Assembly (NCBI GenBank): GCA_945929845.1
Contig: CAMEON010000003.1
Coordinates: 16,723-80,722 of the forward strand
Origin: an uncultured Clostridia bacterium
Lineage (GTDB): Bacteria > Bacillota > Clostridia > Oscillospirales > CAG-272
Direction of reading: 5' to 3'
Length of the DNA: 64,000 nucleotides
Shown here: one piece after another, positions 1 through 64,000 of the stretch
Position numbering within the stretch: the stretch's first letter is position 1
How the letters are laid out: the number at the start of each line of letters is the position of its first letter
The notes under the pieces: generated by a model
The model's database searches: none
Told to the model about the DNA's origin: nothing
The model's input: the letters and a program-made list of their open reading frames with translations, nothing else
Translations under genes and position numbers: made by a program

Positions 1-836
1 GCACCTCCCACTACCGCGGGCAGAAGAAATACGAAAACAACTACTCCGGCTACCTCTTCTGCGGTGACTGCGGCTCGCCCATGTTCTCACGCAGTCGTCC
101 CGACCTTGCCGATGCCTATATCTGCGGCACCTACCACACAAGAGGAAAGGCAGGTTGCACCACCCATCACATCCGTGTGGACGTGCTTGACCGTGAGTTG
201 AAGCGATACGTGGAAAGACTCTGTCATACCTCGGAGGATATGCTGAAGCGGCTTGAAGCCGAGATCAGCTTTGAGCCGAGCGCCATTCAGGACAGCACGA
301 ATGCAACCGTAGAGCTTGCCGCCCTCATCGAACAGGAGAAGGAAGCGCTCAAGATTCTGATGCGTCAAAAGGCGCGCGACCTTTCGCGTGCCAAGGGCAA
401 CGAGGACGTCATCATGGAGATGTATGACGGTTTGATCGAAGAAGCCGCCAACCGCATCCACGGACTTGAAAACCAGATCGCCATGTCGGCAGATACGAGA
501 AACACCATCATTCGCGCCAACCGACACGCCAAGGCGGTGCTGGATATCTTCCGCGATATGCTGACCAAGGAAAAGCTCGACAAGCGCGATATCAGCCTCA
601 TCGTGGACAGAATCATCGTCTACGAAAACCGCATTGAGATAAAGCTCCGAAACGATGTGGACGCGCTCCTGCGGTGTGAGGACACGCACGATGTGCCGCC
701 CACAGAGGGGCAATCCGCAAATTTTAACGAGGACACTAAAAATATCGAAAGCGCCACAGAAAAATACAGCTCTGTGGCAGTACAATCAGCAAAAAACCAG
801 AATGATAAGGTTTTTAGTGTCAATGTTATCAGTGGC
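1..836 (+). mobile_element. Right-hand end of an integrated element (prophage, ICE or intervening element) inserted in spoVT. The junction is at about nt 830-840.
   Basis: A recombinase gene lies at the extreme end. An AT-rich tail (about 715-830) is followed by an abrupt switch to GC-rich spoVT-homologous sequence at about 837. Confidence 0.6.
3..836 (+). CDS. Large serine recombinase, C-terminal part. The 5' end lies left of the window, and there is no stop codon before the spoVT-derived segment.
   Basis: The frame is open from nt 3. YLFCGDCGSPMF...YICGTYHTRGKAGCTTHHIRV is the Cys-rich zinc ribbon of large serine recombinases. It is followed by a long Glu/Lys/Leu coiled-coil-like segment and a DRIIVYENRIEIKL tail as in TndX/TnpX/SpoIVCA-type enzymes. 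Confidence 0.75.
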
Positions 837-1313
837 GGAGACCCCCTGGAAATCTATACAGACCGCGAAGGCGAGGTCATATTCAAAAAGTATTCTCCCA
901 TCGGTGAGCTGGCAGCCTTTGCCGGGCAGTATGCCGAGACACTGCACAAGACCTGTGGATTATCGGTGGCCATTTGTGACAGGGATGCTATCATTGCCTG
1001 CGCCGGTATTCCCCGGAAGGAGTTCCACGACAAGCCGCTTTCCCCGTCTTTGGAAAGCATTATTGAGGGACGCAGTCTGTATGTCCATACAGAAGGTGGC
1101 GAGTTCAAGCCCTTGACCGCAGACAGTGACTCCCACTATATCCACTGCGCCATGCCCATCCTGACCGAGGGGGACATCATGGGCTGTGTGGTGTCGGTTC
1201 GCTCCCAGGGAGACGACAACGGCGGAGACAAAGCCTCCGTTCCCGGCCCGGATGTAGAGTCCAAGCTGATTCAGACCGCCGCCGGTTTTTTGGGCAGGCA
1301 GTTGGAAAGCTGA
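837..1313 (+). pseudogene. spoVT: spoVT 3' fragment (sporulation regulator SpoVT, GAF-like C-terminal domain). About 30 N-terminal codons are missing.
   Basis: GDPLEIYTDREGEVIFKKYSPIGEL...CDRDAIIACAG...TEGDIMGCVVSV...IQTAAGFLGRQLES is colinear with B. subtilis SpoVT (sequence recalled from memory) from about residue 31 to the C-terminus. The AbrB-type N-terminal hairpin is absent. Confidence 0.8.
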
Positions 1314-1423
1314 AGCCCACCGTATGACCGGGGCAGGCGCACAGGCACGGTGAGGCATCCTTCCGATGCCATCATCGTGCTTCGCCGGTACATAGATGAA
1401 ATGGGACGATGAAAAGTTGAAAC

Positions 1424-1456
1424 GGGAGAGCCGAAGCTCTCCCGCTTTTTGTTTTT
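1424..1456. terminator. Rho-independent terminator between convergent spoVT and the ABC operon
   Basis: GGGAGAGC-cgaa-GCTCTCCC hairpin followed by GCTTTTTGTTTTT. Confidence 0.75.
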
Positions 1457-1495
1457 CTGAAAGTCAAGTCGCTTCCTGAGCCGTCCCAAAGGACA

Positions 1496-2590
1496 TCAGT
1501 CTGCAGTCAGACCGGAGCGCTCGATACCCTGAACCAGGAAGTTCTGGCAGAACGCATACAGGATGACCAGCGGCATGATGATGCACAAGCCGCAGGTATT
1601 CCGAATGGCGGCGTAGTACATATTCTGTCCGGCGTAGTCCGTCTTCAGGGATGTAGGAATATCCACGATGTCCGGCATCAGGACGATCTTGGATGTGGTG
1701 AAGAACAGCTCGGTGTAGAAGTCATCTGTCCACTGCCAGCAGAAAGCGAACAGGAAGACAGTCACCATCATGGGTATGGACAGCGGCAGGATGATGGTTA
1801 CGAAGGTACGGAAGGTACCGGAACCATCGATGTAAGCCGACTCCTCCAGCGCATCAGGCACGCCAGTGAAGAACTGACGGAGCATGAAAATGTACAAACC
1901 GTTCTTGAAAGCCAGGCCGGTTGCCGACAGGATCAGCAGAGGCCAGTAGGTGTTGGTCAGGTTCACACCGCCATCCTTCAGAGGAATCAGGTGAATATTG
2001 GCCAGTACCGCATCCAGCCCTTCTATACCTGTGGACGCATGGCCACTGAGAAGGGACAGGATACCCCAGATGTCAAAGTACCGGAACTGCATGAACATGG
2101 AGAGCTGCAGGGTCTGGTGAGGCACCACCATGGTCAGAATGACCAGCAGCATGATCAGCTTGTTCCCGCGGAAGCGGAACTTCGCCAGTCCGTAGGCGAT
2201 CAGACAGCAAACGAAGGTTTGCAGGATGCCGCAGGACAGGGAGATGATCAGGGTATTCCGGAATGCTGAGAAGTATTTCAACTCTGTCAGGACTGCCTTA
2301 TAAATATCCAGTGTAAAGTTCTTGGGGATCAGTCGGACAGTCACATCCACGAAGTCCTCCGGGGACATGAAGGAGCCGGCGATCTTTGTAAAGAAGGGAT
2401 ACAGCACGACATAGGAGATACCGATCAGCAGGACCAGGCGGAAGATGTACCAAACCACCTTCTGGAAGAAGTACAGATTCACAAACTTAGCCTTGAGTCT
2501 GTCCTTCAGGGGCGTTCTTTCGAAATCCGCCTTGATCTTCCTTTTGGTTTCTTTGGTGATTCTGGGTGTAGAATTCATATTTGCGTCCAT
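1496..2590 (-). CDS. Carbohydrate ABC transporter permease (MalG/BPD_transp_1 type) with an N-terminal extension
   Basis: Multi-pass membrane protein with the EAA-loop motif EESAYIDGSGTFRTFVTIILPLSIP. At 364 aa it is longer than the usual ~280 aa. Confidence 0.85.
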   Translation of the reverse strand: MDANMNSTPRITKETKRKIKADFERTPLKDRLKAKFVNLYFFQKVVWYIFRLVLLIGISYVVLYPFFTKIAGSFMSPEDFVDVTVRLIPKNFTLDIYKAVLTELKYFSAFRNTLIISLSCGILQTFVCCLIAYGLAKFRFRGNKLIMLLVILTMVVPHQTLQLSMFMQFRYFDIWGILSLLSGHASTGIEGLDAVLANIHLIPLKDGGVNLTNTYWPLLILSATGLAFKNGLYIFMLRQFFTGVPDALEESAYIDGSGTFRTFVTIILPLSIPMMVTVFLFAFCWQWTDDFYTELFFTTSKIVLMPDIVDIPTSLKTDYAGQNMYYAAIRNTCGLCIIMPLVILYAFCQNFLVQGIERSGLTAD

Positions 2591-2602
2591 TCTTCTGCCT
2601 CC

Positions 2603-3580
2603 TTAATCTCGTTTCTGGTAGAATACGTAGGCGGAGAATATACCGGCAATGGCCGCCAGAATCAACATCACCAGCAGGAAGTACATCCAGGCCATGGCCG
2701 AGGAGTGTACCTGTCCATCCTGACTCTGATACACCGAGTTGATATACACCATCACCGTGTTGGAGTTGGTGGTGAAGGAGTCAATGATGGTATACACAGC
2801 GTTCACCAGGATCATGGGGCTGATCATGGGGAAGGTGATCTTCCAGAAGGTCTCCCATGCGGTGGCACCGTCAATGCGGCAGGCCTCATAAATAGCAGGA
2901 GAGATGGACTGAAGTCCGGCCAGGAATATCAGCATCTGAACGCCGGAACGGTTCACAATGTCATAGATGTTATTGATCATATCAACCACATACTCCACCA
3001 GTCCTGTACCTATCTTCATGGAAGAGAACAACCGTTCAATATCAATGGCTGATACGATCTCTGATGCCGCACTGGAATTGGATCCGTCGTTGATGCCGCC
3101 CGCTTCCTCCATGTAGGAACCAAGAATGTTCTGGCCCTCTACCGACTCCATAATACCGGTGGACAGGATGACGGGGATGAAGAATATGGCACGGAACACT
3201 GCACGGCCAGCCATCTTCTGGTTCAGAAGCACGGCCATGAACAGGGAGAACAGCAGGATCGCAGGGACATCAAAGGCAAGCTCCTTCAGTCCAGCCACCA
3301 GAGTCTGCACAAAGCTGGGATCCTCTGTCAGGGCGTACTTGTAGTTTTCAAGTCCTGCCCACTCCAGATGGTATCCGCCGCCGGTCACGATCTGGAGGTT
3401 GTAGAAGCTCATCCTGATCGAGTTGAGGATGATAGGCAGATACACGATGAGAAAGCCGATGACAAACGGGAGAACAAAGACCCAACCGGCCCGGGCCTTC
3501 CGCCGATCCAAAGAAGCGATTTTACGCTTCTTTGGCTTCGGGGCACTGACCGTGGATTGCAGTTTGACTTCATTGGTCAT
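2603..3580 (-). CDS. Carbohydrate ABC transporter permease (MalF type)
   Basis: EAA-loop motif EACRIDGATAWETFWKITFPMISP and 6 TM-like hydrophobic segments. It lies 12 nt from the partner permease. Confidence 0.85.
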   Translation of the reverse strand: MTNEVKLQSTVSAPKPKKRKIASLDRRKARAGWVFVLPFVIGFLIVYLPIILNSIRMSFYNLQIVTGGGYHLEWAGLENYKYALTEDPSFVQTLVAGLKELAFDVPAILLFSLFMAVLLNQKMAGRAVFRAIFFIPVILSTGIMESVEGQNILGSYMEEAGGINDGSNSSAASEIVSAIDIERLFSSMKIGTGLVEYVVDMINNIYDIVNRSGVQMLIFLAGLQSISPAIYEACRIDGATAWETFWKITFPMISPMILVNAVYTIIDSFTTNSNTVMVYINSVYQSQDGQVHSSAMAWMYFLLVMLILAAIAGIFSAYVFYQKRD

Positions 3581-3613
3581 AATATGTTACCTCTCTTTCT
3601 TTCTCCGGTCGGA

Positions 3614-6600
3614 TCAGCGCATGACAACCACATACCCATACGCAGGGATGGTATATGTGATTCCATCATACACGACGCTCACCGAGAAGTTGTTATAGTT
3701 CAGGAGGAACGTCTTATAGCCTTCATAACTGCCGTTGCTGGTCTTCTCGCCGTAGGTGACTGCCACAATGCGGCCGTCAGCGGACAGGTACTTGGAAGGA
3801 TCCTCTTCTTCCTCGTCTTCGATGACCGTCACCACACGGATCATATCGTCAATATCCTTCTCCGTCATGGTGGTTGTTGTGGTCACATAGTAGCGCAACA
3901 GGGTCTTCAGCTTTTCGCTGGCTGTGTACAGGTCATCGCCATACACCTCAGATACATGGAAGGTGGTCTCCTTGGCAGCGCTCAGCTTGGTCAGCACAGC
4001 GTTGTAGTAGTAATACCGGATGTAAGCTGAGATCTCGGCGCACAGGGCATCCTTTGCCTCACCCTCCTCGGACTGTGCATCCGTCAGGTACATACCTGCC
4101 AGCAGCTTCTCGTAGATCTCGTTGACCCATTCGCTCATTTCCTCATCGGTCTTGAGTCTGGTCAGGGCGTAATCCGGAAGCTCTCCACGGGCTGTGCCGG
4201 TCTTGGCAGCAGCAACCAGCTCGGATACGGGTGTCTGTACAAAGTCCTTGTCGAAATACTTAATGGCGTTCTTATACTTGGTAGAATTGGTAGCAGCGAG
4301 CTTGTTGCCATCGTAAAGGGACAGCGTGGGCACCTCATCCATCAGGTACTCAGAGAAGCTCTGGAACAACAGGTAGATGTAGTAGCTCTGCACATCGGAC
4401 GCCATGGAGTAGTTACCGCTGATGTAGTAGGTCACACGGGAAGCAACATCCTTGGTGAAAGCCGTCAGAGAGTTGTAGTCCTCCGAGAAGGATTCCACAT
4501 CGCCCAGCGCACGGAGGATCATGTCATACACCTCATAGTCTGTGGTGTTCTCCGTGATATTGGCTACGATCTGATCGTGCTTGGCGGCCACTGCGGCCCG
4601 GATGGTTGCATCCATAGCACCCATCTGGCTGTCGTAGTAGTAACTGATCACCTCAGCATCAGCCAGCTTGACCAGGTATACATAGTACACAAACTCGGTA
4701 GCCTCTGCCTCCAGATCCACGCTGTCCGCAAAGGTGTGCTGTTTCAGCTTGTCAACCAGGTCGGCAATGATGCCACCCAGGTCATCCACGCTGGCCGTAG
4801 CCACGGCTTCGGTCACATAAGTCAGAAATTCCTCATTGAGTGCGGCCTTGTCCGAAGTGCTTAGTCCCGCATCCTTGAAATCGAAGGTAGGCTTGCTCTT
4901 GTCGTCCAGACTGCCCACGATGAGAGTCGCATATGCCTTGGCGTAGGCCTTGGCAATGTTGTCACTCACATCGCCGTACATATCCTTGATCTCTTCAGCA
5001 ACGATGCTCAGCTTAGCGTTCAGGGTATCATCCTTCAGCATAGCCTCCAATGCTGCCTTGAAGCCTTCGGTCTTGCCGTATGCGTTCAGTCGGTTGTTGG
5101 CCAGTGCCGCCAGGGAAGAATCACTCTTGGTAGACACGGTAATGACGCTGAGAGAATCCACAGTGCCCTCCGGCTTCATCAAAGCGATGACTGCCTGATA
5201 GTACTTGCCTTCGATGTAATTTCTCACATCCGACTCAACGGTATCGGGGGTCAGGTAGGTAGCGAAAGGATCGGCACCTTCCTCACCGGCTTTGGTGATG
5301 ATCTTGACACAGTCGGCCACAGCCTTATTCAGAACATCTGCCGACACGACGGCATCCATGCTGTAGTTACCGTCAGTCACGCCGGAAAGCAGAGCGGTGA
5401 TCTGCTTGGAAATGATGCTGTTGATACTGGTGGTCAGTTTGTTGATGTTGGTGGTGTTGGCCACGACCTTACCCTTTTCATTGACACGGGTGGGATCGAA
5501 GTTCAGAGCAGGCACCACGCTGTTGTCGCTAAGCCCGCTGACGGAGGTGTAGAGTATATTCAGGAAGTAGCCCAGCACATTCTCATCCACCTCGCTCAGT
5601 CCGTTGGCTCCCTTCTCATCGGAGAGGATGGGGTCAAAGACATACGCATCGCCCAACAGCTCCCGGAGGTGCAGGATCAGTCCGCTGACGGAGGAGGAAC
5701 CCTCCACGATACCGTACTTGGCGGCCAGCTCTGCATCAGTCAGATCCTTGTTGGCATCCAGGTAACGGAGTGCCACATAATCCACCTCTGTCAGGCCGTA
5801 TTCCTTTTGAGCCAGCATCTCGTAGAGCTTTTCGCCCTTGCCGATGACACCGATCTGGCCTGCGGTATTCTCACCGTAGCAACTGTAGAGCAGGTTGGAG
5901 ATGTGCACATACAGGAAGGTATCCACCTCTGCCTTGTCCACAGTCAGGTTGAACCGGACACCCAGCTGCTGCTCTATCATCGCCCTGGCAGATTCCAACT
6001 GCTCTCTGGCCTCGTCAATGATGCTCTGGGGTACACCTTCGGTTGCACCGATCAGGGTCTGTCCTTCCTCTGCCACCTTCAACAGGTTGGTCAGATTCTC
6101 ATACTCGGTCTCCAGTGTCAGGATCGCACGGGAGATGTTGCGAACATAGGTCTTGAGCTGTGGCGAAGCCTGCTTCTGTGTCGTCTCGGCAGAGATCAGC
6201 AGGGGAGACAATGCCTCCTTGTCCTCGGCAGAAGCGGCTTCATACTCAGCCAGCACCTTCTGATAGGCTGCATTCGCCTCCGTGTATGCGGCCAGGCGGC
6301 GCTCATAGGAGCGTTCACCGGTGACATAGAGGTAGGCGGCACCGCTGATGCTGCTGTAGTTGGTGATGCAGGAGTTGATGAAATCCTTGGCAGAAGTCTG
6401 CACGCTGGCGATGTTCTTACGGGCATCGGCTACAGCCTGACTCTGCTGCTGGCGCTCATACTCGTCCTTGTTGATCTGGTAATCCAGCACCTGCTCGAAC
6501 TCGGCCAGGATATCGTTCTCCAGCTCGTCGGTATCCGGTACACGCATACCGCTGAGGAACTCGTGGTCAATGATCAGCTTATCCTGTACATCCTTCAGTA

Positions 6601-9349
6601 CACCGTTCACCTCGTTGTAGATCTCCACGACATCGTCGTACCAGATGTCGTACCGGATGGAGTAGTACTGGCTCAGGAGGTACCACTCCTTGAGCAGCTC
6701 GGTGTTGGTGTAGGACAGGGTGAAATACAGGGAAGCACCGTTCTCAATGGCCTTCAGCTTGGCATAGTTCACATCGCCTTCCATGTTCAGCGGAGATCCG
6801 GCGAAATTCATGTAGCCGTGAAGCACCACGCCGATGAAGGGCACGCTGTAGCTGGAGCGGATATACCGGCTGGAGTCAAGGGCCACATCCAGGATGTGAT
6901 CCACATACTTCCAGGTGTAGACATTACCGCCGTCCACCATGACCTCCAGGTTGGACTTCTCCTCAGAGGACAGGTAATCCAGTGCCTTCTGAACGAAGCC
7001 TCTGGAGTCCTCCCGGTTGAAAGGTTCATCCTCGTCGAAGTCGGAGTTCAGGTCGCTGCCCAGCGTACCTACCGAGATACCGGTCACATTGTCGTACTTC
7101 AGGTAGTTGGACACCAGCTTCTCATAGAAGTGGCTGAAGTAAGCGGGGGAGATAGCCAGCATGCCGACGCTCATGTACCGCTGCTGGGTAGGCATATACT
7201 GCCGCTTATTGGTATACCGGTCGTCGATGGTCTTGACGGCATGCTTTCTCAGGGACAGCCCGTCAAACAGGCCGGTCTCGTTGACATAGGAGAAATCGAA
7301 GTCCGGGAAGATACCCAGGTTGCCATCGGTCACGCCGGCGGCGTAATCGAACAGCTCCTGCATACTGGTATCCTTGGACACGGCACGCTCCCACTTGAGC
7401 CGGTAAGGCATCTTGGCGTACATACCGCCGTTGGCAAAGCCGGTCAGCTTGAAGTTGATGTTGGTCACACCGTCAGCCGACAGCTCCTCGTACATGGTGA
7501 TAATGTCAGCCGCTGAAGTCAGGGCTTTCTTGACCGTGACCGGGATGGAGGCGATCTTCTCAATGGTCTCCAGGGATCCGAAGGCCTCAATGTACATCGG
7601 AATGTCGCCGGAGGTCTCCTCCTCAGTCAGACGGGACAGGACACCCTTGTTCACCAGATAATCCCGGTAGGCAAAGGCCATACCCAGCCAGGTTGCCTCA
7701 TACCATCCGTCAGCCTTCAGCTCTCCGGCCGCCACTTTTTCCTCGGCGACAGTCTCGTCGGTGAGCATGATGTAGTGAACCTTGAAGTTACCGGTGTACT
7801 TCCGGTCGGTGATGACAGTCCACTCGGTGTTGGTACCGACGGAAATGGAATCTGCCAGGTTGTAAGAGTCCTGAGGCCGGGGGTTGAAGTTCATCATGAC
7901 GGTGTCATAGGGAGACAGCACGCCGGAATGGTAGTACACCATATTGGTCAGCGCATCGCCTTCCTCGATGATAGCCGTAAAGCCCCTGTTCACCGTCACA
8001 GGACGGATCTCACTGGCCGAGGAAATCAGCGTGGCGTAGTCCTTGAACGCCGCGGGTACCGTTGTTCCCTCCTTCTGGGCATCCACCACCTTATCGTAGA
8101 TCAGACCGGAAATGGTCGTGGTCTTGATCTCACCGGTATCGTCATCGTACTCATCGCACTCATAGTACTGGGTATTCTCTACGATACCGAAGGCAGGATA
8201 GCGAACGACCTGCTGGTAGGTACCGGTGATCTGGTGGTAGGCATAGTCAGCACCGTAGATCTTGCTGGCCACGGAGGTGGTGTTGGTGTTGACCAGATCC
8301 TCCATGGAGAACAGGGTACCGGAGCCGTCCGGATAGAAGACATAGCCCTCATAGGCGTTGTTGCCTGCACCCATGTACGGCAGGATGCTGATATTGGTAA
8401 GCTGGTAGAGAGATTCGTTGAAGGTCAGACCGTTGACAGGCAGACGGACAGTGAAGCCGTCGTCCTCCAGGGTATACTCCAGTGCCATCTTGAACACGGG
8501 AGGATTGGTCTCGTCGCTCTCATACCCGGTGAGCTGATGGTCGTAGTCCATCTCCTCGTAGGAATACTCCGGGCAGGCGGCCTTGATCAGCTCCTCCACC
8601 TTTTCGATCTCGGTGGCGCTGGCTGTGGGGTCAAAGACCCAGATGTCCATCTCTGCGGTGATGGGGAAGGAAGCAAGCATATCCTGCTTCAGTCGGTCTG
8701 TGGCGCAGGCATCCAGATCCTTCACACCGTTGGCACCGCCATAGTAAGCCAAAAACTTCTTATAGTAGAAGTTGTCTTCATCGCCGCCATAGTACTCCAG
8801 CATGGGAGCCAGTATCTTCTCCCGGAAGCGGGAGTCCTCGATCCAACGGGGAACCAGGTGTCTGGCCTCCTCACGGCCGATGATGTACTCCACACGGATA
8901 CCGTTCTTGATATTCTTGACCGTGATCTGATCCCGGAGGGAGGCGTACTCATAGCTGCTGAATTCCTTCTCCTTGCCGTTATCCGTGTACTTGATGATGA
9001 TCTGGGAGAGATTCTGATACTTGATGCTTTCCGAAGAATTGCTGGCTCCCACATCATAGGGGTTGGTACTGATGATCTGACCGGTGACAGTATTCTTCAC
9101 CGCCACCTCACCGGAGTACTCGTCACAGTAGATCTGATAGTTGCCCTTTGTGAGCTTCAGCTTCATGGTGGCGAGCTTATCCTCCGGCGTGGCGAACACC
9201 TTTGTCAGATAATCGATCTGATTTTTCTTTTCCGTTTCCGTCTCAGTCGTTGTCTCCTCAGCCGCCACCGAGACAGTGAAAACCGTCACGACACTGCACA
9301 GCATGACAACAGCTAAGAGCAGGGAAAGGATCTTTTTACATTTCATCAT
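3614..9349 (-). CDS. Secreted 1911-aa protein of unknown function. The N-terminal ~900 aa resemble the DUF5696 family, and the C-terminal ~1000 aa are helical and Tyr-rich.
   Basis: Signal peptide MMKCKKILSLLLAVVMLCSVVTVFTVSVAA/EE. ILPYMGAGNNAYEGYVFYPDGSGTLF and the following alpha/beta segment match my recollection of DUF5696. Long uninterrupted ORF with no competing homologous ORF. Confidence 0.7.
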   Translation of the reverse strand: MMKCKKILSLLLAVVMLCSVVTVFTVSVAAEETTTETETEKKNQIDYLTKVFATPEDKLATMKLKLTKGNYQIYCDEYSGEVAVKNTVTGQIISTNPYDVGASNSSESIKYQNLSQIIIKYTDNGKEKEFSSYEYASLRDQITVKNIKNGIRVEYIIGREEARHLVPRWIEDSRFREKILAPMLEYYGGDEDNFYYKKFLAYYGGANGVKDLDACATDRLKQDMLASFPITAEMDIWVFDPTASATEIEKVEELIKAACPEYSYEEMDYDHQLTGYESDETNPPVFKMALEYTLEDDGFTVRLPVNGLTFNESLYQLTNISILPYMGAGNNAYEGYVFYPDGSGTLFSMEDLVNTNTTSVASKIYGADYAYHQITGTYQQVVRYPAFGIVENTQYYECDEYDDDTGEIKTTTISGLIYDKVVDAQKEGTTVPAAFKDYATLISSASEIRPVTVNRGFTAIIEEGDALTNMVYYHSGVLSPYDTVMMNFNPRPQDSYNLADSISVGTNTEWTVITDRKYTGNFKVHYIMLTDETVAEEKVAAGELKADGWYEATWLGMAFAYRDYLVNKGVLSRLTEEETSGDIPMYIEAFGSLETIEKIASIPVTVKKALTSAADIITMYEELSADGVTNINFKLTGFANGGMYAKMPYRLKWERAVSKDTSMQELFDYAAGVTDGNLGIFPDFDFSYVNETGLFDGLSLRKHAVKTIDDRYTNKRQYMPTQQRYMSVGMLAISPAYFSHFYEKLVSNYLKYDNVTGISVGTLGSDLNSDFDEDEPFNREDSRGFVQKALDYLSSEEKSNLEVMVDGGNVYTWKYVDHILDVALDSSRYIRSSYSVPFIGVVLHGYMNFAGSPLNMEGDVNYAKLKAIENGASLYFTLSYTNTELLKEWYLLSQYYSIRYDIWYDDVVEIYNEVNGVLKDVQDKLIIDHEFLSGMRVPDTDELENDILAEFEQVLDYQINKDEYERQQQSQAVADARKNIASVQTSAKDFINSCITNYSSISGAAYLYVTGERSYERRLAAYTEANAAYQKVLAEYEAASAEDKEALSPLLISAETTQKQASPQLKTYVRNISRAILTLETEYENLTNLLKVAEEGQTLIGATEGVPQSIIDEAREQLESARAMIEQQLGVRFNLTVDKAEVDTFLYVHISNLLYSCYGENTAGQIGVIGKGEKLYEMLAQKEYGLTEVDYVALRYLDANKDLTDAELAAKYGIVEGSSSVSGLILHLRELLGDAYVFDPILSDEKGANGLSEVDENVLGYFLNILYTSVSGLSDNSVVPALNFDPTRVNEKGKVVANTTNINKLTTSINSIISKQITALLSGVTDGNYSMDAVVSADVLNKAVADCVKIITKAGEEGADPFATYLTPDTVESDVRNYIEGKYYQAVIALMKPEGTVDSLSVITVSTKSDSSLAALANNRLNAYGKTEGFKAALEAMLKDDTLNAKLSIVAEEIKDMYGDVSDNIAKAYAKAYATLIVGSLDDKSKPTFDFKDAGLSTSDKAALNEEFLTYVTEAVATASVDDLGGIIADLVDKLKQHTFADSVDLEAEATEFVYYVYLVKLADAEVISYYYDSQMGAMDATIRAAVAAKHDQIVANITENTTDYEVYDMILRALGDVESFSEDYNSLTAFTKDVASRVTYYISGNYSMASDVQSYYIYLLFQSFSEYLMDEVPTLSLYDGNKLAATNSTKYKNAIKYFDKDFVQTPVSELVAAAKTGTARGELPDYALTRLKTDEEMSEWVNEIYEKLLAGMYLTDAQSEEGEAKDALCAEISAYIRYYYYNAVLTKLSAAKETTFHVSEVYGDDLYTASEKLKTLLRYYVTTTTTMTEKDIDDMIRVVTVIEDEEEEDPSKYLSADGRIVAVTYGEKTSNGSYEGYKTFLLNYNNFSVSVVYDGITYTIPAYGYVVVMR

Positions 9350-9369
9350 TCAGGCTTCTCCTATCTGCG

Positions 9370-11535
9370 TTAGATTCTGTACTGAATTTCGGTGACAAGG
9401 TTGGTGATCAGGCTGACGATCTTTCCGACCAGCGTAGTGAACAGGACGGCAATGAACATGATGAAGACCATCGCTACCACTGTACCCAGAACCGTGATCA
9501 CATTCTTACCCATAGAGTAATCGTGTGTCACCATGGTGCCGAAGAAGATCAGGATACCCAGCCAGATGAAGGCCAGTGTGCCGATGAAGCTGACGATCTG
9601 GGTCTCTGTGGTCACACAGAAGTTGGAATAAATGGTCGCAGGGATAATGAGCAGGGGCAACGGCACCAGGCTGTAGGAGCAGGCGATGAAGATATCCTTG
9701 AAGGAACCTTCGCCCTCAAACAGGGTAGTCAGGCACCAGTTGGCCAGGACGAACAGGAACAGCGGAACCAGCACGCCCAGCACCTGTGCCCATACGCCGG
9801 CATAGCCGCCGTTGGGATTCATCAGATACCCCTGGCCGATGGCCTGGTAGTAGAAGGTGGCGATCGCCAGCACGATAAAGAAGACGGATGCTCTCACCGA
9901 GCCGCGCTTCTCATGCTTCAGATCCCAGAAGCCGTCGAAGGGATGGAAGATCACATGGAAGCCGTAGGCGACCTCCTGCCAGAAGGTGCGCTTCTTTCCG
10001 GAAACCGCCACCTTCTTGTTGATCTTGGCCATGGTGCGGAAGAACAGCACCACACCCACGATGACAACCACAATGATGAGCAGCAGAACAATGAAGTAAG
10101 TGGACATCCATTCCTTCCGGATCTCCTTATAGGAGTTGGACCAGTTGGTGGTATCGTATGCGGATTCAAAGTAGGTAAGGGAGTTTGCGTAGTCCTTGTT
10201 CCGGTACATGGCCTGGCCGATACCGACATAGGCTGAGTCGAAGTTGGAGTTCCGCTTCAGCACATCCGTCCACAGATCGATGGCCAGGTCGTAATCCTGC
10301 GTACTCTCAGCGGCGATAGCCTGAAGCAGAATGTCGCCGTACTCGGTGCGCTGGAACACGGTGATATTGTTGTTGGTCTTATCCAGAACCATCAGGTTGG
10401 TATCCTGATAGGCTACAGCCTCAATACTGCCCAGGTTACCCAGCATGGTACCGTTATCACCGAAGGCAAAGAGCAGGTTGCCGTCAAAGTCATAGGTGTA
10501 GATACGGTTTCTCTTCTCGTCAATGAGGGACCAGGTGTTCTCCGGGCCGACAGCCACATCAATGATGGTGGACACGCCAGTGATATCATCGGTGGAGCGG
10601 GTTGAGAAGTCAATTTCACCGGCGGGAATATGGAAGCCGTTCCGGCGCATGATCTCCGTACCGTTGGCATTGAGAAGCTTGACGGGGGAATACTTACCGG
10701 ACTTATCGTTTCCTCTGATGGATGCTTCCACATCCGCATCGTCAATGGTGGAGGTGGTGGCGTACACCAGGTTCTTCTCCCGGTTGATGGCCACATTGTT
10801 GAACTCCGTGGACACCACTGTCTCAGAGGCTTCCCTCTGCGCATCGGTCTGGAAGCGTCGCCAGATGATATCCCAAGCGGACAGGGACACGGCCTGGGCA
10901 CCGATGAATCCGGTGAATTCACCGGCATCGGTCATGACGATGACGCCCTGATAGGTGGTGGAGGACACCACATACAGACGGTTGTAAGCGTCCACGGCAA
11001 TGGCCACCGGCTTATAGACCGAGTTTTCATCGAAAAGCTGGGATTCCGGCTCCTCGATGATGCGGACGAACTCTCCGTTCTCATCAAAGACCACGACCCG
11101 GTTGGAGCCGGTATCGCAGACCCAGATCAGGCGGTCATACTTTTCATTCGGCTCGCTGACGAACACACCCTGGGGAGCAGCCAGACTGTCCGGCACGCCC
11201 TGGTCGTTGTCAAACTCGGAGATGGTAAACTTCAGCTTGTAGTAGCGGTCCAGCACCACGATGCGGTTGTTGCCGGTGTCGGCGATGTAGATGTTCTGGT
11301 TCAGGTCAGTGACCATATCCCCGGGGTTGGCCAGGGGGATCTCCAGTCCCATATCCACCGCATTGACTGCCTTGATAGCGGTATACGCATCCGGAGAATA
11401 CAGAGCCTTACCATCCTTATCGTAGGTGTAGGTCTGGTAGGCAGAGCCGGCACTGGAGGTGACGACCAGGGAGGAAGCCACCATCAGCAGGGAAAAGATT
11501 ACACAGAGACACTTTTTCATACTCATTTTCTTCAT
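9370..11535 (-). CDS. Secreted NHL-repeat beta-propeller / TPR / C-terminal Yip1-type 5-TM membrane domain protein
   Basis: Signal peptide. NHL-like blades (NIYIADTGNNRIVVLD, IWVCDTGSNRVVVFD, RLYVVSS). TPR-like DLWTDVLKRNSNFDSAYVGIGQAMYRNKDYANSLTYFE. Five hydrophobic helices at the C-terminus. Confidence 0.7.
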   Translation of the reverse strand: MKKMSMKKCLCVIFSLLMVASSLVVTSSAGSAYQTYTYDKDGKALYSPDAYTAIKAVNAVDMGLEIPLANPGDMVTDLNQNIYIADTGNNRIVVLDRYYKLKFTISEFDNDQGVPDSLAAPQGVFVSEPNEKYDRLIWVCDTGSNRVVVFDENGEFVRIIEEPESQLFDENSVYKPVAIAVDAYNRLYVVSSTTYQGVIVMTDAGEFTGFIGAQAVSLSAWDIIWRRFQTDAQREASETVVSTEFNNVAINREKNLVYATTSTIDDADVEASIRGNDKSGKYSPVKLLNANGTEIMRRNGFHIPAGEIDFSTRSTDDITGVSTIIDVAVGPENTWSLIDEKRNRIYTYDFDGNLLFAFGDNGTMLGNLGSIEAVAYQDTNLMVLDKTNNNITVFQRTEYGDILLQAIAAESTQDYDLAIDLWTDVLKRNSNFDSAYVGIGQAMYRNKDYANSLTYFESAYDTTNWSNSYKEIRKEWMSTYFIVLLLIIVVVIVGVVLFFRTMAKINKKVAVSGKKRTFWQEVAYGFHVIFHPFDGFWDLKHEKRGSVRASVFFIVLAIATFYYQAIGQGYLMNPNGGYAGVWAQVLGVLVPLFLFVLANWCLTTLFEGEGSFKDIFIACSYSLVPLPLLIIPATIYSNFCVTTETQIVSFIGTLAFIWLGILIFFGTMVTHDYSMGKNVITVLGTVVAMVFIMFIAVLFTTLVGKIVSLITNLVTEIQYRI

Positions 11536-11548
11536 ATCAGCACCTCCG

Positions 11549-12421
11549 TTAATCCTTCATACCACTGGAACCCATAGTCTCTATGATGTTTGACTGGGAT
11601 ACGACGAAGACCAGGATAGGCACCAGCATCATGATGACCTGAGCAGCGGCGGAAGCACCGGCACGCTTGATACCTCCGGCGGTGATCTGACCGATGGCAT
11701 AGTTCAGCGACTTGTACTGCTCGGAGTAGATGTACATGGATGCGCCTGCGTTCCACAGCCCTTGGAAGGAGTAGATGATCAGCGTCAGCCAGGCAGGCTT
11801 GACCATGGGCATAGCGATGATCCAGAAGGTTCGGAACTCGCCGGCACCGTCCAAACGGGCGGATTCCAGTACCGAGTCGTTGACATTGGTATCCATGAAC
11901 TGCTTCATCAGGTACAGACCCAGGGAGGAACACCAAGCCGGGACGATCAATGCCCAGTAGGTATCCAGCCAATGCAGGTTCGCCATCAGAATGAAGGAAG
12001 TAATTGCGGTGACGGTGGAGTTGAACATCAGGGACAGCTGTACGATCTGGAACATCCCCTCCCGGCCGGGGAACTTGATCTTAGCCAGGGCGTAGGAGGC
12101 CATGGAGGCCAGCAACAGGTGTCCGAAGGTACCGGCCACGGATGTCAGCAGGGTATTGAATATGTACCGGGAGAAGGGCACCCAGGAGATATTCATCAGG
12201 GTGAACAGGTCGCGGAAATTCTTGAATGTGGGGCTGATGACATAGAATCGGGGCGGGAACATCCACAGCTCATCCAACGGCTTCAGCGACTGGATAAGGA
12301 TGTACCACATGGGGAGGAACATGAACAGGCCCAGGTTGATCAGAATGATGGAAATACCTGTGTCGCCCCCCGCCGAACGGGCCAGGACGACCTTATGATT
12401 TCTTGTTCTTAATTTTGCCAT
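11549..12421 (-). CDS. Carbohydrate ABC transporter permease (MalG type), second pair
   Basis: EAA-loop motif ESARLDGAGEFRTFWIIAMPMVKP; 290 aa; 6 TM. Confidence 0.85.
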   Translation of the reverse strand: MAKLRTRNHKVVLARSAGGDTGISIILINLGLFMFLPMWYILIQSLKPLDELWMFPPRFYVISPTFKNFRDLFTLMNISWVPFSRYIFNTLLTSVAGTFGHLLLASMASYALAKIKFPGREGMFQIVQLSLMFNSTVTAITSFILMANLHWLDTYWALIVPAWCSSLGLYLMKQFMDTNVNDSVLESARLDGAGEFRTFWIIAMPMVKPAWLTLIIYSFQGLWNAGASMYIYSEQYKSLNYAIGQITAGGIKRAGASAAAQVIMMLVPILVFVVSQSNIIETMGSSGMKD

Positions 12422-12422
12422 A

Positions 12423-13367
12423 TCACGTACCTAACCTTGAAATTATTTTCTTGACCAGCAAGTTGGCACCGACCATGATGAGAAATAGCAGCACGGCGAT
12501 GGCCGACGAGTAACCGATCTCATACCGCTGGCCTCCGTAGTCCTCCAGATGGTGCATGATGGTGTGGGCACAGTAGTTGACAGACGGGAAGCCCGCCAGA
12601 GCCGTGACGATACCACCGAAGCCGAAGGAGCCTGTGATGGACATGACGGCACCGAACATCAGCTGAGGCTTCATGGACGGCAGGGTGATGTAGTACAGCT
12701 CCTGCCACCGGTTGCGGACACCGTCCACAGCTCCGGCCTCGAACAGGGAGTGATCGATACCTTGCAGACCGGCGATGAAAGCCAGGAAGGAGGTACCCAA
12801 AGAGGTCCACAGGGCAACGATGATACACAGGGGCATGACATACTTTTCGTCCTGAAACCAGGCAATTTCGGTATCAATGATACCCAGCTTCAGCAACACG
12901 GCGTTGGCCCAGCCGTAGGAGTCAGACGAGAACAGGGTTGCCCAGATCAGGTACGCCTGACCGGAAATAGACGGTGCGTAGAAAATCAGGGTGACGATGG
13001 CGCGAACCTTGGGGGGCAGCTCATTGATGAACCACGCCACCAGGAAGGACATCAGGTAGGACGCAGGGCCTACGATGACGGCGAAGATGAAGGTGTTCTT
13101 GATGGCGATGAGGAACACATCGTCATCAAAGAACAGCGTCACATAATTCTTCAGCCACACGATATTCGGGACTTCCAACATGTTGAAGTCGGTAAAGCTG
13201 AGCAAAATGGAGAAGACGACAGGCACGATGGTGAACAGGGTAAAGAAGATCATGTAGGGGGCGACCATCAGGTAAGCGACCCAGTTCTGCTTGGCTTCTT
13301 TCAGCTTCCATTGCATCTTTGTCAATTCTCGCGAGGTGGCTTTTTTCTCTGCTGTTTTTGTAGCCAT
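12423..13367 (-). CDS. Carbohydrate ABC transporter permease (MalF type), second pair
   Basis: EAA-loop motif EAGAVDGVRNRWQELYYITLPSMKP; 314 aa. There is a 1-nt gap to the downstream permease. Confidence 0.85.
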   Translation of the reverse strand: MATKTAEKKATSRELTKMQWKLKEAKQNWVAYLMVAPYMIFFTLFTIVPVVFSILLSFTDFNMLEVPNIVWLKNYVTLFFDDDVFLIAIKNTFIFAVIVGPASYLMSFLVAWFINELPPKVRAIVTLIFYAPSISGQAYLIWATLFSSDSYGWANAVLLKLGIIDTEIAWFQDEKYVMPLCIIVALWTSLGTSFLAFIAGLQGIDHSLFEAGAVDGVRNRWQELYYITLPSMKPQLMFGAVMSITGSFGFGGIVTALAGFPSVNYCAHTIMHHLEDYGGQRYEIGYSSAIAVLLFLIMVGANLLVKKIISRLGT

Positions 13368-13416
13368 TTACTCTCTCTCCTTACATAGATTGGTTTTGGA
13401 GTCTGTACACAAACAG

Positions 13417-16400
13417 TTACATCAGACCGTTGATGTCATCCAGGAAGTCTGCCAGGCACTTGAACTGTGTGATGATCTCTGATGTATTCTTGTACACCTC
13501 GTAAGAGAAGCACTTGCGTACCTTCTTCTTTTCAGCCTTGGTCAGGGATGTATCGTCCATGTCGTATCCCATGGTGGCATTTCTGTCCTCCACGAACTTG
13601 GAACCATCGGGGTCCAGCTTCCCATACAACTCCCGGACAGCGTCAGCGGCAGTGAGCAGGGCGGCCTGGTTCTCGCTCTTGATGGCGGACTCCACCTGTT
13701 TCAGAAGAGCATCATACTCAGAGGAGTAGCTACCGTTGCTGCGGATCAGCTCCACAAGCTGGCCAGCCTGTGCCAGGCGCTTCTCCAAGAGGTTGGTGTA
13801 ATCCACATCTCCGTCAGACAGCGTCTCCAGGTTGAACTCGTTCCGTTTCCGCTCAATCTCCTTGTTGATGGTGTTGATGTACTGCAACAGGCTGTCGGAG
13901 GGATCGGCTTTATCGTTGAAGGCACTGAGGAAGGCGAAGTTGGTGTAACGGTCGATGATGTAGTATCCGGGGTAGTTGGGCACGGAAGCCAGGTTTTCGA
14001 ACTGACTCTGCACCTGCGCATACTCACTGGTGGTCCAGGGCAGGCTGGCCAAGGCCTTGCCGTTAGCCGTGGGCTGTTTTGCGGAGGGACCCAGAATAGC
14101 GACCATCTCGTTGGCAAAGCTGACCTGGCACTTCTCGCCGGTGTACCACTTCATGAAATCCCAGGCGCGGTCTCTCTGCTCGCCCTCGCATCCCTTGACC
14201 ATGACCACAGCAGTCACCGCAGAAATGGACACATTGTTGACGCTTCCGTCCTCCTGAAGCTCGCCGGGCAGGGGCATGAACTCCCACTTACCCTCGATCT
14301 CGGTGGCGAACACCTTGAGCTGGTTGTACACGCCGGTGTAGTCGCCAAGCACGATGGGCATCTCGCCGGTACGGAACCGGTTGGCAGCATTGTAAATGTA
14401 CGGGAAGGAATACATGGTGAACAGGTCGCACATCTTCTCGAAGGAAGCCAGACCCACCTGGGAATCCAGGTTGATGCGCATGCCGTTGTCAGCGAACAGG
14501 TCACCGTTATTCTGATACAGGAAGATCTTGTAGTCGGTGGTCAGACCGATCTGCATATTCTTGGACTGGAGGACGGGGATGCACGCCATCAGCTCATTCC
14601 AGGTCCGGGGAACCTCCAGATCCAGGTCAGCCAGGATGTCCGTCCGGACGAACATCATGGGGAAGGACTGGTTCTCAGGCAGGCCGTAGCAATGGGTGAT
14701 CTGATCCGCATCTTCCATGCTCAAAACCACCATGGCGGCGTCGTTGAAGCTCTCTGTCGTCTCCTCGAAGTCCTCAAACCCTTCAATATTTACAAGGGCG
14801 GAACGGATGGCGTAGTTGATGACATCCGCCTGACCCAGGCCAAGGTACACATCCGGGCCGGATTCTGCCAGGATGGAGGGTAGCAGGGTACCGCCGGCCA
14901 CCAGCTTCAGATCCACGGCAATGTCGGAGTTGGGGGTGTAGTCGTTGTTGATCAGGCTACGGAGAACCTGAGACTGGTCACGGGCGGTAGCCAGCCACAC
15001 CTCCACGGACTCGGCGCTGCTCTCCTCCATGGCGCCCATGCTGTTGTAGTCACGGACAAAGCTCTGGAAGAAGCCCTTCACCTCATGCAGGAAGGACTGG
15101 AAGAAGTTCGGTGTAGCCTTGGGCAGATCTGCACCGGCGGGCTGGATCAGCACATAGTCCAACTGAAGCGGCTGGGTCTGTGCATCGGACAGGAAGGTAC
15201 CCAGTGTACCGATGTTGGTCTTGAGGGACTCCAGGTTCTTTGCCACATCGTCGTCATCCTTGCCCATCTCGTCCAGCAGTCGGGCGATCTTCTCCAGTGT
15301 AGCCACATTGGAAGATTTCTCACCGGCCAGCTCGGTCAGCAGATCCGCCATATCATAGAGGCGGATGGACTGCTTGACCATATCGATCATGGTGTCCGGC
15401 ATGACAGAGGTAAACTCGTAGTCACGCAGGCTGTCAGGGGATGCGCCGGTCAGCTTCATGATGTTCAGGTAATCATTGTTGATATGGGTCAGCACATCCT
15501 CAACCTCGTTGACCAGCTCGCCCATTTTGCCCAGCGTCACTTCAAAACGGATGGTATACTCCACGCCGGCCTGAAGGTACACCTGGAAGTCAGTCAGCTG
15601 ATCCTTGGCGTTGATCTTGCCGTCTCCGTTGGTATCGGTGCGGTCTCCCAGGGTCAGGGTGGTCACCTGCCAGCTGGTGCTATAATTATAGGTAAGCTGC
15701 TTAGCCTCGGCAAAGGGAGCACCGTTGTAGTAACCGCGGTCGCCTTCATTCAGCCCGGTGCTGTACAGGTACATGGCACGGCATACGGAGATACCGTCCA
15801 GCACATCCTGCTTGTAGCGGGACACGATGTCGTACATACCGGAGCTGTCCACCTTAAAGGTGTACTCCAGCCACTGACCGGCGGTCTGCCACTTCTCGCC
15901 GCCCACCGTGTTCAGCACGGAGCGGGTTGCATCCGTGGGGGAATTGATGGCGCAGGCGCGATCCTCCACCGGGTAGATGGTGGTGTGAGAGGTGGCGGAG
16001 GTGAATTCGCCCTCCAGCTTGATGGTATCCTGGCCGGGGGCTACACCCTCATACTGCTTGATATACTCCTCGTAGGAAGGAGCAAGCTCCAGGGGATAGA
16101 GCGTGATGGAGCCAATGGTCATGGGCTCGTTCTTGCTCTCCAGGGTAATGGTATTTTCGCCGGCCTCCAGAACGAACTCAAAGTCGTCCATGTAGTACCC
16201 ACTGGAATCCTTCACATAGTAGGTCATCCACTTGGGTGTCTGTACCGAGCCGGGGCGAAGCTCATTTTTCTCCACATCGATCACGAAGTACCGGACAAGA
16301 TGCGCCTCGCAGAAGTCTGTCATGGCGGCTGTCATGTAGTCCGGCTTGGAGAAAGTGACCTTCCCATCCTGGATGGTCACATTGCTGAACCCGGCACTCT

Positions 16401-16944
16401 CGGCGGCAGCCTTGACTGTCTCCGCCGACTGCTTACCCGGGTCTACCACAGCCTTCTCGTAAGAGTTGGTCCAGTTCTTGACGAGGGTCAGGAAGCGGGC
16501 CTCAGAGAAGGGCACCTGGCCGTTGATCATCAGCACACGCTCAATGGAGGTAGTGCGGTTGGCATCCGGATAGTATTCAAGCTTGATGGCATACTTTCCG
16601 GCCTTGGGGACATTGACTGTCCATGTGACCGAGCCATCCTGAGGCGTATACAAGCCTTCCTGGTTGTCGACCTCCACCCACTTGAAGCCGTCGCCCTCCG
16701 TCACACAGTCATGCAATGGTACTTCAACGGTGTCCGTAGCACGGGGCACATCGGCATGCTTGGCCGCATACTCCTCATAGGAGATGGCATTCAGCAACTC
16801 CTTGATGCTCTCCAAGGATCCGCTTGACGAGCTGCTCTTGGTGCCGGATGTTCCATCGGCAAAAGCCAGCACTGTTGCGTTGCCCAGAAGCATCGCCACG
16901 CACAGGCACAGTGCAGCCAGCTTTAGAAGTTTCGTTCCCTTCAT
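13417..16944 (-). CDS. Giant extracellular solute-binding protein (1175 aa). Two CBM-like beta-sandwich modules are followed by a family-1 SBP domain and a helical tail.
   Basis: Signal peptide ...LGNATVLAFA/DG. CBM-like signatures GSVTWTVNVPKAGKYAIKLEYYP and GQWLEYTFKVDSSGMYDIVSRYKQ. The C-terminal half resembles sugar SBPs. It is the first gene of the operon. Confidence 0.75.
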   Translation of the reverse strand: MKGTKLLKLAALCLCVAMLLGNATVLAFADGTSGTKSSSSSGSLESIKELLNAISYEEYAAKHADVPRATDTVEVPLHDCVTEGDGFKWVEVDNQEGLYTPQDGSVTWTVNVPKAGKYAIKLEYYPDANRTTSIERVLMINGQVPFSEARFLTLVKNWTNSYEKAVVDPGKQSAETVKAAAESAGFSNVTIQDGKVTFSKPDYMTAAMTDFCEAHLVRYFVIDVEKNELRPGSVQTPKWMTYYVKDSSGYYMDDFEFVLEAGENTITLESKNEPMTIGSITLYPLELAPSYEEYIKQYEGVAPGQDTIKLEGEFTSATSHTTIYPVEDRACAINSPTDATRSVLNTVGGEKWQTAGQWLEYTFKVDSSGMYDIVSRYKQDVLDGISVCRAMYLYSTGLNEGDRGYYNGAPFAEAKQLTYNYSTSWQVTTLTLGDRTDTNGDGKINAKDQLTDFQVYLQAGVEYTIRFEVTLGKMGELVNEVEDVLTHINNDYLNIMKLTGASPDSLRDYEFTSVMPDTMIDMVKQSIRLYDMADLLTELAGEKSSNVATLEKIARLLDEMGKDDDDVAKNLESLKTNIGTLGTFLSDAQTQPLQLDYVLIQPAGADLPKATPNFFQSFLHEVKGFFQSFVRDYNSMGAMEESSAESVEVWLATARDQSQVLRSLINNDYTPNSDIAVDLKLVAGGTLLPSILAESGPDVYLGLGQADVINYAIRSALVNIEGFEDFEETTESFNDAAMVVLSMEDADQITHCYGLPENQSFPMMFVRTDILADLDLEVPRTWNELMACIPVLQSKNMQIGLTTDYKIFLYQNNGDLFADNGMRINLDSQVGLASFEKMCDLFTMYSFPYIYNAANRFRTGEMPIVLGDYTGVYNQLKVFATEIEGKWEFMPLPGELQEDGSVNNVSISAVTAVVMVKGCEGEQRDRAWDFMKWYTGEKCQVSFANEMVAILGPSAKQPTANGKALASLPWTTSEYAQVQSQFENLASVPNYPGYYIIDRYTNFAFLSAFNDKADPSDSLLQYINTINKEIERKRNEFNLETLSDGDVDYTNLLEKRLAQAGQLVELIRSNGSYSSEYDALLKQVESAIKSENQAALLTAADAVRELYGKLDPDGSKFVEDRNATMGYDMDDTSLTKAEKKKVRKCFSYEVYKNTSEIITQFKCLADFLDDINGLM

Positions 16945-17807
16945 TCACTTTTCCTCCTGGTTGGTTTTTCGGAACGCCACCCGGGACAGGTGCGGCATTC
17001 CATGGGGTATTCTGCCATGTCGGGTGCATAGGAAAGTCCCTGTCCGCACCCTCCCTGCGTGTCAGCCGCCCCGGTTCTGAGCGGAAAGCAACGATTGCGC
17101 CGAAGGCGGGCGCAACGCCGCCGTGTTTCCAGCCGGAAACAGCAGACGCCAAGCAGTGAAGCAGACATATGTACACGAAGCCAGGACAGAAAGCCACCGT
17201 CGGCGGCCGGAACAGCCGTCGGCACACGCAAAACCAGCCCCAGAGCCGTGTGAGCACGGCCCAAAGGATAACAGAGCCGTCACCTCAAGGTCGAGGGACG
17301 GGTCATTCTATCTCTGCGTGCTGAGCCTTTTCCGTCGGGACAACTGCACAACACCCCAAATTGACCCCTACATCATACCACAAAAGTGCCAAAATGTCAA
17401 GAGGTTCTGCGGTCTCCATCATATATAACCATCCCCGGAAGCGGGAAGACTTGGAAGGTTTTCGCTTGTTCACAATTTATTCACGGAAAGGTGTCCCGTT
17501 CTCTCTTCCATTTGACACATTCCATCGAACGCTTTTCATAGCAAAATACAGGGTGCTTTCACTTCCTTTTCCGGAACTTTTTTTGGTTTTTCACATATCA
17601 TTCACATTTTGACATATATTTTTTACTGTTTTTTAACCTTTTATTCAAATAAAGAGACCGTTGCACGGCCTCTTTTCGCAATCTTATGATTTCATTCACC
17701 AATGAACCGCCCCGCCGGGTATAGTCGTTTTGCACAAATTTTGGGCAACTTTTTCTACACTCCGTCAAAACCAACAAATTTGCTGTTCCTTCTTTTTGCA
17801 TTCGGTC

Positions 17808-17836
17808 TTGCAATCTTGGGCGGAATGTGTTATACT
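17808..17836 (+). promoter_or_regulatory. SigA-type promoter of the RlmI-like gene
   Basis: TTGCAA (17808-17813), 17-nt spacer, TATACT (17831-17836) preceded by TGT (extended -10). RBS AAGGAAG lies before the ATG at 17873. Confidence 0.7.
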
Positions 17837-17872
17837 GTTCGCAGTTTTTGACGGCAAGAAAGGAAGCCACGC

Positions 17873-19132
17873 ATGAATAACAGAGAAGATTTCATTACAG
17901 CCCGGGTCAGCCTGACGAAGAAAGGAAGCGATTTTCTATCCGGCGGGCATATCTGGGTGTATGCTGACGAGATCACCGCCGTGAATGGCACCCCGGTAGA
18001 CGGTGAACTGGTGGATGTGCTGTCCGACCGGGATCGGTACCTGGGCACCGGCCTGTACAACAGCCACTCCAAGATCCGGGTGCGGTTGCTGTCCCGCAAC
18101 GCCAACGACACCTTTGATGCCGCCTTCTGGGAGCGGCGGGTGCGCTACGCCCTGTCCTACCGCCGGTCGGTGATGGGGGAGCAGGATCTCAACGCCTGCC
18201 GTCTGATCTTCGGGGAGGCGGACAGCTTCCCCGGCCTGACAGTGGATCGGTTCGGCCATGTGCTGGTAGCTCAGATCCTTTCCCTGGGCATGGAGCGGCG
18301 GCGGGACATCATCCTGCCCCTGCTCGTCCGCCTGCTCCGGGAGGAGTTCGGGCAGACGGTGGACACGGTGTACCTGCGCAACGATGAGGTATTCCGGAAC
18401 CTGGAAGGCATGACCCAGGAGAAGGCCTTCTACACCTTCCCCGGCCTGGGCCTGCACACGGAGGCCGAGGAGGACGGCACCGTGACCATCACCGAGAACG
18501 GCATTCTCTACCGGGTGGACTACATCAACGGGCAGAAGACCGGCTTCTTCCTGGATCAGAAGTACAACCGCCGGGCCATCCGCACCCTGGCCCAGGGGCG
18601 GCAGGTGCTGGACTGCTTCACCCACACCGGCTCCTTCGGGCTGAACGCCGCCGCGGCCGGAGCCGCCCATGTGGTGTCCGTGGACATCTCCGCCGATGCG
18701 CTGGCTATGGCCGCTGTCAACGCCCAGGCCAACGGGTTGGCGGACAGGATCACCTATGTGCAGGCGGATGTGTTTGACTACCTGAAGGGGCTGCTGGCCG
18801 GCGGACGGAAGGCTTCCCCCTTTGACTTCATCATCCTGGATCCCCCCGCCTTCACCAAGAGCCGGGACACCCTGCGCAACGCCATCAAGGGCTACCGGGA
18901 GATCAACGCCGCCGCCATGCGGCTCCTGCCCCGGGGCGGGTACCTGGCCACCTGCTCCTGCTCCCACTTCATGACCGATGCCTACTTCAAACAGATGCTG
19001 CACAACGCCGCCGAGGATGCCGGGGTCTCCCTGCGGCAGGTCGAAGCCCGCCAGCAGGGGCCGGATCACCCCATCCTGTGGAATGTGCCGGAGACCAACT
19101 ACCTGACCTTCTACATCTTCCAGGTGGTGTGA
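17873..19132 (+). CDS. Class I SAM-dependent rRNA (cytosine-C5) methyltransferase, RlmI/YwbD-like (PUA plus MTase domains)
   Basis: LDCFTHTGSFGL (SAM-binding motif I) and IILDPPAFTKS (motif IV DPP), with an N-terminal PUA-like region. Confidence 0.8.
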   Translation: MNNREDFITARVSLTKKGSDFLSGGHIWVYADEITAVNGTPVDGELVDVLSDRDRYLGTGLYNSHSKIRVRLLSRNANDTFDAAFWERRVRYALSYRRSVMGEQDLNACRLIFGEADSFPGLTVDRFGHVLVAQILSLGMERRRDIILPLLVRLLREEFGQTVDTVYLRNDEVFRNLEGMTQEKAFYTFPGLGLHTEAEEDGTVTITENGILYRVDYINGQKTGFFLDQKYNRRAIRTLAQGRQVLDCFTHTGSFGLNAAAAGAAHVVSVDISADALAMAAVNAQANGLADRITYVQADVFDYLKGLLAGGRKASPFDFIILDPPAFTKSRDTLRNAIKGYREINAAAMRLLPRGGYLATCSCSHFMTDAYFKQMLHNAAEDAGVSLRQVEARQQGPDHPILWNVPETNYLTFYIFQVV

Positions 19133-19228
19133 GGCAGGATCAAGCCCTGTATCTGCGCAAATTTTTCTATTATTTATTGTTTTCTCAATTTTTTGTTTAT
19201 ATTCAAAAGCTCCATTCAGTCCCGCCAA

Positions 19229-19266
19229 AGGAAAAGGGCTCCCGGTGGGGAGTCCCTTTCCTTTTC
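19229..19266 (+). terminator. Probable terminator after the methyltransferase gene
   Basis: Imperfect hairpin GGAAAAGGGCTCCC...GGGAGTCCCTTTCC followed by TTTTCTG. Confidence 0.5.
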
Positions 19267-19270
19267 TGTC

Positions 19271-20368
19271 TTACCCCCTGTCTATGGACAGAGGCAGGCT
19301 GATCTGACATAGTCCGATGTGGCGGTCAAGATGACCCGTGCCGTCACCGGGCACGCCATCGTAGAACAGGTACAGTGTATGCTCGTCCTTCTGCACCACG
19401 GAGGGCATGCCGATGGCTCCGTGTGCCCAGTCGTTCCGGGTTCTGTCCATCACAATGGCCTTGTTCTCCGGATCCCACCGATCCAGGCGGGGGCTCCAGT
19501 ACACCCAGACCGCATCGGTATACTGGTTGGCATAGATGTGGTTGGTGAACAGCCAGTACAGTCCCGACGACGGCTCATAGAAGACGGACGCATTCTCGAT
19601 GTCCTCCTCCGGCGGCAGGATGGGTTCGGGATCCTTCACCCAGAAGGCCCCCTCGGCGGCGGGCTTGTCAAAGTCATCGGCGGCTTCCAGATCGTCGGTG
19701 CGGGCCAGCCCCAGGGAACGCTTGGTCACGCCGGAGCAGGAGCCGCTGTAGATCATGATGTACTTCTTCTCGTGGGTCGGGTCGTTGGCGTAAGCCGGGT
19801 TGGCCATCACCGGCCCCGGCGAGGCAGTGGCATCGTCCCAGCTCCCCGGTGCCCCCGCCGGGAAGCAGACCCGCTTCTCGCACCCGGGACGGTCGCAGAG
19901 TTTTTGCCACGGGCCGCCGGGGCTGTCGGCGGTAGCCAGTAGCGTGGAGTAGCAAAAGGCCGGGATCCCCTCCCCGGAGCAGTGGTCAGCCCCCAGGTAG
20001 TAGCGGTACCACCGATCCCCCGCCCGGAAATCCCAAGGCGAGCTGGCGGAGCAGAAATCCTTGTACACCTCCCAGGACGATTCCGGGTGGGTCAGTGCCG
20101 AGGAGCACAGGGTGGGGCCCAGCTTCTCCCAGCGAAGCAGATCCCGGCTCCTGGCCGAGCAGGCGTTCCAGTAGCTTTCGTGGGTCTTGCCGGGCATAGC
20201 CCCGTCATAGGACAGGTAGTAGACCGGCGCCCCCGGCTGGCTGTCATCCACGGTGATGACGGCCTCCCGGATCCCGCCGCCGTCCCATGGGTACATGGAC
20301 TCTCCCTCACCGTCCGGGGACAGAATGATCCCCCGATCCTTTACATTTGCAAGATAGTTCATACTCAT
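19271..20368 (-). CDS. Hypothetical cytoplasmic protein, possibly a five-bladed beta-propeller glycoside-hydrolase-like fold (GH43/32/130 superfamily)
   Basis: Repeated W/Y-rich blade-like segments and no signal peptide. The assignment is from general resemblance only. Confidence 0.35.
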   Translation of the reverse strand: MSMNYLANVKDRGIILSPDGEGESMYPWDGGGIREAVITVDDSQPGAPVYYLSYDGAMPGKTHESYWNACSARSRDLLRWEKLGPTLCSSALTHPESSWEVYKDFCSASSPWDFRAGDRWYRYYLGADHCSGEGIPAFCYSTLLATADSPGGPWQKLCDRPGCEKRVCFPAGAPGSWDDATASPGPVMANPAYANDPTHEKKYIMIYSGSCSGVTKRSLGLARTDDLEAADDFDKPAAEGAFWVKDPEPILPPEEDIENASVFYEPSSGLYWLFTNHIYANQYTDAVWVYWSPRLDRWDPENKAIVMDRTRNDWAHGAIGMPSVVQKDEHTLYLFYDGVPGDGTGHLDRHIGLCQISLPLSIDRG

Positions 20369-20459
20369 TATCTCCTATGCTTCAGAAGTCTTTGAAGGAG
20401 CCAGGGGAGCCGCAGTTCGCCATACGGCACTTCACAATCAGGGAGTTCCCCGATAAATC

Positions 20460-21416
20460 TCACTCCTTCTCGTTCTCGTCGTTCAGGTACTGGCTGATCA
20501 CATACTTGGGTCGGTGCTTGGTCTCCAGGTAGATCTTCCCGATGTACTCGCCGATGACACCGATGGCCAGGAGCTGGACACCGCCCAGCGCCCAGATGGA
20601 CACGGCCAGGAAGGTCCAGCCCTCCACCGTGTGCCCGGTGAAGTGGCGGATGAGGGAGTAGATCAGGATGACCAGACTCACCGCAAAGACCGCCCCGCCC
20701 AAGGCGGCGATCATACGGATGGGCTTGACGGACATGGATGTGATGCCCTCAAAGGCGAAGGAGACCATCTTCTTCAGGGGGTACTTGGACTCCCCGGCGA
20801 ATCGCTCCCCCCGCTCGTAGGACACCGTGGTGCTCTTGAAGCCCACCAGCGGCACAATGCCCCGGAGGAACAGATTGACCTCGTCGAACCGGGACAGAGC
20901 CTCCAGTGCCCGGCGGCTCATCAGGCGGTAGTCGGCGTGGTTGTACACCGTCTCCACCCCCATGGCCCGCATGAGCTTGTAGAATCCCTGGGCGGTGGTG
21001 CGCTTGAAGAAGGTGTCCTTCTTCCGGGAGCTTCTCACGCCATAGACCACCTCATACCCCTGGTTGTACCTGTCCACCATTTCGTCTATGGCGTTGATGT
21101 CGTCCTGTAGGTCAGCATCCATGCTGATGGCGGCATCACATTCTTCCCGCACGGTCATCAGCCCCGCCATGAGGGCATTCTGGTGCCCCCTGTTGCGGGA
21201 CAGGCAGACGCCCCGGAACATCGGATCGGCGGCGTGCAGGTCGCAGATCATATCCCAGGTCTTGTCCTTGGAGCCGTCATTGACAAAGACAATGCGGCTG
21301 TCCCGGCCTATCTTCCCGGCCTCCATCAGTGCCGTATACTTCTCCTTCAACCGCCGGGAGGTCTCAGGCAGTACCGCCTCCTCGTTGTAGCAGGGGATCA
21401 CAAGGTATAATGTCAT
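20460..21416 (-). CDS. GT2 polyprenol-phosphate glycosyltransferase (GtrB/CsbB/ArnC-like)
   Basis: LVIPCYNEE, VNDGSKDKT and DADLQDD motifs plus two C-terminal TM helices. The start is reassigned to the ATG at 21416 (MTLYLVIP), which has RBS GAGAGG. The longer 342-aa ORF would overlap the upstream gene. Confidence 0.85.
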   Translation of the reverse strand: MTLYLVIPCYNEEAVLPETSRRLKEKYTALMEAGKIGRDSRIVFVNDGSKDKTWDMICDLHAADPMFRGVCLSRNRGHQNALMAGLMTVREECDAAISMDADLQDDINAIDEMVDRYNQGYEVVYGVRSSRKKDTFFKRTTAQGFYKLMRAMGVETVYNHADYRLMSRRALEALSRFDEVNLFLRGIVPLVGFKSTTVSYERGERFAGESKYPLKKMVSFAFEGITSMSVKPIRMIAALGGAVFAVSLVILIYSLIRHFTGHTVEGWTFLAVSIWALGGVQLLAIGVIGEYIGKIYLETKHRPKYVISQYLNDENEKE

Positions 21417-21459
21417 AATCAACCTCTCGTTCCTTTCAGAATATTGTGTCAGGATGTGC

Positions 21460-23697
21460 TCATATCCAGAAATCAAAGAGCCTCTCAAAGTCCAGGTAGG
21501 CCGAAGCCAGGTAGCCGGACTTGTTGGCGTACTCGTAGAGCATGGCTCCGTTGATGACCAGTGCCACCACGGCGGCCACCACGAAGAACCGCTCCAGAAC
21601 CGTCTTCATCTGCTTCCCCGCCTCCCTGACATACAGGTACCACAGCACCAGTGCTCCGCCGAGGATCAGTTGCCAGGCGAAGTCCGTGCAGTACCGCACG
21701 CCGTAGCCGCTCTCCCATATGGAGAAGATGATGGCCAACGGAACCAGAATGCAGGTGGGCACCACCAGGCAGAGGGCCTCCACCCGCTCCTTCTTCCCCA
21801 TGGTCTTCAGTGCCCGACCAGCCCCCAGGTAGCCAAACACCGGAAGGGAGCGGAACAGCAGCCCCACGGCATTCTGATTGGCCACATAGTAGTAGCCGTT
21901 GGCGCTCAGGGTGGAGAAATTGGAGAACACATAGGGGAACTCCGGCTTCACAATGGGGAAAGCCAGCAGGAAATTATACAGGCCGATCATGACAAAGTCC
22001 GTGTGGTACCGGGAGCGGGTAAAGTCGTTGATGGTCAGGGAGTACTGGATGCCGAAGTCCAGCACCGAGCCGAAGCGGGCGTAGTTGTACAGCATCTGCA
22101 CCCCGCCGATCACCACGAAGGGAACCAGAGCCGCCACCAGGTACTTGACCACCGCCGTGCGGAAGGTGTCCTTCCCCTGCGTTGGCCCCTTACCCTTCGG
22201 TTTTTCCTTCTTCCCTGCCCCGGGGTCTGCCTCCGCTTCGACCCTTCTGACCGCCTCCATGTGCCGACGCAGGCCGAAGTACAGGAAGATCAGTGCCGCA
22301 AAGCAGTACAGTGCCAGGGTAGGCCGGGACAGCACGGCAAAGGACAGGCAGACCGAGGACAGAGCCAGGTGGCGGTACCGGATCGGTCGGCCCCCCAGTA
22401 CCCCGGCACGGAACAGGAAGAAGAAGCCGGCGCAGGTGAACATGAACCCGCACGCCTGGGCTATTTCGTAGAAGTTGTCCGCCATGAAGTTGTACCACAC
22501 CCCGCTGGAGACCTGCATGACAAACAGGGTGCACAGCAGGATATTGTTGGGCACCCCCCGGCCATAGCGGTCGGCCAGCTCCAGAAACAGCAGGGTCAAG
22601 AACAGGATGCCCACCGCCCCGAACAGGAAAACAGCCTCCGCCGTGGGGAAGTAATACCCGGTCAGCACATGGTAGGGCAGGAACAGCAGGATCACCGGTG
22701 CTATGCCGTAGTAGGAGTAATACTTGCCTTCATACAAGAGGTGATCCCACTTGTAGTACACACCGGCTGCCCGTCGGGCACTCCAGTCGTAGGGATTCTC
22801 CATGTCCAGCAGATCCTGCCCGGGGGTATCCAGGAGGGACACCTGCCCGGCCTCAAAGGCATCCACCAGCTCTTGGGTGATCTGATTGCCTCTTTCGTTG
22901 GTAAAGCCGGTGGATATGCCGCCGCCGGTGTCGTACATGTTCAGCCATGTGACCGCCAGTGCCCCCAGCATCATGGCGGCCGTCATGACCAGGGCCGCCG
23001 TGCGGAGCAGGCTCTGCCGCTCCCCGAAGGCCGCCCTCCAGCCGGGGAAGGCGCAAAGGGCGTACAGGGCCAGGGCCGCCAGCATGAACAGGCAGAGCCG
23101 CAGAGCCGAGAAGTGCATAGGCACCGCCCGGTTCAGCGTAATGCCCTCCAGGGTGAAGGTCTGATCCTTGGCGGCAGTCAGCCGGAGGCGCAGGTCGCTG
23201 ACCTGCCCCGACAGATCCAGCACAATGTAGGCCGTCCTGTCGTTGCCCCGGACGATCTGCCCATCGGCCACCGTCGTCCGGTAGGAGGCAGACTGGGTCT
23301 CATCCTTGGCATCCACCTTGACTGTCACCGCCGGCGTACCTTTATCCCCCAGTGCCGTGTCCGCCTCCGGCAGGTCACAGCGGATGTACACCGTGCCCAC
23401 CTGCCTGTCAAGACCGGTCAGGGTGACGGTCACTGTCCCGCCCTTGTTGTCAGAGGTCAGGGTGTTGCCCACGGTGCCGGTGATGCTGACTGCATCGGAG
23501 GACAGGTCTATGTCCGCCGGCTCATACCCGCCGAAAAGCAGGTGGAAGGAGTGGAAATTGGCCACGAATACCTCAAAGAGCACGGCCACGGCCAGGAGGA
23601 CAATGCCCACCCGCCGGGTTCTCTTCTTCTTTGGCAGGAACCAAAGTCCGGTCAGAAAAGCCGCAAAGCAAATCAGATACGCCACGATCCCGGTCAC
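21460..23697 (-). CDS. Polytopic membrane protein, putative GT-C-type glycosyltransferase (YfhO/ArnT/PMT-like) with an N-terminal extracytoplasmic beta-rich domain
   Basis: More than 12 hydrophobic helices and aromatic-rich loops (YYKWDHLLYEGKYYSYYGIAPV). It is adjacent to a GtrB-like GT2, as in csbB-yfhO. Confidence 0.55.
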   Translation of the reverse strand: MTGIVAYLICFAAFLTGLWFLPKKKRTRRVGIVLLAVAVLFEVFVANFHSFHLLFGGYEPADIDLSSDAVSITGTVGNTLTSDNKGGTVTVTLTGLDRQVGTVYIRCDLPEADTALGDKGTPAVTVKVDAKDETQSASYRTTVADGQIVRGNDRTAYIVLDLSGQVSDLRLRLTAAKDQTFTLEGITLNRAVPMHFSALRLCLFMLAALALYALCAFPGWRAAFGERQSLLRTAALVMTAAMMLGALAVTWLNMYDTGGGISTGFTNERGNQITQELVDAFEAGQVSLLDTPGQDLLDMENPYDWSARRAAGVYYKWDHLLYEGKYYSYYGIAPVILLFLPYHVLTGYYFPTAEAVFLFGAVGILFLTLLFLELADRYGRGVPNNILLCTLFVMQVSSGVWYNFMADNFYEIAQACGFMFTCAGFFFLFRAGVLGGRPIRYRHLALSSVCLSFAVLSRPTLALYCFAALIFLYFGLRRHMEAVRRVEAEADPGAGKKEKPKGKGPTQGKDTFRTAVVKYLVAALVPFVVIGGVQMLYNYARFGSVLDFGIQYSLTINDFTRSRYHTDFVMIGLYNFLLAFPIVKPEFPYVFSNFSTLSANGYYYVANQNAVGLLFRSLPVFGYLGAGRALKTMGKKERVEALCLVVPTCILVPLAIIFSIWESGYGVRYCTDFAWQLILGGALVLWYLYVREAGKQMKTVLERFFVVAAVVALVINGAMLYEYANKSGYLASAYLDFERLFDFWI

Positions 23698-23754
23698 AGA
23701 GGAACCTCCTTTTCATACAGTGTCAGCTGTCAGCCTGAAAATATGCCCGTTTTG

Positions 23755-24720
23755 TTACTGCTTCACGCCCAGCACGGCACCACCGATGATGCCGGCATCG
23801 TTCTTGAGGGCGGCAATGCAGATCCGGGTATTGGGCACGATACCCTGCCCGTACACCTCCTTGCGGATCATGGGCACCAGTGCCTCCAGCAGGGAGTCCC
23901 CCTCGTTGGAAATGCCGCCGCCGATGGACAGCACCTCCGGCTGGAATATGTTGATGATGTTGGCAAGCCCCTGGGCCAGGTATTTCAGGTAGATGTCCAC
24001 CACCTCACGGGCGGCCTCATCTCCGGCCCGCATGGCGTCAAAGGCTGTGCGTCCGGACACCTTGCCCTTTTCCTCCGCCAGGGTGCTCATCAGGGTGGGT
24101 CGCCCGGTGGCGGCGCGGGCCGCTATCTTCTCTTTGGTCATGCGGATCAGGGCGGTGGCGGAGCTGTACGCCTCCCAGCATCCCCTCCGTCCGCAACCGC
24201 AAGGCTCTCCGTCGGCCACAATGACGATGTGCCCCAGCTCCGCCCCCGCATAGTTGAAGCCGGAATACACCTTGTCGTCGATGATGATCCCTCCGCCAAC
24301 GCCGGTGCCCAGGGTGATCATCACCGAGTTGTGGGTGCCCTTGGCTGCCCCGGCAATGGCCTCGCCCCAGGCGGCGGCGTTGGCATCATTCTCCACGAAC
24401 ACACGGGGTGCCGGGAAACGCTCCTTGATGAATGCGCAGATGGGGAACCGGCGGAAGGGCAGGTTGCAGGAATACTCAATGATCCCGTCGTCATGGTTGG
24501 CGATGCCGGGGGAAGCGATACCCACCGAGGCAATGTCAGCGACAGCAAGACCCGCCTTCTTGCAGACCGTATGGCACAGCCCGGCCATGTCGGCGGCGAT
24601 CTCCTCCGGCGCACGATCCGCCCCGGTGGGGATGCTCTCCTTGCATACGATCTCAAACTTTTCATTCACAATTCCGGCGGCAATGTTGGTGCCCCCAAGG
24701 TCAATGCCAATGCGATACAT
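23755..24720 (-). CDS. glcK: ROK-family glucokinase
   Basis: MYRIGIDLGGTNIAAGIV... N-terminal ATP motif and the ROK zinc motif CGCGRRGCWEAY. Confidence 0.85.
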   Translation of the reverse strand: MYRIGIDLGGTNIAAGIVNEKFEIVCKESIPTGADRAPEEIAADMAGLCHTVCKKAGLAVADIASVGIASPGIANHDDGIIEYSCNLPFRRFPICAFIKERFPAPRVFVENDANAAAWGEAIAGAAKGTHNSVMITLGTGVGGGIIIDDKVYSGFNYAGAELGHIVIVADGEPCGCGRRGCWEAYSSATALIRMTKEKIAARAATGRPTLMSTLAEEKGKVSGRTAFDAMRAGDEAAREVVDIYLKYLAQGLANIINIFQPEVLSIGGGISNEGDSLLEALVPMIRKEVYGQGIVPNTRICIAALKNDAGIIGGAVLGVKQ

Positions 24721-24868
24721 AATTCTTTCTCCATTTACTGTTTACTGTTTGTTGAATTCGGCCTCCCGCACCTGCCATGCCCGGCCTGTGGAAAGCCATA
24801 CCTATTATACAACAAGCAGGAAATTCTGTCAAGGTTTTCCCGGAATTTATGAAAGTTTGGTAGGTTGA

Positions 24869-25031
24869 GGGAACGCCTGGGGGCTTCTTGAAGCGTACCG
24901 AATTTGAATAGAAACCTGTTTGAAAGTTCTTGGGGGTCTGAGTTCGGAAGTTTGCCGCATGGCAAACTTCATGCAATTGCACTGCGTCAGTGCAATTGCT
25001 GTTCTTATCAAGAAGCCCCCAGGCGTTCCCC
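24869..25031. repeat. Palindromic repeat unit related to the MITE family (copy E)
   Basis: Perfect 23-bp inverted repeat GGGAACGCCTGGGGGCTTCTTGA (24869-24891 / 25008-25030). It encloses two perfect hairpins (24947-24970 and 24973-24999). The inner module is nearly identical to 38892-38960. Confidence 0.85.
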
Positions 25032-25066
25032 ATGTACCCGTCTGACCAGGAAGTATGATAATACCC

Positions 25067-25095
25067 TTGACATTCGGTGGGAAATCGGGTATAAT
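25067..25095 (+). promoter_or_regulatory. SigA-type promoter
   Basis: TTGACA (25067-25072), 17 nt, TATAAT (25090-25095). RBS AGGAGG lies before the ATG at 25128. Confidence 0.75.
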
Positions 25096-25127
25096 GGTAG
25101 TATGCCATTCATCAGGAGGTAAAAAAC

Positions 25128-25331
25128 ATGAAGGTTACGAAAGAATCCATCATCGGCGATGTGCTGGACGCTGCGCCGGACACCGCCGCCTTTTTCTTCG
25201 AGATCGGTATGCACTGCCTGGGCTGCCCTGCATCCCGGGGCGAGTCCATCGAGGAGGCCTGCCAGGTGCACGGCACCGACGCTGACGAGCTGGTCGAGAA
25301 GATCAACGCCTTCCTTGCAGAGAAGGAGTAA
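25128..25331 (+). CDS. DUF1858 / hybrid-cluster-protein-associated redox disulfide domain protein
   Basis: 67 aa. The GMHCLGCP motif and overall length match the family as recalled. Confidence 0.65.
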   Translation: MKVTKESIIGDVLDAAPDTAAFFFEIGMHCLGCPASRGESIEEACQVHGTDADELVEKINAFLAEKE

Positions 25332-25457
25332 GCCCTGACCCACAGAGACAGGGCGTGACCGCCGGGAACCGCACGCAGAGGGCAGGCACCGGGGCGGGAG
25401 TACACAGATATTTCCCGCCTCCGGAGTATCGCCCTCTGCGGGTTCCCCTATTCTATA

Positions 25458-26246
25458 TTGGGAATCAAGCATTTGCCTATGATAAAACTGACCCCCCGCC
25501 TGCAAAGTGCCGTGGACTACGTGCGCCCCGGCCACCTGTTCGCCGATGTGGGCACCGACCATGCGTACCTGCCCATATACCTGTGTCAGACAGGCCGCCT
25601 GACCCCTGTTCCGCTCGCCGACGGGAGCCGCCTCTGCGCCCTGGCCTCCGACATCAATCAAGGCCCGGTGGACAGGGCCGCCGCCCATGTGGCCATGGCC
25701 GGGCTGTCTGACCGCATCCGCACCCTGCGCACCGACGGGCTGTCCGGGCTGGATGTGTACCGGCCCACCGACATTGCCATCTTCGGCATGGGCGGGGAGC
25801 TGATCGTCTCCATCCTGGAGGCCGCCCCCTGGACAAGGAGCCCGGCGGTGCGGCTGATCCTGCAGCCCATGACCCACCCGGAAAAGGTGCGGGCCTTCCT
25901 GCTCGGCACCGGCTTCACCCTGGTGGGGGAGACCCTCTCCCAGGAGGGACAGCGGATTTACCAAACCGTGTGTGCCTGCGGCCCCGCCGCAGACAGCCTG
26001 CCCGTCCGGCCGGAGAGCCTGTCCCCCGCCGGACTGCTGACCGGCTTTTCCTACCCGGAGAGCCAGTGTCCCCTCCACCTGTCCCTCATCGACAGGCAAC
26101 TGTCCTCCGCCGCCGCCCGCCGGGAAGCCCGGGCGATGGCCGGGCAGGATGTGTCCGGGGAGGATGCACTGCTGGAGGATCTCCAAAGACTCCGTGCCGC
26201 AGTGGCCGCCGGGCTGTCGCATGGAAATGCACCGACACCCCTGTGA
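25458..26246 (+). CDS. trmK: tRNA (adenine22-N1)-methyltransferase TrmK
   Basis: LTPRLQSAVDYV...FADVGTDHAYLPIYL...ASDINQGP...DRIRTLRTDGL. It is followed by a nif3-like gene, as in B. subtilis yqfN-yqfO. The start could instead be 25479. Confidence 0.75.
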   Translation: MGIKHLPMIKLTPRLQSAVDYVRPGHLFADVGTDHAYLPIYLCQTGRLTPVPLADGSRLCALASDINQGPVDRAAAHVAMAGLSDRIRTLRTDGLSGLDVYRPTDIAIFGMGGELIVSILEAAPWTRSPAVRLILQPMTHPEKVRAFLLGTGFTLVGETLSQEGQRIYQTVCACGPAADSLPVRPESLSPAGLLTGFSYPESQCPLHLSLIDRQLSSAAARREARAMAGQDVSGEDALLEDLQRLRAAVAAGLSHGNAPTPL

Positions 26247-26298
26247 AAGAGTCACACGGTTTTCGGTTTTCACATATCAGGAATGATAGGAGGTATGG

Positions 26299-27144
26299 GT
26301 GTACCGCTCCCTGGCGGTATGCCCTGATGATATACGCATGACCGTACAACAGCTGTATCAATTTCTGGAGGATCGCCTGCCCCGAAGCCTGTCCTGCGGC
26401 TGGGACAATGATGGCCTGTCCTGCTGTCCTGACCCGCTGACACCTGTCCGCCGGGTGCTGATCTCCCTTGACCCCACCGAGGATGCGGTGCGGGTAGCCG
26501 CGGAGGAGGGTTACACCGTCCTCCTGACCCACCATCCGCTCCTGTTCCGGGGGCTGAAGGCCGTGAATGGCGGGGACACCGGCTCCCGGAAGGTCATCCG
26601 GCTGATACAGGCCGGCGTGACCGCCATGTCCTTCCATACCCGGCTGGATGCCGCTGACGGCGGAGTCAACGACACCCTGGCCGGCCTCTTGGGGCTGGAG
26701 CAGATCCTCCCCTTTGGAGACACCGAGGGAGAGGATGCCAACCCGGCCGGGAAGCCCATCGGGCGCATCGGTACCCTGCCCTGCCCGGAGTCCCTGGATG
26801 ACTTTGTCCGCCGGGTCAAGGCCGCCCTGCATCTGCCCGGTCTGCTGTGCGCCGGGTGCGGCAAGCCGGTGCACCGTGTGGCCGTGCTGGGCGGTGCCGG
26901 TGACGACGATGTGTACGCCGCCATGGCCGCCGGGGCTGACACCTACCTGACCGGGGAACTGCGGTATCACCACCTGTGCGATGCCCCCTTCTCCGGCATG
27001 AACCTGCTGGCCGCCGGACATTACCACACCGAATTTCCGGTGACAGCGGTGCTGGCCCGCATGGTGGAGGACATATACCGGGCAGCCGGAGAGACCCCGG
27101 TTCCGGTGCGCATCATCGGCTCAGACCGGGTCGTGTGGCGGTAA
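26299..27144 (+). CDS. Nif3-like dinuclear metal centre protein (YqfO family)
   Basis: LLTHHPLLF, TGELRYHH and AGHYHTEF motifs. GTG start with RBS AGGAGG 5 nt upstream. Confidence 0.8.
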   Translation: MYRSLAVCPDDIRMTVQQLYQFLEDRLPRSLSCGWDNDGLSCCPDPLTPVRRVLISLDPTEDAVRVAAEEGYTVLLTHHPLLFRGLKAVNGGDTGSRKVIRLIQAGVTAMSFHTRLDAADGGVNDTLAGLLGLEQILPFGDTEGEDANPAGKPIGRIGTLPCPESLDDFVRRVKAALHLPGLLCAGCGKPVHRVAVLGGAGDDDVYAAMAAGADTYLTGELRYHHLCDAPFSGMNLLAAGHYHTEFPVTAVLARMVEDIYRAAGETPVPVRIIGSDRVVWR

Positions 27145-27192
27145 CAGCCATCCTGCGCCCCATGAGCAGAACCGCATGAAAGGAGAGATTCC

Positions 27193-27390
27193 ATGAAGAT
27201 CCGTTTGAATGACGACCCGGAGGTAGTTCGTACCGTCAAGGAGGGTCTGGCCGCCAAGGGCGGGTACTGCCCCTGCCGGGTGGGCAAGTCTGAGGACATC
27301 AAGTGTATGTGCAAGGAGTTCCGGGATCAGATCCGGGATCCGGATTTTGAGGGGTACTGCCACTGTATGCTGTACTACAAGGAAAAGTAG
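27193..27390 (+). CDS. Small ferredoxin:thioredoxin-reductase catalytic-subunit-like protein
   Basis: 65 aa with CPC...C.C...CHC cysteine pattern (GGYCPCRVGK...KCMCKEF...GYCHCMLY). Confidence 0.6.
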   Translation: MKIRLNDDPEVVRTVKEGLAAKGGYCPCRVGKSEDIKCMCKEFRDQIRDPDFEGYCHCMLYYKEK

Positions 27391-27425
27391 GCACATATCA
27401 GGTACAGCAATCTGACCGGAGACAT

Positions 27426-27470
27426 AAAAAACCACCCACCCGATGCCAAAGCGGCACCGGGTGGGTTTTT
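27426..27470. terminator. Bidirectional rho-independent terminator
   Basis: CCCACCCG...CGGGTGGG hairpin flanked by an A-tract and a T-tract, between convergent genes. Confidence 0.8.
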
Positions 27471-27483
27471 CGCACACAGGACA

Positions 27484-28230
27484 TTATGCTTTGCTGAGAA
27501 AGTTCTTCAGCAGAGGGCTTCTGGGATTTCCGAAGACCTGCTCCGCACTGCCCATTTCCTCAATGATGCCATCCGCCATGAAGATGACCTTATCCGCCAC
27601 GCTCCGGGCGAATTCCATCTCATGGGTCACCACCACCATGGTGCTGTCCCCGGACTTCAGTCCCCGGATGACAGAGAGCACCTCCCCGGTCAGCTCCGGA
27701 TCCAGGGCGGAGGTAGGTTCGTCAAAGCAGAGGATGTCCGGGGACAGGGCCAGTGCCCGGGCAATGGCCACCCGCTGTTGCTGTCCGCCGGACAACTGAC
27801 AGGGGTAGAAGTCCGCCTTCTCGGAAAGGCCCACCCGATGGATGAGCCGCCGGGCTTCCTCCTGGATCTCCTCCGGTGTCCCCCGGCCAAGAAGGGTGGG
27901 TGCCAGGGTCACATTCTTCAGCACGGTGTACTGGGGAAAGAGGTTGAACTGCTGGAACACCAGACCAAAATGCAACCGGGCCTGCCGGATCTCCTCGTCC
28001 CGGCGCTTCCCCTTGACCGGGCCGTCAAAAATACATTCCCCGTTCACCGAGATCCTGCCGCTGTCCGCCGTTTCCAGAAAGTTCAGACAGCGCAGAAGCG
28101 TGGTCTTTCCCCCGCCGGAGGAGCCGATGATGGCCAGCACCTCCCCCTTCTCCAGCGAGAAGGTGATGTCCCGCAGTACCTTCACCGAGCCGAAGGATTT
28201 GGACAGATTTTCTACAGACAGTACAGACAC
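27484..28230 (-). CDS. Polar amino acid ABC transporter ATP-binding protein
   Basis: Walker A GSSGGGKTT, signature LSGGQQQR, Walker B ILCFDEPTSALD. Confidence 0.9.
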   Translation of the reverse strand: MSVLSVENLSKSFGSVKVLRDITFSLEKGEVLAIIGSSGGGKTTLLRCLNFLETADSGRISVNGECIFDGPVKGKRRDEEIRQARLHFGLVFQQFNLFPQYTVLKNVTLAPTLLGRGTPEEIQEEARRLIHRVGLSEKADFYPCQLSGGQQQRVAIARALALSPDILCFDEPTSALDPELTGEVLSVIRGLKSGDSTMVVVTHEMEFARSVADKVIFMADGIIEEMGSAEQVFGNPRSPLLKNFLSKA

Positions 28231-28249
28231 AGCCTTACCTCCTCATGGC

Positions 28250-28942
28250 TCAGTTGAAATAGGACAGCTTCTTTTCCAGCTTCTTGAACAGAATGGTCAG
28301 CACGCCGCTGAAGACCAGGTAGTAGACCGCCGTGAAGAACAGCGGCCATATCTCCCCGGATATGCCCTGGGAGCCCTTCATGAAGGCCTGCCCGGCCCAG
28401 ATGATCTCCTGCAGGGCGATGATCCGTGCCAGCGAGGTATCCTTGACCAGCGTGATGATCTCGTTGGCCATGGGGGGCACGATGCGCTTGACCATCTGAA
28501 GCAGTGTGACCTTGAAGAAGATCTGGGACTTGGTCAGACCCAGCACCTGTCCCGCCTCGGTCTGCCCCCGGGGTACGCCCAGGATGCCGCCCCGGTAGAT
28601 CTCCGAGAAGTAGCAGGCATAGTTGAACACGAAGGCCACCGAGGCGGCCAGGAAACGGCCGGTCTCCCCGCTACCCCATATGTTGTTGCCCAGCACCAGG
28701 CCGGGAAAGTAGAAGATGATGAGCAGTTGGATCATCAGCGGGGAGCCCCGCACCACCCAGATGATACCGTTGACCAGCCAGGACAGCGGCTTGAAGCGGG
28801 ACATGGATCCGAAGCAGATGATCAGTCCCAGGGGGATAGCCCCTGCCAGGGTGACAAGGAACAGCTTCAGCGTCTGCAGAAAGCCGGTATTCAGAGCCGA
28901 GAAGACGGTGGGAAACTGCTCAATGAAATTCTCAAAAATCAT
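28250..28942 (-). CDS. Polar amino acid ABC transporter permease (His/Glu/Gln/Arg family)
   Basis: 230 aa, 5 TM, typical HisM/GlnP-like sequence (GGILGVPRGQTEAGQVLGL). Confidence 0.85.
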   Translation of the reverse strand: MIFENFIEQFPTVFSALNTGFLQTLKLFLVTLAGAIPLGLIICFGSMSRFKPLSWLVNGIIWVVRGSPLMIQLLIIFYFPGLVLGNNIWGSGETGRFLAASVAFVFNYACYFSEIYRGGILGVPRGQTEAGQVLGLTKSQIFFKVTLLQMVKRIVPPMANEIITLVKDTSLARIIALQEIIWAGQAFMKGSQGISGEIWPLFFTAVYYLVFSGVLTILFKKLEKKLSYFN

Positions 28943-29078
28943 ACGGACTCCTCATATGTGGTGGTCAAAAGACCCCGGAACAGGGGACTGCGTGGCAGAA
29001 AGACCGCTGCCTCTCTGCCACGCAGGGTGTATGGACAGCCGCCCGGGCCGGGCGTGTCCGGCGGGTGCCGTGTATGGC

Positions 29079-29879
29079 TTACTTGGAGTAATCCGTGATC
29101 AGGTACTCCCCGATCCCGTACTTGTCGGCGATCTGCTTCAGCGTGCCGTCGGCGGCCTTGGCGGCGAAGAATTCGTTCAGCTTATCCGCAAGGTTGGAAT
29201 CCTTCCGGAAGCCCACGCCGTACTCCTCGGTGGCCAGGCTGGCGGTGTAGGTCAGGTTGCTGTAGCCGGTGCCCTCGCCGACGGAGGCCACAGCCATCAG
29301 AAAGTCGATCACAGCGGCATCGCTGGTACCGGCGGCTACCTCCATCAGGGCGGCCTGCTGATCTGCCACCTCGGTGCAGGTGAAGCCGTTGGCTACAGCG
29401 GCGGCCTGACCGGCAGAGCCCTTCTCCACGGCGAACCGCAGGCTCTTGCAGGCCTCGGCGGTCTTATACTGGTCTGCCACATCGGCACGGACGATGACCA
29501 CCTGGGCGTTGTTGAAGTAGGGCTTGGAGGTAGCCATGGCGGACTTGACCTCATCGATCAGGGTCATGCCGTTCCACACGCAGTCGATGTTCTTGGCATC
29601 CAGCTCGAAGGTCTTGCTGTCCCAGTCGATGAGCACGAATTCCACATCCACGCCGATATACTGGGCAAAGGCGGTGGCAGTGTCAGCGTCAAAGCCGACC
29701 CACTTCCCGTCTGCATCCTTATAGTCCATCGGCTCAAACTCGGTGATACCCACCACCAGCTTTCCCTTGTCCTTCACATAGGCAAGGTCATCGGCATTCT
29801 TCTGTCCGCAGGAGGTAAAGCAGACCCCCAGACTCATGGCCATCACAAGGGCCAGGGCAAGCGCAAGCATTCTTTTCAT
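29079..29879 (-). CDS. Amino acid ABC transporter substrate-binding lipoprotein
   Basis: Lipoprotein signal ...SLGVCFTSC/GQ. Family-3 SBP-like sequence (DVEFVLIDWDSKTFELDAKNIDCVWNGMT). Confidence 0.85.
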   Translation of the reverse strand: MKRMLALALALVMAMSLGVCFTSCGQKNADDLAYVKDKGKLVVGITEFEPMDYKDADGKWVGFDADTATAFAQYIGVDVEFVLIDWDSKTFELDAKNIDCVWNGMTLIDEVKSAMATSKPYFNNAQVVIVRADVADQYKTAEACKSLRFAVEKGSAGQAAAVANGFTCTEVADQQAALMEVAAGTSDAAVIDFLMAVASVGEGTGYSNLTYTASLATEEYGVGFRKDSNLADKLNEFFAAKAADGTLKQIADKYGIGEYLITDYSK

Positions 29880-29960
29880 GATACGATTCCTTTCTGTCCT
29901 TCAGTGTTGTTTTGTTCTGCCGCTTTAGCTCTTTACTCTGCTAAAGCGATGAATGACTAT

Positions 29961-29989
29961 ATTATACACGATGACAGCCCATTTGTCAA
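29961..29989 (-). promoter_or_regulatory. SigA-type promoter of the amino-acid ABC operon
   Basis: On the minus strand: TTGACA (29989-29984), 17 nt, TATAAT (29966-29961). Confidence 0.7.
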
Positions 29990-30030
29990 GGGCTTTTCTT
30001 AAAAAAATGTAAAATGCAATGAAAATGCGT

Positions 30031-30290
30031 GTTACAGTTCGTTACAGTTCAGGCGGGGGATGGGGATACGGTGGGAAACTTCTTGAAAGAAGTTTCCCAC
30101 ACCCTTCAAGAACTTTCAAAACATGTATTGTTTACTGTTCGGGGCGTTATTCTGTCATATATTTGCTATCATTTTCCCAGAGGAGCCAGCGTTACTGTTA
30201 CCCGAAATAGCAAAAACGCCCTCGCGGGGACCCCTATCCCCGCTCTACAGCGAAAAGGGGAGCGTACTACGGGGGTAGGTGAACGGTAAC
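30031..30290 (+). repeat. MITE-like repeat, full-length copy A
   Basis: Starts with tandem GTTACAGTTC GTTACAGTTC and ends GAACGGTAAC. About 85% identical by eye to 36365-36611 and to the reverse complement of 47118-47368. Flanked by AAAATGCGT / AGAATGCGT. Confidence 0.85.
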
Positions 30291-30345
30291 AGAATGCGTT
30301 ACCGTTGGCGGTTCGGCTATTTGGCTTTACAATGAACCCGGTGCA

Positions 30346-30385
30346 TCAAAAACCCGGGAAAGCCCTCTGCAAAGGGTTCCCCGGG
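30346..30385 (-). terminator. Rho-independent terminator of the oxidoreductase/isomerase operon
   Basis: Minus strand: CCCGGGGAACCCTTTGCAGAGGGCTTTCCCGGG followed by TTTTT. Confidence 0.75.
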
Positions 30386-30404
30386 TTGCGGTATTTTTCA
30401 GAGC

Positions 30405-31373
30405 TTATGCCCAGCTCATGGTGGTGGGCTTTTCCTCAAAGATGCAGACAGACTTGAGGAAAGCCACGGCCTTGGCCAGACCCTCGTCAATGGTCATGAC
30501 GCTGTCCTCATGCTCGATGGACAGCACACGGTCATACCCGCACAGGCGCAGGTTGGAGATCATATCCCGCCAGTAGGTCTCGCCGTTGCCGTAGCCCACG
30601 GTGCGGAAGACCCAGGAGCGGTGCAGTTCGTCAGAGTAGTGCTTGGTGTCCAGCACACCGTTCTTGGCGGTGTTGTACGGGTCGATCTTGGTGTCCTTGG
30701 CGTGGACATGGTAGATGGCACCGGCCAACTCCCGGATGGCGGCCACCGGATCCATGCCCTGCCAGACCAAGTGGGACGGGTCGAAGTTGGCACCGATCAC
30801 CGGGCCGACTGCTTCCCGCAGGCGGAGCAGGGTGGCGGGATTGTACACGCAGAAGCCGGGGTGCATCTCAAAGGCGATATGGGGCACATGGTGAGCCTCG
30901 GCAAAGGCACCGGCCTCCTTCCAGTAGGGAATCAGCTTCTCATTCCATTGCCAGTCCAGGATGGCCAGGTAATCCTCCGGCCAGGGACAGGTGACCCAGT
31001 TGGGGTACCTGGACTGCTCGCAGTCTCCGGGACAGCCGGAGAAGGTGATCACCGTATCCACGCCCATCTTCTCCGCCAGCAGGACAGCGTTGCGGAAATC
31101 CTTATCATACTGGGCGGCCACGGCCTTGTCCGGATGCAGGGCATTGCCGTGGGCGGCCAGGGCGCAGACCTCCACATCGTACTTCTTCAGGGTGTCGATG
31201 AAGGCCTGGTACTTGGCCGGATCAGCCAACAGCTCCTCCGGGTTGCAGTGGGCCTTGCCGGGATACCCGCCGGCACCCAGCTCCACAGTGTGGACGCCCA
31301 GACCGGTCAGGATCTTCAGCGTTTCATCCAGGGGCTTTCCCCCGTACAGGTTTGCAAGAACACTCAGTTTCAT
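30405..31373 (-). CDS. Sugar phosphate isomerase/epimerase (xylose-isomerase-like TIM barrel)
   Basis: 322 aa with a typical AP_endonuc_2/TIM pattern (VELGAGGYPGKAH..., FEMHPG..., HVHAKD..., LSIEHED). Confidence 0.75.
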   Translation of the reverse strand: MKLSVLANLYGGKPLDETLKILTGLGVHTVELGAGGYPGKAHCNPEELLADPAKYQAFIDTLKKYDVEVCALAAHGNALHPDKAVAAQYDKDFRNAVLLAEKMGVDTVITFSGCPGDCEQSRYPNWVTCPWPEDYLAILDWQWNEKLIPYWKEAGAFAEAHHVPHIAFEMHPGFCVYNPATLLRLREAVGPVIGANFDPSHLVWQGMDPVAAIRELAGAIYHVHAKDTKIDPYNTAKNGVLDTKHYSDELHRSWVFRTVGYGNGETYWRDMISNLRLCGYDRVLSIEHEDSVMTIDEGLAKAVAFLKSVCIFEEKPTTMSWA

Positions 31374-31430
31374 AGTCAGAATACCTCTTTTCCCATCATT
31401 TTTCCATTTGTGAATTGAATATAGCAGGCA

Positions 31431-32966
31431 TCATTCCACATTGAATCTCACAACGAAGGCGGCCTGCCCCGGCTCCAGCTGCAGGTGCAGATCCTCAGAG
31501 TTGTCTGCCCGCACGCAGCCCTCGTCCGTCCATACGGCGGTATATTGCAGGCCATCGAAATGCAGTGTCACATCGGCATCCTTGGTGTAGCTGACATTCA
31601 CCACATAGTAAGCCTCACGCCCTTCCTCATCCTCAAAGCAACCGATCACCGCCTTGCCGGAGGAGGCTTCCACATCCTTCAACACGCCGAAGGAATCCAG
31701 CACCACTTCACAGCCTGCTAAAGAGGGCCGCCGGGACACGGCACCGTAGTTGGCCAGCATGATGCCCTTGTTGTCGTAATCCAGGAAGACACCCTTGAAG
31801 GCTTCCAGCTCCTCGTTGACAGCCTTGACCTTGTCATAGAGCGGCGTAGTCTCTCCGTGGGCATCGATCATGTTGGTATACTCCCAGCCCTCGTAATGCT
31901 CGCAGGTCAGGAAGTAGGCAAAGCCCTTGACACCCATGGCCAGGTTGAGGTGCGCATTCAACCGGATCTCCTCCAGGGTCGGCTCCCGCATACCGCTACT
32001 GCCGGAGGACTGAATGAAGGTGTACAGCTCCACCCCGGCCCGATCGGCCTCCTCCTTGGCGATGGCGATATTCACCATCATTTCAGGGAGGGAGTCCCCG
32101 GAGCTTGCCTGGTAGGGATAGTAATCAAACATCAGCAGGCTGGGCTTCACTGTCTCCAGGTAGGTGCGGACATAGTTGCGGTAATCCGAGGTGATCACGC
32201 TGGGCGGTGCGTAGGTGGGGAGCAGGTTGGCCAGCACAGGGAGCGTGTTGTCCTCCCCCAGCCCCTCCCGTATCTTCCCCAGGGTGTCAGCCACCTCACC
32301 AATGCCGTCAAAGGAGGGTTCGTCCTTGACATAGATGGCCGCCAGCGCATCGGCATCCTCCGAGTCCAGCATGGCCCGGATCTTCTCCAAGGAGTAGTCC
32401 GCTCCCTGACCGACGCAGTTATACCACAGCTTCATACCGGCTTTCTTGGCCGAGGAGAGGGACTCCAGAGGCTAGTAGGAGGAACTCCACTCCTCCAGGG
32501 TGATCATGAAATTGAGGCCCGCATCGGCCAGTAGCTGGAAGGCGGCATCATAGCTACCCTCCACGCCGGTGTACCCGTCCCGTAGCTGGGAGGCGGGGGT
32601 GGCCCAACCGCCGATGGGCAGTGTGTTGCCCTGGTACTCTCCGGACAGCATACGCAACATGCGGGTGCGTTCGTCCTCGGTCAACACCGGCTGCCCTGCG
32701 GTCTCCTCCTCGGTTACTGCGTCAGTTGTCGCAACCGTCGTAGCCTCCGTCATACGCTCACTCTCCCCTTCTTCGGTCGCAGGCTCTGTGGTATCCTCGT
32801 CTCCGGCGGATGTGGCGGTGGGCACACTTCCGCCCTCGGAGAAGCGGGAATCCAACTCCTCCTTCAGCGTGACGGAGCCGACCCCGTTTGACTTTGATGC
32901 ACAGGAGGCAAAGCACACGATCAGCATACACAGGCAAAGGCACAGGGCAATCATTCTTTTCTTCAT
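31431..32966 (-). pseudogene. Secreted lipoprotein with a glycoside-hydrolase-like TIM-barrel region, interrupted by a single in-frame TAG (32474-32472)
   Basis: ORFs 32966-32472 and 32435-31431 share one frame. The read-through translation is ...ITLEEWSSSY*PLESLSSAKKAGMKLWYN... Lipobox CFASC at the N-terminus. IYVKDEPS and FDYYPYQ resemble GH TIM-barrel strands. Confidence 0.6.
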
Positions 32967-33023
32967 AAACGATCCATCCTTGATTCAGTCGTTCAGTCTC
33001 TTCTCAGCCTTGAGAGACTGTCT

Positions 33024-34112
33024 TCAGAAGCGGTACAGGTCGCCGGTCTTGGCGGAGATGTAAATGCCCTCCAGGATCCGTGTGACCGTGAAGGCCTGCT
33101 CCGGCAGGACGCAGGGCTGCTTGTCGTTCCGCACGGCATCGATCCACTGGGCGGCCTCCAGCACGGCGGGGTCGGCACTGGTCACGCCCTCAAAGAAGGC
33201 GGCTCCGGCGGCGGAGAAGTTGGGCTTGAAGACATACTGGCAGTTCTGCCGGATGCCGTTGATGCGCAGGCCGTCGTTCATGTCGCCGCCGGCCAGGGTG
33301 CCGCAGATGGTGGTGACGGCTTCCCGCACATCCAGGGTGTTCAGAGCCCAGGCGGACTCCAGGTTGATGACGGCACCGTTCTCCATGACCACCATACCGA
33401 AAGCACTGTCCTCCACCGTGAACTTTTCCGGATCCCAGTTGCCCCAGGCGTTGCCCTGGTTGGTGTCCTTGTTCAGCTTGTGGAAGGTCTGACCCAGGCA
33501 GTACTTGGGCTTGTAGTTGTCCATCATCCACAGCGTCAGATCCAGGGCATGGGTGCCGATGTCGATGAGAGGTCCGCCGCCCTGCTCATACTCGTTCAGG
33601 AACACGCCCCAGGTGGGGACAGCCCGGCGGCGCAGAGCGGTGGCCTTGGCGTAGTAGATCTCGCCGAAGGTGCCGGCCAGGCACTCGTTCTTCATGTACT
33701 GGGCATCTGCCCGCTGGCGGCTCTGGTAGCCGATGGTCAGCTTCTTGCCGGTCTCCCTGGCGGCATCCAGCATCTTCTTGGCTTCCTCGGAATTGATGGC
33801 CATGGGCTTCTCGCACATGACATGCTTTCCGGCATGCAGGGCATCCACCGTGATGAAGCTGTGGGCCCGGTTGGGAGTGCAGACATGCACCACATCAATG
33901 GACTTGTCCTCCAGCAGCTTGCGGTAGTCGGTGTAGACCGCCGCATCCGGGGTGCCGTAGTCCTGTCTGGCCTTCTGCGCCCGCTCCTCAATGATGTCGC
34001 AGAAAGCGACCATCTGCACGCCGGGGATCTGCTTCAGGGAGGGCATATGCTTGCCGTTGGCAATGCCTCCGCATCCGATGATGCCCACCCGAATGGTATT
34101 CTCCTGTCCCAT
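33024..34112 (-). CDS. Gfo/Idh/MocA family NAD(P)-dependent oxidoreductase
   Basis: IRVGIIGCGGIANGKHMPSL Rossmann motif and EKPMA motif; 362 aa. Confidence 0.85.
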   Translation of the reverse strand: MGQENTIRVGIIGCGGIANGKHMPSLKQIPGVQMVAFCDIIEERAQKARQDYGTPDAAVYTDYRKLLEDKSIDVVHVCTPNRAHSFITVDALHAGKHVMCEKPMAINSEEAKKMLDAARETGKKLTIGYQSRQRADAQYMKNECLAGTFGEIYYAKATALRRRAVPTWGVFLNEYEQGGGPLIDIGTHALDLTLWMMDNYKPKYCLGQTFHKLNKDTNQGNAWGNWDPEKFTVEDSAFGMVVMENGAVINLESAWALNTLDVREAVTTICGTLAGGDMNDGLRINGIRQNCQYVFKPNFSAAGAAFFEGVTSADPAVLEAAQWIDAVRNDKQPCVLPEQAFTVTRILEGIYISAKTGDLYRF

Positions 34113-34173
34113 ATTTTTGTCTCCTTACATTTTACATGATCCTGGTTTGGATTCCGCATATGCGGCCAATATC

Positions 34174-34202
34174 ATTTTACCGCATCCCGGATGATTTTGC
34201 AA
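34174..34202 (-). promoter_or_regulatory. SigA-type promoter of the oxidoreductase operon
   Basis: Minus strand: TTGCAA (34202-34197), 17 nt, TAAAAT (34179-34174). The palindrome CCGCATATGCGG lies downstream. Confidence 0.55.
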
Positions 34203-34417
34203 TGATTTTTCACAGTTCTCCGACATTTTCGGCAGGTTGTACAAAATGAGGGAGAATTTTGTGGCAGGTTGACGATTGAAAAAAAGTCGCCTGCTTTTCG
34301 CAAGCAAGTGTCTGTCGTGCATACATTGGTTTTTCAGGGAAATGCTGATTGCATGCGGAACTGTAACGAACTGTAGCCGAACCATAACGATTTTCGTGAC
34401 CAACCTCCGGAAATCCC

Positions 34418-34446
34418 TTGACAAGTGGGGGGATTTTGTGTATAAT
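34418..34446 (+). promoter_or_regulatory. SigA-type promoter of rny
   Basis: TTGACA (34418-34423), 17 nt, TATAAT (34441-34446). RBS AAGGAGG lies before the ATG at 34521. Confidence 0.75.
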
Positions 34447-34520
34447 AGATATATGTCCGCCCGTCCATCCCGGCGGGCGGCGTTTCATATTCATTCAATA
34501 CTGTATAAGGAGGTGTAAAA

Positions 34521-36074
34521 ATGAATCCACTGATAGCAGCCATTGGTATTCCTGTGGCATTGGTCATCGGTGTGGTGGTCGGCGTAGTGGTCGGCATGGT
34601 CATCCGGAAACGGGTCGCCGAGGCAGAGATCGGCTCGGCTGAGGAAGAAGCGGCCAAGCTGGTTGACGAAGGCCGCAAGCAGGCGGAGACCCTGAAGAAG
34701 GAAGCCCTGCTGTCCGCCCAGGAAGAGAACCTGCGCACCAAGAAAGACATGGAACAGGAGATCAAGGATCGCCGGGCCGAAGTCTCCCGCACGGAGTCCC
34801 GACTGGCGAAAAAGGAAGAGAACCTGGACAAGAAGAGCGAGCTGTTCGATCGTAAGAACGAGCAACTGGACAAGCGGATCAAGGAGGCGGAAGCCGTCCG
34901 TGAGCAGGCCGACAGCGTGCTGGCTCAGCACATGGCCCGGCTGGAGCAGATCTCCGGCTATACCAGCGAACAGGCTAAGGCAGAGCTGGTCGCCAACATG
35001 GAGACGGAAGTGCGCCACGAGATGGGCCAGCGACTGGTGGAGCTGGAGGCACAGTACAAGGAGGAGGCAGACGAAAAAGCCCGCCATATCATGGCACTGG
35101 CCATTCAGCGCTGCGCCGGTGACTTCGTGGCCGAATCCACCATCTCGTCCGTGGCTCTGCCCAGCGAGGAGATGAAGGGACGCATCATCGGCCGGGAAGG
35201 CCGGAACATCCAGAAGCTGGAGACCCTGACCGGTGTGGAGCTGATCATCGACGACACGCCGGAGGTCATCACCATTTCCGGCTTTGACCCCATCCGCCGG
35301 GAGGTTGCCCGCCTGGCTCTGGAGAAGCTGATCGCCGACGGACGCATCCATCCCACCCGCATCGAGGAAATGGTGGAGAAAGCCAAGAAGGAAGTGGATG
35401 CCGCCATCAAGCAGGCCGGAGAGAAGGCTACCTTTGAGGTCAACATCCACGGCATCAATCCTGACCTGGTTCGCCTGCTGGGTCGATTGCATTACCGCAC
35501 CAGCTACGGGCAGAATGTCCTGCAGCACTCGGTAGAGGTGGCCATCCTGGCCGGGATCATGGCCGAGGAGCTGGGCGTAGACCCGGTGCTGGCTCGCCGT
35601 GCCGGACTGCTTCACGACATCGGCAAGGCGTTCCCCTATGATGTGGAAGGCTCCCATGTGCAGATCGGTGTCAATGCCGCCAAGAAGTACAAGGAGAGCA
35701 AGGAAGTCATCCATGCCATTGAAGCGCACCACGGCGATGTGGAGCCCCAGACGGTGGTGGCCGTGTTGGTACAGGCCGCCGATGCCATTTCCGCCGCCAG
35801 ACCCGGTGCCCGCCGTGAGGACATGGAGAACTACATCAAGCGTCTGGAAAAGCTGGAGGAGATCGCCGAGAGCTACGCAGGTGTGGAAAAGGCGTACGCC
35901 ATCCAGGCCGGGCGGGAGCTGCGGGTGATGGTCAAGCCGGAAGCCGTCAGCGATGCCGATATGGCACTCATTGCCCGTGAGATGGCCGAGAAGATCCAGG
36001 CGGAGGTTAAATACCCCGGCCAGATCAAGATCAATATCATCCGGGAAAGCCGTGCCGTCAGCTACGCCAAGTGA
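34521..36074 (+). CDS. rny: Ribonuclease Y
   Basis: N-terminal TM helix, coiled-coil region, KH domain ([12 protein letters not shown]) and HD domain (LHDIGKA...HH); 517 aa. Confidence 0.95.
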
Positions 36075-36324
36075 GCATATCCCCTTCGCAACGCTTACCC
36101 GCCCACAAGGGCCACTTTATGTAACATAAAGGGATCAATGGAATTTCACACCACGGTTCTGTCTATATTTGTTATTTGTTGTCTATTGGTTATTGTCTGT
36201 TGTCCGCCCAGCCAAACGGCGGTTTTCACAATAAAATAACATACAGTCCCCATGTTCATAATCGCCGCACGGACCGCAGACCCTTCGGTGTCATGCGCCG
36301 GACGCTGTGGCTTGGTATAAAGAT

Positions 36325-36364
36325 CATCCCGCATCCTCCCCCGTGGAGGGTGCGGGATCTTTTG
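36325..36364 (+). terminator. Strong rho-independent terminator 250 nt downstream of rny
   Basis: ATCCCGCATCCTCC-cccgt-GGAGGGTGCGGGAT followed by CTTTT. Confidence 0.8.
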
Positions 36365-36611
36365 GTTACAGTTCAGGTAGGGTACGGGAGAACGCCTGGG
36401 GGCTTCTTGAAAGAAGCCCCCAGACCCCCAAGAACTTTCAAAACATGTATTGTGTATGATTCGGAGCGTTATTCTGTCATATATTTGCTATCATTTTCCC
36501 AGAGGAGCCGGCGTTACTGTTACCCGAAATAGCAAAAACGCCTTCGCGGGGCCCCTCGCCCCGCTCTACGGCGGAAAAGGGAGCGCACGGCGGGGGCAGG
36601 TAAACTGTAAC
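36365..36611 (+). repeat. MITE-like repeat, full-length copy B
   Basis: GTTACAGTTCAGG...CAGGTAAACTGTAAC. Internal perfect hairpins at 36398-36421 and 36546-36564. Flanks are GATCTTTTG / GATCCTTTC. Confidence 0.85.
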
Positions 36612-36652
36612 GATCCTTTCGTGTGGCGGTTGCTCACAGGGAAATATGCCTC

Positions 36653-36681
36653 TTGCATTCCGGGGGACTTTGTGCTATACT
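36653..36681 (+). promoter_or_regulatory. SigA-type promoter of the LRR lipoprotein gene
   Basis: TTGCAT (36653-36658), 17 nt, TGC-TATACT (36676-36681). Confidence 0.6.
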
Positions 36682-36731
36682 GTAGGCAGACGCAAAGGAT
36701 CTGCCTGCGGCAGAGCAGAGGAGGAAGTATC

Positions 36732-38171
36732 ATGAAGGGAAGCAGAAAAAAATACAGACGGCCCGGCACTGTCCTGGCCCTGTGCCTGGCGGGGCTTGTC
36801 CTGACCGGGGCACTGGCCGGATGCGGGGACGGCCCGGCAGGCGGAAATACCTCCGGGGAAACAGTGGCAACGGTGGCAGGGGTGGAAACCGACAGTCTGT
36901 CGGACAGCCTGTCTGATACCCTGCCGGACGACCGAGCCTTTACCCCGGTGGATGCCTATGCCGCCCGGCTGACCGATGCCTTTGCCGCCGCCACGCCGGT
37001 GCCGGAGGAGGATGTGACCTATACCACCGACGGGGGCGGCGCTGTCCTGACCGGCTACACCGGCGGGGAGACCGTGGTTGTCATTCCGGACACCCTGGGC
37101 GGCCTGCCGGTGACGGCGGTGGCCGAGGGTGCTTTCCGGGACATGAGCAGTCTGCGTGCCCTGTCCCTGCCAGCCACTGTCCGCTCCGTGGGCTTTGGTG
37201 CCTTGCAGGGGTGCCGGAGCCTGGCTACCCTGCGGACACCGATCATGACCTGCGGGGAGGCGGGGGACTGGTTCGGTGCGCTGTTCGGGGCGGCCTCCTA
37301 TGAGATCAACGCCTCGGAGGTGCCCTCCTCCCTGACCACCCTCCTTATCACCGGCGGCGATACCGTGCCAAAGGGGTGCTTCTACGGGTGTACCAGTCTG
37401 GAGGCAGTAGGTCTGCCGGAGGGCGTGAAGAGCCTGGAGCCGTTCGCCTTTTACGGGTGCGACAGCCTGGCCTATGTCACCCTGCCGGACGGCCTTGTTT
37501 CGGTGGGACAGTACGCCTTCGCTTACTGTCCTTCCCTTCTGAACCTGTCTGTCCCCGCCTCGGTGGAGGCCATGGGCATCAGTATGCTGGAGGGCTGTGG
37601 GGCGCTGGAAACGCTGACCCTACCCTTTGTGGGGGAGAGCCGGGAGGCGGCAGACCATCGCTACCTCGGCTACCTGTTCGGAGCCGCCGACCACACCTTC
37701 ACCGAGGGCTACATACCCGCCTCCCTGATCCGCCTCACCCTGCTGCCCGGTTGCGGAGACATCCCGGCCAACGCCTTTTACAGCTGCTCCCGCCTCCGGG
37801 AGGTGATCCTGCCGGAGGGCGTGACCGCCATCGGTCATCGGGCTTTCTACCGGTGTGCGTACCTGGCGGCCATCGCCCTGCCGGATAGCCTCCGGGCTAT
37901 CGGTGACGAGGCCTTCAAGAGCTGTGCCCGGCTGACGGATGTGGACTTGTCCATGGTAGCAGACGGGCAACAGCTGGGCGTGCAGTGCTTCATGAATTGC
38001 ACAAGCCTTGTGACCGTGACCTTGTCCGGTAGCCTGTCCGCCCTGCCGGACGGTATGTTCTCCGGCTGTACAGTCCTTTCGGAAGTGAGGGGCAACGACA
38101 GCCTGCCCCGGAGCGGCAGTGCCTTTTACGGTTGCGACCGGCTGGCCGGGCGGGAGGAAAGCGGGACATAG
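36732..38171 (+). CDS. BspA-type leucine-rich-repeat surface lipoprotein
   Basis: The start is reassigned to the ATG at 36732 (RBS GGAGGAAG). The upstream part of ORF 36450 lies inside repeat copy B. Lipobox LAGC/GDG. Repeated ...AF.GC.SL..V.LP..V..IG..AF... units. Confidence 0.8.
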   Translation: MKGSRKKYRRPGTVLALCLAGLVLTGALAGCGDGPAGGNTSGETVATVAGVETDSLSDSLSDTLPDDRAFTPVDAYAARLTDAFAAATPVPEEDVTYTTDGGGAVLTGYTGGETVVVIPDTLGGLPVTAVAEGAFRDMSSLRALSLPATVRSVGFGALQGCRSLATLRTPIMTCGEAGDWFGALFGAASYEINASEVPSSLTTLLITGGDTVPKGCFYGCTSLEAVGLPEGVKSLEPFAFYGCDSLAYVTLPDGLVSVGQYAFAYCPSLLNLSVPASVEAMGISMLEGCGALETLTLPFVGESREAADHRYLGYLFGAADHTFTEGYIPASLIRLTLLPGCGDIPANAFYSCSRLREVILPEGVTAIGHRAFYRCAYLAAIALPDSLRAIGDEAFKSCARLTDVDLSMVADGQQLGVQCFMNCTSLVTVTLSGSLSALPDGMFSGCTVLSEVRGNDSLPRSGSAFYGCDRLAGREESGT

Positions 38172-38211
38172 GCCACGCTCCCCTTCCCCAGTCCGGGCTT
38201 CCCGTCAGGTG

Positions 38212-38766
38212 TTACTCCACGGTCGTCTTTTCAAACCCGTGGATGAAGCCGGAGACATCCGCAGAGCATATGTCTCCCCCGATGACACGGTTGCGGTACA
38301 CCAACACATTGGCGTACACCGGGCCTTCCCAGCCGTCATAGTTGGTCACGGCAAAGGTGTAGCGGGTGACGGACTTCTTCTTGTACTTGGTCAGATCCAG
38401 CCCCTGAGCCTTCTGCATCTCGTTGTACCCGGCAAAGACCTTGTCAAACTCCGCCGGGATGGTCACCTGGGCGGTCTCGGCCGACCCCGCATCCACCACC
38501 CAGCCGAACTGGGACAGGAAGCCGGCGGCGCTGTCAGCGGATTTGACCTTGTCGTAGGTGTATGTAACCGCCGTGGAGCTGTCGCCCGCCTGCGCACCCT
38601 CCCCGGCCTGGCCGGCTCCCGATGCGTTGGCCGCCTGCCCCTTGTCGGTGGTGCTGTCACCCGCATAGGCAGGGACAAAGGCGATCAGGGTGATCAGAGC
38701 CGCCAGAGCGATGCACACAATGCCGAAGAACCGGATGGTGCTGGCCCGCATGGAATAAATGAACAT
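38212..38766 (-). CDS. DUF4830-like membrane-anchored protein
   Basis: N-terminal TM anchor. GFLSQFGWVVD...IPAEFDKVFAGYNEMQKAQGLDLTKYKKKSVTRYTF matches the family as recalled. Confidence 0.5.
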   Translation of the reverse strand: MFIYSMRASTIRFFGIVCIALAALITLIAFVPAYAGDSTTDKGQAANASGAGQAGEGAQAGDSSTAVTYTYDKVKSADSAAGFLSQFGWVVDAGSAETAQVTIPAEFDKVFAGYNEMQKAQGLDLTKYKKKSVTRYTFAVTNYDGWEGPVYANVLVYRNRVIGGDICSADVSGFIHGFEKTTVE

Positions 38767-38891
38767 ATGCTTCTCCTCCGTTCATGCAGTGATCCTATGG
38801 ACTGGTAGAGTGTATGCGGCGGGCAGGAAAAGTATGATTCAGTCAGAAAACTGTCGCCGGAATTGTGGTCGATATATGACCGTACCCTTGC

Positions 38892-39046
38892 TTTGAAAGT
38901 TCTTGGGGGTCTGGGTTCAGAAGTTTGCCGCATGGCAAACTTCATGCACTGGCAACATCCGGCATCGCCGGTGGAGCCAGTGCTGTTCTTCTCAAGAAGC
39001 CCCCAGGCGTTCTCCTCCCCCACCTGAACTGTAACCGTACTGTAAC
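38892..39046 (-). repeat. Partial or derived MITE copy D. One end has an expanded hairpin and finishes with GAACTGTAAC-c-GTACTGTAAC.
   Basis: TTTGAAAGTTCTTGGGGGTCTGG...CAAGAAGCCCCCAGGCGTTCTCC...CACCTGAACTGTAAC matches the reverse complement of the copy B 5' end. It shares the GAAGTTTGCCGCATGGCAAACTTC hairpin with copy E. Confidence 0.8.
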
Positions 39047-39073
39047 AAATTTTTCAGAATTTTTCGATTTTTA

Positions 39074-39102
39074 TTGACAAATTGCGCACAGTCGGTTATA
39101 AT
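39074..39102 (+). promoter_or_regulatory. SigA-type promoter of the T-box leader
   Basis: TTGACA (39074-39079), 17 nt, TATAAT (39097-39102). Confidence 0.75.
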
Positions 39103-39109
39103 ATCCGTA

Positions 39110-39452
39110 ACATTGGCGATGACCAGAGGCAAGTAGGCCGGGGGATCCGCACAGAGAACTGCCGGGTGGTGCGAGGCAGGGGGAGAAGCCGGGCTGAATA
39201 CGATCTGTGAGCTGTGTCCCCAAGGATCGACTGCCCGCCGGGCAGGAACCGAAGGGGCAACGGGTCTGCCCGTTACAGCAGAATGACATGACCGCAGGAT
39301 CATCCGCAGACCGGAGATGGCCAACCGGATGCAGACATTCCTCCCGGATACGTCGGCGAGGCCTCTTTCCGCAAGGGAGAGGTGAATAGAGGTGGTACCG
39401 CGGATCCGCCGCCCTCTGACCCCACGGTGGGGACAGGGCGGTGTTTTTGTGT
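39110..39452 (+). promoter_or_regulatory. T-box riboswitch leader (tRNA-sensing transcription attenuator)
   Basis: K-turn GCGATGA...TGAGC, S-turn AGTA, AGAGA bulge, distal loop GGGTGGTGCGA and the specifier region GAA-TAC-GA. The T-box sequence AATAGAGGTGGTACCGCG is at 39385-39402. A terminator hairpin at 39409-39441 is followed by TGTTTTTGT. Confidence 0.8.
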
Positions 39453-39558
39453 CCCTGTGCCTTACCGACCATCACATCAGGAGCTACGCCCGCCGGGCGA
39501 TGGCTCGCCGCAGGTACCGGAACAGAAAACCGGCAGGCGGCAGAAAGGAAGGTCAGTC

Positions 39559-41184
39559 ATGGTAGTCAAAATCATTCTCATTGTGGTATTCTTCGCCGCC
39601 CTTCTGGCAGTCGGCGTGGCTAGCCGGAGGAAGAGCCGGGGCGTGGAGGGCTTCGTCCTGGGCGGGCGGGCCGTAGGTCCCTGGCTCACCGCCTTCTCCT
39701 TCGGCACCTCCTACTTCTCGGCCGTCATCTTCATTGGGTACGCCGGCCGGTTCGGTTGGAACTTCGGCCTGGCCTCCACCTGGATCGGCCTTGGCAATGC
39801 CTTCATCGGCTCCCTTCTGGCCTGGGTGGTGCTGGGACGCCGCACCCGCATCATGACCCAGCATCTGGGTAGCCGCACCATGCCGGACTTCTTCGGCCTG
39901 CGATTCGGCTCCCGTGCCCTGCGGCTGTGCTCCGCTGTCATTGTATTCCTGTTCCTGATCCCCTACACCGCTTCCCTGTTCAATGGCCTGTCCCAGCTCT
40001 TTTCCACCTCCTTCCGTGGCCTGAACTACGCCTGGTGGGTGATCATCATGGCGGTACTCACCGGTATCTATGTCATCATCGGTGGGTACATGGGTTCCGC
40101 AGTGAACAACTTCATTCAGGGTATCATCATGCTGGTGGGTATCGTGGCCGTCGTCGGTGCTGTGCTGTCCCAGAACGGCGGCCTGACCGAGGCCATCGCC
40201 GCCCTGTCCGCCGGGCAGACCGTCACTTCCTCCGGCACGGTGTTTCAGGGCGCTTACGCCTCCTTCCTCGGCCCCCAGCCGTTGCAGCTTCTGGGCGTGG
40301 TGATCCTGACCTCCCTGGGCACCTGGGGTCTGCCCCAGATGGTGGGCAAGTTCTACGCCATCAAGGACGAGGGAGCCATCAAGAAAGGGACTGTCATCTC
40401 CACCTTCTTCGCCGTGGTTGTGGCCGGCGGCTGTTACTTCCTGGGCGGCTTTGGTCGTCTGTACGCCGACAGCATCCCCATGGCCGCCGATGGTGTCACG
40501 CCTGCCTCCTTCGATGCCATCATCCCCGCCATGCTGGAATCCGTGAATATCCACCTGGGACAGGGCGGTGATTGGCTGATCGGCCTTGTGCTGATCCTGG
40601 TGCTGGCGGCCTCCATGTCCACTCTGTCCTCTCTGGTCATCACCTCCGCCTCCACCATCACCCTTGACCTGGTAAACGTCCTGCGGGGGAAGCAGGGGAA
40701 GGAAAAGCGGGATCTGCTCCTGATGCGCCTGCTCATCGCCCTGTCCATCGCCGTATCCGCTGTCATTGCCATCGTGGTGGCGAACAACAAGGATCTTGCC
40801 AGCCGCCTGTACATCTCTGACCTGATGGGCATTTCCTGGGGCACGCTGGCCGGCTGCTTCCTGGCTCCCTTCCTGTACGGGCTGTTCTGGAAGAAGGTCA
40901 CCCGCCCCGCCGTGTGGGCCAGCTTTGCCACCGGCCTTGGCATCACCCTGTCGGAGTTCGTGCTGACCTCGGTGGCGCATATCCGTTTTGCCAACCCGGT
41001 ACTGGCTTACTTCTTCAATTCCCCCATCAATGCCGGTATGCTGGCTATGCTGGTGGGTCTTGTGGTGGTGCCGCTGGTCAGCCTGCTGACCAAAAAGGCC
41101 GTGCCGGAGGGCGTGGACGCTATGTTCTCCTGCTACAACCGTGTGGTGGAAGTGCCGGTCAGCACGGCACTGGAGGAGCAGTGA
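39559..41184 (+). CDS. Sodium:solute symporter family (SSF) transporter
   Basis: The start is reassigned to the ATG at 39559 (RBS GAAAGGAAGG). ~13 TM. GRAVGPWLTAFSFGTSYFSAVIFIGYAG is typical of the SSF/PutP/PanF family. Confidence 0.8.
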   Translation: MVVKIILIVVFFAALLAVGVASRRKSRGVEGFVLGGRAVGPWLTAFSFGTSYFSAVIFIGYAGRFGWNFGLASTWIGLGNAFIGSLLAWVVLGRRTRIMTQHLGSRTMPDFFGLRFGSRALRLCSAVIVFLFLIPYTASLFNGLSQLFSTSFRGLNYAWWVIIMAVLTGIYVIIGGYMGSAVNNFIQGIIMLVGIVAVVGAVLSQNGGLTEAIAALSAGQTVTSSGTVFQGAYASFLGPQPLQLLGVVILTSLGTWGLPQMVGKFYAIKDEGAIKKGTVISTFFAVVVAGGCYFLGGFGRLYADSIPMAADGVTPASFDAIIPAMLESVNIHLGQGGDWLIGLVLILVLAASMSTLSSLVITSASTITLDLVNVLRGKQGKEKRDLLLMRLLIALSIAVSAVIAIVVANNKDLASRLYISDLMGISWGTLAGCFLAPFLYGLFWKKVTRPAVWASFATGLGITLSEFVLTSVAHIRFANPVLAYFFNSPINAGMLAMLVGLVVVPLVSLLTKKAVPEGVDAMFSCYNRVVEVPVSTALEEQ

Positions 41185-41207
41185 TACCAACCCGCAGATT
41201 TTCCCGA

Positions 41208-41239
41208 GGGGCTGTTGCGCAGAGCAACAGCCCCTTTTT
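41208..41239 (+). terminator. Rho-independent terminator
   Basis: GGGGCTGTTGC-gcaga-GCAACAGCCCC followed by TTTTT. Confidence 0.85.
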
Positions 41240-41244
41240 ATGGG

Positions 41245-41312
41245 AGGACGAGGGGAACGATGGGGGGACTTTCTATAGAAAGTCCCCCCGAACCCCTTCA
41301 AAGACTTTTCAC
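41245..41312 (+). repeat. Partial MITE-related copy G (hairpin-1 module only)
   Basis: GGGGGGACTTTCT-ata-GAAAGTCCCCCC perfect hairpin followed by CCCCTTCAAAGACTTTTCAC. This parallels GGGAAACTTCTT-gaa-AGAAGTTTCCC + CCCTTCAAGAACTTTCAAAAC in copy A. Confidence 0.6.
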
Positions 41313-41348
41313 GCATGGTTATCATTCAGAAAAAATTTCTGAAACCCC

Positions 41349-41401
41349 TTGACAAACCACACCGGAAGGTGTATAATACAAACACTTGAACATATGCTCA
41401 A
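41349..41401 (+). promoter_or_regulatory. SigA-type promoter plus a candidate ArsR/CadC operator
   Basis: TTGACA (41349-41354), 17 nt, TATAAT (41372-41377). The 16-bp near-palindrome TTGAACATATGCTCAA (41386-41401) sits just downstream. Confidence 0.65.
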
Positions 41402-41420
41402 TTGTTTGAAGGAGGAGACG

Positions 41421-41843
41421 ATGGAAGAAAGCACTGTGAACCTGCATAGCAATCCGCAAATTTCTGCCCAGGATGCGAACCGGGATCCGGCTGTCGAAGC
41501 ACCGGTGTGCGAGCAGCCCGAGACCCACCCGGACATCATAGCGCAGGTGCGGGAGAAGATGCCCGGAGACGGAGAACAGCTCCGGCTGGCCGACCTGTTC
41601 CGCATGTTCGGTGATCCCACCCGGGTGCAGATCCTGTCTGCCCTGCTGGCCTCCGAGCTGTGCGTCTGCGACCTGGCTCAACTGCTGGGGCTGACGGTCT
41701 CAGCCGTTTCCCATCAGCTTCGCCTGCTCAAAACGGCGGGGCTGGTGACATACCGGCGGGCGGGGAAAAATGTGATCTACGCCCTGGCCGACGACCATGT
41801 CCGCACCATTCTGGCCTGCGGCATGGAACACATTCTGGAATAA
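41421..41843 (+). CDS. cadC: ArsR/SmtB-family metal-sensing repressor (CadC-like)
   Basis: The start is reassigned to the ATG at 41421 (RBS AAGGAGGAG). ELCVCDLAQLLGLTVSAVSHQLRLLK is the HTH with the alpha3 Cys pair. Confidence 0.8.
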   Translation: MEESTVNLHSNPQISAQDANRDPAVEAPVCEQPETHPDIIAQVREKMPGDGEQLRLADLFRMFGDPTRVQILSALLASELCVCDLAQLLGLTVSAVSHQLRLLKTAGLVTYRRAGKNVIYALADDHVRTILACGMEHILE

Positions 41844-41870
41844 CATTTCACTCAGAAAGGAGATACGGGT

Positions 41871-42092
41871 ATGAGAAAGGTATTTGAAATGGAGGATCTG
41901 GACTGCGCCAACTGTGCGGCCAGAATGGAGGAGGCCATCCGGAAGATCGATGGCGTGACCTATGTGAACATCAGCTTCATCGCCCAGCGGATGACGCTGG
42001 AGGCAGACGATGCGGTATTCGATGCCATTGCCAAAAAGGCCGCCAAGGCCTGCGCCCGGATAGACAGTGACTGCCGGGTGATCCTCAAGTAA
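41871..42092 (+). CDS. Stand-alone heavy-metal-associated (HMA-like) domain protein
   Basis: MRKVFEMEDLDCANCAARMEEAIRKIDGV... is the DCANCA-type N-terminal domain. In clostridial Cd/Zn ATPases it is normally fused to the ATPase. Confidence 0.7.
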   Translation: MRKVFEMEDLDCANCAARMEEAIRKIDGVTYVNISFIAQRMTLEADDAVFDAIAKKAAKACARIDSDCRVILK

Positions 42093-42102
42093 AGGCGACG
42101 CC

Positions 42103-44046
42103 ATGAAAAGGAAACAAAAGCGGGCACTGGCGGAAATACTGATCTCCGGTGCGATCTTCCTTGTTTGCGAGGGTCTGTCCCTCTCCGGTGTGTTGCCTGC
42201 CCCCACAGACGGGTACGACTGGGTGACGCTCTGCGTGTTCCTGGTTCCCTACTTCTGCATCGGGTGGCGGGTGTTGGCTAAGGCCGCCCGGAACATTGCC
42301 CACGGGCAGGTGTTTGATGAGAATTTTCTCATGGCGCTGGCTACGGTGGGTGCCCTGTGTATCGGGGAATACCCGGAAGCGGTGTTCGTCATGCTGTTCT
42401 ACCGTGTGGGCGAATGGTTTGAGGACCTGGCGGTCGGCAGGAGCCGAGCCTCCATCGCCGCCCTGATGCAGATCCGCCCGGACAGTGCCAACCTGGAGCG
42501 GGACGGTGCCGTGGTGGAGGTCTCCCCGGAGGAGGTAGCCGTAGGTGACATCATCCAGGTACGCCCCGGGGAAAAGATCCCGCTGGACGGCGTGATCCTG
42601 GAAGGCGCCACCACCCTGGACACCGTGGCTCTGACCGGGGAGTCGGTGCCCCGGGATGCGGAGGTCGGGGACACGGTGATCAGCGGATGCGTCAACCAGA
42701 GCGGCCTCATCCGGGTGCAGGTGTCCAAGGTATTCGGAGAGTCAACCGTGTCAAAGATCCTGTCTCTGGTGGAAAATGCCGGGGAGCGGAAATCCAGGAG
42801 CGAGCATTTCATCACCCGCTTCGCCAAGTATTACACCCCCTCGGTGGTGATCGCGGCAGTGCTGTTGGCTGTCCTTCCCCCGCTGATCATCGGCCCCTCG
42901 GATTTTTCCGTATGGAGCACCTGGATCTACCGGGCCATGTCCTTCCTGGTGGTCTCCTGTCCCTGTGCGCTGGTCATTTCGGTGCCGCTGTCCTTCTTCG
43001 GCGGGATCGGCGGTGCCTCCCGTCAGGGTATTCTGATCAAAGGCTCCAACTACCTGGAAGCTCTGGCAGCTTGCGATACGGTGGTCTTTGACAAGACCGG
43101 CACACTGACCGAGGGACGGTTCGCCGTCAGCGAGATCCTGCCCTCCGGCGATGTGTCCCCGGACGATCTGCTCCGCTATGCGGCCGGGGCGGAAGCCTAC
43201 TCCAGCCACCCCATTGCCCGGGCTTTGCGGGAGGCCGTGGCAAAGCCCTTGGAGGAGGGGGAGCTTCATCCGGCTACGGTGGAGGAGATCGCCGGGCACG
43301 GGGTGAGGGCGACGGTGGGAACCGTAGCCGGAAGCAGTCCCTCTTGCCTGCCCTCCCGGCAGGTGTTGTGCGGCAACCGGCGGCTGATGGAGTCTGCCGG
43401 GGTGGCATACGCCCCCTGCGACAGGCCGGGTACCGTGGTGTATGTGGCACTGGACGGCGTGTATGCCGGATGCCTAGTGGTAGCTGACCGGATCAAGGCG
43501 GATGCCGCCGGAGCCATGGAGGCTCTGCGAGCCTGTGGCGTGACCCGGACGGTGATGCTGACCGGCGATGGGGAGGCCGTGGCCGGGGAGGTCGCCCGGC
43601 AGCTGGGGATCAGCGAGTACCGGGCCGGGCTTCTGCCCGGGGACAAGGTGGACTGTCTGGAGTCCATTCTGAATGACAGCCACCGAGGCCGGGGCAGCAA
43701 GGTCGCCTTCGTGGGGGACGGCATCAACGATGCCCCGGTGCTGGCCCGTGCCGACATCGGCATCGCCATGGGCGGTATGGGCTCGGATGCGGCCATTGAA
43801 GCGGCGGATGTGGTGCTCATGGACGACAAGCCCTCCGGCATTGCTAAGGCAGTGGGCATCGCCCGGCGCACCCTCCGCATCGTGCGGCAGAATATTGTCT
43901 TTGCCCTGGCGGTCAAGGCCGCTGTGCTGATCCTGACTGCGCTGGGTGTCCTGGGCGATGCCGGGATGTGGGTCGCCGTCTTCGCCGATGTGGGTGTGGC
44001 TGTCCTGGCCATTCTCAACGCCATGCGCGCCATGCGGGTCAAGTAA
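42103..44046 (+). CDS. cadA: P1B-type Cd2+/Zn2+-translocating ATPase
   Basis: TM6 CPC (VSCPCALVISVP), [15 protein letters not shown] and TM8 FADVGVAVLAILNAMR (Asp typical of the Zn/Cd subgroup). Confidence 0.85.
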   Translation: MKRKQKRALAEILISGAIFLVCEGLSLSGVLPAPTDGYDWVTLCVFLVPYFCIGWRVLAKAARNIAHGQVFDENFLMALATVGALCIGEYPEAVFVMLFYRVGEWFEDLAVGRSRASIAALMQIRPDSANLERDGAVVEVSPEEVAVGDIIQVRPGEKIPLDGVILEGATTLDTVALTGESVPRDAEVGDTVISGCVNQSGLIRVQVSKVFGESTVSKILSLVENAGERKSRSEHFITRFAKYYTPSVVIAAVLLAVLPPLIIGPSDFSVWSTWIYRAMSFLVVSCPCALVISVPLSFFGGIGGASRQGILIKGSNYLEALAACDTVVFDKTGTLTEGRFAVSEILPSGDVSPDDLLRYAAGAEAYSSHPIARALREAVAKPLEEGELHPATVEEIAGHGVRATVGTVAGSSPSCLPSRQVLCGNRRLMESAGVAYAPCDRPGTVVYVALDGVYAGCLVVADRIKADAAGAMEALRACGVTRTVMLTGDGEAVAGEVARQLGISEYRAGLLPGDKVDCLESILNDSHRGRGSKVAFVGDGINDAPVLARADIGIAMGGMGSDAAIEAADVVLMDDKPSGIAKAVGIARRTLRIVRQNIVFALAVKAAVLILTALGVLGDAGMWVAVFADVGVAVLAILNAMRAMRVK

Positions 44047-44083
44047 GCAGGAAATGCGCAGGACCTTGATAGCATTTCATACG

Positions 44084-44176
44084 AAACAGAGCGTTATGTC
44101 CTTTCTGTATCGTTTTCCAAATGCCGGAATGAACCGGTATCGGAAGCGATACAGAAGGCACAACGCTCTGTTTTAT
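44084..44176 (+). terminator. Long imperfect inverted repeat followed by a T-tract; probable cadA terminator
   Basis: AAACAGAGCGTTATGTCCTTTCTGTATCG ... CGATACAGAAGGCACAACGCTCTGTTTT. Confidence 0.5.
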
Positions 44177-44216
44177 CGTGAAGGTGCTGTCCCTTCCCTG
44201 CCTTTCTCTCCCCCGA

Positions 44217-44252
44217 ACGAAAAAGGAGGAACCTCCCGAAAGAAGTTCCTCC
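44217..44252 (-). terminator. rplA terminator
   Basis: Minus strand: GGAGGAAC-ttctttcgggag-GTTCCTCC followed by TTTTTCG. Confidence 0.7.
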
Positions 44253-44276
44253 CTGCAACAGGGTTCAGGCAGGTGA

Positions 44277-44972
44277 TCAGCTCAGCTTAGCCTGGTTGAT
44301 CTTGATGCCGGGGCCCATGGTGGAAGCGATGACACAGCTCTTGATATACTGACCCTTGCAGGCAGCGGGACGAGCCTTGACGACAGCACCGACCAGCGTA
44401 TCAAAGTTAGCCTGCAGCTTCTCGGCACCGAAGGATGCCTTGCCGATGGGGCAGTGGATGATGTTGGTCTTGTCCAGACGGTACTCGATCTTACCGGCCT
44501 TGGCTTCCCGGACGGCACGAGCCACATCCGGGGTCACAGTGCCGGCCTTGGGGGAGGGCATCAGGCCCTTGGGACCCAGCACCTTACCCAGACGACCGAT
44601 GGTACCCATCATGTCCGGAGAGGCGATGACCACATCGAAATCGAACCAGTTCTCCTTCTGGATCTTCTCGGCATACTCCACGCCGCCCACATAGTCAGCA
44701 CCGGCATCCAGTGCCTTCTGCACATTGTCGCCCTTGGCGAAGACCAGCACTTTGGCGGTCTTACCGGTACCGTTGGGCAGAACCACGGCACCACGGACCT
44801 GCTGGTCAGCGTGACGGGAGTCAACACCCAGGCGGATGTGGATCTCGATGGTCTCATCGAACTTGGCGCGGGAGGTCTGGCAGACCAGTGCCAGTGCCTC
44901 GGCGGGATCATACATCTTATTCTTTTCCAGCAGCTTCACGCTGTCTGCATACTTCTTTCCGACTTTAGCCAT
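44277..44972 (-). CDS. rplA: 50S ribosomal protein L1
   Basis: [15 protein letters not shown]...[18 protein letters not shown]... is unmistakably L1. Confidence 0.97.
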
Positions 44973-44991
44973 TGTGTTGTACCTCCTCTAC

Positions 44992-45417
44992 TCAGTCCTC
45001 GACCGTGATACCCATGCTGCGGGCCGTTCCGGCAACCATGCTCATGGCGGCCTCCAGGGAAGCGGCGTTCAGGTCGGGCATCTTGATGGTGGCGATCTTC
45101 TTCACCTGTTCCCGGGTCAGCTTGGCTACCTTGGTCTTGTTGGGGACGGCAGAGCCGGACTCAATGCCTGCTTCCTTCTTGATGAGGACAGCGGCAGGGG
45201 GGGTCTTGGTGATGAAAGTGAAGGAACGGTCGGCGTAGACGGTGATGACGACCGGGATGATGAGGCCGATGTCATTCTTGGTCTGCTCGTTGAAGGCCTT
45301 GGTGAAGACAGGGATAGCAACACCGTACTGACCCAGAGCCGGGCCGACAGGGGGCTGCGGGGTGGCCTTACCGGCGGGAAGCTGCAGCTTGATATAACCC
45401 AAAATTTTCTTTGCCAT
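44992..45417 (-). CDS. rplK: 50S ribosomal protein L11
   Basis: [33 protein letters not shown].... The start is reassigned to the ATG at 45417 (141 aa). Confidence 0.97.
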
Positions 45418-45599
45418 AATGAATAAACCTCCAGATGTGGTACTTGCACGGGAGAAGGGCCAGGGGCGAATTTTCTCCCTCCCACGACAGCTTGCGGTAT
45501 AGCGGACGCAGGCTGTATTCTTGAATGTAGTATCCGGTCTGCTTTGCGGGGACGCACTGGTGGGCACCCTGCGGGGTTGACCGCACCCCGGAGAAAGGA

Positions 45600-46139
45600 T
45601 CAGTCAGCCGGTTTGATCATGGAGACATCCATCTCCACCGGCATATCACGGCGACCGCGCTTGACCAGCACGGTGGCGTTGCGCATGTCATCGGAGATCG
45701 ACAGGACAGTCCCGGTATATCCCTCGAACAGGCCGCCCACGATCTTCACATTGTCACCGACCTGGAAGGACAGGCGAACCTTGACCTCCTCGATGTTCAA
45801 TGCTTCCACCTCCGCATCGCTGAGCGGTGTGGGGCGGGATCCGGGGCCTACGAAACCGGTCACGCCGGTGATATTCCGGACTGCGTGCCAGCTGGCATCG
45901 GTCATGATCATCTTGACGAAGACATAGCTGGGGAAGGTCTTTACCTCCACCGTCTTCTCGGTGTCCCCGTTCTTCTCCACAACGGTCTCCACCGGGATCC
46001 GGACATCGTAGATCAGGTCTCCGAGTCCGCGGTTCTCCACGATCTTTTCAAGGTTTGCTTTGACCTTGCTTTCATAGCCTGAATAGGTGTGCGCCACATA
46101 CCACCGCAGGCCTACATTCATCTTATCAATATCACTCAT
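45600..46139 (-). CDS. nusG: Transcription termination/antitermination factor NusG
   Basis: [20 protein letters not shown] (NGN domain) and [21 protein letters not shown] (KOW domain). Confidence 0.95.
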
Positions 46140-46163
46140 GATTCCAGCACCTGTAATACCCGG

Positions 46164-46703
46164 TCAGAACAGATTGCCCAGAAGGACGATTCCTTCAGAG
46201 AAAGCTAAGTCCAGAAGACCGACCAGCACAGTCAGGATCAGGATGATGACAACGACGACGATGGAATTTTTCTTCAGCTTGTCCTTGGGACACCAGACGA
46301 TCTTCCCGCACTCGCTCCGGATAGCCTTGAACCACACCGGGATCTTGGCACGGAAGACGATGGCCAGAACCACGAGAGCCACGAGGATCACGCCGCCCAC
46401 GACCAGGTTCACGATCCCGGTGGTGTGGTCAACCTTCCCTGTGGTACCGGACGAAGCGTTGGTGACAGCTTCCGTCTGGGTCTCGCCTGTGGTCTCCGCA
46501 GAGGAGCCAGCCTCGGTGCCCTCCTCTGCCTCCGATTCGTCCCCGGTCTCAGCGACGGTTACCTCCTCGGTCACATCGGTGGCATCCCCTTCCTCGGCGG
46601 AAGCCGTTACAACCGTCATGCACATCATGGACACCATGACAAAGACAGCCATCAGAACGGCGAGGAGCGCGGTCAGCTTTTTTCTGCTGCTAATTGCGTT
46701 CAT
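46164..46703 (-). CDS. secE: Preprotein translocase subunit SecE with a ~115-aa N-terminal extension (two extra TM helices and an acidic loop)
   Basis: The C-terminal WFKAIRSECGKIVWCPKDKLKKNSIVVVVIILILTVLVGLLDLAF is the SecE core. The long form is supported by RBS GGGGAGGA 6 nt before the ATG at 46703. No Met codon was seen between residue ~29 and the SecE core, and the in-frame GTG codons there lack an evident RBS. Confidence 0.85.
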   Translation of the reverse strand: MNAISSRKKLTALLAVLMAVFVMVSMMCMTVVTASAEEGDATDVTEEVTVAETGDESEAEEGTEAGSSAETTGETQTEAVTNASSGTTGKVDHTTGIVNLVVGGVILVALVVLAIVFRAKIPVWFKAIRSECGKIVWCPKDKLKKNSIVVVVIILILTVLVGLLDLAFSEGIVLLGNLF

Positions 46704-46719
46704 CTTTTATCCTCCCCGC

Positions 46720-46881
46720 TCACTTGGATTCTTTGTGCAGAGTGTGCTTGCGGCAGAATTTGCAATACTTCTTCAGTTCAAGTCTGTCGGGGTCATTCTT
46801 CTTGTTCTTCTTTGTGTCGTAGTTTCTCTGCTTGCACTCGGTGCAAACCAGAGTCACCTTGACTCTTGCTTCATTAGCCAT
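46720..46881 (-). CDS. rpmG: 50S ribosomal protein L33
   Basis: [53 protein letters not shown]. Start at 46881 with RBS GGGAGGTG. Confidence 0.95.
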
Positions 46882-47050
46882 ACTATCGGCACCTCCCATT
46901 AAAAATTTCTTACAGACCGGCAAAGACATGGCCATCCGGTCTGCGCAGGCTGAAAGCCCGCTGTGTACCTCCCTCCGAATGCGCCGTGCGCCCGCCTTGT
47001 GGCGCAAGATCCCGGACGCAACAAAAAAAGCCCATCACAGAGGTAGAGGT

Positions 47051-47079
47051 ATTATATCACATTTTCTCCCCGCTGTCAA
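47051..47079 (-). promoter_or_regulatory. SigA-type promoter of rpmG-secE-nusG-rplKA
   Basis: Minus strand: TTGACA (47079-47074), 17 nt, TGA-TATAAT (47056-47051), with an A/T-rich UP-like stretch upstream. The leader is ~170 nt. Confidence 0.75.
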
Positions 47080-47117
47080 TACTTTTTTCAAAAAATGTCC
47101 CGGTCGGCTTCAGCCTT

Positions 47118-47368
47118 GTTACAGTTCACCTACCCCCCGCCGTGCGCTCCCTTTTCCGCCGTAGAGCGGGGCGAGGGGCCCCCGCGAAGGCGTTTCTGCT
47201 GTTTTGGGCATCAGCAACGCTGGCTCCTTTGGAAAAACGACAACAAATATATGACAGAATAACGCTTCGAATCATACACAATACCTGTTTTGAAAGTTCT
47301 TGAGGGGTGTGGGGAACTTCTTTCAAGAAGTTCCCCACCGCATCCCGTACCCCCACTTGAACTGTAAC
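47118..47368 (-). repeat. MITE-like repeat, full-length copy C (inverted orientation)
   Basis: GTTACAGTTCACC...CTTGAACTGTAAC. The hairpins are at 47311-47336 and 47166-47185. It is flanked by CAGCCTT on both sides. Confidence 0.85.
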
Positions 47369-47653
47369 CAGCCTTGTTACAGTTCAACCAGGCGGCTTTG
47401 AAACAATCGCATAACCTCATGCTTCATATGTGTCATACTTTGCATTTCGGACGGATATGGAATCTGCCCCAATAACGGTAGGGGCGAACTGTGTTCGCCC
47501 GCATGGAACTGGGCGACCACATCCGTATACGGCGGTCGCCCCTACCATTGTAAAAACCTGTACGGAATATCATATGATACGGTTATTCCACGGCCACCAG
47601 GCTGAACTGTAAAACCTGAACTGTAATTTTTATATAAAGTGCGATGAAGCCTC

Positions 47654-47703
47654 TTGACAAATACCCTCCGGGGGTATATAATATACATACCCTCCGGGGG
47701 TAT
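47654..47703 (+). promoter_or_regulatory. csoR-copA promoter with two CsoR operator copies
   Basis: TTGACA (47654-47659), 17 nt, TATAAT (47677-47682). ATACCCTCCGGGGGTAT occurs twice (47661-47677 and 47687-47703) and matches the B. subtilis copZA CsoR operator TACCC-N-GGGGGTA as recalled. Confidence 0.8.
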
Positions 47704-47721
47704 TTGAAAGGAGAAAACCGT

Positions 47722-48087
47722 ATGGATGATATGCAGACAAGCACCAATGAGGGAGAAAGTGACGCAGAGGATGTCGGGAAGGCAGGCGATTGCTGTTGCT
47801 GTGGGCAGGACAAGACCACCCCGCGCACCGAAGATGAGAAAAAGAAGCTGTTGAACCGGCTGAAGCGCATCGAGGGGCAGGTGCGGGGACTTCAGGCCAT
47901 GATCGAGCGGGATGCGTACTGCAACGATGTGCTGAACCAGTCGGCGGCGGTGAGTGCGGCGATTCACGCCTTCAACCGGGAGCTGTTGTCCCGTCATATC
48001 CACACCTGCGTGGCCAGGGACATCCGGGAGGGAAAGGATGAGGTCATTGACGAGCTGACCGACACCCTCTTCAAGCTGATGCGGTAA
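47722..48087 (+). CDS. csoR: Copper-sensing repressor CsoR
   Basis: LLNRLKRIEGQVRGLQAMIERDAYCNDVLNQSAAVSAAIHAFNRELLSRHIHTCV carries the Cys-His-Cys Cu(I) ligand pattern. Start at 47722 (RBS AAAGGAG). Confidence 0.9.
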   Translation: MDDMQTSTNEGESDAEDVGKAGDCCCCGQDKTTPRTEDEKKKLLNRLKRIEGQVRGLQAMIERDAYCNDVLNQSAAVSAAIHAFNRELLSRHIHTCVARDIREGKDEVIDELTDTLFKLMR

Positions 48088-48165
48088 GCCGTTCGTCCGG
48101 CCCATGTATAGGGTCGGGGAAGGCAGGGAATCAATAAGTATGTACAGAAAAGTGAGGTCTTATCA

Positions 48166-50727
48166 ATGGTACAATATCGTGTGACCGGCATGAGCTGTGC
48201 GGCGTGCAGCAACCGGGTAGAAAAAGCGGTGTCCAAGGTGCCCGGCGTCACCTCCTGCTCGGTCAGCCTGCTGACCAACTCCATGGGCGTGGAGGGAACA
48301 GCCACGGCTCAGGCCGTCATTGCCGCCGTGGAAGCGGCGGGATATGGGGCTTCCCTGAAGGACGACCCCAAAGAGAGCACAAAGGGAGGTCGGTCAGCCT
48401 CTGCCGAGGAGGCGCTGGCGGACAGGGAAACGCCGGTGCTCCGGCGACGGCTGATCGCCTCCATCCTGTTCCTTGTGGTGCTCATGTACTTCTCCATGGG
48501 ACACATGATGTGGGGCTGGCCTCTGCCGTCCTGGTTTGACGGCAACCATGTGGCTATGGGTCTGGTTCAGCTCCTGCTGGCCGCCATCATCATGGTCATC
48601 AACCAGAAGTTTTTCATAAACGGCGTGCGGGGTGTCCTGCATAAGGCACCCAACATGGACACGCTGGTCTCCCTTGGCTCGGCGGCCTCCTTTATCTGGA
48701 GCGTGATTGCCCTCTTCATGATGACGGACGCTCAGGTGAAGGGGGATATGGAGCGTGTCATGGTGCTGATGGACGAGTTCTACTTTGAGTCCGCCGCCAT
48801 GATCCTGACCCTGATCCTTGTGGGCAAGATGCTGGAGTCCCGCTCCAAGGGAAAGACCACCGACGCACTGAAGAGCCTGATGCGGCTGGCCCCCAAGCAG
48901 GCCACCCTTGTGAAGGACGGGGCAGAGGTCACTGTCCCGGTGGAGCAGGTCAGGCAGGGGGACATTTTCGTGGTTCGTCCGGGGGAAAGCATCCCAGTGG
49001 ACGGCGTAGTCCTGGAGGGTCAAGGGGCAGTGGACGAGTCTGCACTGACCGGGGAGAGCATACCCGCAGACAAGGCGGTCGGCGACCCGGTGTCAGCGGC
49101 CACCATCAACCAGTCCGGCTTCCTCCGGTGCCAGGCTTCCCGTGTGGGGGAGGACACCACCCTGTCTCAGATCATCAAAATGGTCAGTGATGCCGCCGCC
49201 ACCAAGGCCCCCATTGCCAAGATCGCCGACCGTGTGTCCGGCGTGTTTGTCCCCATCGTCATAGGCATCTCCCTTGTGACGCTGGCTGTCTGGCTCCTCA
49301 TCGGGCAGACCTTTGCCTATGCCCTGGCCAGGGCTATCTCCGTGCTGGTCATTAGCTGTCCCTGCGCCCTGGGTCTGGCTACGCCGGTGGCCATTGTGGT
49401 GGGCAACGGGCTGGGAGCGAAGAATGGCATCCTGTTCAAGACCGCCGTGTCTCTGGAGGAGGCAGGCAAGGTCAGGATCGTGGCACTGGACAAGACCGGC
49501 ACCATTACCAAAGGACAGCCCCAGGTGACAGACCTGCTCCCTGCCGACGGACAGACAGAGGAAACGCTGTTGCGGGTCGCCTGCGCCCTGGAGCGGAAAA
49601 GCGAGCACCCCCTGGCCCGGGCTGTGTGCGCCTACGGGGAGGAGAGGACGGTTCCCGCCGAGGAGGTGGCGGACTTCACCGCCCTGCCGGGCAACGGTCT
49701 CTCTGCCACCCTTGGCGGGGAGCGGCTGGTGGGCGGCAGTGTGAAGTATGTGGGCGACCTCCTGCCCATTCCCGAGTCCATGCGGCAGGCGGCCGACCGG
49801 CTGGCCGGGAGCGGAAAGACCCCTCTGGTGTTCGTCAAAGGGCAGGAGCTGATAGGCATCATCGCCGTAGCCGACACCGTCAAGGAGGACAGCCCCCGGG
49901 CCATCCGGGAGCTGCGGCGCATGGGCATCCGGGTGGTCATGCTGACCGGTGACAATCAGCGCACCGCCAAGGCCATCGGGGCGCAGGCGGGAGTGGATGA
50001 GGTCATCGCCGGTGTACTGCCGGACGGCAAGGAAAGCGTCATCCGGGATCTGAAAAAGCAGGGCAAGGTGGCCATGGTGGGCGATGGTATCAACGATGCC
50101 CCTGCCCTGACTGCGGCGGACATCGGTATGGCCATCGGTGCCGGGACAGATGTAGCCATAGATGCGGCGGATGTGGTGCTGATGAAGAGTACCCTGGCCG
50201 ATGTCCCGGCGGCCATCCGCCTGAGCCGTGCCACCCTGCGCAACATCCATGAGAATCTGTTCTGGGCCTTCATCTACAACATCATCGGCATTCCGCTGGC
50301 CGCCGGTGTGTTCGTGGGTCTGGGACTGACACTGAACCCCATGTTCGCGGCGGCGGCCATGAGCCTTTCCAGCGTCTGCGTGGTCTCCAACGCCCTGCGG
50401 CTGAATTTCAAGAAACTGTACCCCGCCAAGCCGGATGAGGCGGCCGAGCATGACGAAAAGGCCGGAGAGACCGCCCCTCCGGTCGATCAACCACAGACAC
50501 CCCCGGCGTCTGCGGCCCTGACCCGTACTCTGCGCATCCAGGGCATGATGTGCGGCCACTGTGAGAACCGTGTCCGTCAGGCACTGGAAGCTCTGCCGCA
50601 GGTGGATGCCGCCACCGTCAGCTACAAGGAGGGAACGGCGGTGGTCACACTGAACCAGGCGGTGGACGATGCCGCTCTGAAAAAGGCGGTGGAGGATCAG
50701 GATTACCAGGTGCTATCCATCCGGTAA
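48166..50727 (+). CDS. copA: Cu+-exporting P1B-1 ATPase CopA with both N-terminal and C-terminal HMA domains
   Basis: [18 protein letters not shown] ([11 protein letters not shown]), [30 protein letters not shown] and a C-terminal [15 protein letters not shown]. Confidence 0.93.
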
Positions 50728-50748
50728 GAATATATACCGTAGTATTTC

Positions 50749-50775
50749 GGGGCTTCCGTTTGATGCGGAAGCCCC
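50749..50775 (+). terminator. Hairpin after copA (terminator-like, but with no clear U-tract)
   Basis: GGGGCTTCCG-tttgat-CGGAAGCCCC. Confidence 0.4.
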
Positions 50776-50781
50776 CTCTGA

Positions 50782-50853
50782 GTTACAGTTCAGGTAGGGT
50801 ACGGGAGAACACCAGGGCTGTTCTTCTCAAGAAGTTCCCCACCGTATCCTTCG
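50782..50853 (+). repeat. Truncated MITE copy F (5' end only)
   Basis: GTTACAGTTCAGGTAGGGTACGGGAGAAC is identical to the start of copy B. It is followed by a degenerate right hairpin arm, CTCAAGAAGTTCCCC. Confidence 0.75.
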
Positions 50854-50859
50854 TTCCCC

Positions 50860-51363
50860 TTACGGAATGATAGCGGCCACGCCGTAGGAGATGAGAGTCA
50901 TGACCACGCCAGCCACCAGGACACCGATGAGGGCGGAGAGGAAGGCGCGCCAGAACTTCATATCCATGATAGCGGCCACAAGGGAGCCTGTCCAGGCTCC
51001 GGTGCCGGGCAGAGGAATGGCGACGAACAGCACCAGTCCCAGGGAGGCGTACTTTTCCACCTTCCCCCGGTTCTTCTCCGCCTTGCGGAACAGCCAGCCG
51101 GCCACCTTATTGAAGGCCTTTACCCGGCATTTGGACATCCAGGTCAGTATGCCCTTGATGAACAGCAGGATGAAGGGAACCGGCAGAATGTTCCCGATGA
51201 CACTGATGAGGTAGGTCTGCCAGAAGGGCAGGCCGAAGCCGGCCCCCAGGGGAATGGCTCCCCGCAGTTCAATGATAGGAAGCAGGGAGCAGAAAAACAC
51301 GCACCACTCCCGGCCTACGGTCTCCAGAAAAAAATTCGCAATCGCTTCTTTCACAGGAAACAT
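50860..51363 (-). CDS. Small multidrug-export-family membrane protein (COG2426 / Sm_multidrug_ex)
   Basis: LPIIELRGAIPLGAGFGLPFW...NILPVPFILLF; 167 aa; 4-5 TM. Confidence 0.65.
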   Translation of the reverse strand: MFPVKEAIANFFLETVGREWCVFFCSLLPIIELRGAIPLGAGFGLPFWQTYLISVIGNILPVPFILLFIKGILTWMSKCRVKAFNKVAGWLFRKAEKNRGKVEKYASLGLVLFVAIPLPGTGAWTGSLVAAIMDMKFWRAFLSALIGVLVAGVVMTLISYGVAAIIP

Positions 51364-51432
51364 CCTCCGGATGAGCCGCAGACCACAGGGGTGCGGCTTC
51401 TTTATGGAACCGCCGAATCAATCAGCGGTTCC

Positions 51433-52164
51433 TTATTTATGAAGCTCAAAGCTGCCGTTCATCAGCAACAGGAAGGCAACCACGCAGGCCGCCACCACGG
51501 CCAGACCCAGGACAAGCACCAGGACACTGCGCCGGTTCATGTGGAGGTGATTGGCCTCCGGTACAGCGGAAGCGGGCAACATCCGTGCCCGGCGAAGGGC
51601 AACGGACACCGGGCGGTACAGGATCATCACCAGTCCGGCATTGAGCAGAGATTTCACGAGGTTGAAGGGCAACAGCAGGGTCGGGATCATGGTGATCACG
51701 GTCTTGACCGGTGCGTGCATATAAAGCGGCGTGATTACGATGTTCAGAAGGATCATGACCGCTGTCATGGACACCACAGCGGCGCAAAGGCCGACGATGG
51801 CACTGTTCAGGGTGTGCCGTCTTCTGTACACCGCACTGGCCACCACGCTGAAAGCGGCTGACGACAGGAAGTTCATGATGAAGCCGTAGAATCCGGTATC
51901 GCTGACGGTGATCATCTCGATCAGGGCGACCACCAGAGAGATCAGCGCACCGGCCCAGGGGCCGAACATCATAGCGGCAAGGGTGATCACGGCATCCTTG
52001 GCGTCAAAGGTCAGAAAGGACACCTTGATGCGCAGGACGAACATGGTAGCAAAGGCCAGCGCCGCAAAGACAGCGAGCAGAACCATTTGCTTGATCTTCA
52101 TGTTGGTATTGAGCTGTTCGTGGGCGGCCACAGCAGGCCCGCCCTGTTTGTTGAAGTGAGACAT
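51433..52164 (-). CDS. ECF-transporter S (substrate-capture) component, putatively cobalamin-specific (CbrT-like) from its leader
   Basis: S-component-like core with 6 TM (FDAKDAVITLAAMMFGPWAGALISLVVALIEM...) plus a ~55-aa C-terminal extension with one more TM. RBS GGGGAGG. No ECF A/T genes are nearby. Confidence 0.6.
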   Translation of the reverse strand: MSHFNKQGGPAVAAHEQLNTNMKIKQMVLLAVFAALAFATMFVLRIKVSFLTFDAKDAVITLAAMMFGPWAGALISLVVALIEMITVSDTGFYGFIMNFLSSAAFSVVASAVYRRRHTLNSAIVGLCAAVVSMTAVMILLNIVITPLYMHAPVKTVITMIPTLLLPFNLVKSLLNAGLVMILYRPVSVALRRARMLPASAVPEANHLHMNRRSVLVLVLGLAVVAACVVAFLLLMNGSFELHK

Positions 52165-52284
52165 AGGTTATAACCTCCCCGATTCGGTGTGCGTAAGGCA
52201 CCAAACAGAGAGAATCGCCGCACGACCCCTGGGGCCGACGACCGACGGCCGGCATCACCGGCACATCCGTTCAAGCTGTGCGCA

Positions 52285-52450
52285 AAACGCCCGGGCAGGA
52301 CAAAAGCCGCCGGGCTGACACCGCTTTTATCTTCTCCCATCCAGACTGTAACTGTCGATGCAGGAATTGCACCTGCTCAGCCTGCGCCGTGTGGCACAGG
52401 GTCGCGGATTTTTACCGCCGGTATGGAATTTCACCAATCCCCGAATATTT
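52285..52450 (-). promoter_or_regulatory. Cobalamin-riboswitch-like aptamer. The expression platform continues to the RBS at about 52175.
   Basis: Minus strand: GGGGATTGGTGAAATTCCATACCGGCGGTAA...GCGA, ...ACAGT...GGATGGGAGAAG and the B12-box-like CAGCCCGG...GTCCTGCCCGG. These have the same order and wording as E. coli btuB (GGGAATCCAGTGCGAATCTGG..CGCAGCGGTAA..GCGA, CACTGCC..GGTGGGAAG, AAGCCCGAAGACCTGCCGG) as recalled. Confidence 0.6.
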
Positions 52451-52502
52451 TTAATTAGAAATCATTGGATCCCCTGCCCGGTTCCCCGGTGCGGTGGGTG
52501 CG

Positions 52503-52545
52503 GAAAAACAGGATCCGGCAGGCAGACTGTACATCCGCCTGCCGG
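52503..52545 (-). terminator. Probable tuf terminator
   Basis: Minus strand: CCGGCAGGC-ggatgtacagtct-GCCTGCCGG followed by ATCCTGTTTTT. Confidence 0.6.
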
Positions 52546-52594
52546 GGCAGGGTTCCGACAAGTATCTGTCAGAACCGGTTTCTGATCATAGTGA

Positions 52595-53800
52595 TCAGGC
52601 GATGATCTCGGAGACGACGCCGGAACCGACGGTACGGCCGCCCTCACGGATAGCGAAGCGGAGACCCAGCTCGCAGGCCACGGGGGTGATCAGCTCCACG
52701 GTCATATCCACATTATCGCCGGGACGGCACATCTCAACGCCCTCGGGCAGCTGGATGGTGCCGGTCACATCGGTGGTTCTGAAGTAGAACTGCGGGCGGT
52801 AGCCAGCGAAGAAGGGCTTGGAACGGCCGCCTTCCTTCTCACTCAGGACATACACATGACCCTTGAAGGAGGTGTGGGGGTGCACGGTGCCGGGCTTAGC
52901 CAGAACCTGACCTCTCTCGATGCCGTCCTTAGCGATACCACGGAGCAGAGCACCGATGTTGTCACCAGCCTCAGCCTGGGGCAGCAGCTTGTGGAACATT
53001 TCCACACCGGTCACCACGGTGGTGACCTTCTCCTCGGTCAGACCGACGATCTCAACGGTATCGTTGACCTTCAGCGTACCTCTCTCCACACGGCCGGTAG
53101 CCACAGTACCACGACCGGAGATAGAGAACACATCCTCCACAGGCATCAGGAAGGGCTTATCAGCCTGACGGTCGGGGGTGGGGATATAGTCATCCACAGC
53201 ATCCATCAGCTCCAGGATGCAAGCATACTCGGGAGCGTTCAGGTCGGTGCTGGTGGATTCCAGAGCGTTACGGGCGGAGCCACGGATGATCGGAATATCA
53301 TCACCGGGGAAGTCGTAGGAAGACAGCAGGTCACGAACCTCCATCTCCACCAGATCCAGCAGCTCTTCATCGTCGACCAGGTCGGTCTTGTTCATGAACA
53401 CAACGATGGCAGGCACGCCGACCTGACGAGCCAGCAGCACATGCTCACGGGTCTGAGCAAGAGGGCCATCGGTAGCGGCCACGACCAGGATAGCACCGTC
53501 CATCTGGGCAGCACCGGTGATCATGTTCTTCACATAGTCAGCGTGCCCGGGGCAGTCCACATGGGCATAGTGACGCTTGTCGGTCTCGTACTCGACGTGA
53601 CGGGTGTTGATTGTGATACCACGAGCCTTCTCCTCGGGAGCGTTGTCGATCTGGTCATACGCCATGAACTCGTTCTTGCCGTTCTTCAGGGACAGGGTCT
53701 TGGTGATAGCGGCGGTCAGGGTGGTCTTACCATGGTCGACATGTCCGATGGTACCAATGTTAACGTGGGGCTTTGTACGCTCAAATGTAGCCTTTGCCAT
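52595..53800 (-). CDS. tuf: Elongation factor Tu
   Basis: [33 protein letters not shown].... The start is reassigned to the ATG at 53800 (RBS GGAGGA 8 nt upstream). The ATG at 53809 abuts the RBS. Confidence 0.97.
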
Positions 53801-53908
53801 TGTAAACATCCTCCATAAAATTAGTTTTTGATTTGATATTGGACTTATATAAAGGGTTCTCAGAAATCAGGCGATCCCGGCGCACCGGCCGGGTGCCTGT
53901 GATGCGGG

Positions 53909-55996
53909 TCAGCCCTGAGCCTTCCCGCGGGCCTTGATGATCTCCTCCTGGATGCTCTTCGGCACTTCTGCGAAGTGGCTGGGCTCCATGGAGTAGATAC
54001 CGCGACCCTGCGTCTTGGAACGCAGATCGGTTGCATAACCGAACATATTGGACAGCGGCACATGTGCGGTGATCTCCTCCACACCGCCGCTGGCTGCCTC
54101 CATGGTCAGGATCTGACCACGGCGGGAGTTGAAATCGCCGATGACATCGCCCATGTACTCTTCAGGCACAATGGTGACCACCTTCATCACAGGCTCGGTC
54201 AGGACGGGATCTGCCTTGCGCATAGCCTCCTTGAAGGCCATGGAGCCGGCGATCTTGAACGCCATTTCCGAGGAGTCCACCTCGTGGTAGGATCCATCGT
54301 ACAGGGTGACCTTCACATCCACCACATTGTAACCGGCAAGCACGCCGCTCTGCATAGCACCCTGGATACCGGCATCCACCGCAGGAATGAACTCCTTGGG
54401 GATGGAACCGCCCACCACAGCGTTGACGAACTCGTAGCCCTTGCCCGGCTCGTTGGGTTCGATGGTGATCTTGACATGTCCGTACTGGCCGGAGCCGCCG
54501 GACTGCCGCTTGTACTTGGTCTCCTGATCCACCTTCTTGCGGATGGTCTCCTTGTAGGCGACCTGGGGCTTACCGATATTGGCCTCCACCTTGAACTCAC
54601 GGAGCATACGCTCCACGATGATCTGAAGGTGCAGTTCGCCCATACCGGCGATGATGGTCTGTCCGGTCTCCTCGTCCGTCCAGGTACGGAAGGTGGGATC
54701 CTCCTCTGCCAGCTTGGCCAGAGCGATACCCATCTTCTCCTGACCGGCACGGGTCTTGGGCTCGATGGCCACACGGATGACAGGCTCCGGGAACTCCATG
54801 GACTCCAGGATGATGGGATGCTTCTCGTCGCAGAAGGTGTCGCCGGTGGTGGTGTTCTTCACACCGATGGCGGCGGCAATGTCACCTGTATAGCAGGTGT
54901 CAATATCCGTCCGGTCGTTGGCATGCATCATCAGGATACGACCCAGCCGCTCCCGCTTGCCCTTGGTGGAGTTATACACGATATCTCCGGCGTTGACAGT
55001 ACCCGAGTACACACGGAAGTAGCACAGCTTGCCCACGAAGGGGTCAGTCATGATCTTGAAGGCCAGTGCGGAGAAGGGCGCATTGTCGTCCGCCTTCCGG
55101 CTGTCCTCCTCACCGGTGGCGGGATCAACACCGGTCACATCGGGAATGTCTGTCGGGGCGGGCATGTAGTCCACCACGGCATCCAGCAGCTTCTGCACGC
55201 CCTTGTTGCGGTACGAGGAGCCACAGCAGACCGGCACGACCTGGTTGGCGATGGTGGCCTTCCGGATGGCACCCTTGATCTCCTCTACGGTCAGCTCTTC
55301 GCCTTCCAGGTACTTCTCCATCAGGGTATCATCGGTCTCGGCGACCTTTTCCACCAGCTCATCGCGGTACTGCTGAGCCAGCTCCTTCATATCCTCGGGA
55401 ATGGGCTCTACACGCACATCCTTGCCGTCCACATCGTAGTACACATCGGCCTCCATGTTGACCAGGTCGATGATGCCCCGGAAGGTCATTTCCTTGCCGA
55501 TGGGAAGCTGGATGGGAAGCGGATTGGCATGGAGTCTCTCCTTCATCATGTCAATGACACGGAAGAAGTTTGCGCCGGTGATGTCCATCTTGTTGACATA
55601 GGCCATACGCGGCACATGGTACTTATCAGCCTGACGCCACACGGTCTCAGACTGAGGTTCAACACCGCCCTTGGCGCAGAAGACCGTCACGGAGCCGTCC
55701 AGCACACGCAGGGAACGCTCCACCTCGACGGTGAAATCCACATGCCCGGGGGTATCGATGATGTTGATCCGATGCTCCTTCCAGTAGCAGGTGGTAGCGG
55801 CAGAAGTGATGGTGATACCTCTCTCCTGCTCCTCTTCCATCCAGTCCATGGTGGCCGCACCCTCATGCACCTCGCCCAGCTTGTGAGTTTTGCCGGTGTA
55901 GAAAAGAATACGCTCCGTTGTAGTGGTTTTTCCGGCGTCGATATGCGCCATGATGCCGATGTTGCGGGTTCGTTCAAGCGAATATTCCCTTGGCAT
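53909..55996 (-). CDS. fusA: Elongation factor G
   Basis: [35 protein letters not shown]...; 695 aa. Confidence 0.97.
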
Positions 55997-56054
55997 TACT
56001 TTTCTCCTTGGTTTTGAATTACGAAAGATTCAGCCTGCGGCAACTGCCCGCAGA

Positions 56055-56525
56055 TCAGTATCTGTAGTGGGCAAATGCCTTGTTGGCCTCTGCCATACGG
56101 TGAGTCTCTTCCTTCTTCTTGAAAGCGCCGCCCATACTGTTCTTGGCATCAATGATCTCATTGGCCAGTCTCTCAGCCATGGTGCGCTCCGAGCGGGTTC
56201 TGGAATAGGTGATGAGCCACCGCAGAGCCAGGGTCTGCTGGCGATCTGCCCGGACCTCCATCGGCACCTGGTAGGTGGAGCCGCCCACACGGCGGGCCTT
56301 CACTTCCAGCTCAGGCTTGATGTTGTCAATGGCTGCCTGGAACACCTCCAGGGGGTTCTGGCCGACCTTCTCTTCGATGATGCGGAAGGCATCATACACG
56401 ATGGTCTGTGCCACGCCCTTCTTGCCGTCATACATCACATTGTTCACCAGCTTGGTCACAAGCTTGGAGCCGTACAACGGATCCGGCAAGACATCTCTCT
56501 TGGATATAGAACCTCTTCTTGGCAC
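56055..56525 (-). CDS. rpsG: 30S ribosomal protein S7
   Basis: [40 protein letters not shown]... Confidence 0.97.
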
Positions 56526-56776
56526 TGTAACTTCCCTCCTTCATTAGTAGTAGAATGAAATCATAGGTACTCAAAAGCATTCTTCTTCTGTTCACGCGCC
56601 TGATGTGATTTCCTGACTGCCCGGCAGGCCGGGTATATAAACATTAAAAATCAGTGGGACACACAGGATCGTCTCGAATGGACTGCTATCTTCTACCTTC
56701 CGTCCATAACGCAGAACGGAGTGGCGGCCGCACACGGCAGCATCCCGCAGCCTTCCGGCCGGGGGGTGAAGCAGAA

Positions 56777-57196
56777 TTACTTCTTCTTCTTGGGAGCCTT
56801 TGCGCCGTACTTGGAGCGGCCCTGGTTGCGGTTGGCAACGCCCTGGGCATCCAGCGTACCCCGGATGATGTGGTAACGCACACCGGGCAGGTCACGCACA
56901 CGACCACCGCGGATCAGCACCACAGAGTGCTCCTGCAGACTGTGACCGATGCCGGGGATGTAGGTGGTGACTTCCATGCCGTTGGTCAGGCGGACTCTCG
57001 CGATCTTACGCAGAGCGGAGTTCGGCTTCTTGGGGGTGGTAGTGGAGACCTTGGTGCAGACGCCTCTCTTCTGGGGAGAAGAATGGTCTGTGGTCTTGCC
57101 CTCCAGGCTGTTGAAGCCATGCTGAAGCACCGGAGCCTTGGACTTGTACACACGGTCGGCACGACCCTGTCTGACAAGCTGGTTAAAGGTTGGCAT
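56777..57196 (-). CDS. rpsL: 30S ribosomal protein S12
   Basis: [12 protein letters not shown]...[21 protein letters not shown]... Confidence 0.97.
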
Positions 57197-57323
57197 TCCT
57201 GAAATTCCTCCTTCTTCTGAAATTTAATGTTTATATACAGGCACACACCGGCACTGGCCGGCGGTGGAACTGCCTCGGATCCGCATACGGGCAGAATTAT
57301 CCCATACCCGCACACTGTACACT

Positions 57324-57352
57324 ATTATAGCATAAGGTGGCCCTTTTGTCAA
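57324..57352 (-). promoter_or_regulatory. SigA-type promoter of the str operon (rpsL)
   Basis: Minus strand: TTGACA (57352-57347), 17 nt, TGC-TATAAT (57329-57324). Confidence 0.75.
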
Positions 57353-57554
57353 GAAAACATTCCCGGGCGGAAAATTTTCTCCCTATTTCACAATTTACCC
57401 CGACACCATCTCGGCCGGTTTTGTGGAAATCACGGCGTACCCCGCACACAGCACCCGGGGCTTTCCCAAGGAAGCCCCGGGCACCATGGCACATAGCGGT
57501 AGCCGTCCCGCCTGACAGCTTCACCCACCAGGCACGGCTACAGGAGGAATGGTC

Positions 57555-61187
<3,633 letters not shown>

Positions 61188-61280
61188 TCTATCTGTAATT
61201 TAGCAGTTTGGCAATCGTCTCCCCGGGGGGCGGCGGCGCAGGGTGTGCGCCCCCTGTATGACACCCCCGGGAGGGGGGAT

Positions 61281-64000
61281 TCAGTCCTCGTCTCCTCCGT
61301 CGCTGTCACTGTAACTGTCGCTGTCGCTGTCACCATATATGTCATCGGCATCGAAGGACGGGCTTTCCTCATACTCATCGGTCTCGCTGTACTCTTCGTC
61401 GGGGTTGATCTCACTGTGCTCCATCAGGAAGGAATCCGACAGGTTCTCGCCCTCTGCGGTCTGACCCAGCACCCGGTCGATCTCCTCTTCGTCAGGATCC
61501 CTCAGATCCCGGGGCAGGCGGCGGCGGTAGGCAGGCGGGTCGTCCTCGTTGCACAGGGCGGACAGATCCACTTCCTTGCCCTCCTTGTCCAGCACACGGA
61601 CATCCAGAGCCAGTGCCTGCAGCTCCTTGACCATGACCTTGAAGGATTCCGGTACGCCGGGCGTGGGAATGTTCTGACCCTTGATGATGGCCTCGTAAGC
61701 CTTCCGCCGACCGGTAATATCGTCGGACTTGACGGTCAGGATCTCCTGCAGGGTGTAGGCGGCACCGTAGGCCTCCAGCGCCCAGACTTCCATCTCACCG
61801 AAGCGCTGGCCGCCGAACTGAGCCTTACCGCCCAGAGGCTGCTGGGTGACAAGGGAGTACGGGCCATTGGAGCGGGCGTGGATCTTATCGTCCACCAGGT
61901 GGTGCAGCTTGAGGTAGTACATGATGCCCACCGTGACAGGGTTATCAAAGGGCTCGCCGGTGCGGCCGTCGTACAGGATGGTCTTGCCGTCAAACAGGCG
62001 GAGGGTATCCTTCTTCCGCAGGGACTCCACATAGGCGGCATCAGCCTTCTCCTCCGGCGTGAGCTGGCGGTAGTAGTGGGTCACATCGCCCTCGTATACA
62101 GGCGGAACCTCCATGTCATACTTGCCGTCGGCACTGCTGATCTCGAACAGATCCTTGCCCTCCGGGTTCTCCCCGGCGAACAGGGGACGGCTGTAGTTGG
62201 CCATATGCAGGCACTCGGAAATGTCCCGCTCGTTGGCACCGTCGAACACCGGGGTCATGATCTTCCAGCCCAGTTTCTTGGCGGCGATGCCCAGGTGAAC
62301 CTCCAGCACCTGCCCGATGTTCATACGGGAAGGCACGCCCAGGGGGTTCAGCACAATGTCCAGCGGGGTGCCGTCCGGCAGGAAGGGCATATCCTCCGGC
62401 GGCAGGATGCGGGACACCACACCCTTGTTGCCGTGGCGGCCGGCCATCTTGTCGCCTACGGAGATCTTTCTCTTCTGGGCCACATACACCTTGACCACCT
62501 TGTTGACGCTGGCAGGCAGGTCGTCCCCGGCCTCTCTGGAGAAGACGCGGACATCCACCACCACGCCGGACTCACCGTGAGGCAGGCGCAGGGAGGTATC
62601 CCGGACTTCCCTTGCCTTCTCTCCGAAGATGGCACGGAGCAGTCTTTCCTCGGCGGTCAGCTCGGTCTCACCCTTGGGGGTGATCTTACCCACCAGGATG
62701 TCTCCGGCCCGCACCTCGGTGCCCTTCTTGACGATACCGTCGGCGTTCAGATCCTTCAGGACATCGTCGCCCACATTGGGGATCTCACGGGTGATCTCCT
62801 CCGGGCCCAGCTTGGTGTCCCGGGCCTCGTGGGAGTATTCTTCAATGTGCAGGGAGGTGTATACATCGTCCCGCACCAGGCATTCATTCAGAAGGACGGC
62901 GTCCTCGTAGTTGTAGCCCTCCCAGGTCATGAAGCCGATGAGGGCGTTCTTACCCAGGGACACCTCGCCGTTGCAGGTGGCGGGGCCATCGGCAATCACC
63001 TGCCCGGCCTTGACCTCTTGTCCCTGCCGGACGATGGGCCGCTGATTGAAGCAGGTACCCTGGTTGGTCCTCTTGAACTTGCGCAGGACATAGGTCTCCT
63101 TGGTGCCATCCGCAGAGGCTACCACGATCCGGTCGGCCTCCACATGCTCCACATACCCGTCCTTCCGGGAGACCACCACCACACCGGAGTCCACGGCGGC
63201 CTTGTATTCCATACCGGTACCCACAATGGGGCTGTCGGTGACCATCAGGGGCACAGCCTGCTTCTGCATGTTGGCACCCATCAGGGCACGGGTGTTGTCG
63301 TCATTCTCCAGGAAGGGGATCATAGCCGTAGCCACGGACACCACCATCTTCGGGGACACATCCATGAAGTCCACCTTGGAGGCATCAATGGAGGCGATCT
63401 CCGTGCGCTCTCTGGCAGTGACCTTCTGGTTGATGAAGTGCCCTTCCTCATCCAGCGGCTCGTTGGCCTGAGCCACCACATAGTTGTCCTCCACATCGGC
63501 GGTCATGTAGACCACCTCGTCCGTCACCCGGCCGGTGGCCTTGTCCACCCGGCGGTACGGGGCCTCAATGAAGCCGTAGTCGCTGATGCGGGCGTAGGTG
63601 GTCAGGTAGGAGATCAGACCGATATTGGGGCCTTCGGGGGTCTCGATGGGGCACATACGGCCATACTGGGTGTAGTGTACATCACGGACATCGAAGGAGG
63701 CACGGTCACGGGAAAGACCGCCGGGGCCAAGGGCAGACAGACGGCGGCGGTGGGTCAGCTCGGCCAGGGGGTTGTTCTGGTCGGCGAACTGGGACAGCTG
63801 GGAGGAGCCGAAGAACTCCCGGATGGCCGTCACCACCGGCCGGATGTTGATCAGTGCCTGGGGCGTCAGCTTCTCGTTGTCCTGGATGGTCATGCGCTCC
63901 TTGATGATCTTCTCCATCCGGACAAAGCCGATGCGGAACTGGTTCTGGAGCTGCTCGCCCACCGAGCGGATTCGACGGTTGCCCAGGTGGTCGATGTCGT
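61281..64000 (-). CDS. rpoB: DNA-directed RNA polymerase subunit beta (the 5' end lies beyond the right edge of the window)
   Basis: The frame is open to nt 64000. Conserved GPNIGLI, NMQRQAVP-like (NMQKQAVP), [13 protein letters not shown] and [12 protein letters not shown] motifs. It has an acidic ~100-aa C-terminal tail. Confidence 0.98.

Follow-up and report, generated by a model that had tools for sequence, protein, structure and literature searches.

A mobile repeat of an uncultured gut bacterium carries a sequence-variable perfect palindrome that is probably renewed by template switching and is replaced by an IS1182-family element

Bacterial MITEs with stem-loops include the Correia/NEMIS elements of Neisseria, the ERIC/IRU elements of enterobacteria, and the RUP and BOX elements of Streptococcus pneumoniae. 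Palindromic repeats are also targeted by insertion sequences of the IS3 and IS110 families, with IS1397 and ISKpn1 targeting REP-BIMEs and ISPpu9/10 targeting the REPs of Pseudomonas, and quasipalindrome correction occurs in E. coli. IS1272, an IS1182-family element of Staphylococcus, replaces 22-30-bp inverted repeats of differing sequence without generating duplications, and TnSha1/2 are cited as further stem-loop-replacing cases in the same study (PMC5678879). Template-switch mutation makes both arms of a stem match in one event and has loop inversion as a signature (PMC8794818).

The DNA analyzed here is a stretch of 64,000 nucleotides (hereafter the window) from an uncultured gut bacterium with a G+C content of about 58%; a hint of its affiliation comes from a transposase, labelled Acutalibacteraceae, at 77% identity. 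The window contains three full copies (A, B and C) and four partial or rearranged copies of a repeat of ~250 bp. Copy B (36365-36611, + strand, 247 bp) aligns end to end with copy A (30031/30041-30290, + strand), in which the left end opens with a tandem duplication of its initial 10 nt (30031-30040), and with copy C (47118-47368, - strand). The ends read GTTACAGTTCA(GG) on the left and (CC)TGAACTGTAAC on the right and form 11-13-bp terminal inverted repeats, which in copy B lie at 36365-36377 (GTTACAGTTCAGG, + strand) and 36599-36611; the window holds 14 matches to GTTACAGTTCA with at most one mismatch, compared with 0.32 expected. Elements are 247-253 bp long, or 305 bp in a long form. Among the incomplete copies, relic copy G (41250-41319, + strand) retains only the block around an internal palindrome (hairpin 1) and has no terminal repeats. 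The partial copy at 38889-39035 (- strand) comprises the left end and a long, cloverleaf version of the hairpin-1 cassette with an extra perfect palindrome, H3, at 38920-38943. The truncated copy at 24860-25049 (- strand) has the long cassette with H3 at 24947-24970 and another palindrome, H2, at 24973-24999, and its left-arm block is duplicated in inverted orientation (24870-24892/25008-25031). A solo left end (50782-50850, + strand) is fused head to head with the reverse complement of another left-end block. The inverted-duplication junctions of the last two copies lie at the hairpin, and both rearranged fragments are conserved in other strains.

The copies all lie between genes, in many cases directly past a terminator or ahead of a promoter. 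Copy C lies about 270 bp upstream of two palindromic boxes ATACCCTCCGGGGGTAT (47655-47710) that overlap the promoter of an operon for a CsoR-like repressor and a copper ATPase, and these boxes are probably the CsoR operator. Elsewhere in the window, an FMN riboswitch (Rfam RF00050, 102 bits; 52325-52452, - strand) is found upstream of an ECF riboflavin-transporter-like gene.

We compared the window with 42 loci (535 kb) on same-species contigs in public assemblies, picked by exact matches to the window's RNase Y, NusG, ABC ATPase and ribosomal protein S7; these are mostly metagenome contigs, in which repeats can be mis-joined. A profile search of the 535 kb returned 85 matches, 66 of them distinct. 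Copy A alone contains an 86-codon ORF, which is not common to copy B, and there is no transposase gene in the element. The repeat is a non-autonomous DNA transposon (MITE), by its anatomy of a new family. No autonomous insertion sequence (IS) with the same ends is present in the window or the 42 loci. A 20-mer pattern scan of a genome-contig collection returned only a chance match in a Prevotellaceae MAG; scans for MITE copies or a parent IS yielded one metagenome contig (L022) with one copy and no viral contig, and a literature search with the terminal repeat sequence retrieved unrelated primers only. Readings of the repeat as an IS200/IS605-type element (PATE) or an IS110 bridge RNA were dropped because classical terminal inverted repeats bound the MITE and its target duplication is 8 bp long.

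The MITE is currently mobile in the species. Copy B is flanked on the left by the 8-bp target duplication GATCTTTT (36356-36363) and on the right (36612-36619) by GATCCTTT in the window and GATCTTTT in L002. Site B is empty and reads GGGATCTTTTCGTG in nine loci (L003, L005, L006, L007, L008, L012, L013, L016 and L024), and is occupied in the window, L002, L004 and L009, where it reads GATCTTTT-element-GATC(C/T)TTT. The target duplications are about AAATGCGT/GAATGCGT for copy A (30023-30030 and 30292-30299) and CAGCCTT for copy C (47111-47117 and 47369-47375), and three other insertions have perfect 8-bp duplications (TATGGTTC, CAAGGCTG and AGCCTTGT). In some strains (L023, L017 and L014), sites A (30.0 kb), B (36.4 kb) and C (47.1 kb) carry a diverged-subfamily copy in the opposite orientation, with the target duplication shifted by 1-2 bp at sites B and C, the two at which both junctions can be read; these copies are therefore independent insertions, and the three sites are strong insertion hot spots. 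The first-pass annotation of this locus had argued against the simple decay of a dead repeat, a premise that is wrong, since sister strains show both unoccupied sites and insertions that arose independently.

Hybrid alleles at sites A and B represent segments exchanged between copies by recombination, some of them possibly metagenome mis-assemblies. Three elements (L004:9184-9434, L028:4644-4893 and L030:627-879) have non-matching flanks and no duplication, as a result of either inter-copy recombination, that is, genome rearrangement, or metagenome mis-assembly at the repeat. The terminal decamer GTTACAGTTC also occurs solo or in tandem in the window (30031-30041, 34357-34390, 39025-39050, 47376-47386 and 47603-47627), adjoining insertion sites and preceding -35 boxes by 40-60 nt. 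The insertions at sites A and C and an L003 insertion at ~34380 lie immediately 5' of this motif. The transposase may target such ends, or the motif may be left over from older copies or be bound by a host factor.

Hairpin 1 is a palindrome of 26-30 bp located about 30 nt inside the left end of the MITE. It reads GGGAAACTTCTT-GA-AAGAAGTTTCCC in copy A (30073-30098; full perfect arms 30071-30100) and GGGGGCTTCTT-GA-AAGAAGCCCCC in copy B (36398-36421), where the full perfect arms extend over 36396-36423 as CTGGGGGCTTCTT-GA-AAGAAGCCCCCAG. In copy C it occupies 47311-47336 (full perfect arms 47309-47338), and in relic G it is a perfect 14+14 palindrome of 28 nt (41262-41289). The first-pass annotation had recorded perfect stems of differing sequence in these four copies, which we confirm at these coordinates; the stems had been drawn too short, as the perfect arms reach 13-14 bp in all four, and the loop given as gaa is really a 2-nt GA center, with no loop at all in copy G. 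In the window, 12 inverted repeats are perfect over arms of 10 nt or longer, compared with 0-1 in shuffled sequences. Seven of the 12 belong to the MITE family, the four longest being hairpin 1 of copies A, B, C and G, and ordinary terminators make up about a third of the window's long perfect palindromes. Folded as DNA, hairpin 1 has energies of -13.6 to -14.4 kcal/mol and z-scores of -5.2 to -6.5.

Six distinct short palindromes are found at the homologous position, namely those of copies A, B and C, a B variant with a GT center, copy G and L037; their arms measure 13-15 nt and their loops 0-2 nt. In their alignment, both sides are changed in 8 of 14 pairs and one side only in none, and the resulting covariation score is reached by 0/500 shuffles; 97.6% of the cells are paired, compared with 80.5% in shuffles. 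All changes among the six variants are Watson-Crick mirrored, without G.T intermediates or one-sided states, and no G-U pair occurs among the 84 cells except at one outermost position. Differences in length are mirrored as well, as the G/C-run arms measure 11 nt in the B variant and 12 nt in A and C on both sides. Short-form copies are perfect in every strain seen. The flanks of relic G differ from the family consensus and, through SNPs, between strains, with no SNP in the palindrome, and the element at L037:146, which has no usable terminal repeats, still contains a perfect palindrome of different sequence.

Hairpin 2, a second stem with an invariant GCGGGG/CCCCGC core, is found at 30224-30243 (copy A), 36546-36564 (copy B, + strand) and 47166-47185 (copy C). 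In 24 distinct right halves from related strains, its six outer pairs do not vary and, being invariant, are uninformative on structure. The one variable pair, the seventh, is A-U in 4 copies, C-G in 2, G-U in 2 and unpaired in 11, and the five remaining rows, which are gapped, add 4 C-G and 1 C.T when counted by eye; at site A, this pair is A.G in L024 and A-T in the window. The A-T to C-G double change proposed in the first pass thus concerns stems that do exist, but only a single loop-adjacent pair that is unpaired in 11 of 24 copies, and the sequence then given for copy C (GCGGGGC...GCCCCGC) overlooks an extra G that makes this pair G.G unless one base bulges. Whereas covariation across copies is borne out for hairpin 1 (0/500 shuffles), 238/500 column shuffles score as well as the observed hairpin-2 alignment, and there is no compensatory evolution in hairpin 2. 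No part of the right half is better conserved than the hairpin-2 block (92% mean pairwise identity, compared with 75% in the center), and this sub-terminal block is probably conserved as a sequence, perhaps as a binding site for a transposase.

By contrast, the sequence at the hairpin-1 position is hypervariable, a cassette that consists of a short palindrome, of a cloverleaf form 58 nt longer, or of an IS in its place. At site B, the 28-nt palindrome of the window is matched in L002 and L009 by a form 58 nt longer, with identical element flanks. The long form contains two further perfect palindromes, H2 (GCAATTGCACTG-NNNN-CAGTGCAATTGC) and H3 (GAAGTTTGCC-GTAC-GGCAAACTTC), and folds as DNA into a cloverleaf of an outer stem and three hairpins (-30 to -32 kcal/mol, z = -8.6). 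Elements with this 58-nt insertion in the hairpin occur at at least five different sites. At site G, which has the relic palindrome in the window, L019 and L017 carry A-type and long-type cassettes together with the rest of the element. At site B, the H2 loop is inverted between strains, TACG in L002 against CGTA in L009 (each the reverse complement of the other), in a stretch that is otherwise identical. A single unmirrored change was found, in H3 of L023 (GAAGTCTGCC/GGCAAACTTC).

The third state of the cassette is exemplified by L022, in which a 1.9-kb insertion sequence (L022:1036-2939) with ends GGAGCCGTAAAAAA(A)GTC, also given as GGAGCCGTAAAAAAGTC, lies inside a MITE copy. Its 526-aa transposase matches the NCBIfam model NF033551, 'IS1182 family transposase', at 277.7 bits (cut-off 270) and the Pfam families DUF772, DDE_Tnp_1 and DDE_Tnp_1_6. 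A search of the 535 kb of strain contigs with the IS ends found eight junctions, all abutting the MITE at the usual place of the palindrome, seven at hairpin 1 and one at H3, and L043 provides one more; the loci besides L022 are L003, L014, L017, L021, L027, L038 and L043. These junctions go back to five or six independent insertions, each of them in the MITE family. Three junction pairs are complete, one on a single contig (L022; GGGGATACT-IS-ACCCTTCAAG) and two each spread over two contigs of one sample (L003+L027, GAACGCCT-IS-AGACCCCC, where the intact element reads GAACGCCT-GGGGGCTTCTTGAAAGAAGCCCCC-AGACCCCC; and L038+L017, GGGATGCG-IS-ACCCCTCAAG). In all three, the 24-30-bp palindrome is absent and the flanks are unrepeated, showing an exact replacement of the palindrome by the IS with no target duplication. 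By analogy with IS1272, the IS1182-family element would excise the whole stem-loop and take over its place. Because the IS replaces the palindrome as IS1272 replaces stem-loops, this likeness suggests that the palindrome is extruded or recognized as a structure in vivo. The first-pass idea of a DNA hairpin recognized during mobilization gains indirect support in its structural part, although for a different transposon.

We rejected the possibility that the palindrome is itself a miniature derivative or an excision footprint of the IS1182 element, because its arms have the opposite polarity, with the G-run outside and an A/T-rich center, and lack the IS tips GGAGCCGT. One IS end contains AAAAAAAGTCCCCC, which resembles the palindrome arms and shares 10 nt (AAAGTCCCCC) with copy G, a likeness that could be target mimicry or chance. 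It is conceivable, if on the unlikely side, that the cassette is a self-renewing structural module through which the MITE acts as a dedicated landing pad for the IS1182-family element. It would possibly do so by resembling the sub-terminal A-run/GTCCCCC motif found in one end of the IS, and it might also be what the MITE's own transposase recognizes in a structure-specific way. If true, this would amount to a two-tier parasitic system in which the MITE supplies safe harbors for the IS.

How the arms stay complementary is best explained, in our opinion, by fold-back template switching (quasipalindrome correction), in which one arm would periodically be recopied from the other during replication or repair. 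Substitutions and changes in length that are mirrored in both arms, inverted loops and the conversion of a long into a short form could each result from a single switch. The variants display what such a process would leave behind, as multi-base changes are mirrored, a loop is inverted and one-sided intermediates are missing, with L023 H3 as the one counter-example. Complementarity also extends to the innermost positions, including those of the zero-loop palindrome in copy G, which are sterically unable to pair; the folding program leaves the last pair open, and selection for stability would give no reason to keep such positions matched. Relic G is still perfect despite its missing terminal repeats and diverged flanks, and the inverted-duplication junctions fall at the hairpin, two further observations in favor of template switching. 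By inspection, the short allele of the window corresponds to the product of a single fold-back on the long L002 allele at site B. Synthesis would proceed to ...CCTGGGGGCTTCTTGA (a start on the long allele that can also be written ...CTTCTTGA), the nascent arm would be copied back as AAGAAGCCCCCAG, and synthesis would return at the microhomology CCCAG. A slipped deletion between the direct repeats AACTTCT would not yield the observed short form.

Template switching, read from these patterns rather than from events reconstructed on a tree, is thus the most likely origin of the matched arms, and we prefer it to a stepwise course of compensatory substitutions driven by selection. Independent mirrored events are few, perhaps only 4-5, because the copies recombine and a variant could spread by gene conversion. 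Purifying selection on a needed structure would likewise produce perfect stems. Of the first-pass proposal that the structure itself is under selection, active maintenance of stem symmetry is borne out for hairpin 1 and not for hairpin 2; selection on structure may still act on hairpin 1, although the pattern does not require it, and is unsupported for hairpin 2. Taking the evidence together, we consider it reasonably probable that the repeat is a mobile MITE in which hairpin 1 is kept perfect by fold-back template switching and is subject to replacement by an IS, and in which hairpin 2 is uncompensated.

Three other explanations deserve consideration. Hairpin 1 might be a cis-acting DNA structure needed for the mobilization of the MITE itself, its cruciform being recognized by a transposase or a host factor, such that elements with unpaired arms stop spreading and live copies show perfect stems only. 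The left end is indeed far better conserved than the center, the left 90 nt including the palindrome (of B type) being identical in elements whose centers share only 55-75% identity, as would be expected if a cis-acting end were under selection; the palindrome is perfect in all full-length copies, and another transposase appears to recognize the palindrome as a structure. However, relic G and L037:146 keep perfect palindromes of different sequences without usable terminal repeats, and the perfection of relic G, end-less and with diverged flanks, speaks against mobility selection being the sole force. Moreover, the 58-nt cloverleaf elements show that a simple hairpin is not required, the symmetry reaches positions that are unable to pair, and the MITE has no known transposase, so we regard this explanation as unlikely. 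Still less credible, and in our view highly improbable, is that the apparent compensation is a few-lineage artefact, with three or four founders, palindromic by chance, amplified by transposition and gene conversion and no longer maintained. Only six distinct palindromes are known, few positions distinguish those of A, B and C, and mosaic alleles attest to frequent exchange between copies; yet each founder would need a perfect palindrome of 26-30 nt, of a kind (arms of at least 10 nt) that shuffles produce 0-1 times per 64 kb, relic G has accumulated no arm mismatches beside its diverged flanks, and the alternation of long and short forms together with loop inversion at one locus shows ongoing change.

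The third explanation, that hairpin 1 and the element form a structured RNA co-transcribed with the neighboring genes and selected at the level of the host as a 3'-end stabilizer of mRNA, RNase site or attenuator in the manner of REP, Correia or ERIC elements, is improbable. It would accommodate the intergenic positions of the copies past terminators or ahead of promoters and the perfection of the immobile relic G, and the whole element folds as RNA with z-scores of about -3 on both strands. RNAalifold further predicts a right-half helix TTTGCTAT/ATAGCAAA (36484-36491/36529-36536, at homologous positions in A and C) whose pairs vary among 24 copies through U-G-compatible states (U-A/U-G, C-G/U-G/U-A and A-U/G-C), as could occur in an RNA from the element's + strand. 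The consensus structure that includes this helix is paired in 96.4% of cells and matched by 3/500 shuffles (3-15/500 for its overall support), values within the range that relatedness alone can give, and this long-range helix is at most a weak lead to a candidate RNA structure. For hairpin 1 itself, the proposal of the first pass that it may act as a structured RNA did not hold up. Rfam searches at both gathering and E<=10 thresholds returned only noise for the element, no sigma-70-like promoter was detected in or around copy B, and on neither strand is the stem followed by a T/U run, the sequences past the stems being ACCCCCAAGA, ACCCTTCAAG or GAACCCCTTC; the terminator scan marks the RNase Y terminator at 36326-36358 and not hairpin 1. 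RNA stems seldom lack G-U pairs to this degree, and loops as short as 0-2 nt are characteristic of DNA palindromes.

Under the favored template-switching explanation, perfect stems of differing sequence are not in themselves evidence of selection on an RNA or DNA structure, as arm-copying mutation looks alike. The family offers a natural system for three questions that are otherwise difficult to address, namely for how long a bacterial genome retains a perfect palindrome, by what means IS1182-family elements select and remove stem-loops, and how MITEs and IS elements nest. These elements also break metagenome assemblies and create hybrid alleles, and knowledge of their anatomy aids strain-level analysis of the species.

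The MITE resembles the Correia, ERIC, RUP and BOX elements in its length of ~250 bp, terminal inverted repeats, target duplication, intergenic multicopy distribution, presence or absence among strains and strong predicted folding, and it shares with ERIC the generation of size variants through insertions at a fixed internal point. It differs from Correia elements in its duplication of about 8 bp instead of TA, shows no sequence similarity to the repeats listed in Rfam, and is set apart from all four families by a perfect, sequence-variable palindrome or cloverleaf cassette that is targeted by another IS. Like the REP-targeting elements, the IS found here lands in a dispersed palindromic repeat that is 'safe' to occupy, but the palindrome is entered and kept in those systems and excised and replaced in this one. 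The closer parallel is IS1272, which has an IS1182-family transposase, targets variable inverted repeats of 22-30 bp, and replaces the stem-loop without duplication (PMC5678879). The kinship is at the family level, by profile, and the hosts differ, Staphylococcus in one case and an uncultured bacterium of ~58% G+C in the other; IS1272 targets scattered terminator-like repeats, whereas the five to six independent insertions described here are all in one MITE family. The multi-base mirrored changes, one-step Watson-Crick stems and loop inversion agree with template-switch mutation as described (PMC8794818), with the difference that the process here would be repeated, take place within a mobile element and also interconvert 28-nt and 86-nt forms. 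MITE transposition, template-switch maintenance of palindromes and IS1182-type stem-loop replacement are each known mechanisms; their combination is new, and the novelty lies in a MITE with a renewable palindrome or cloverleaf cassette that is the recurrent target of a second IS.
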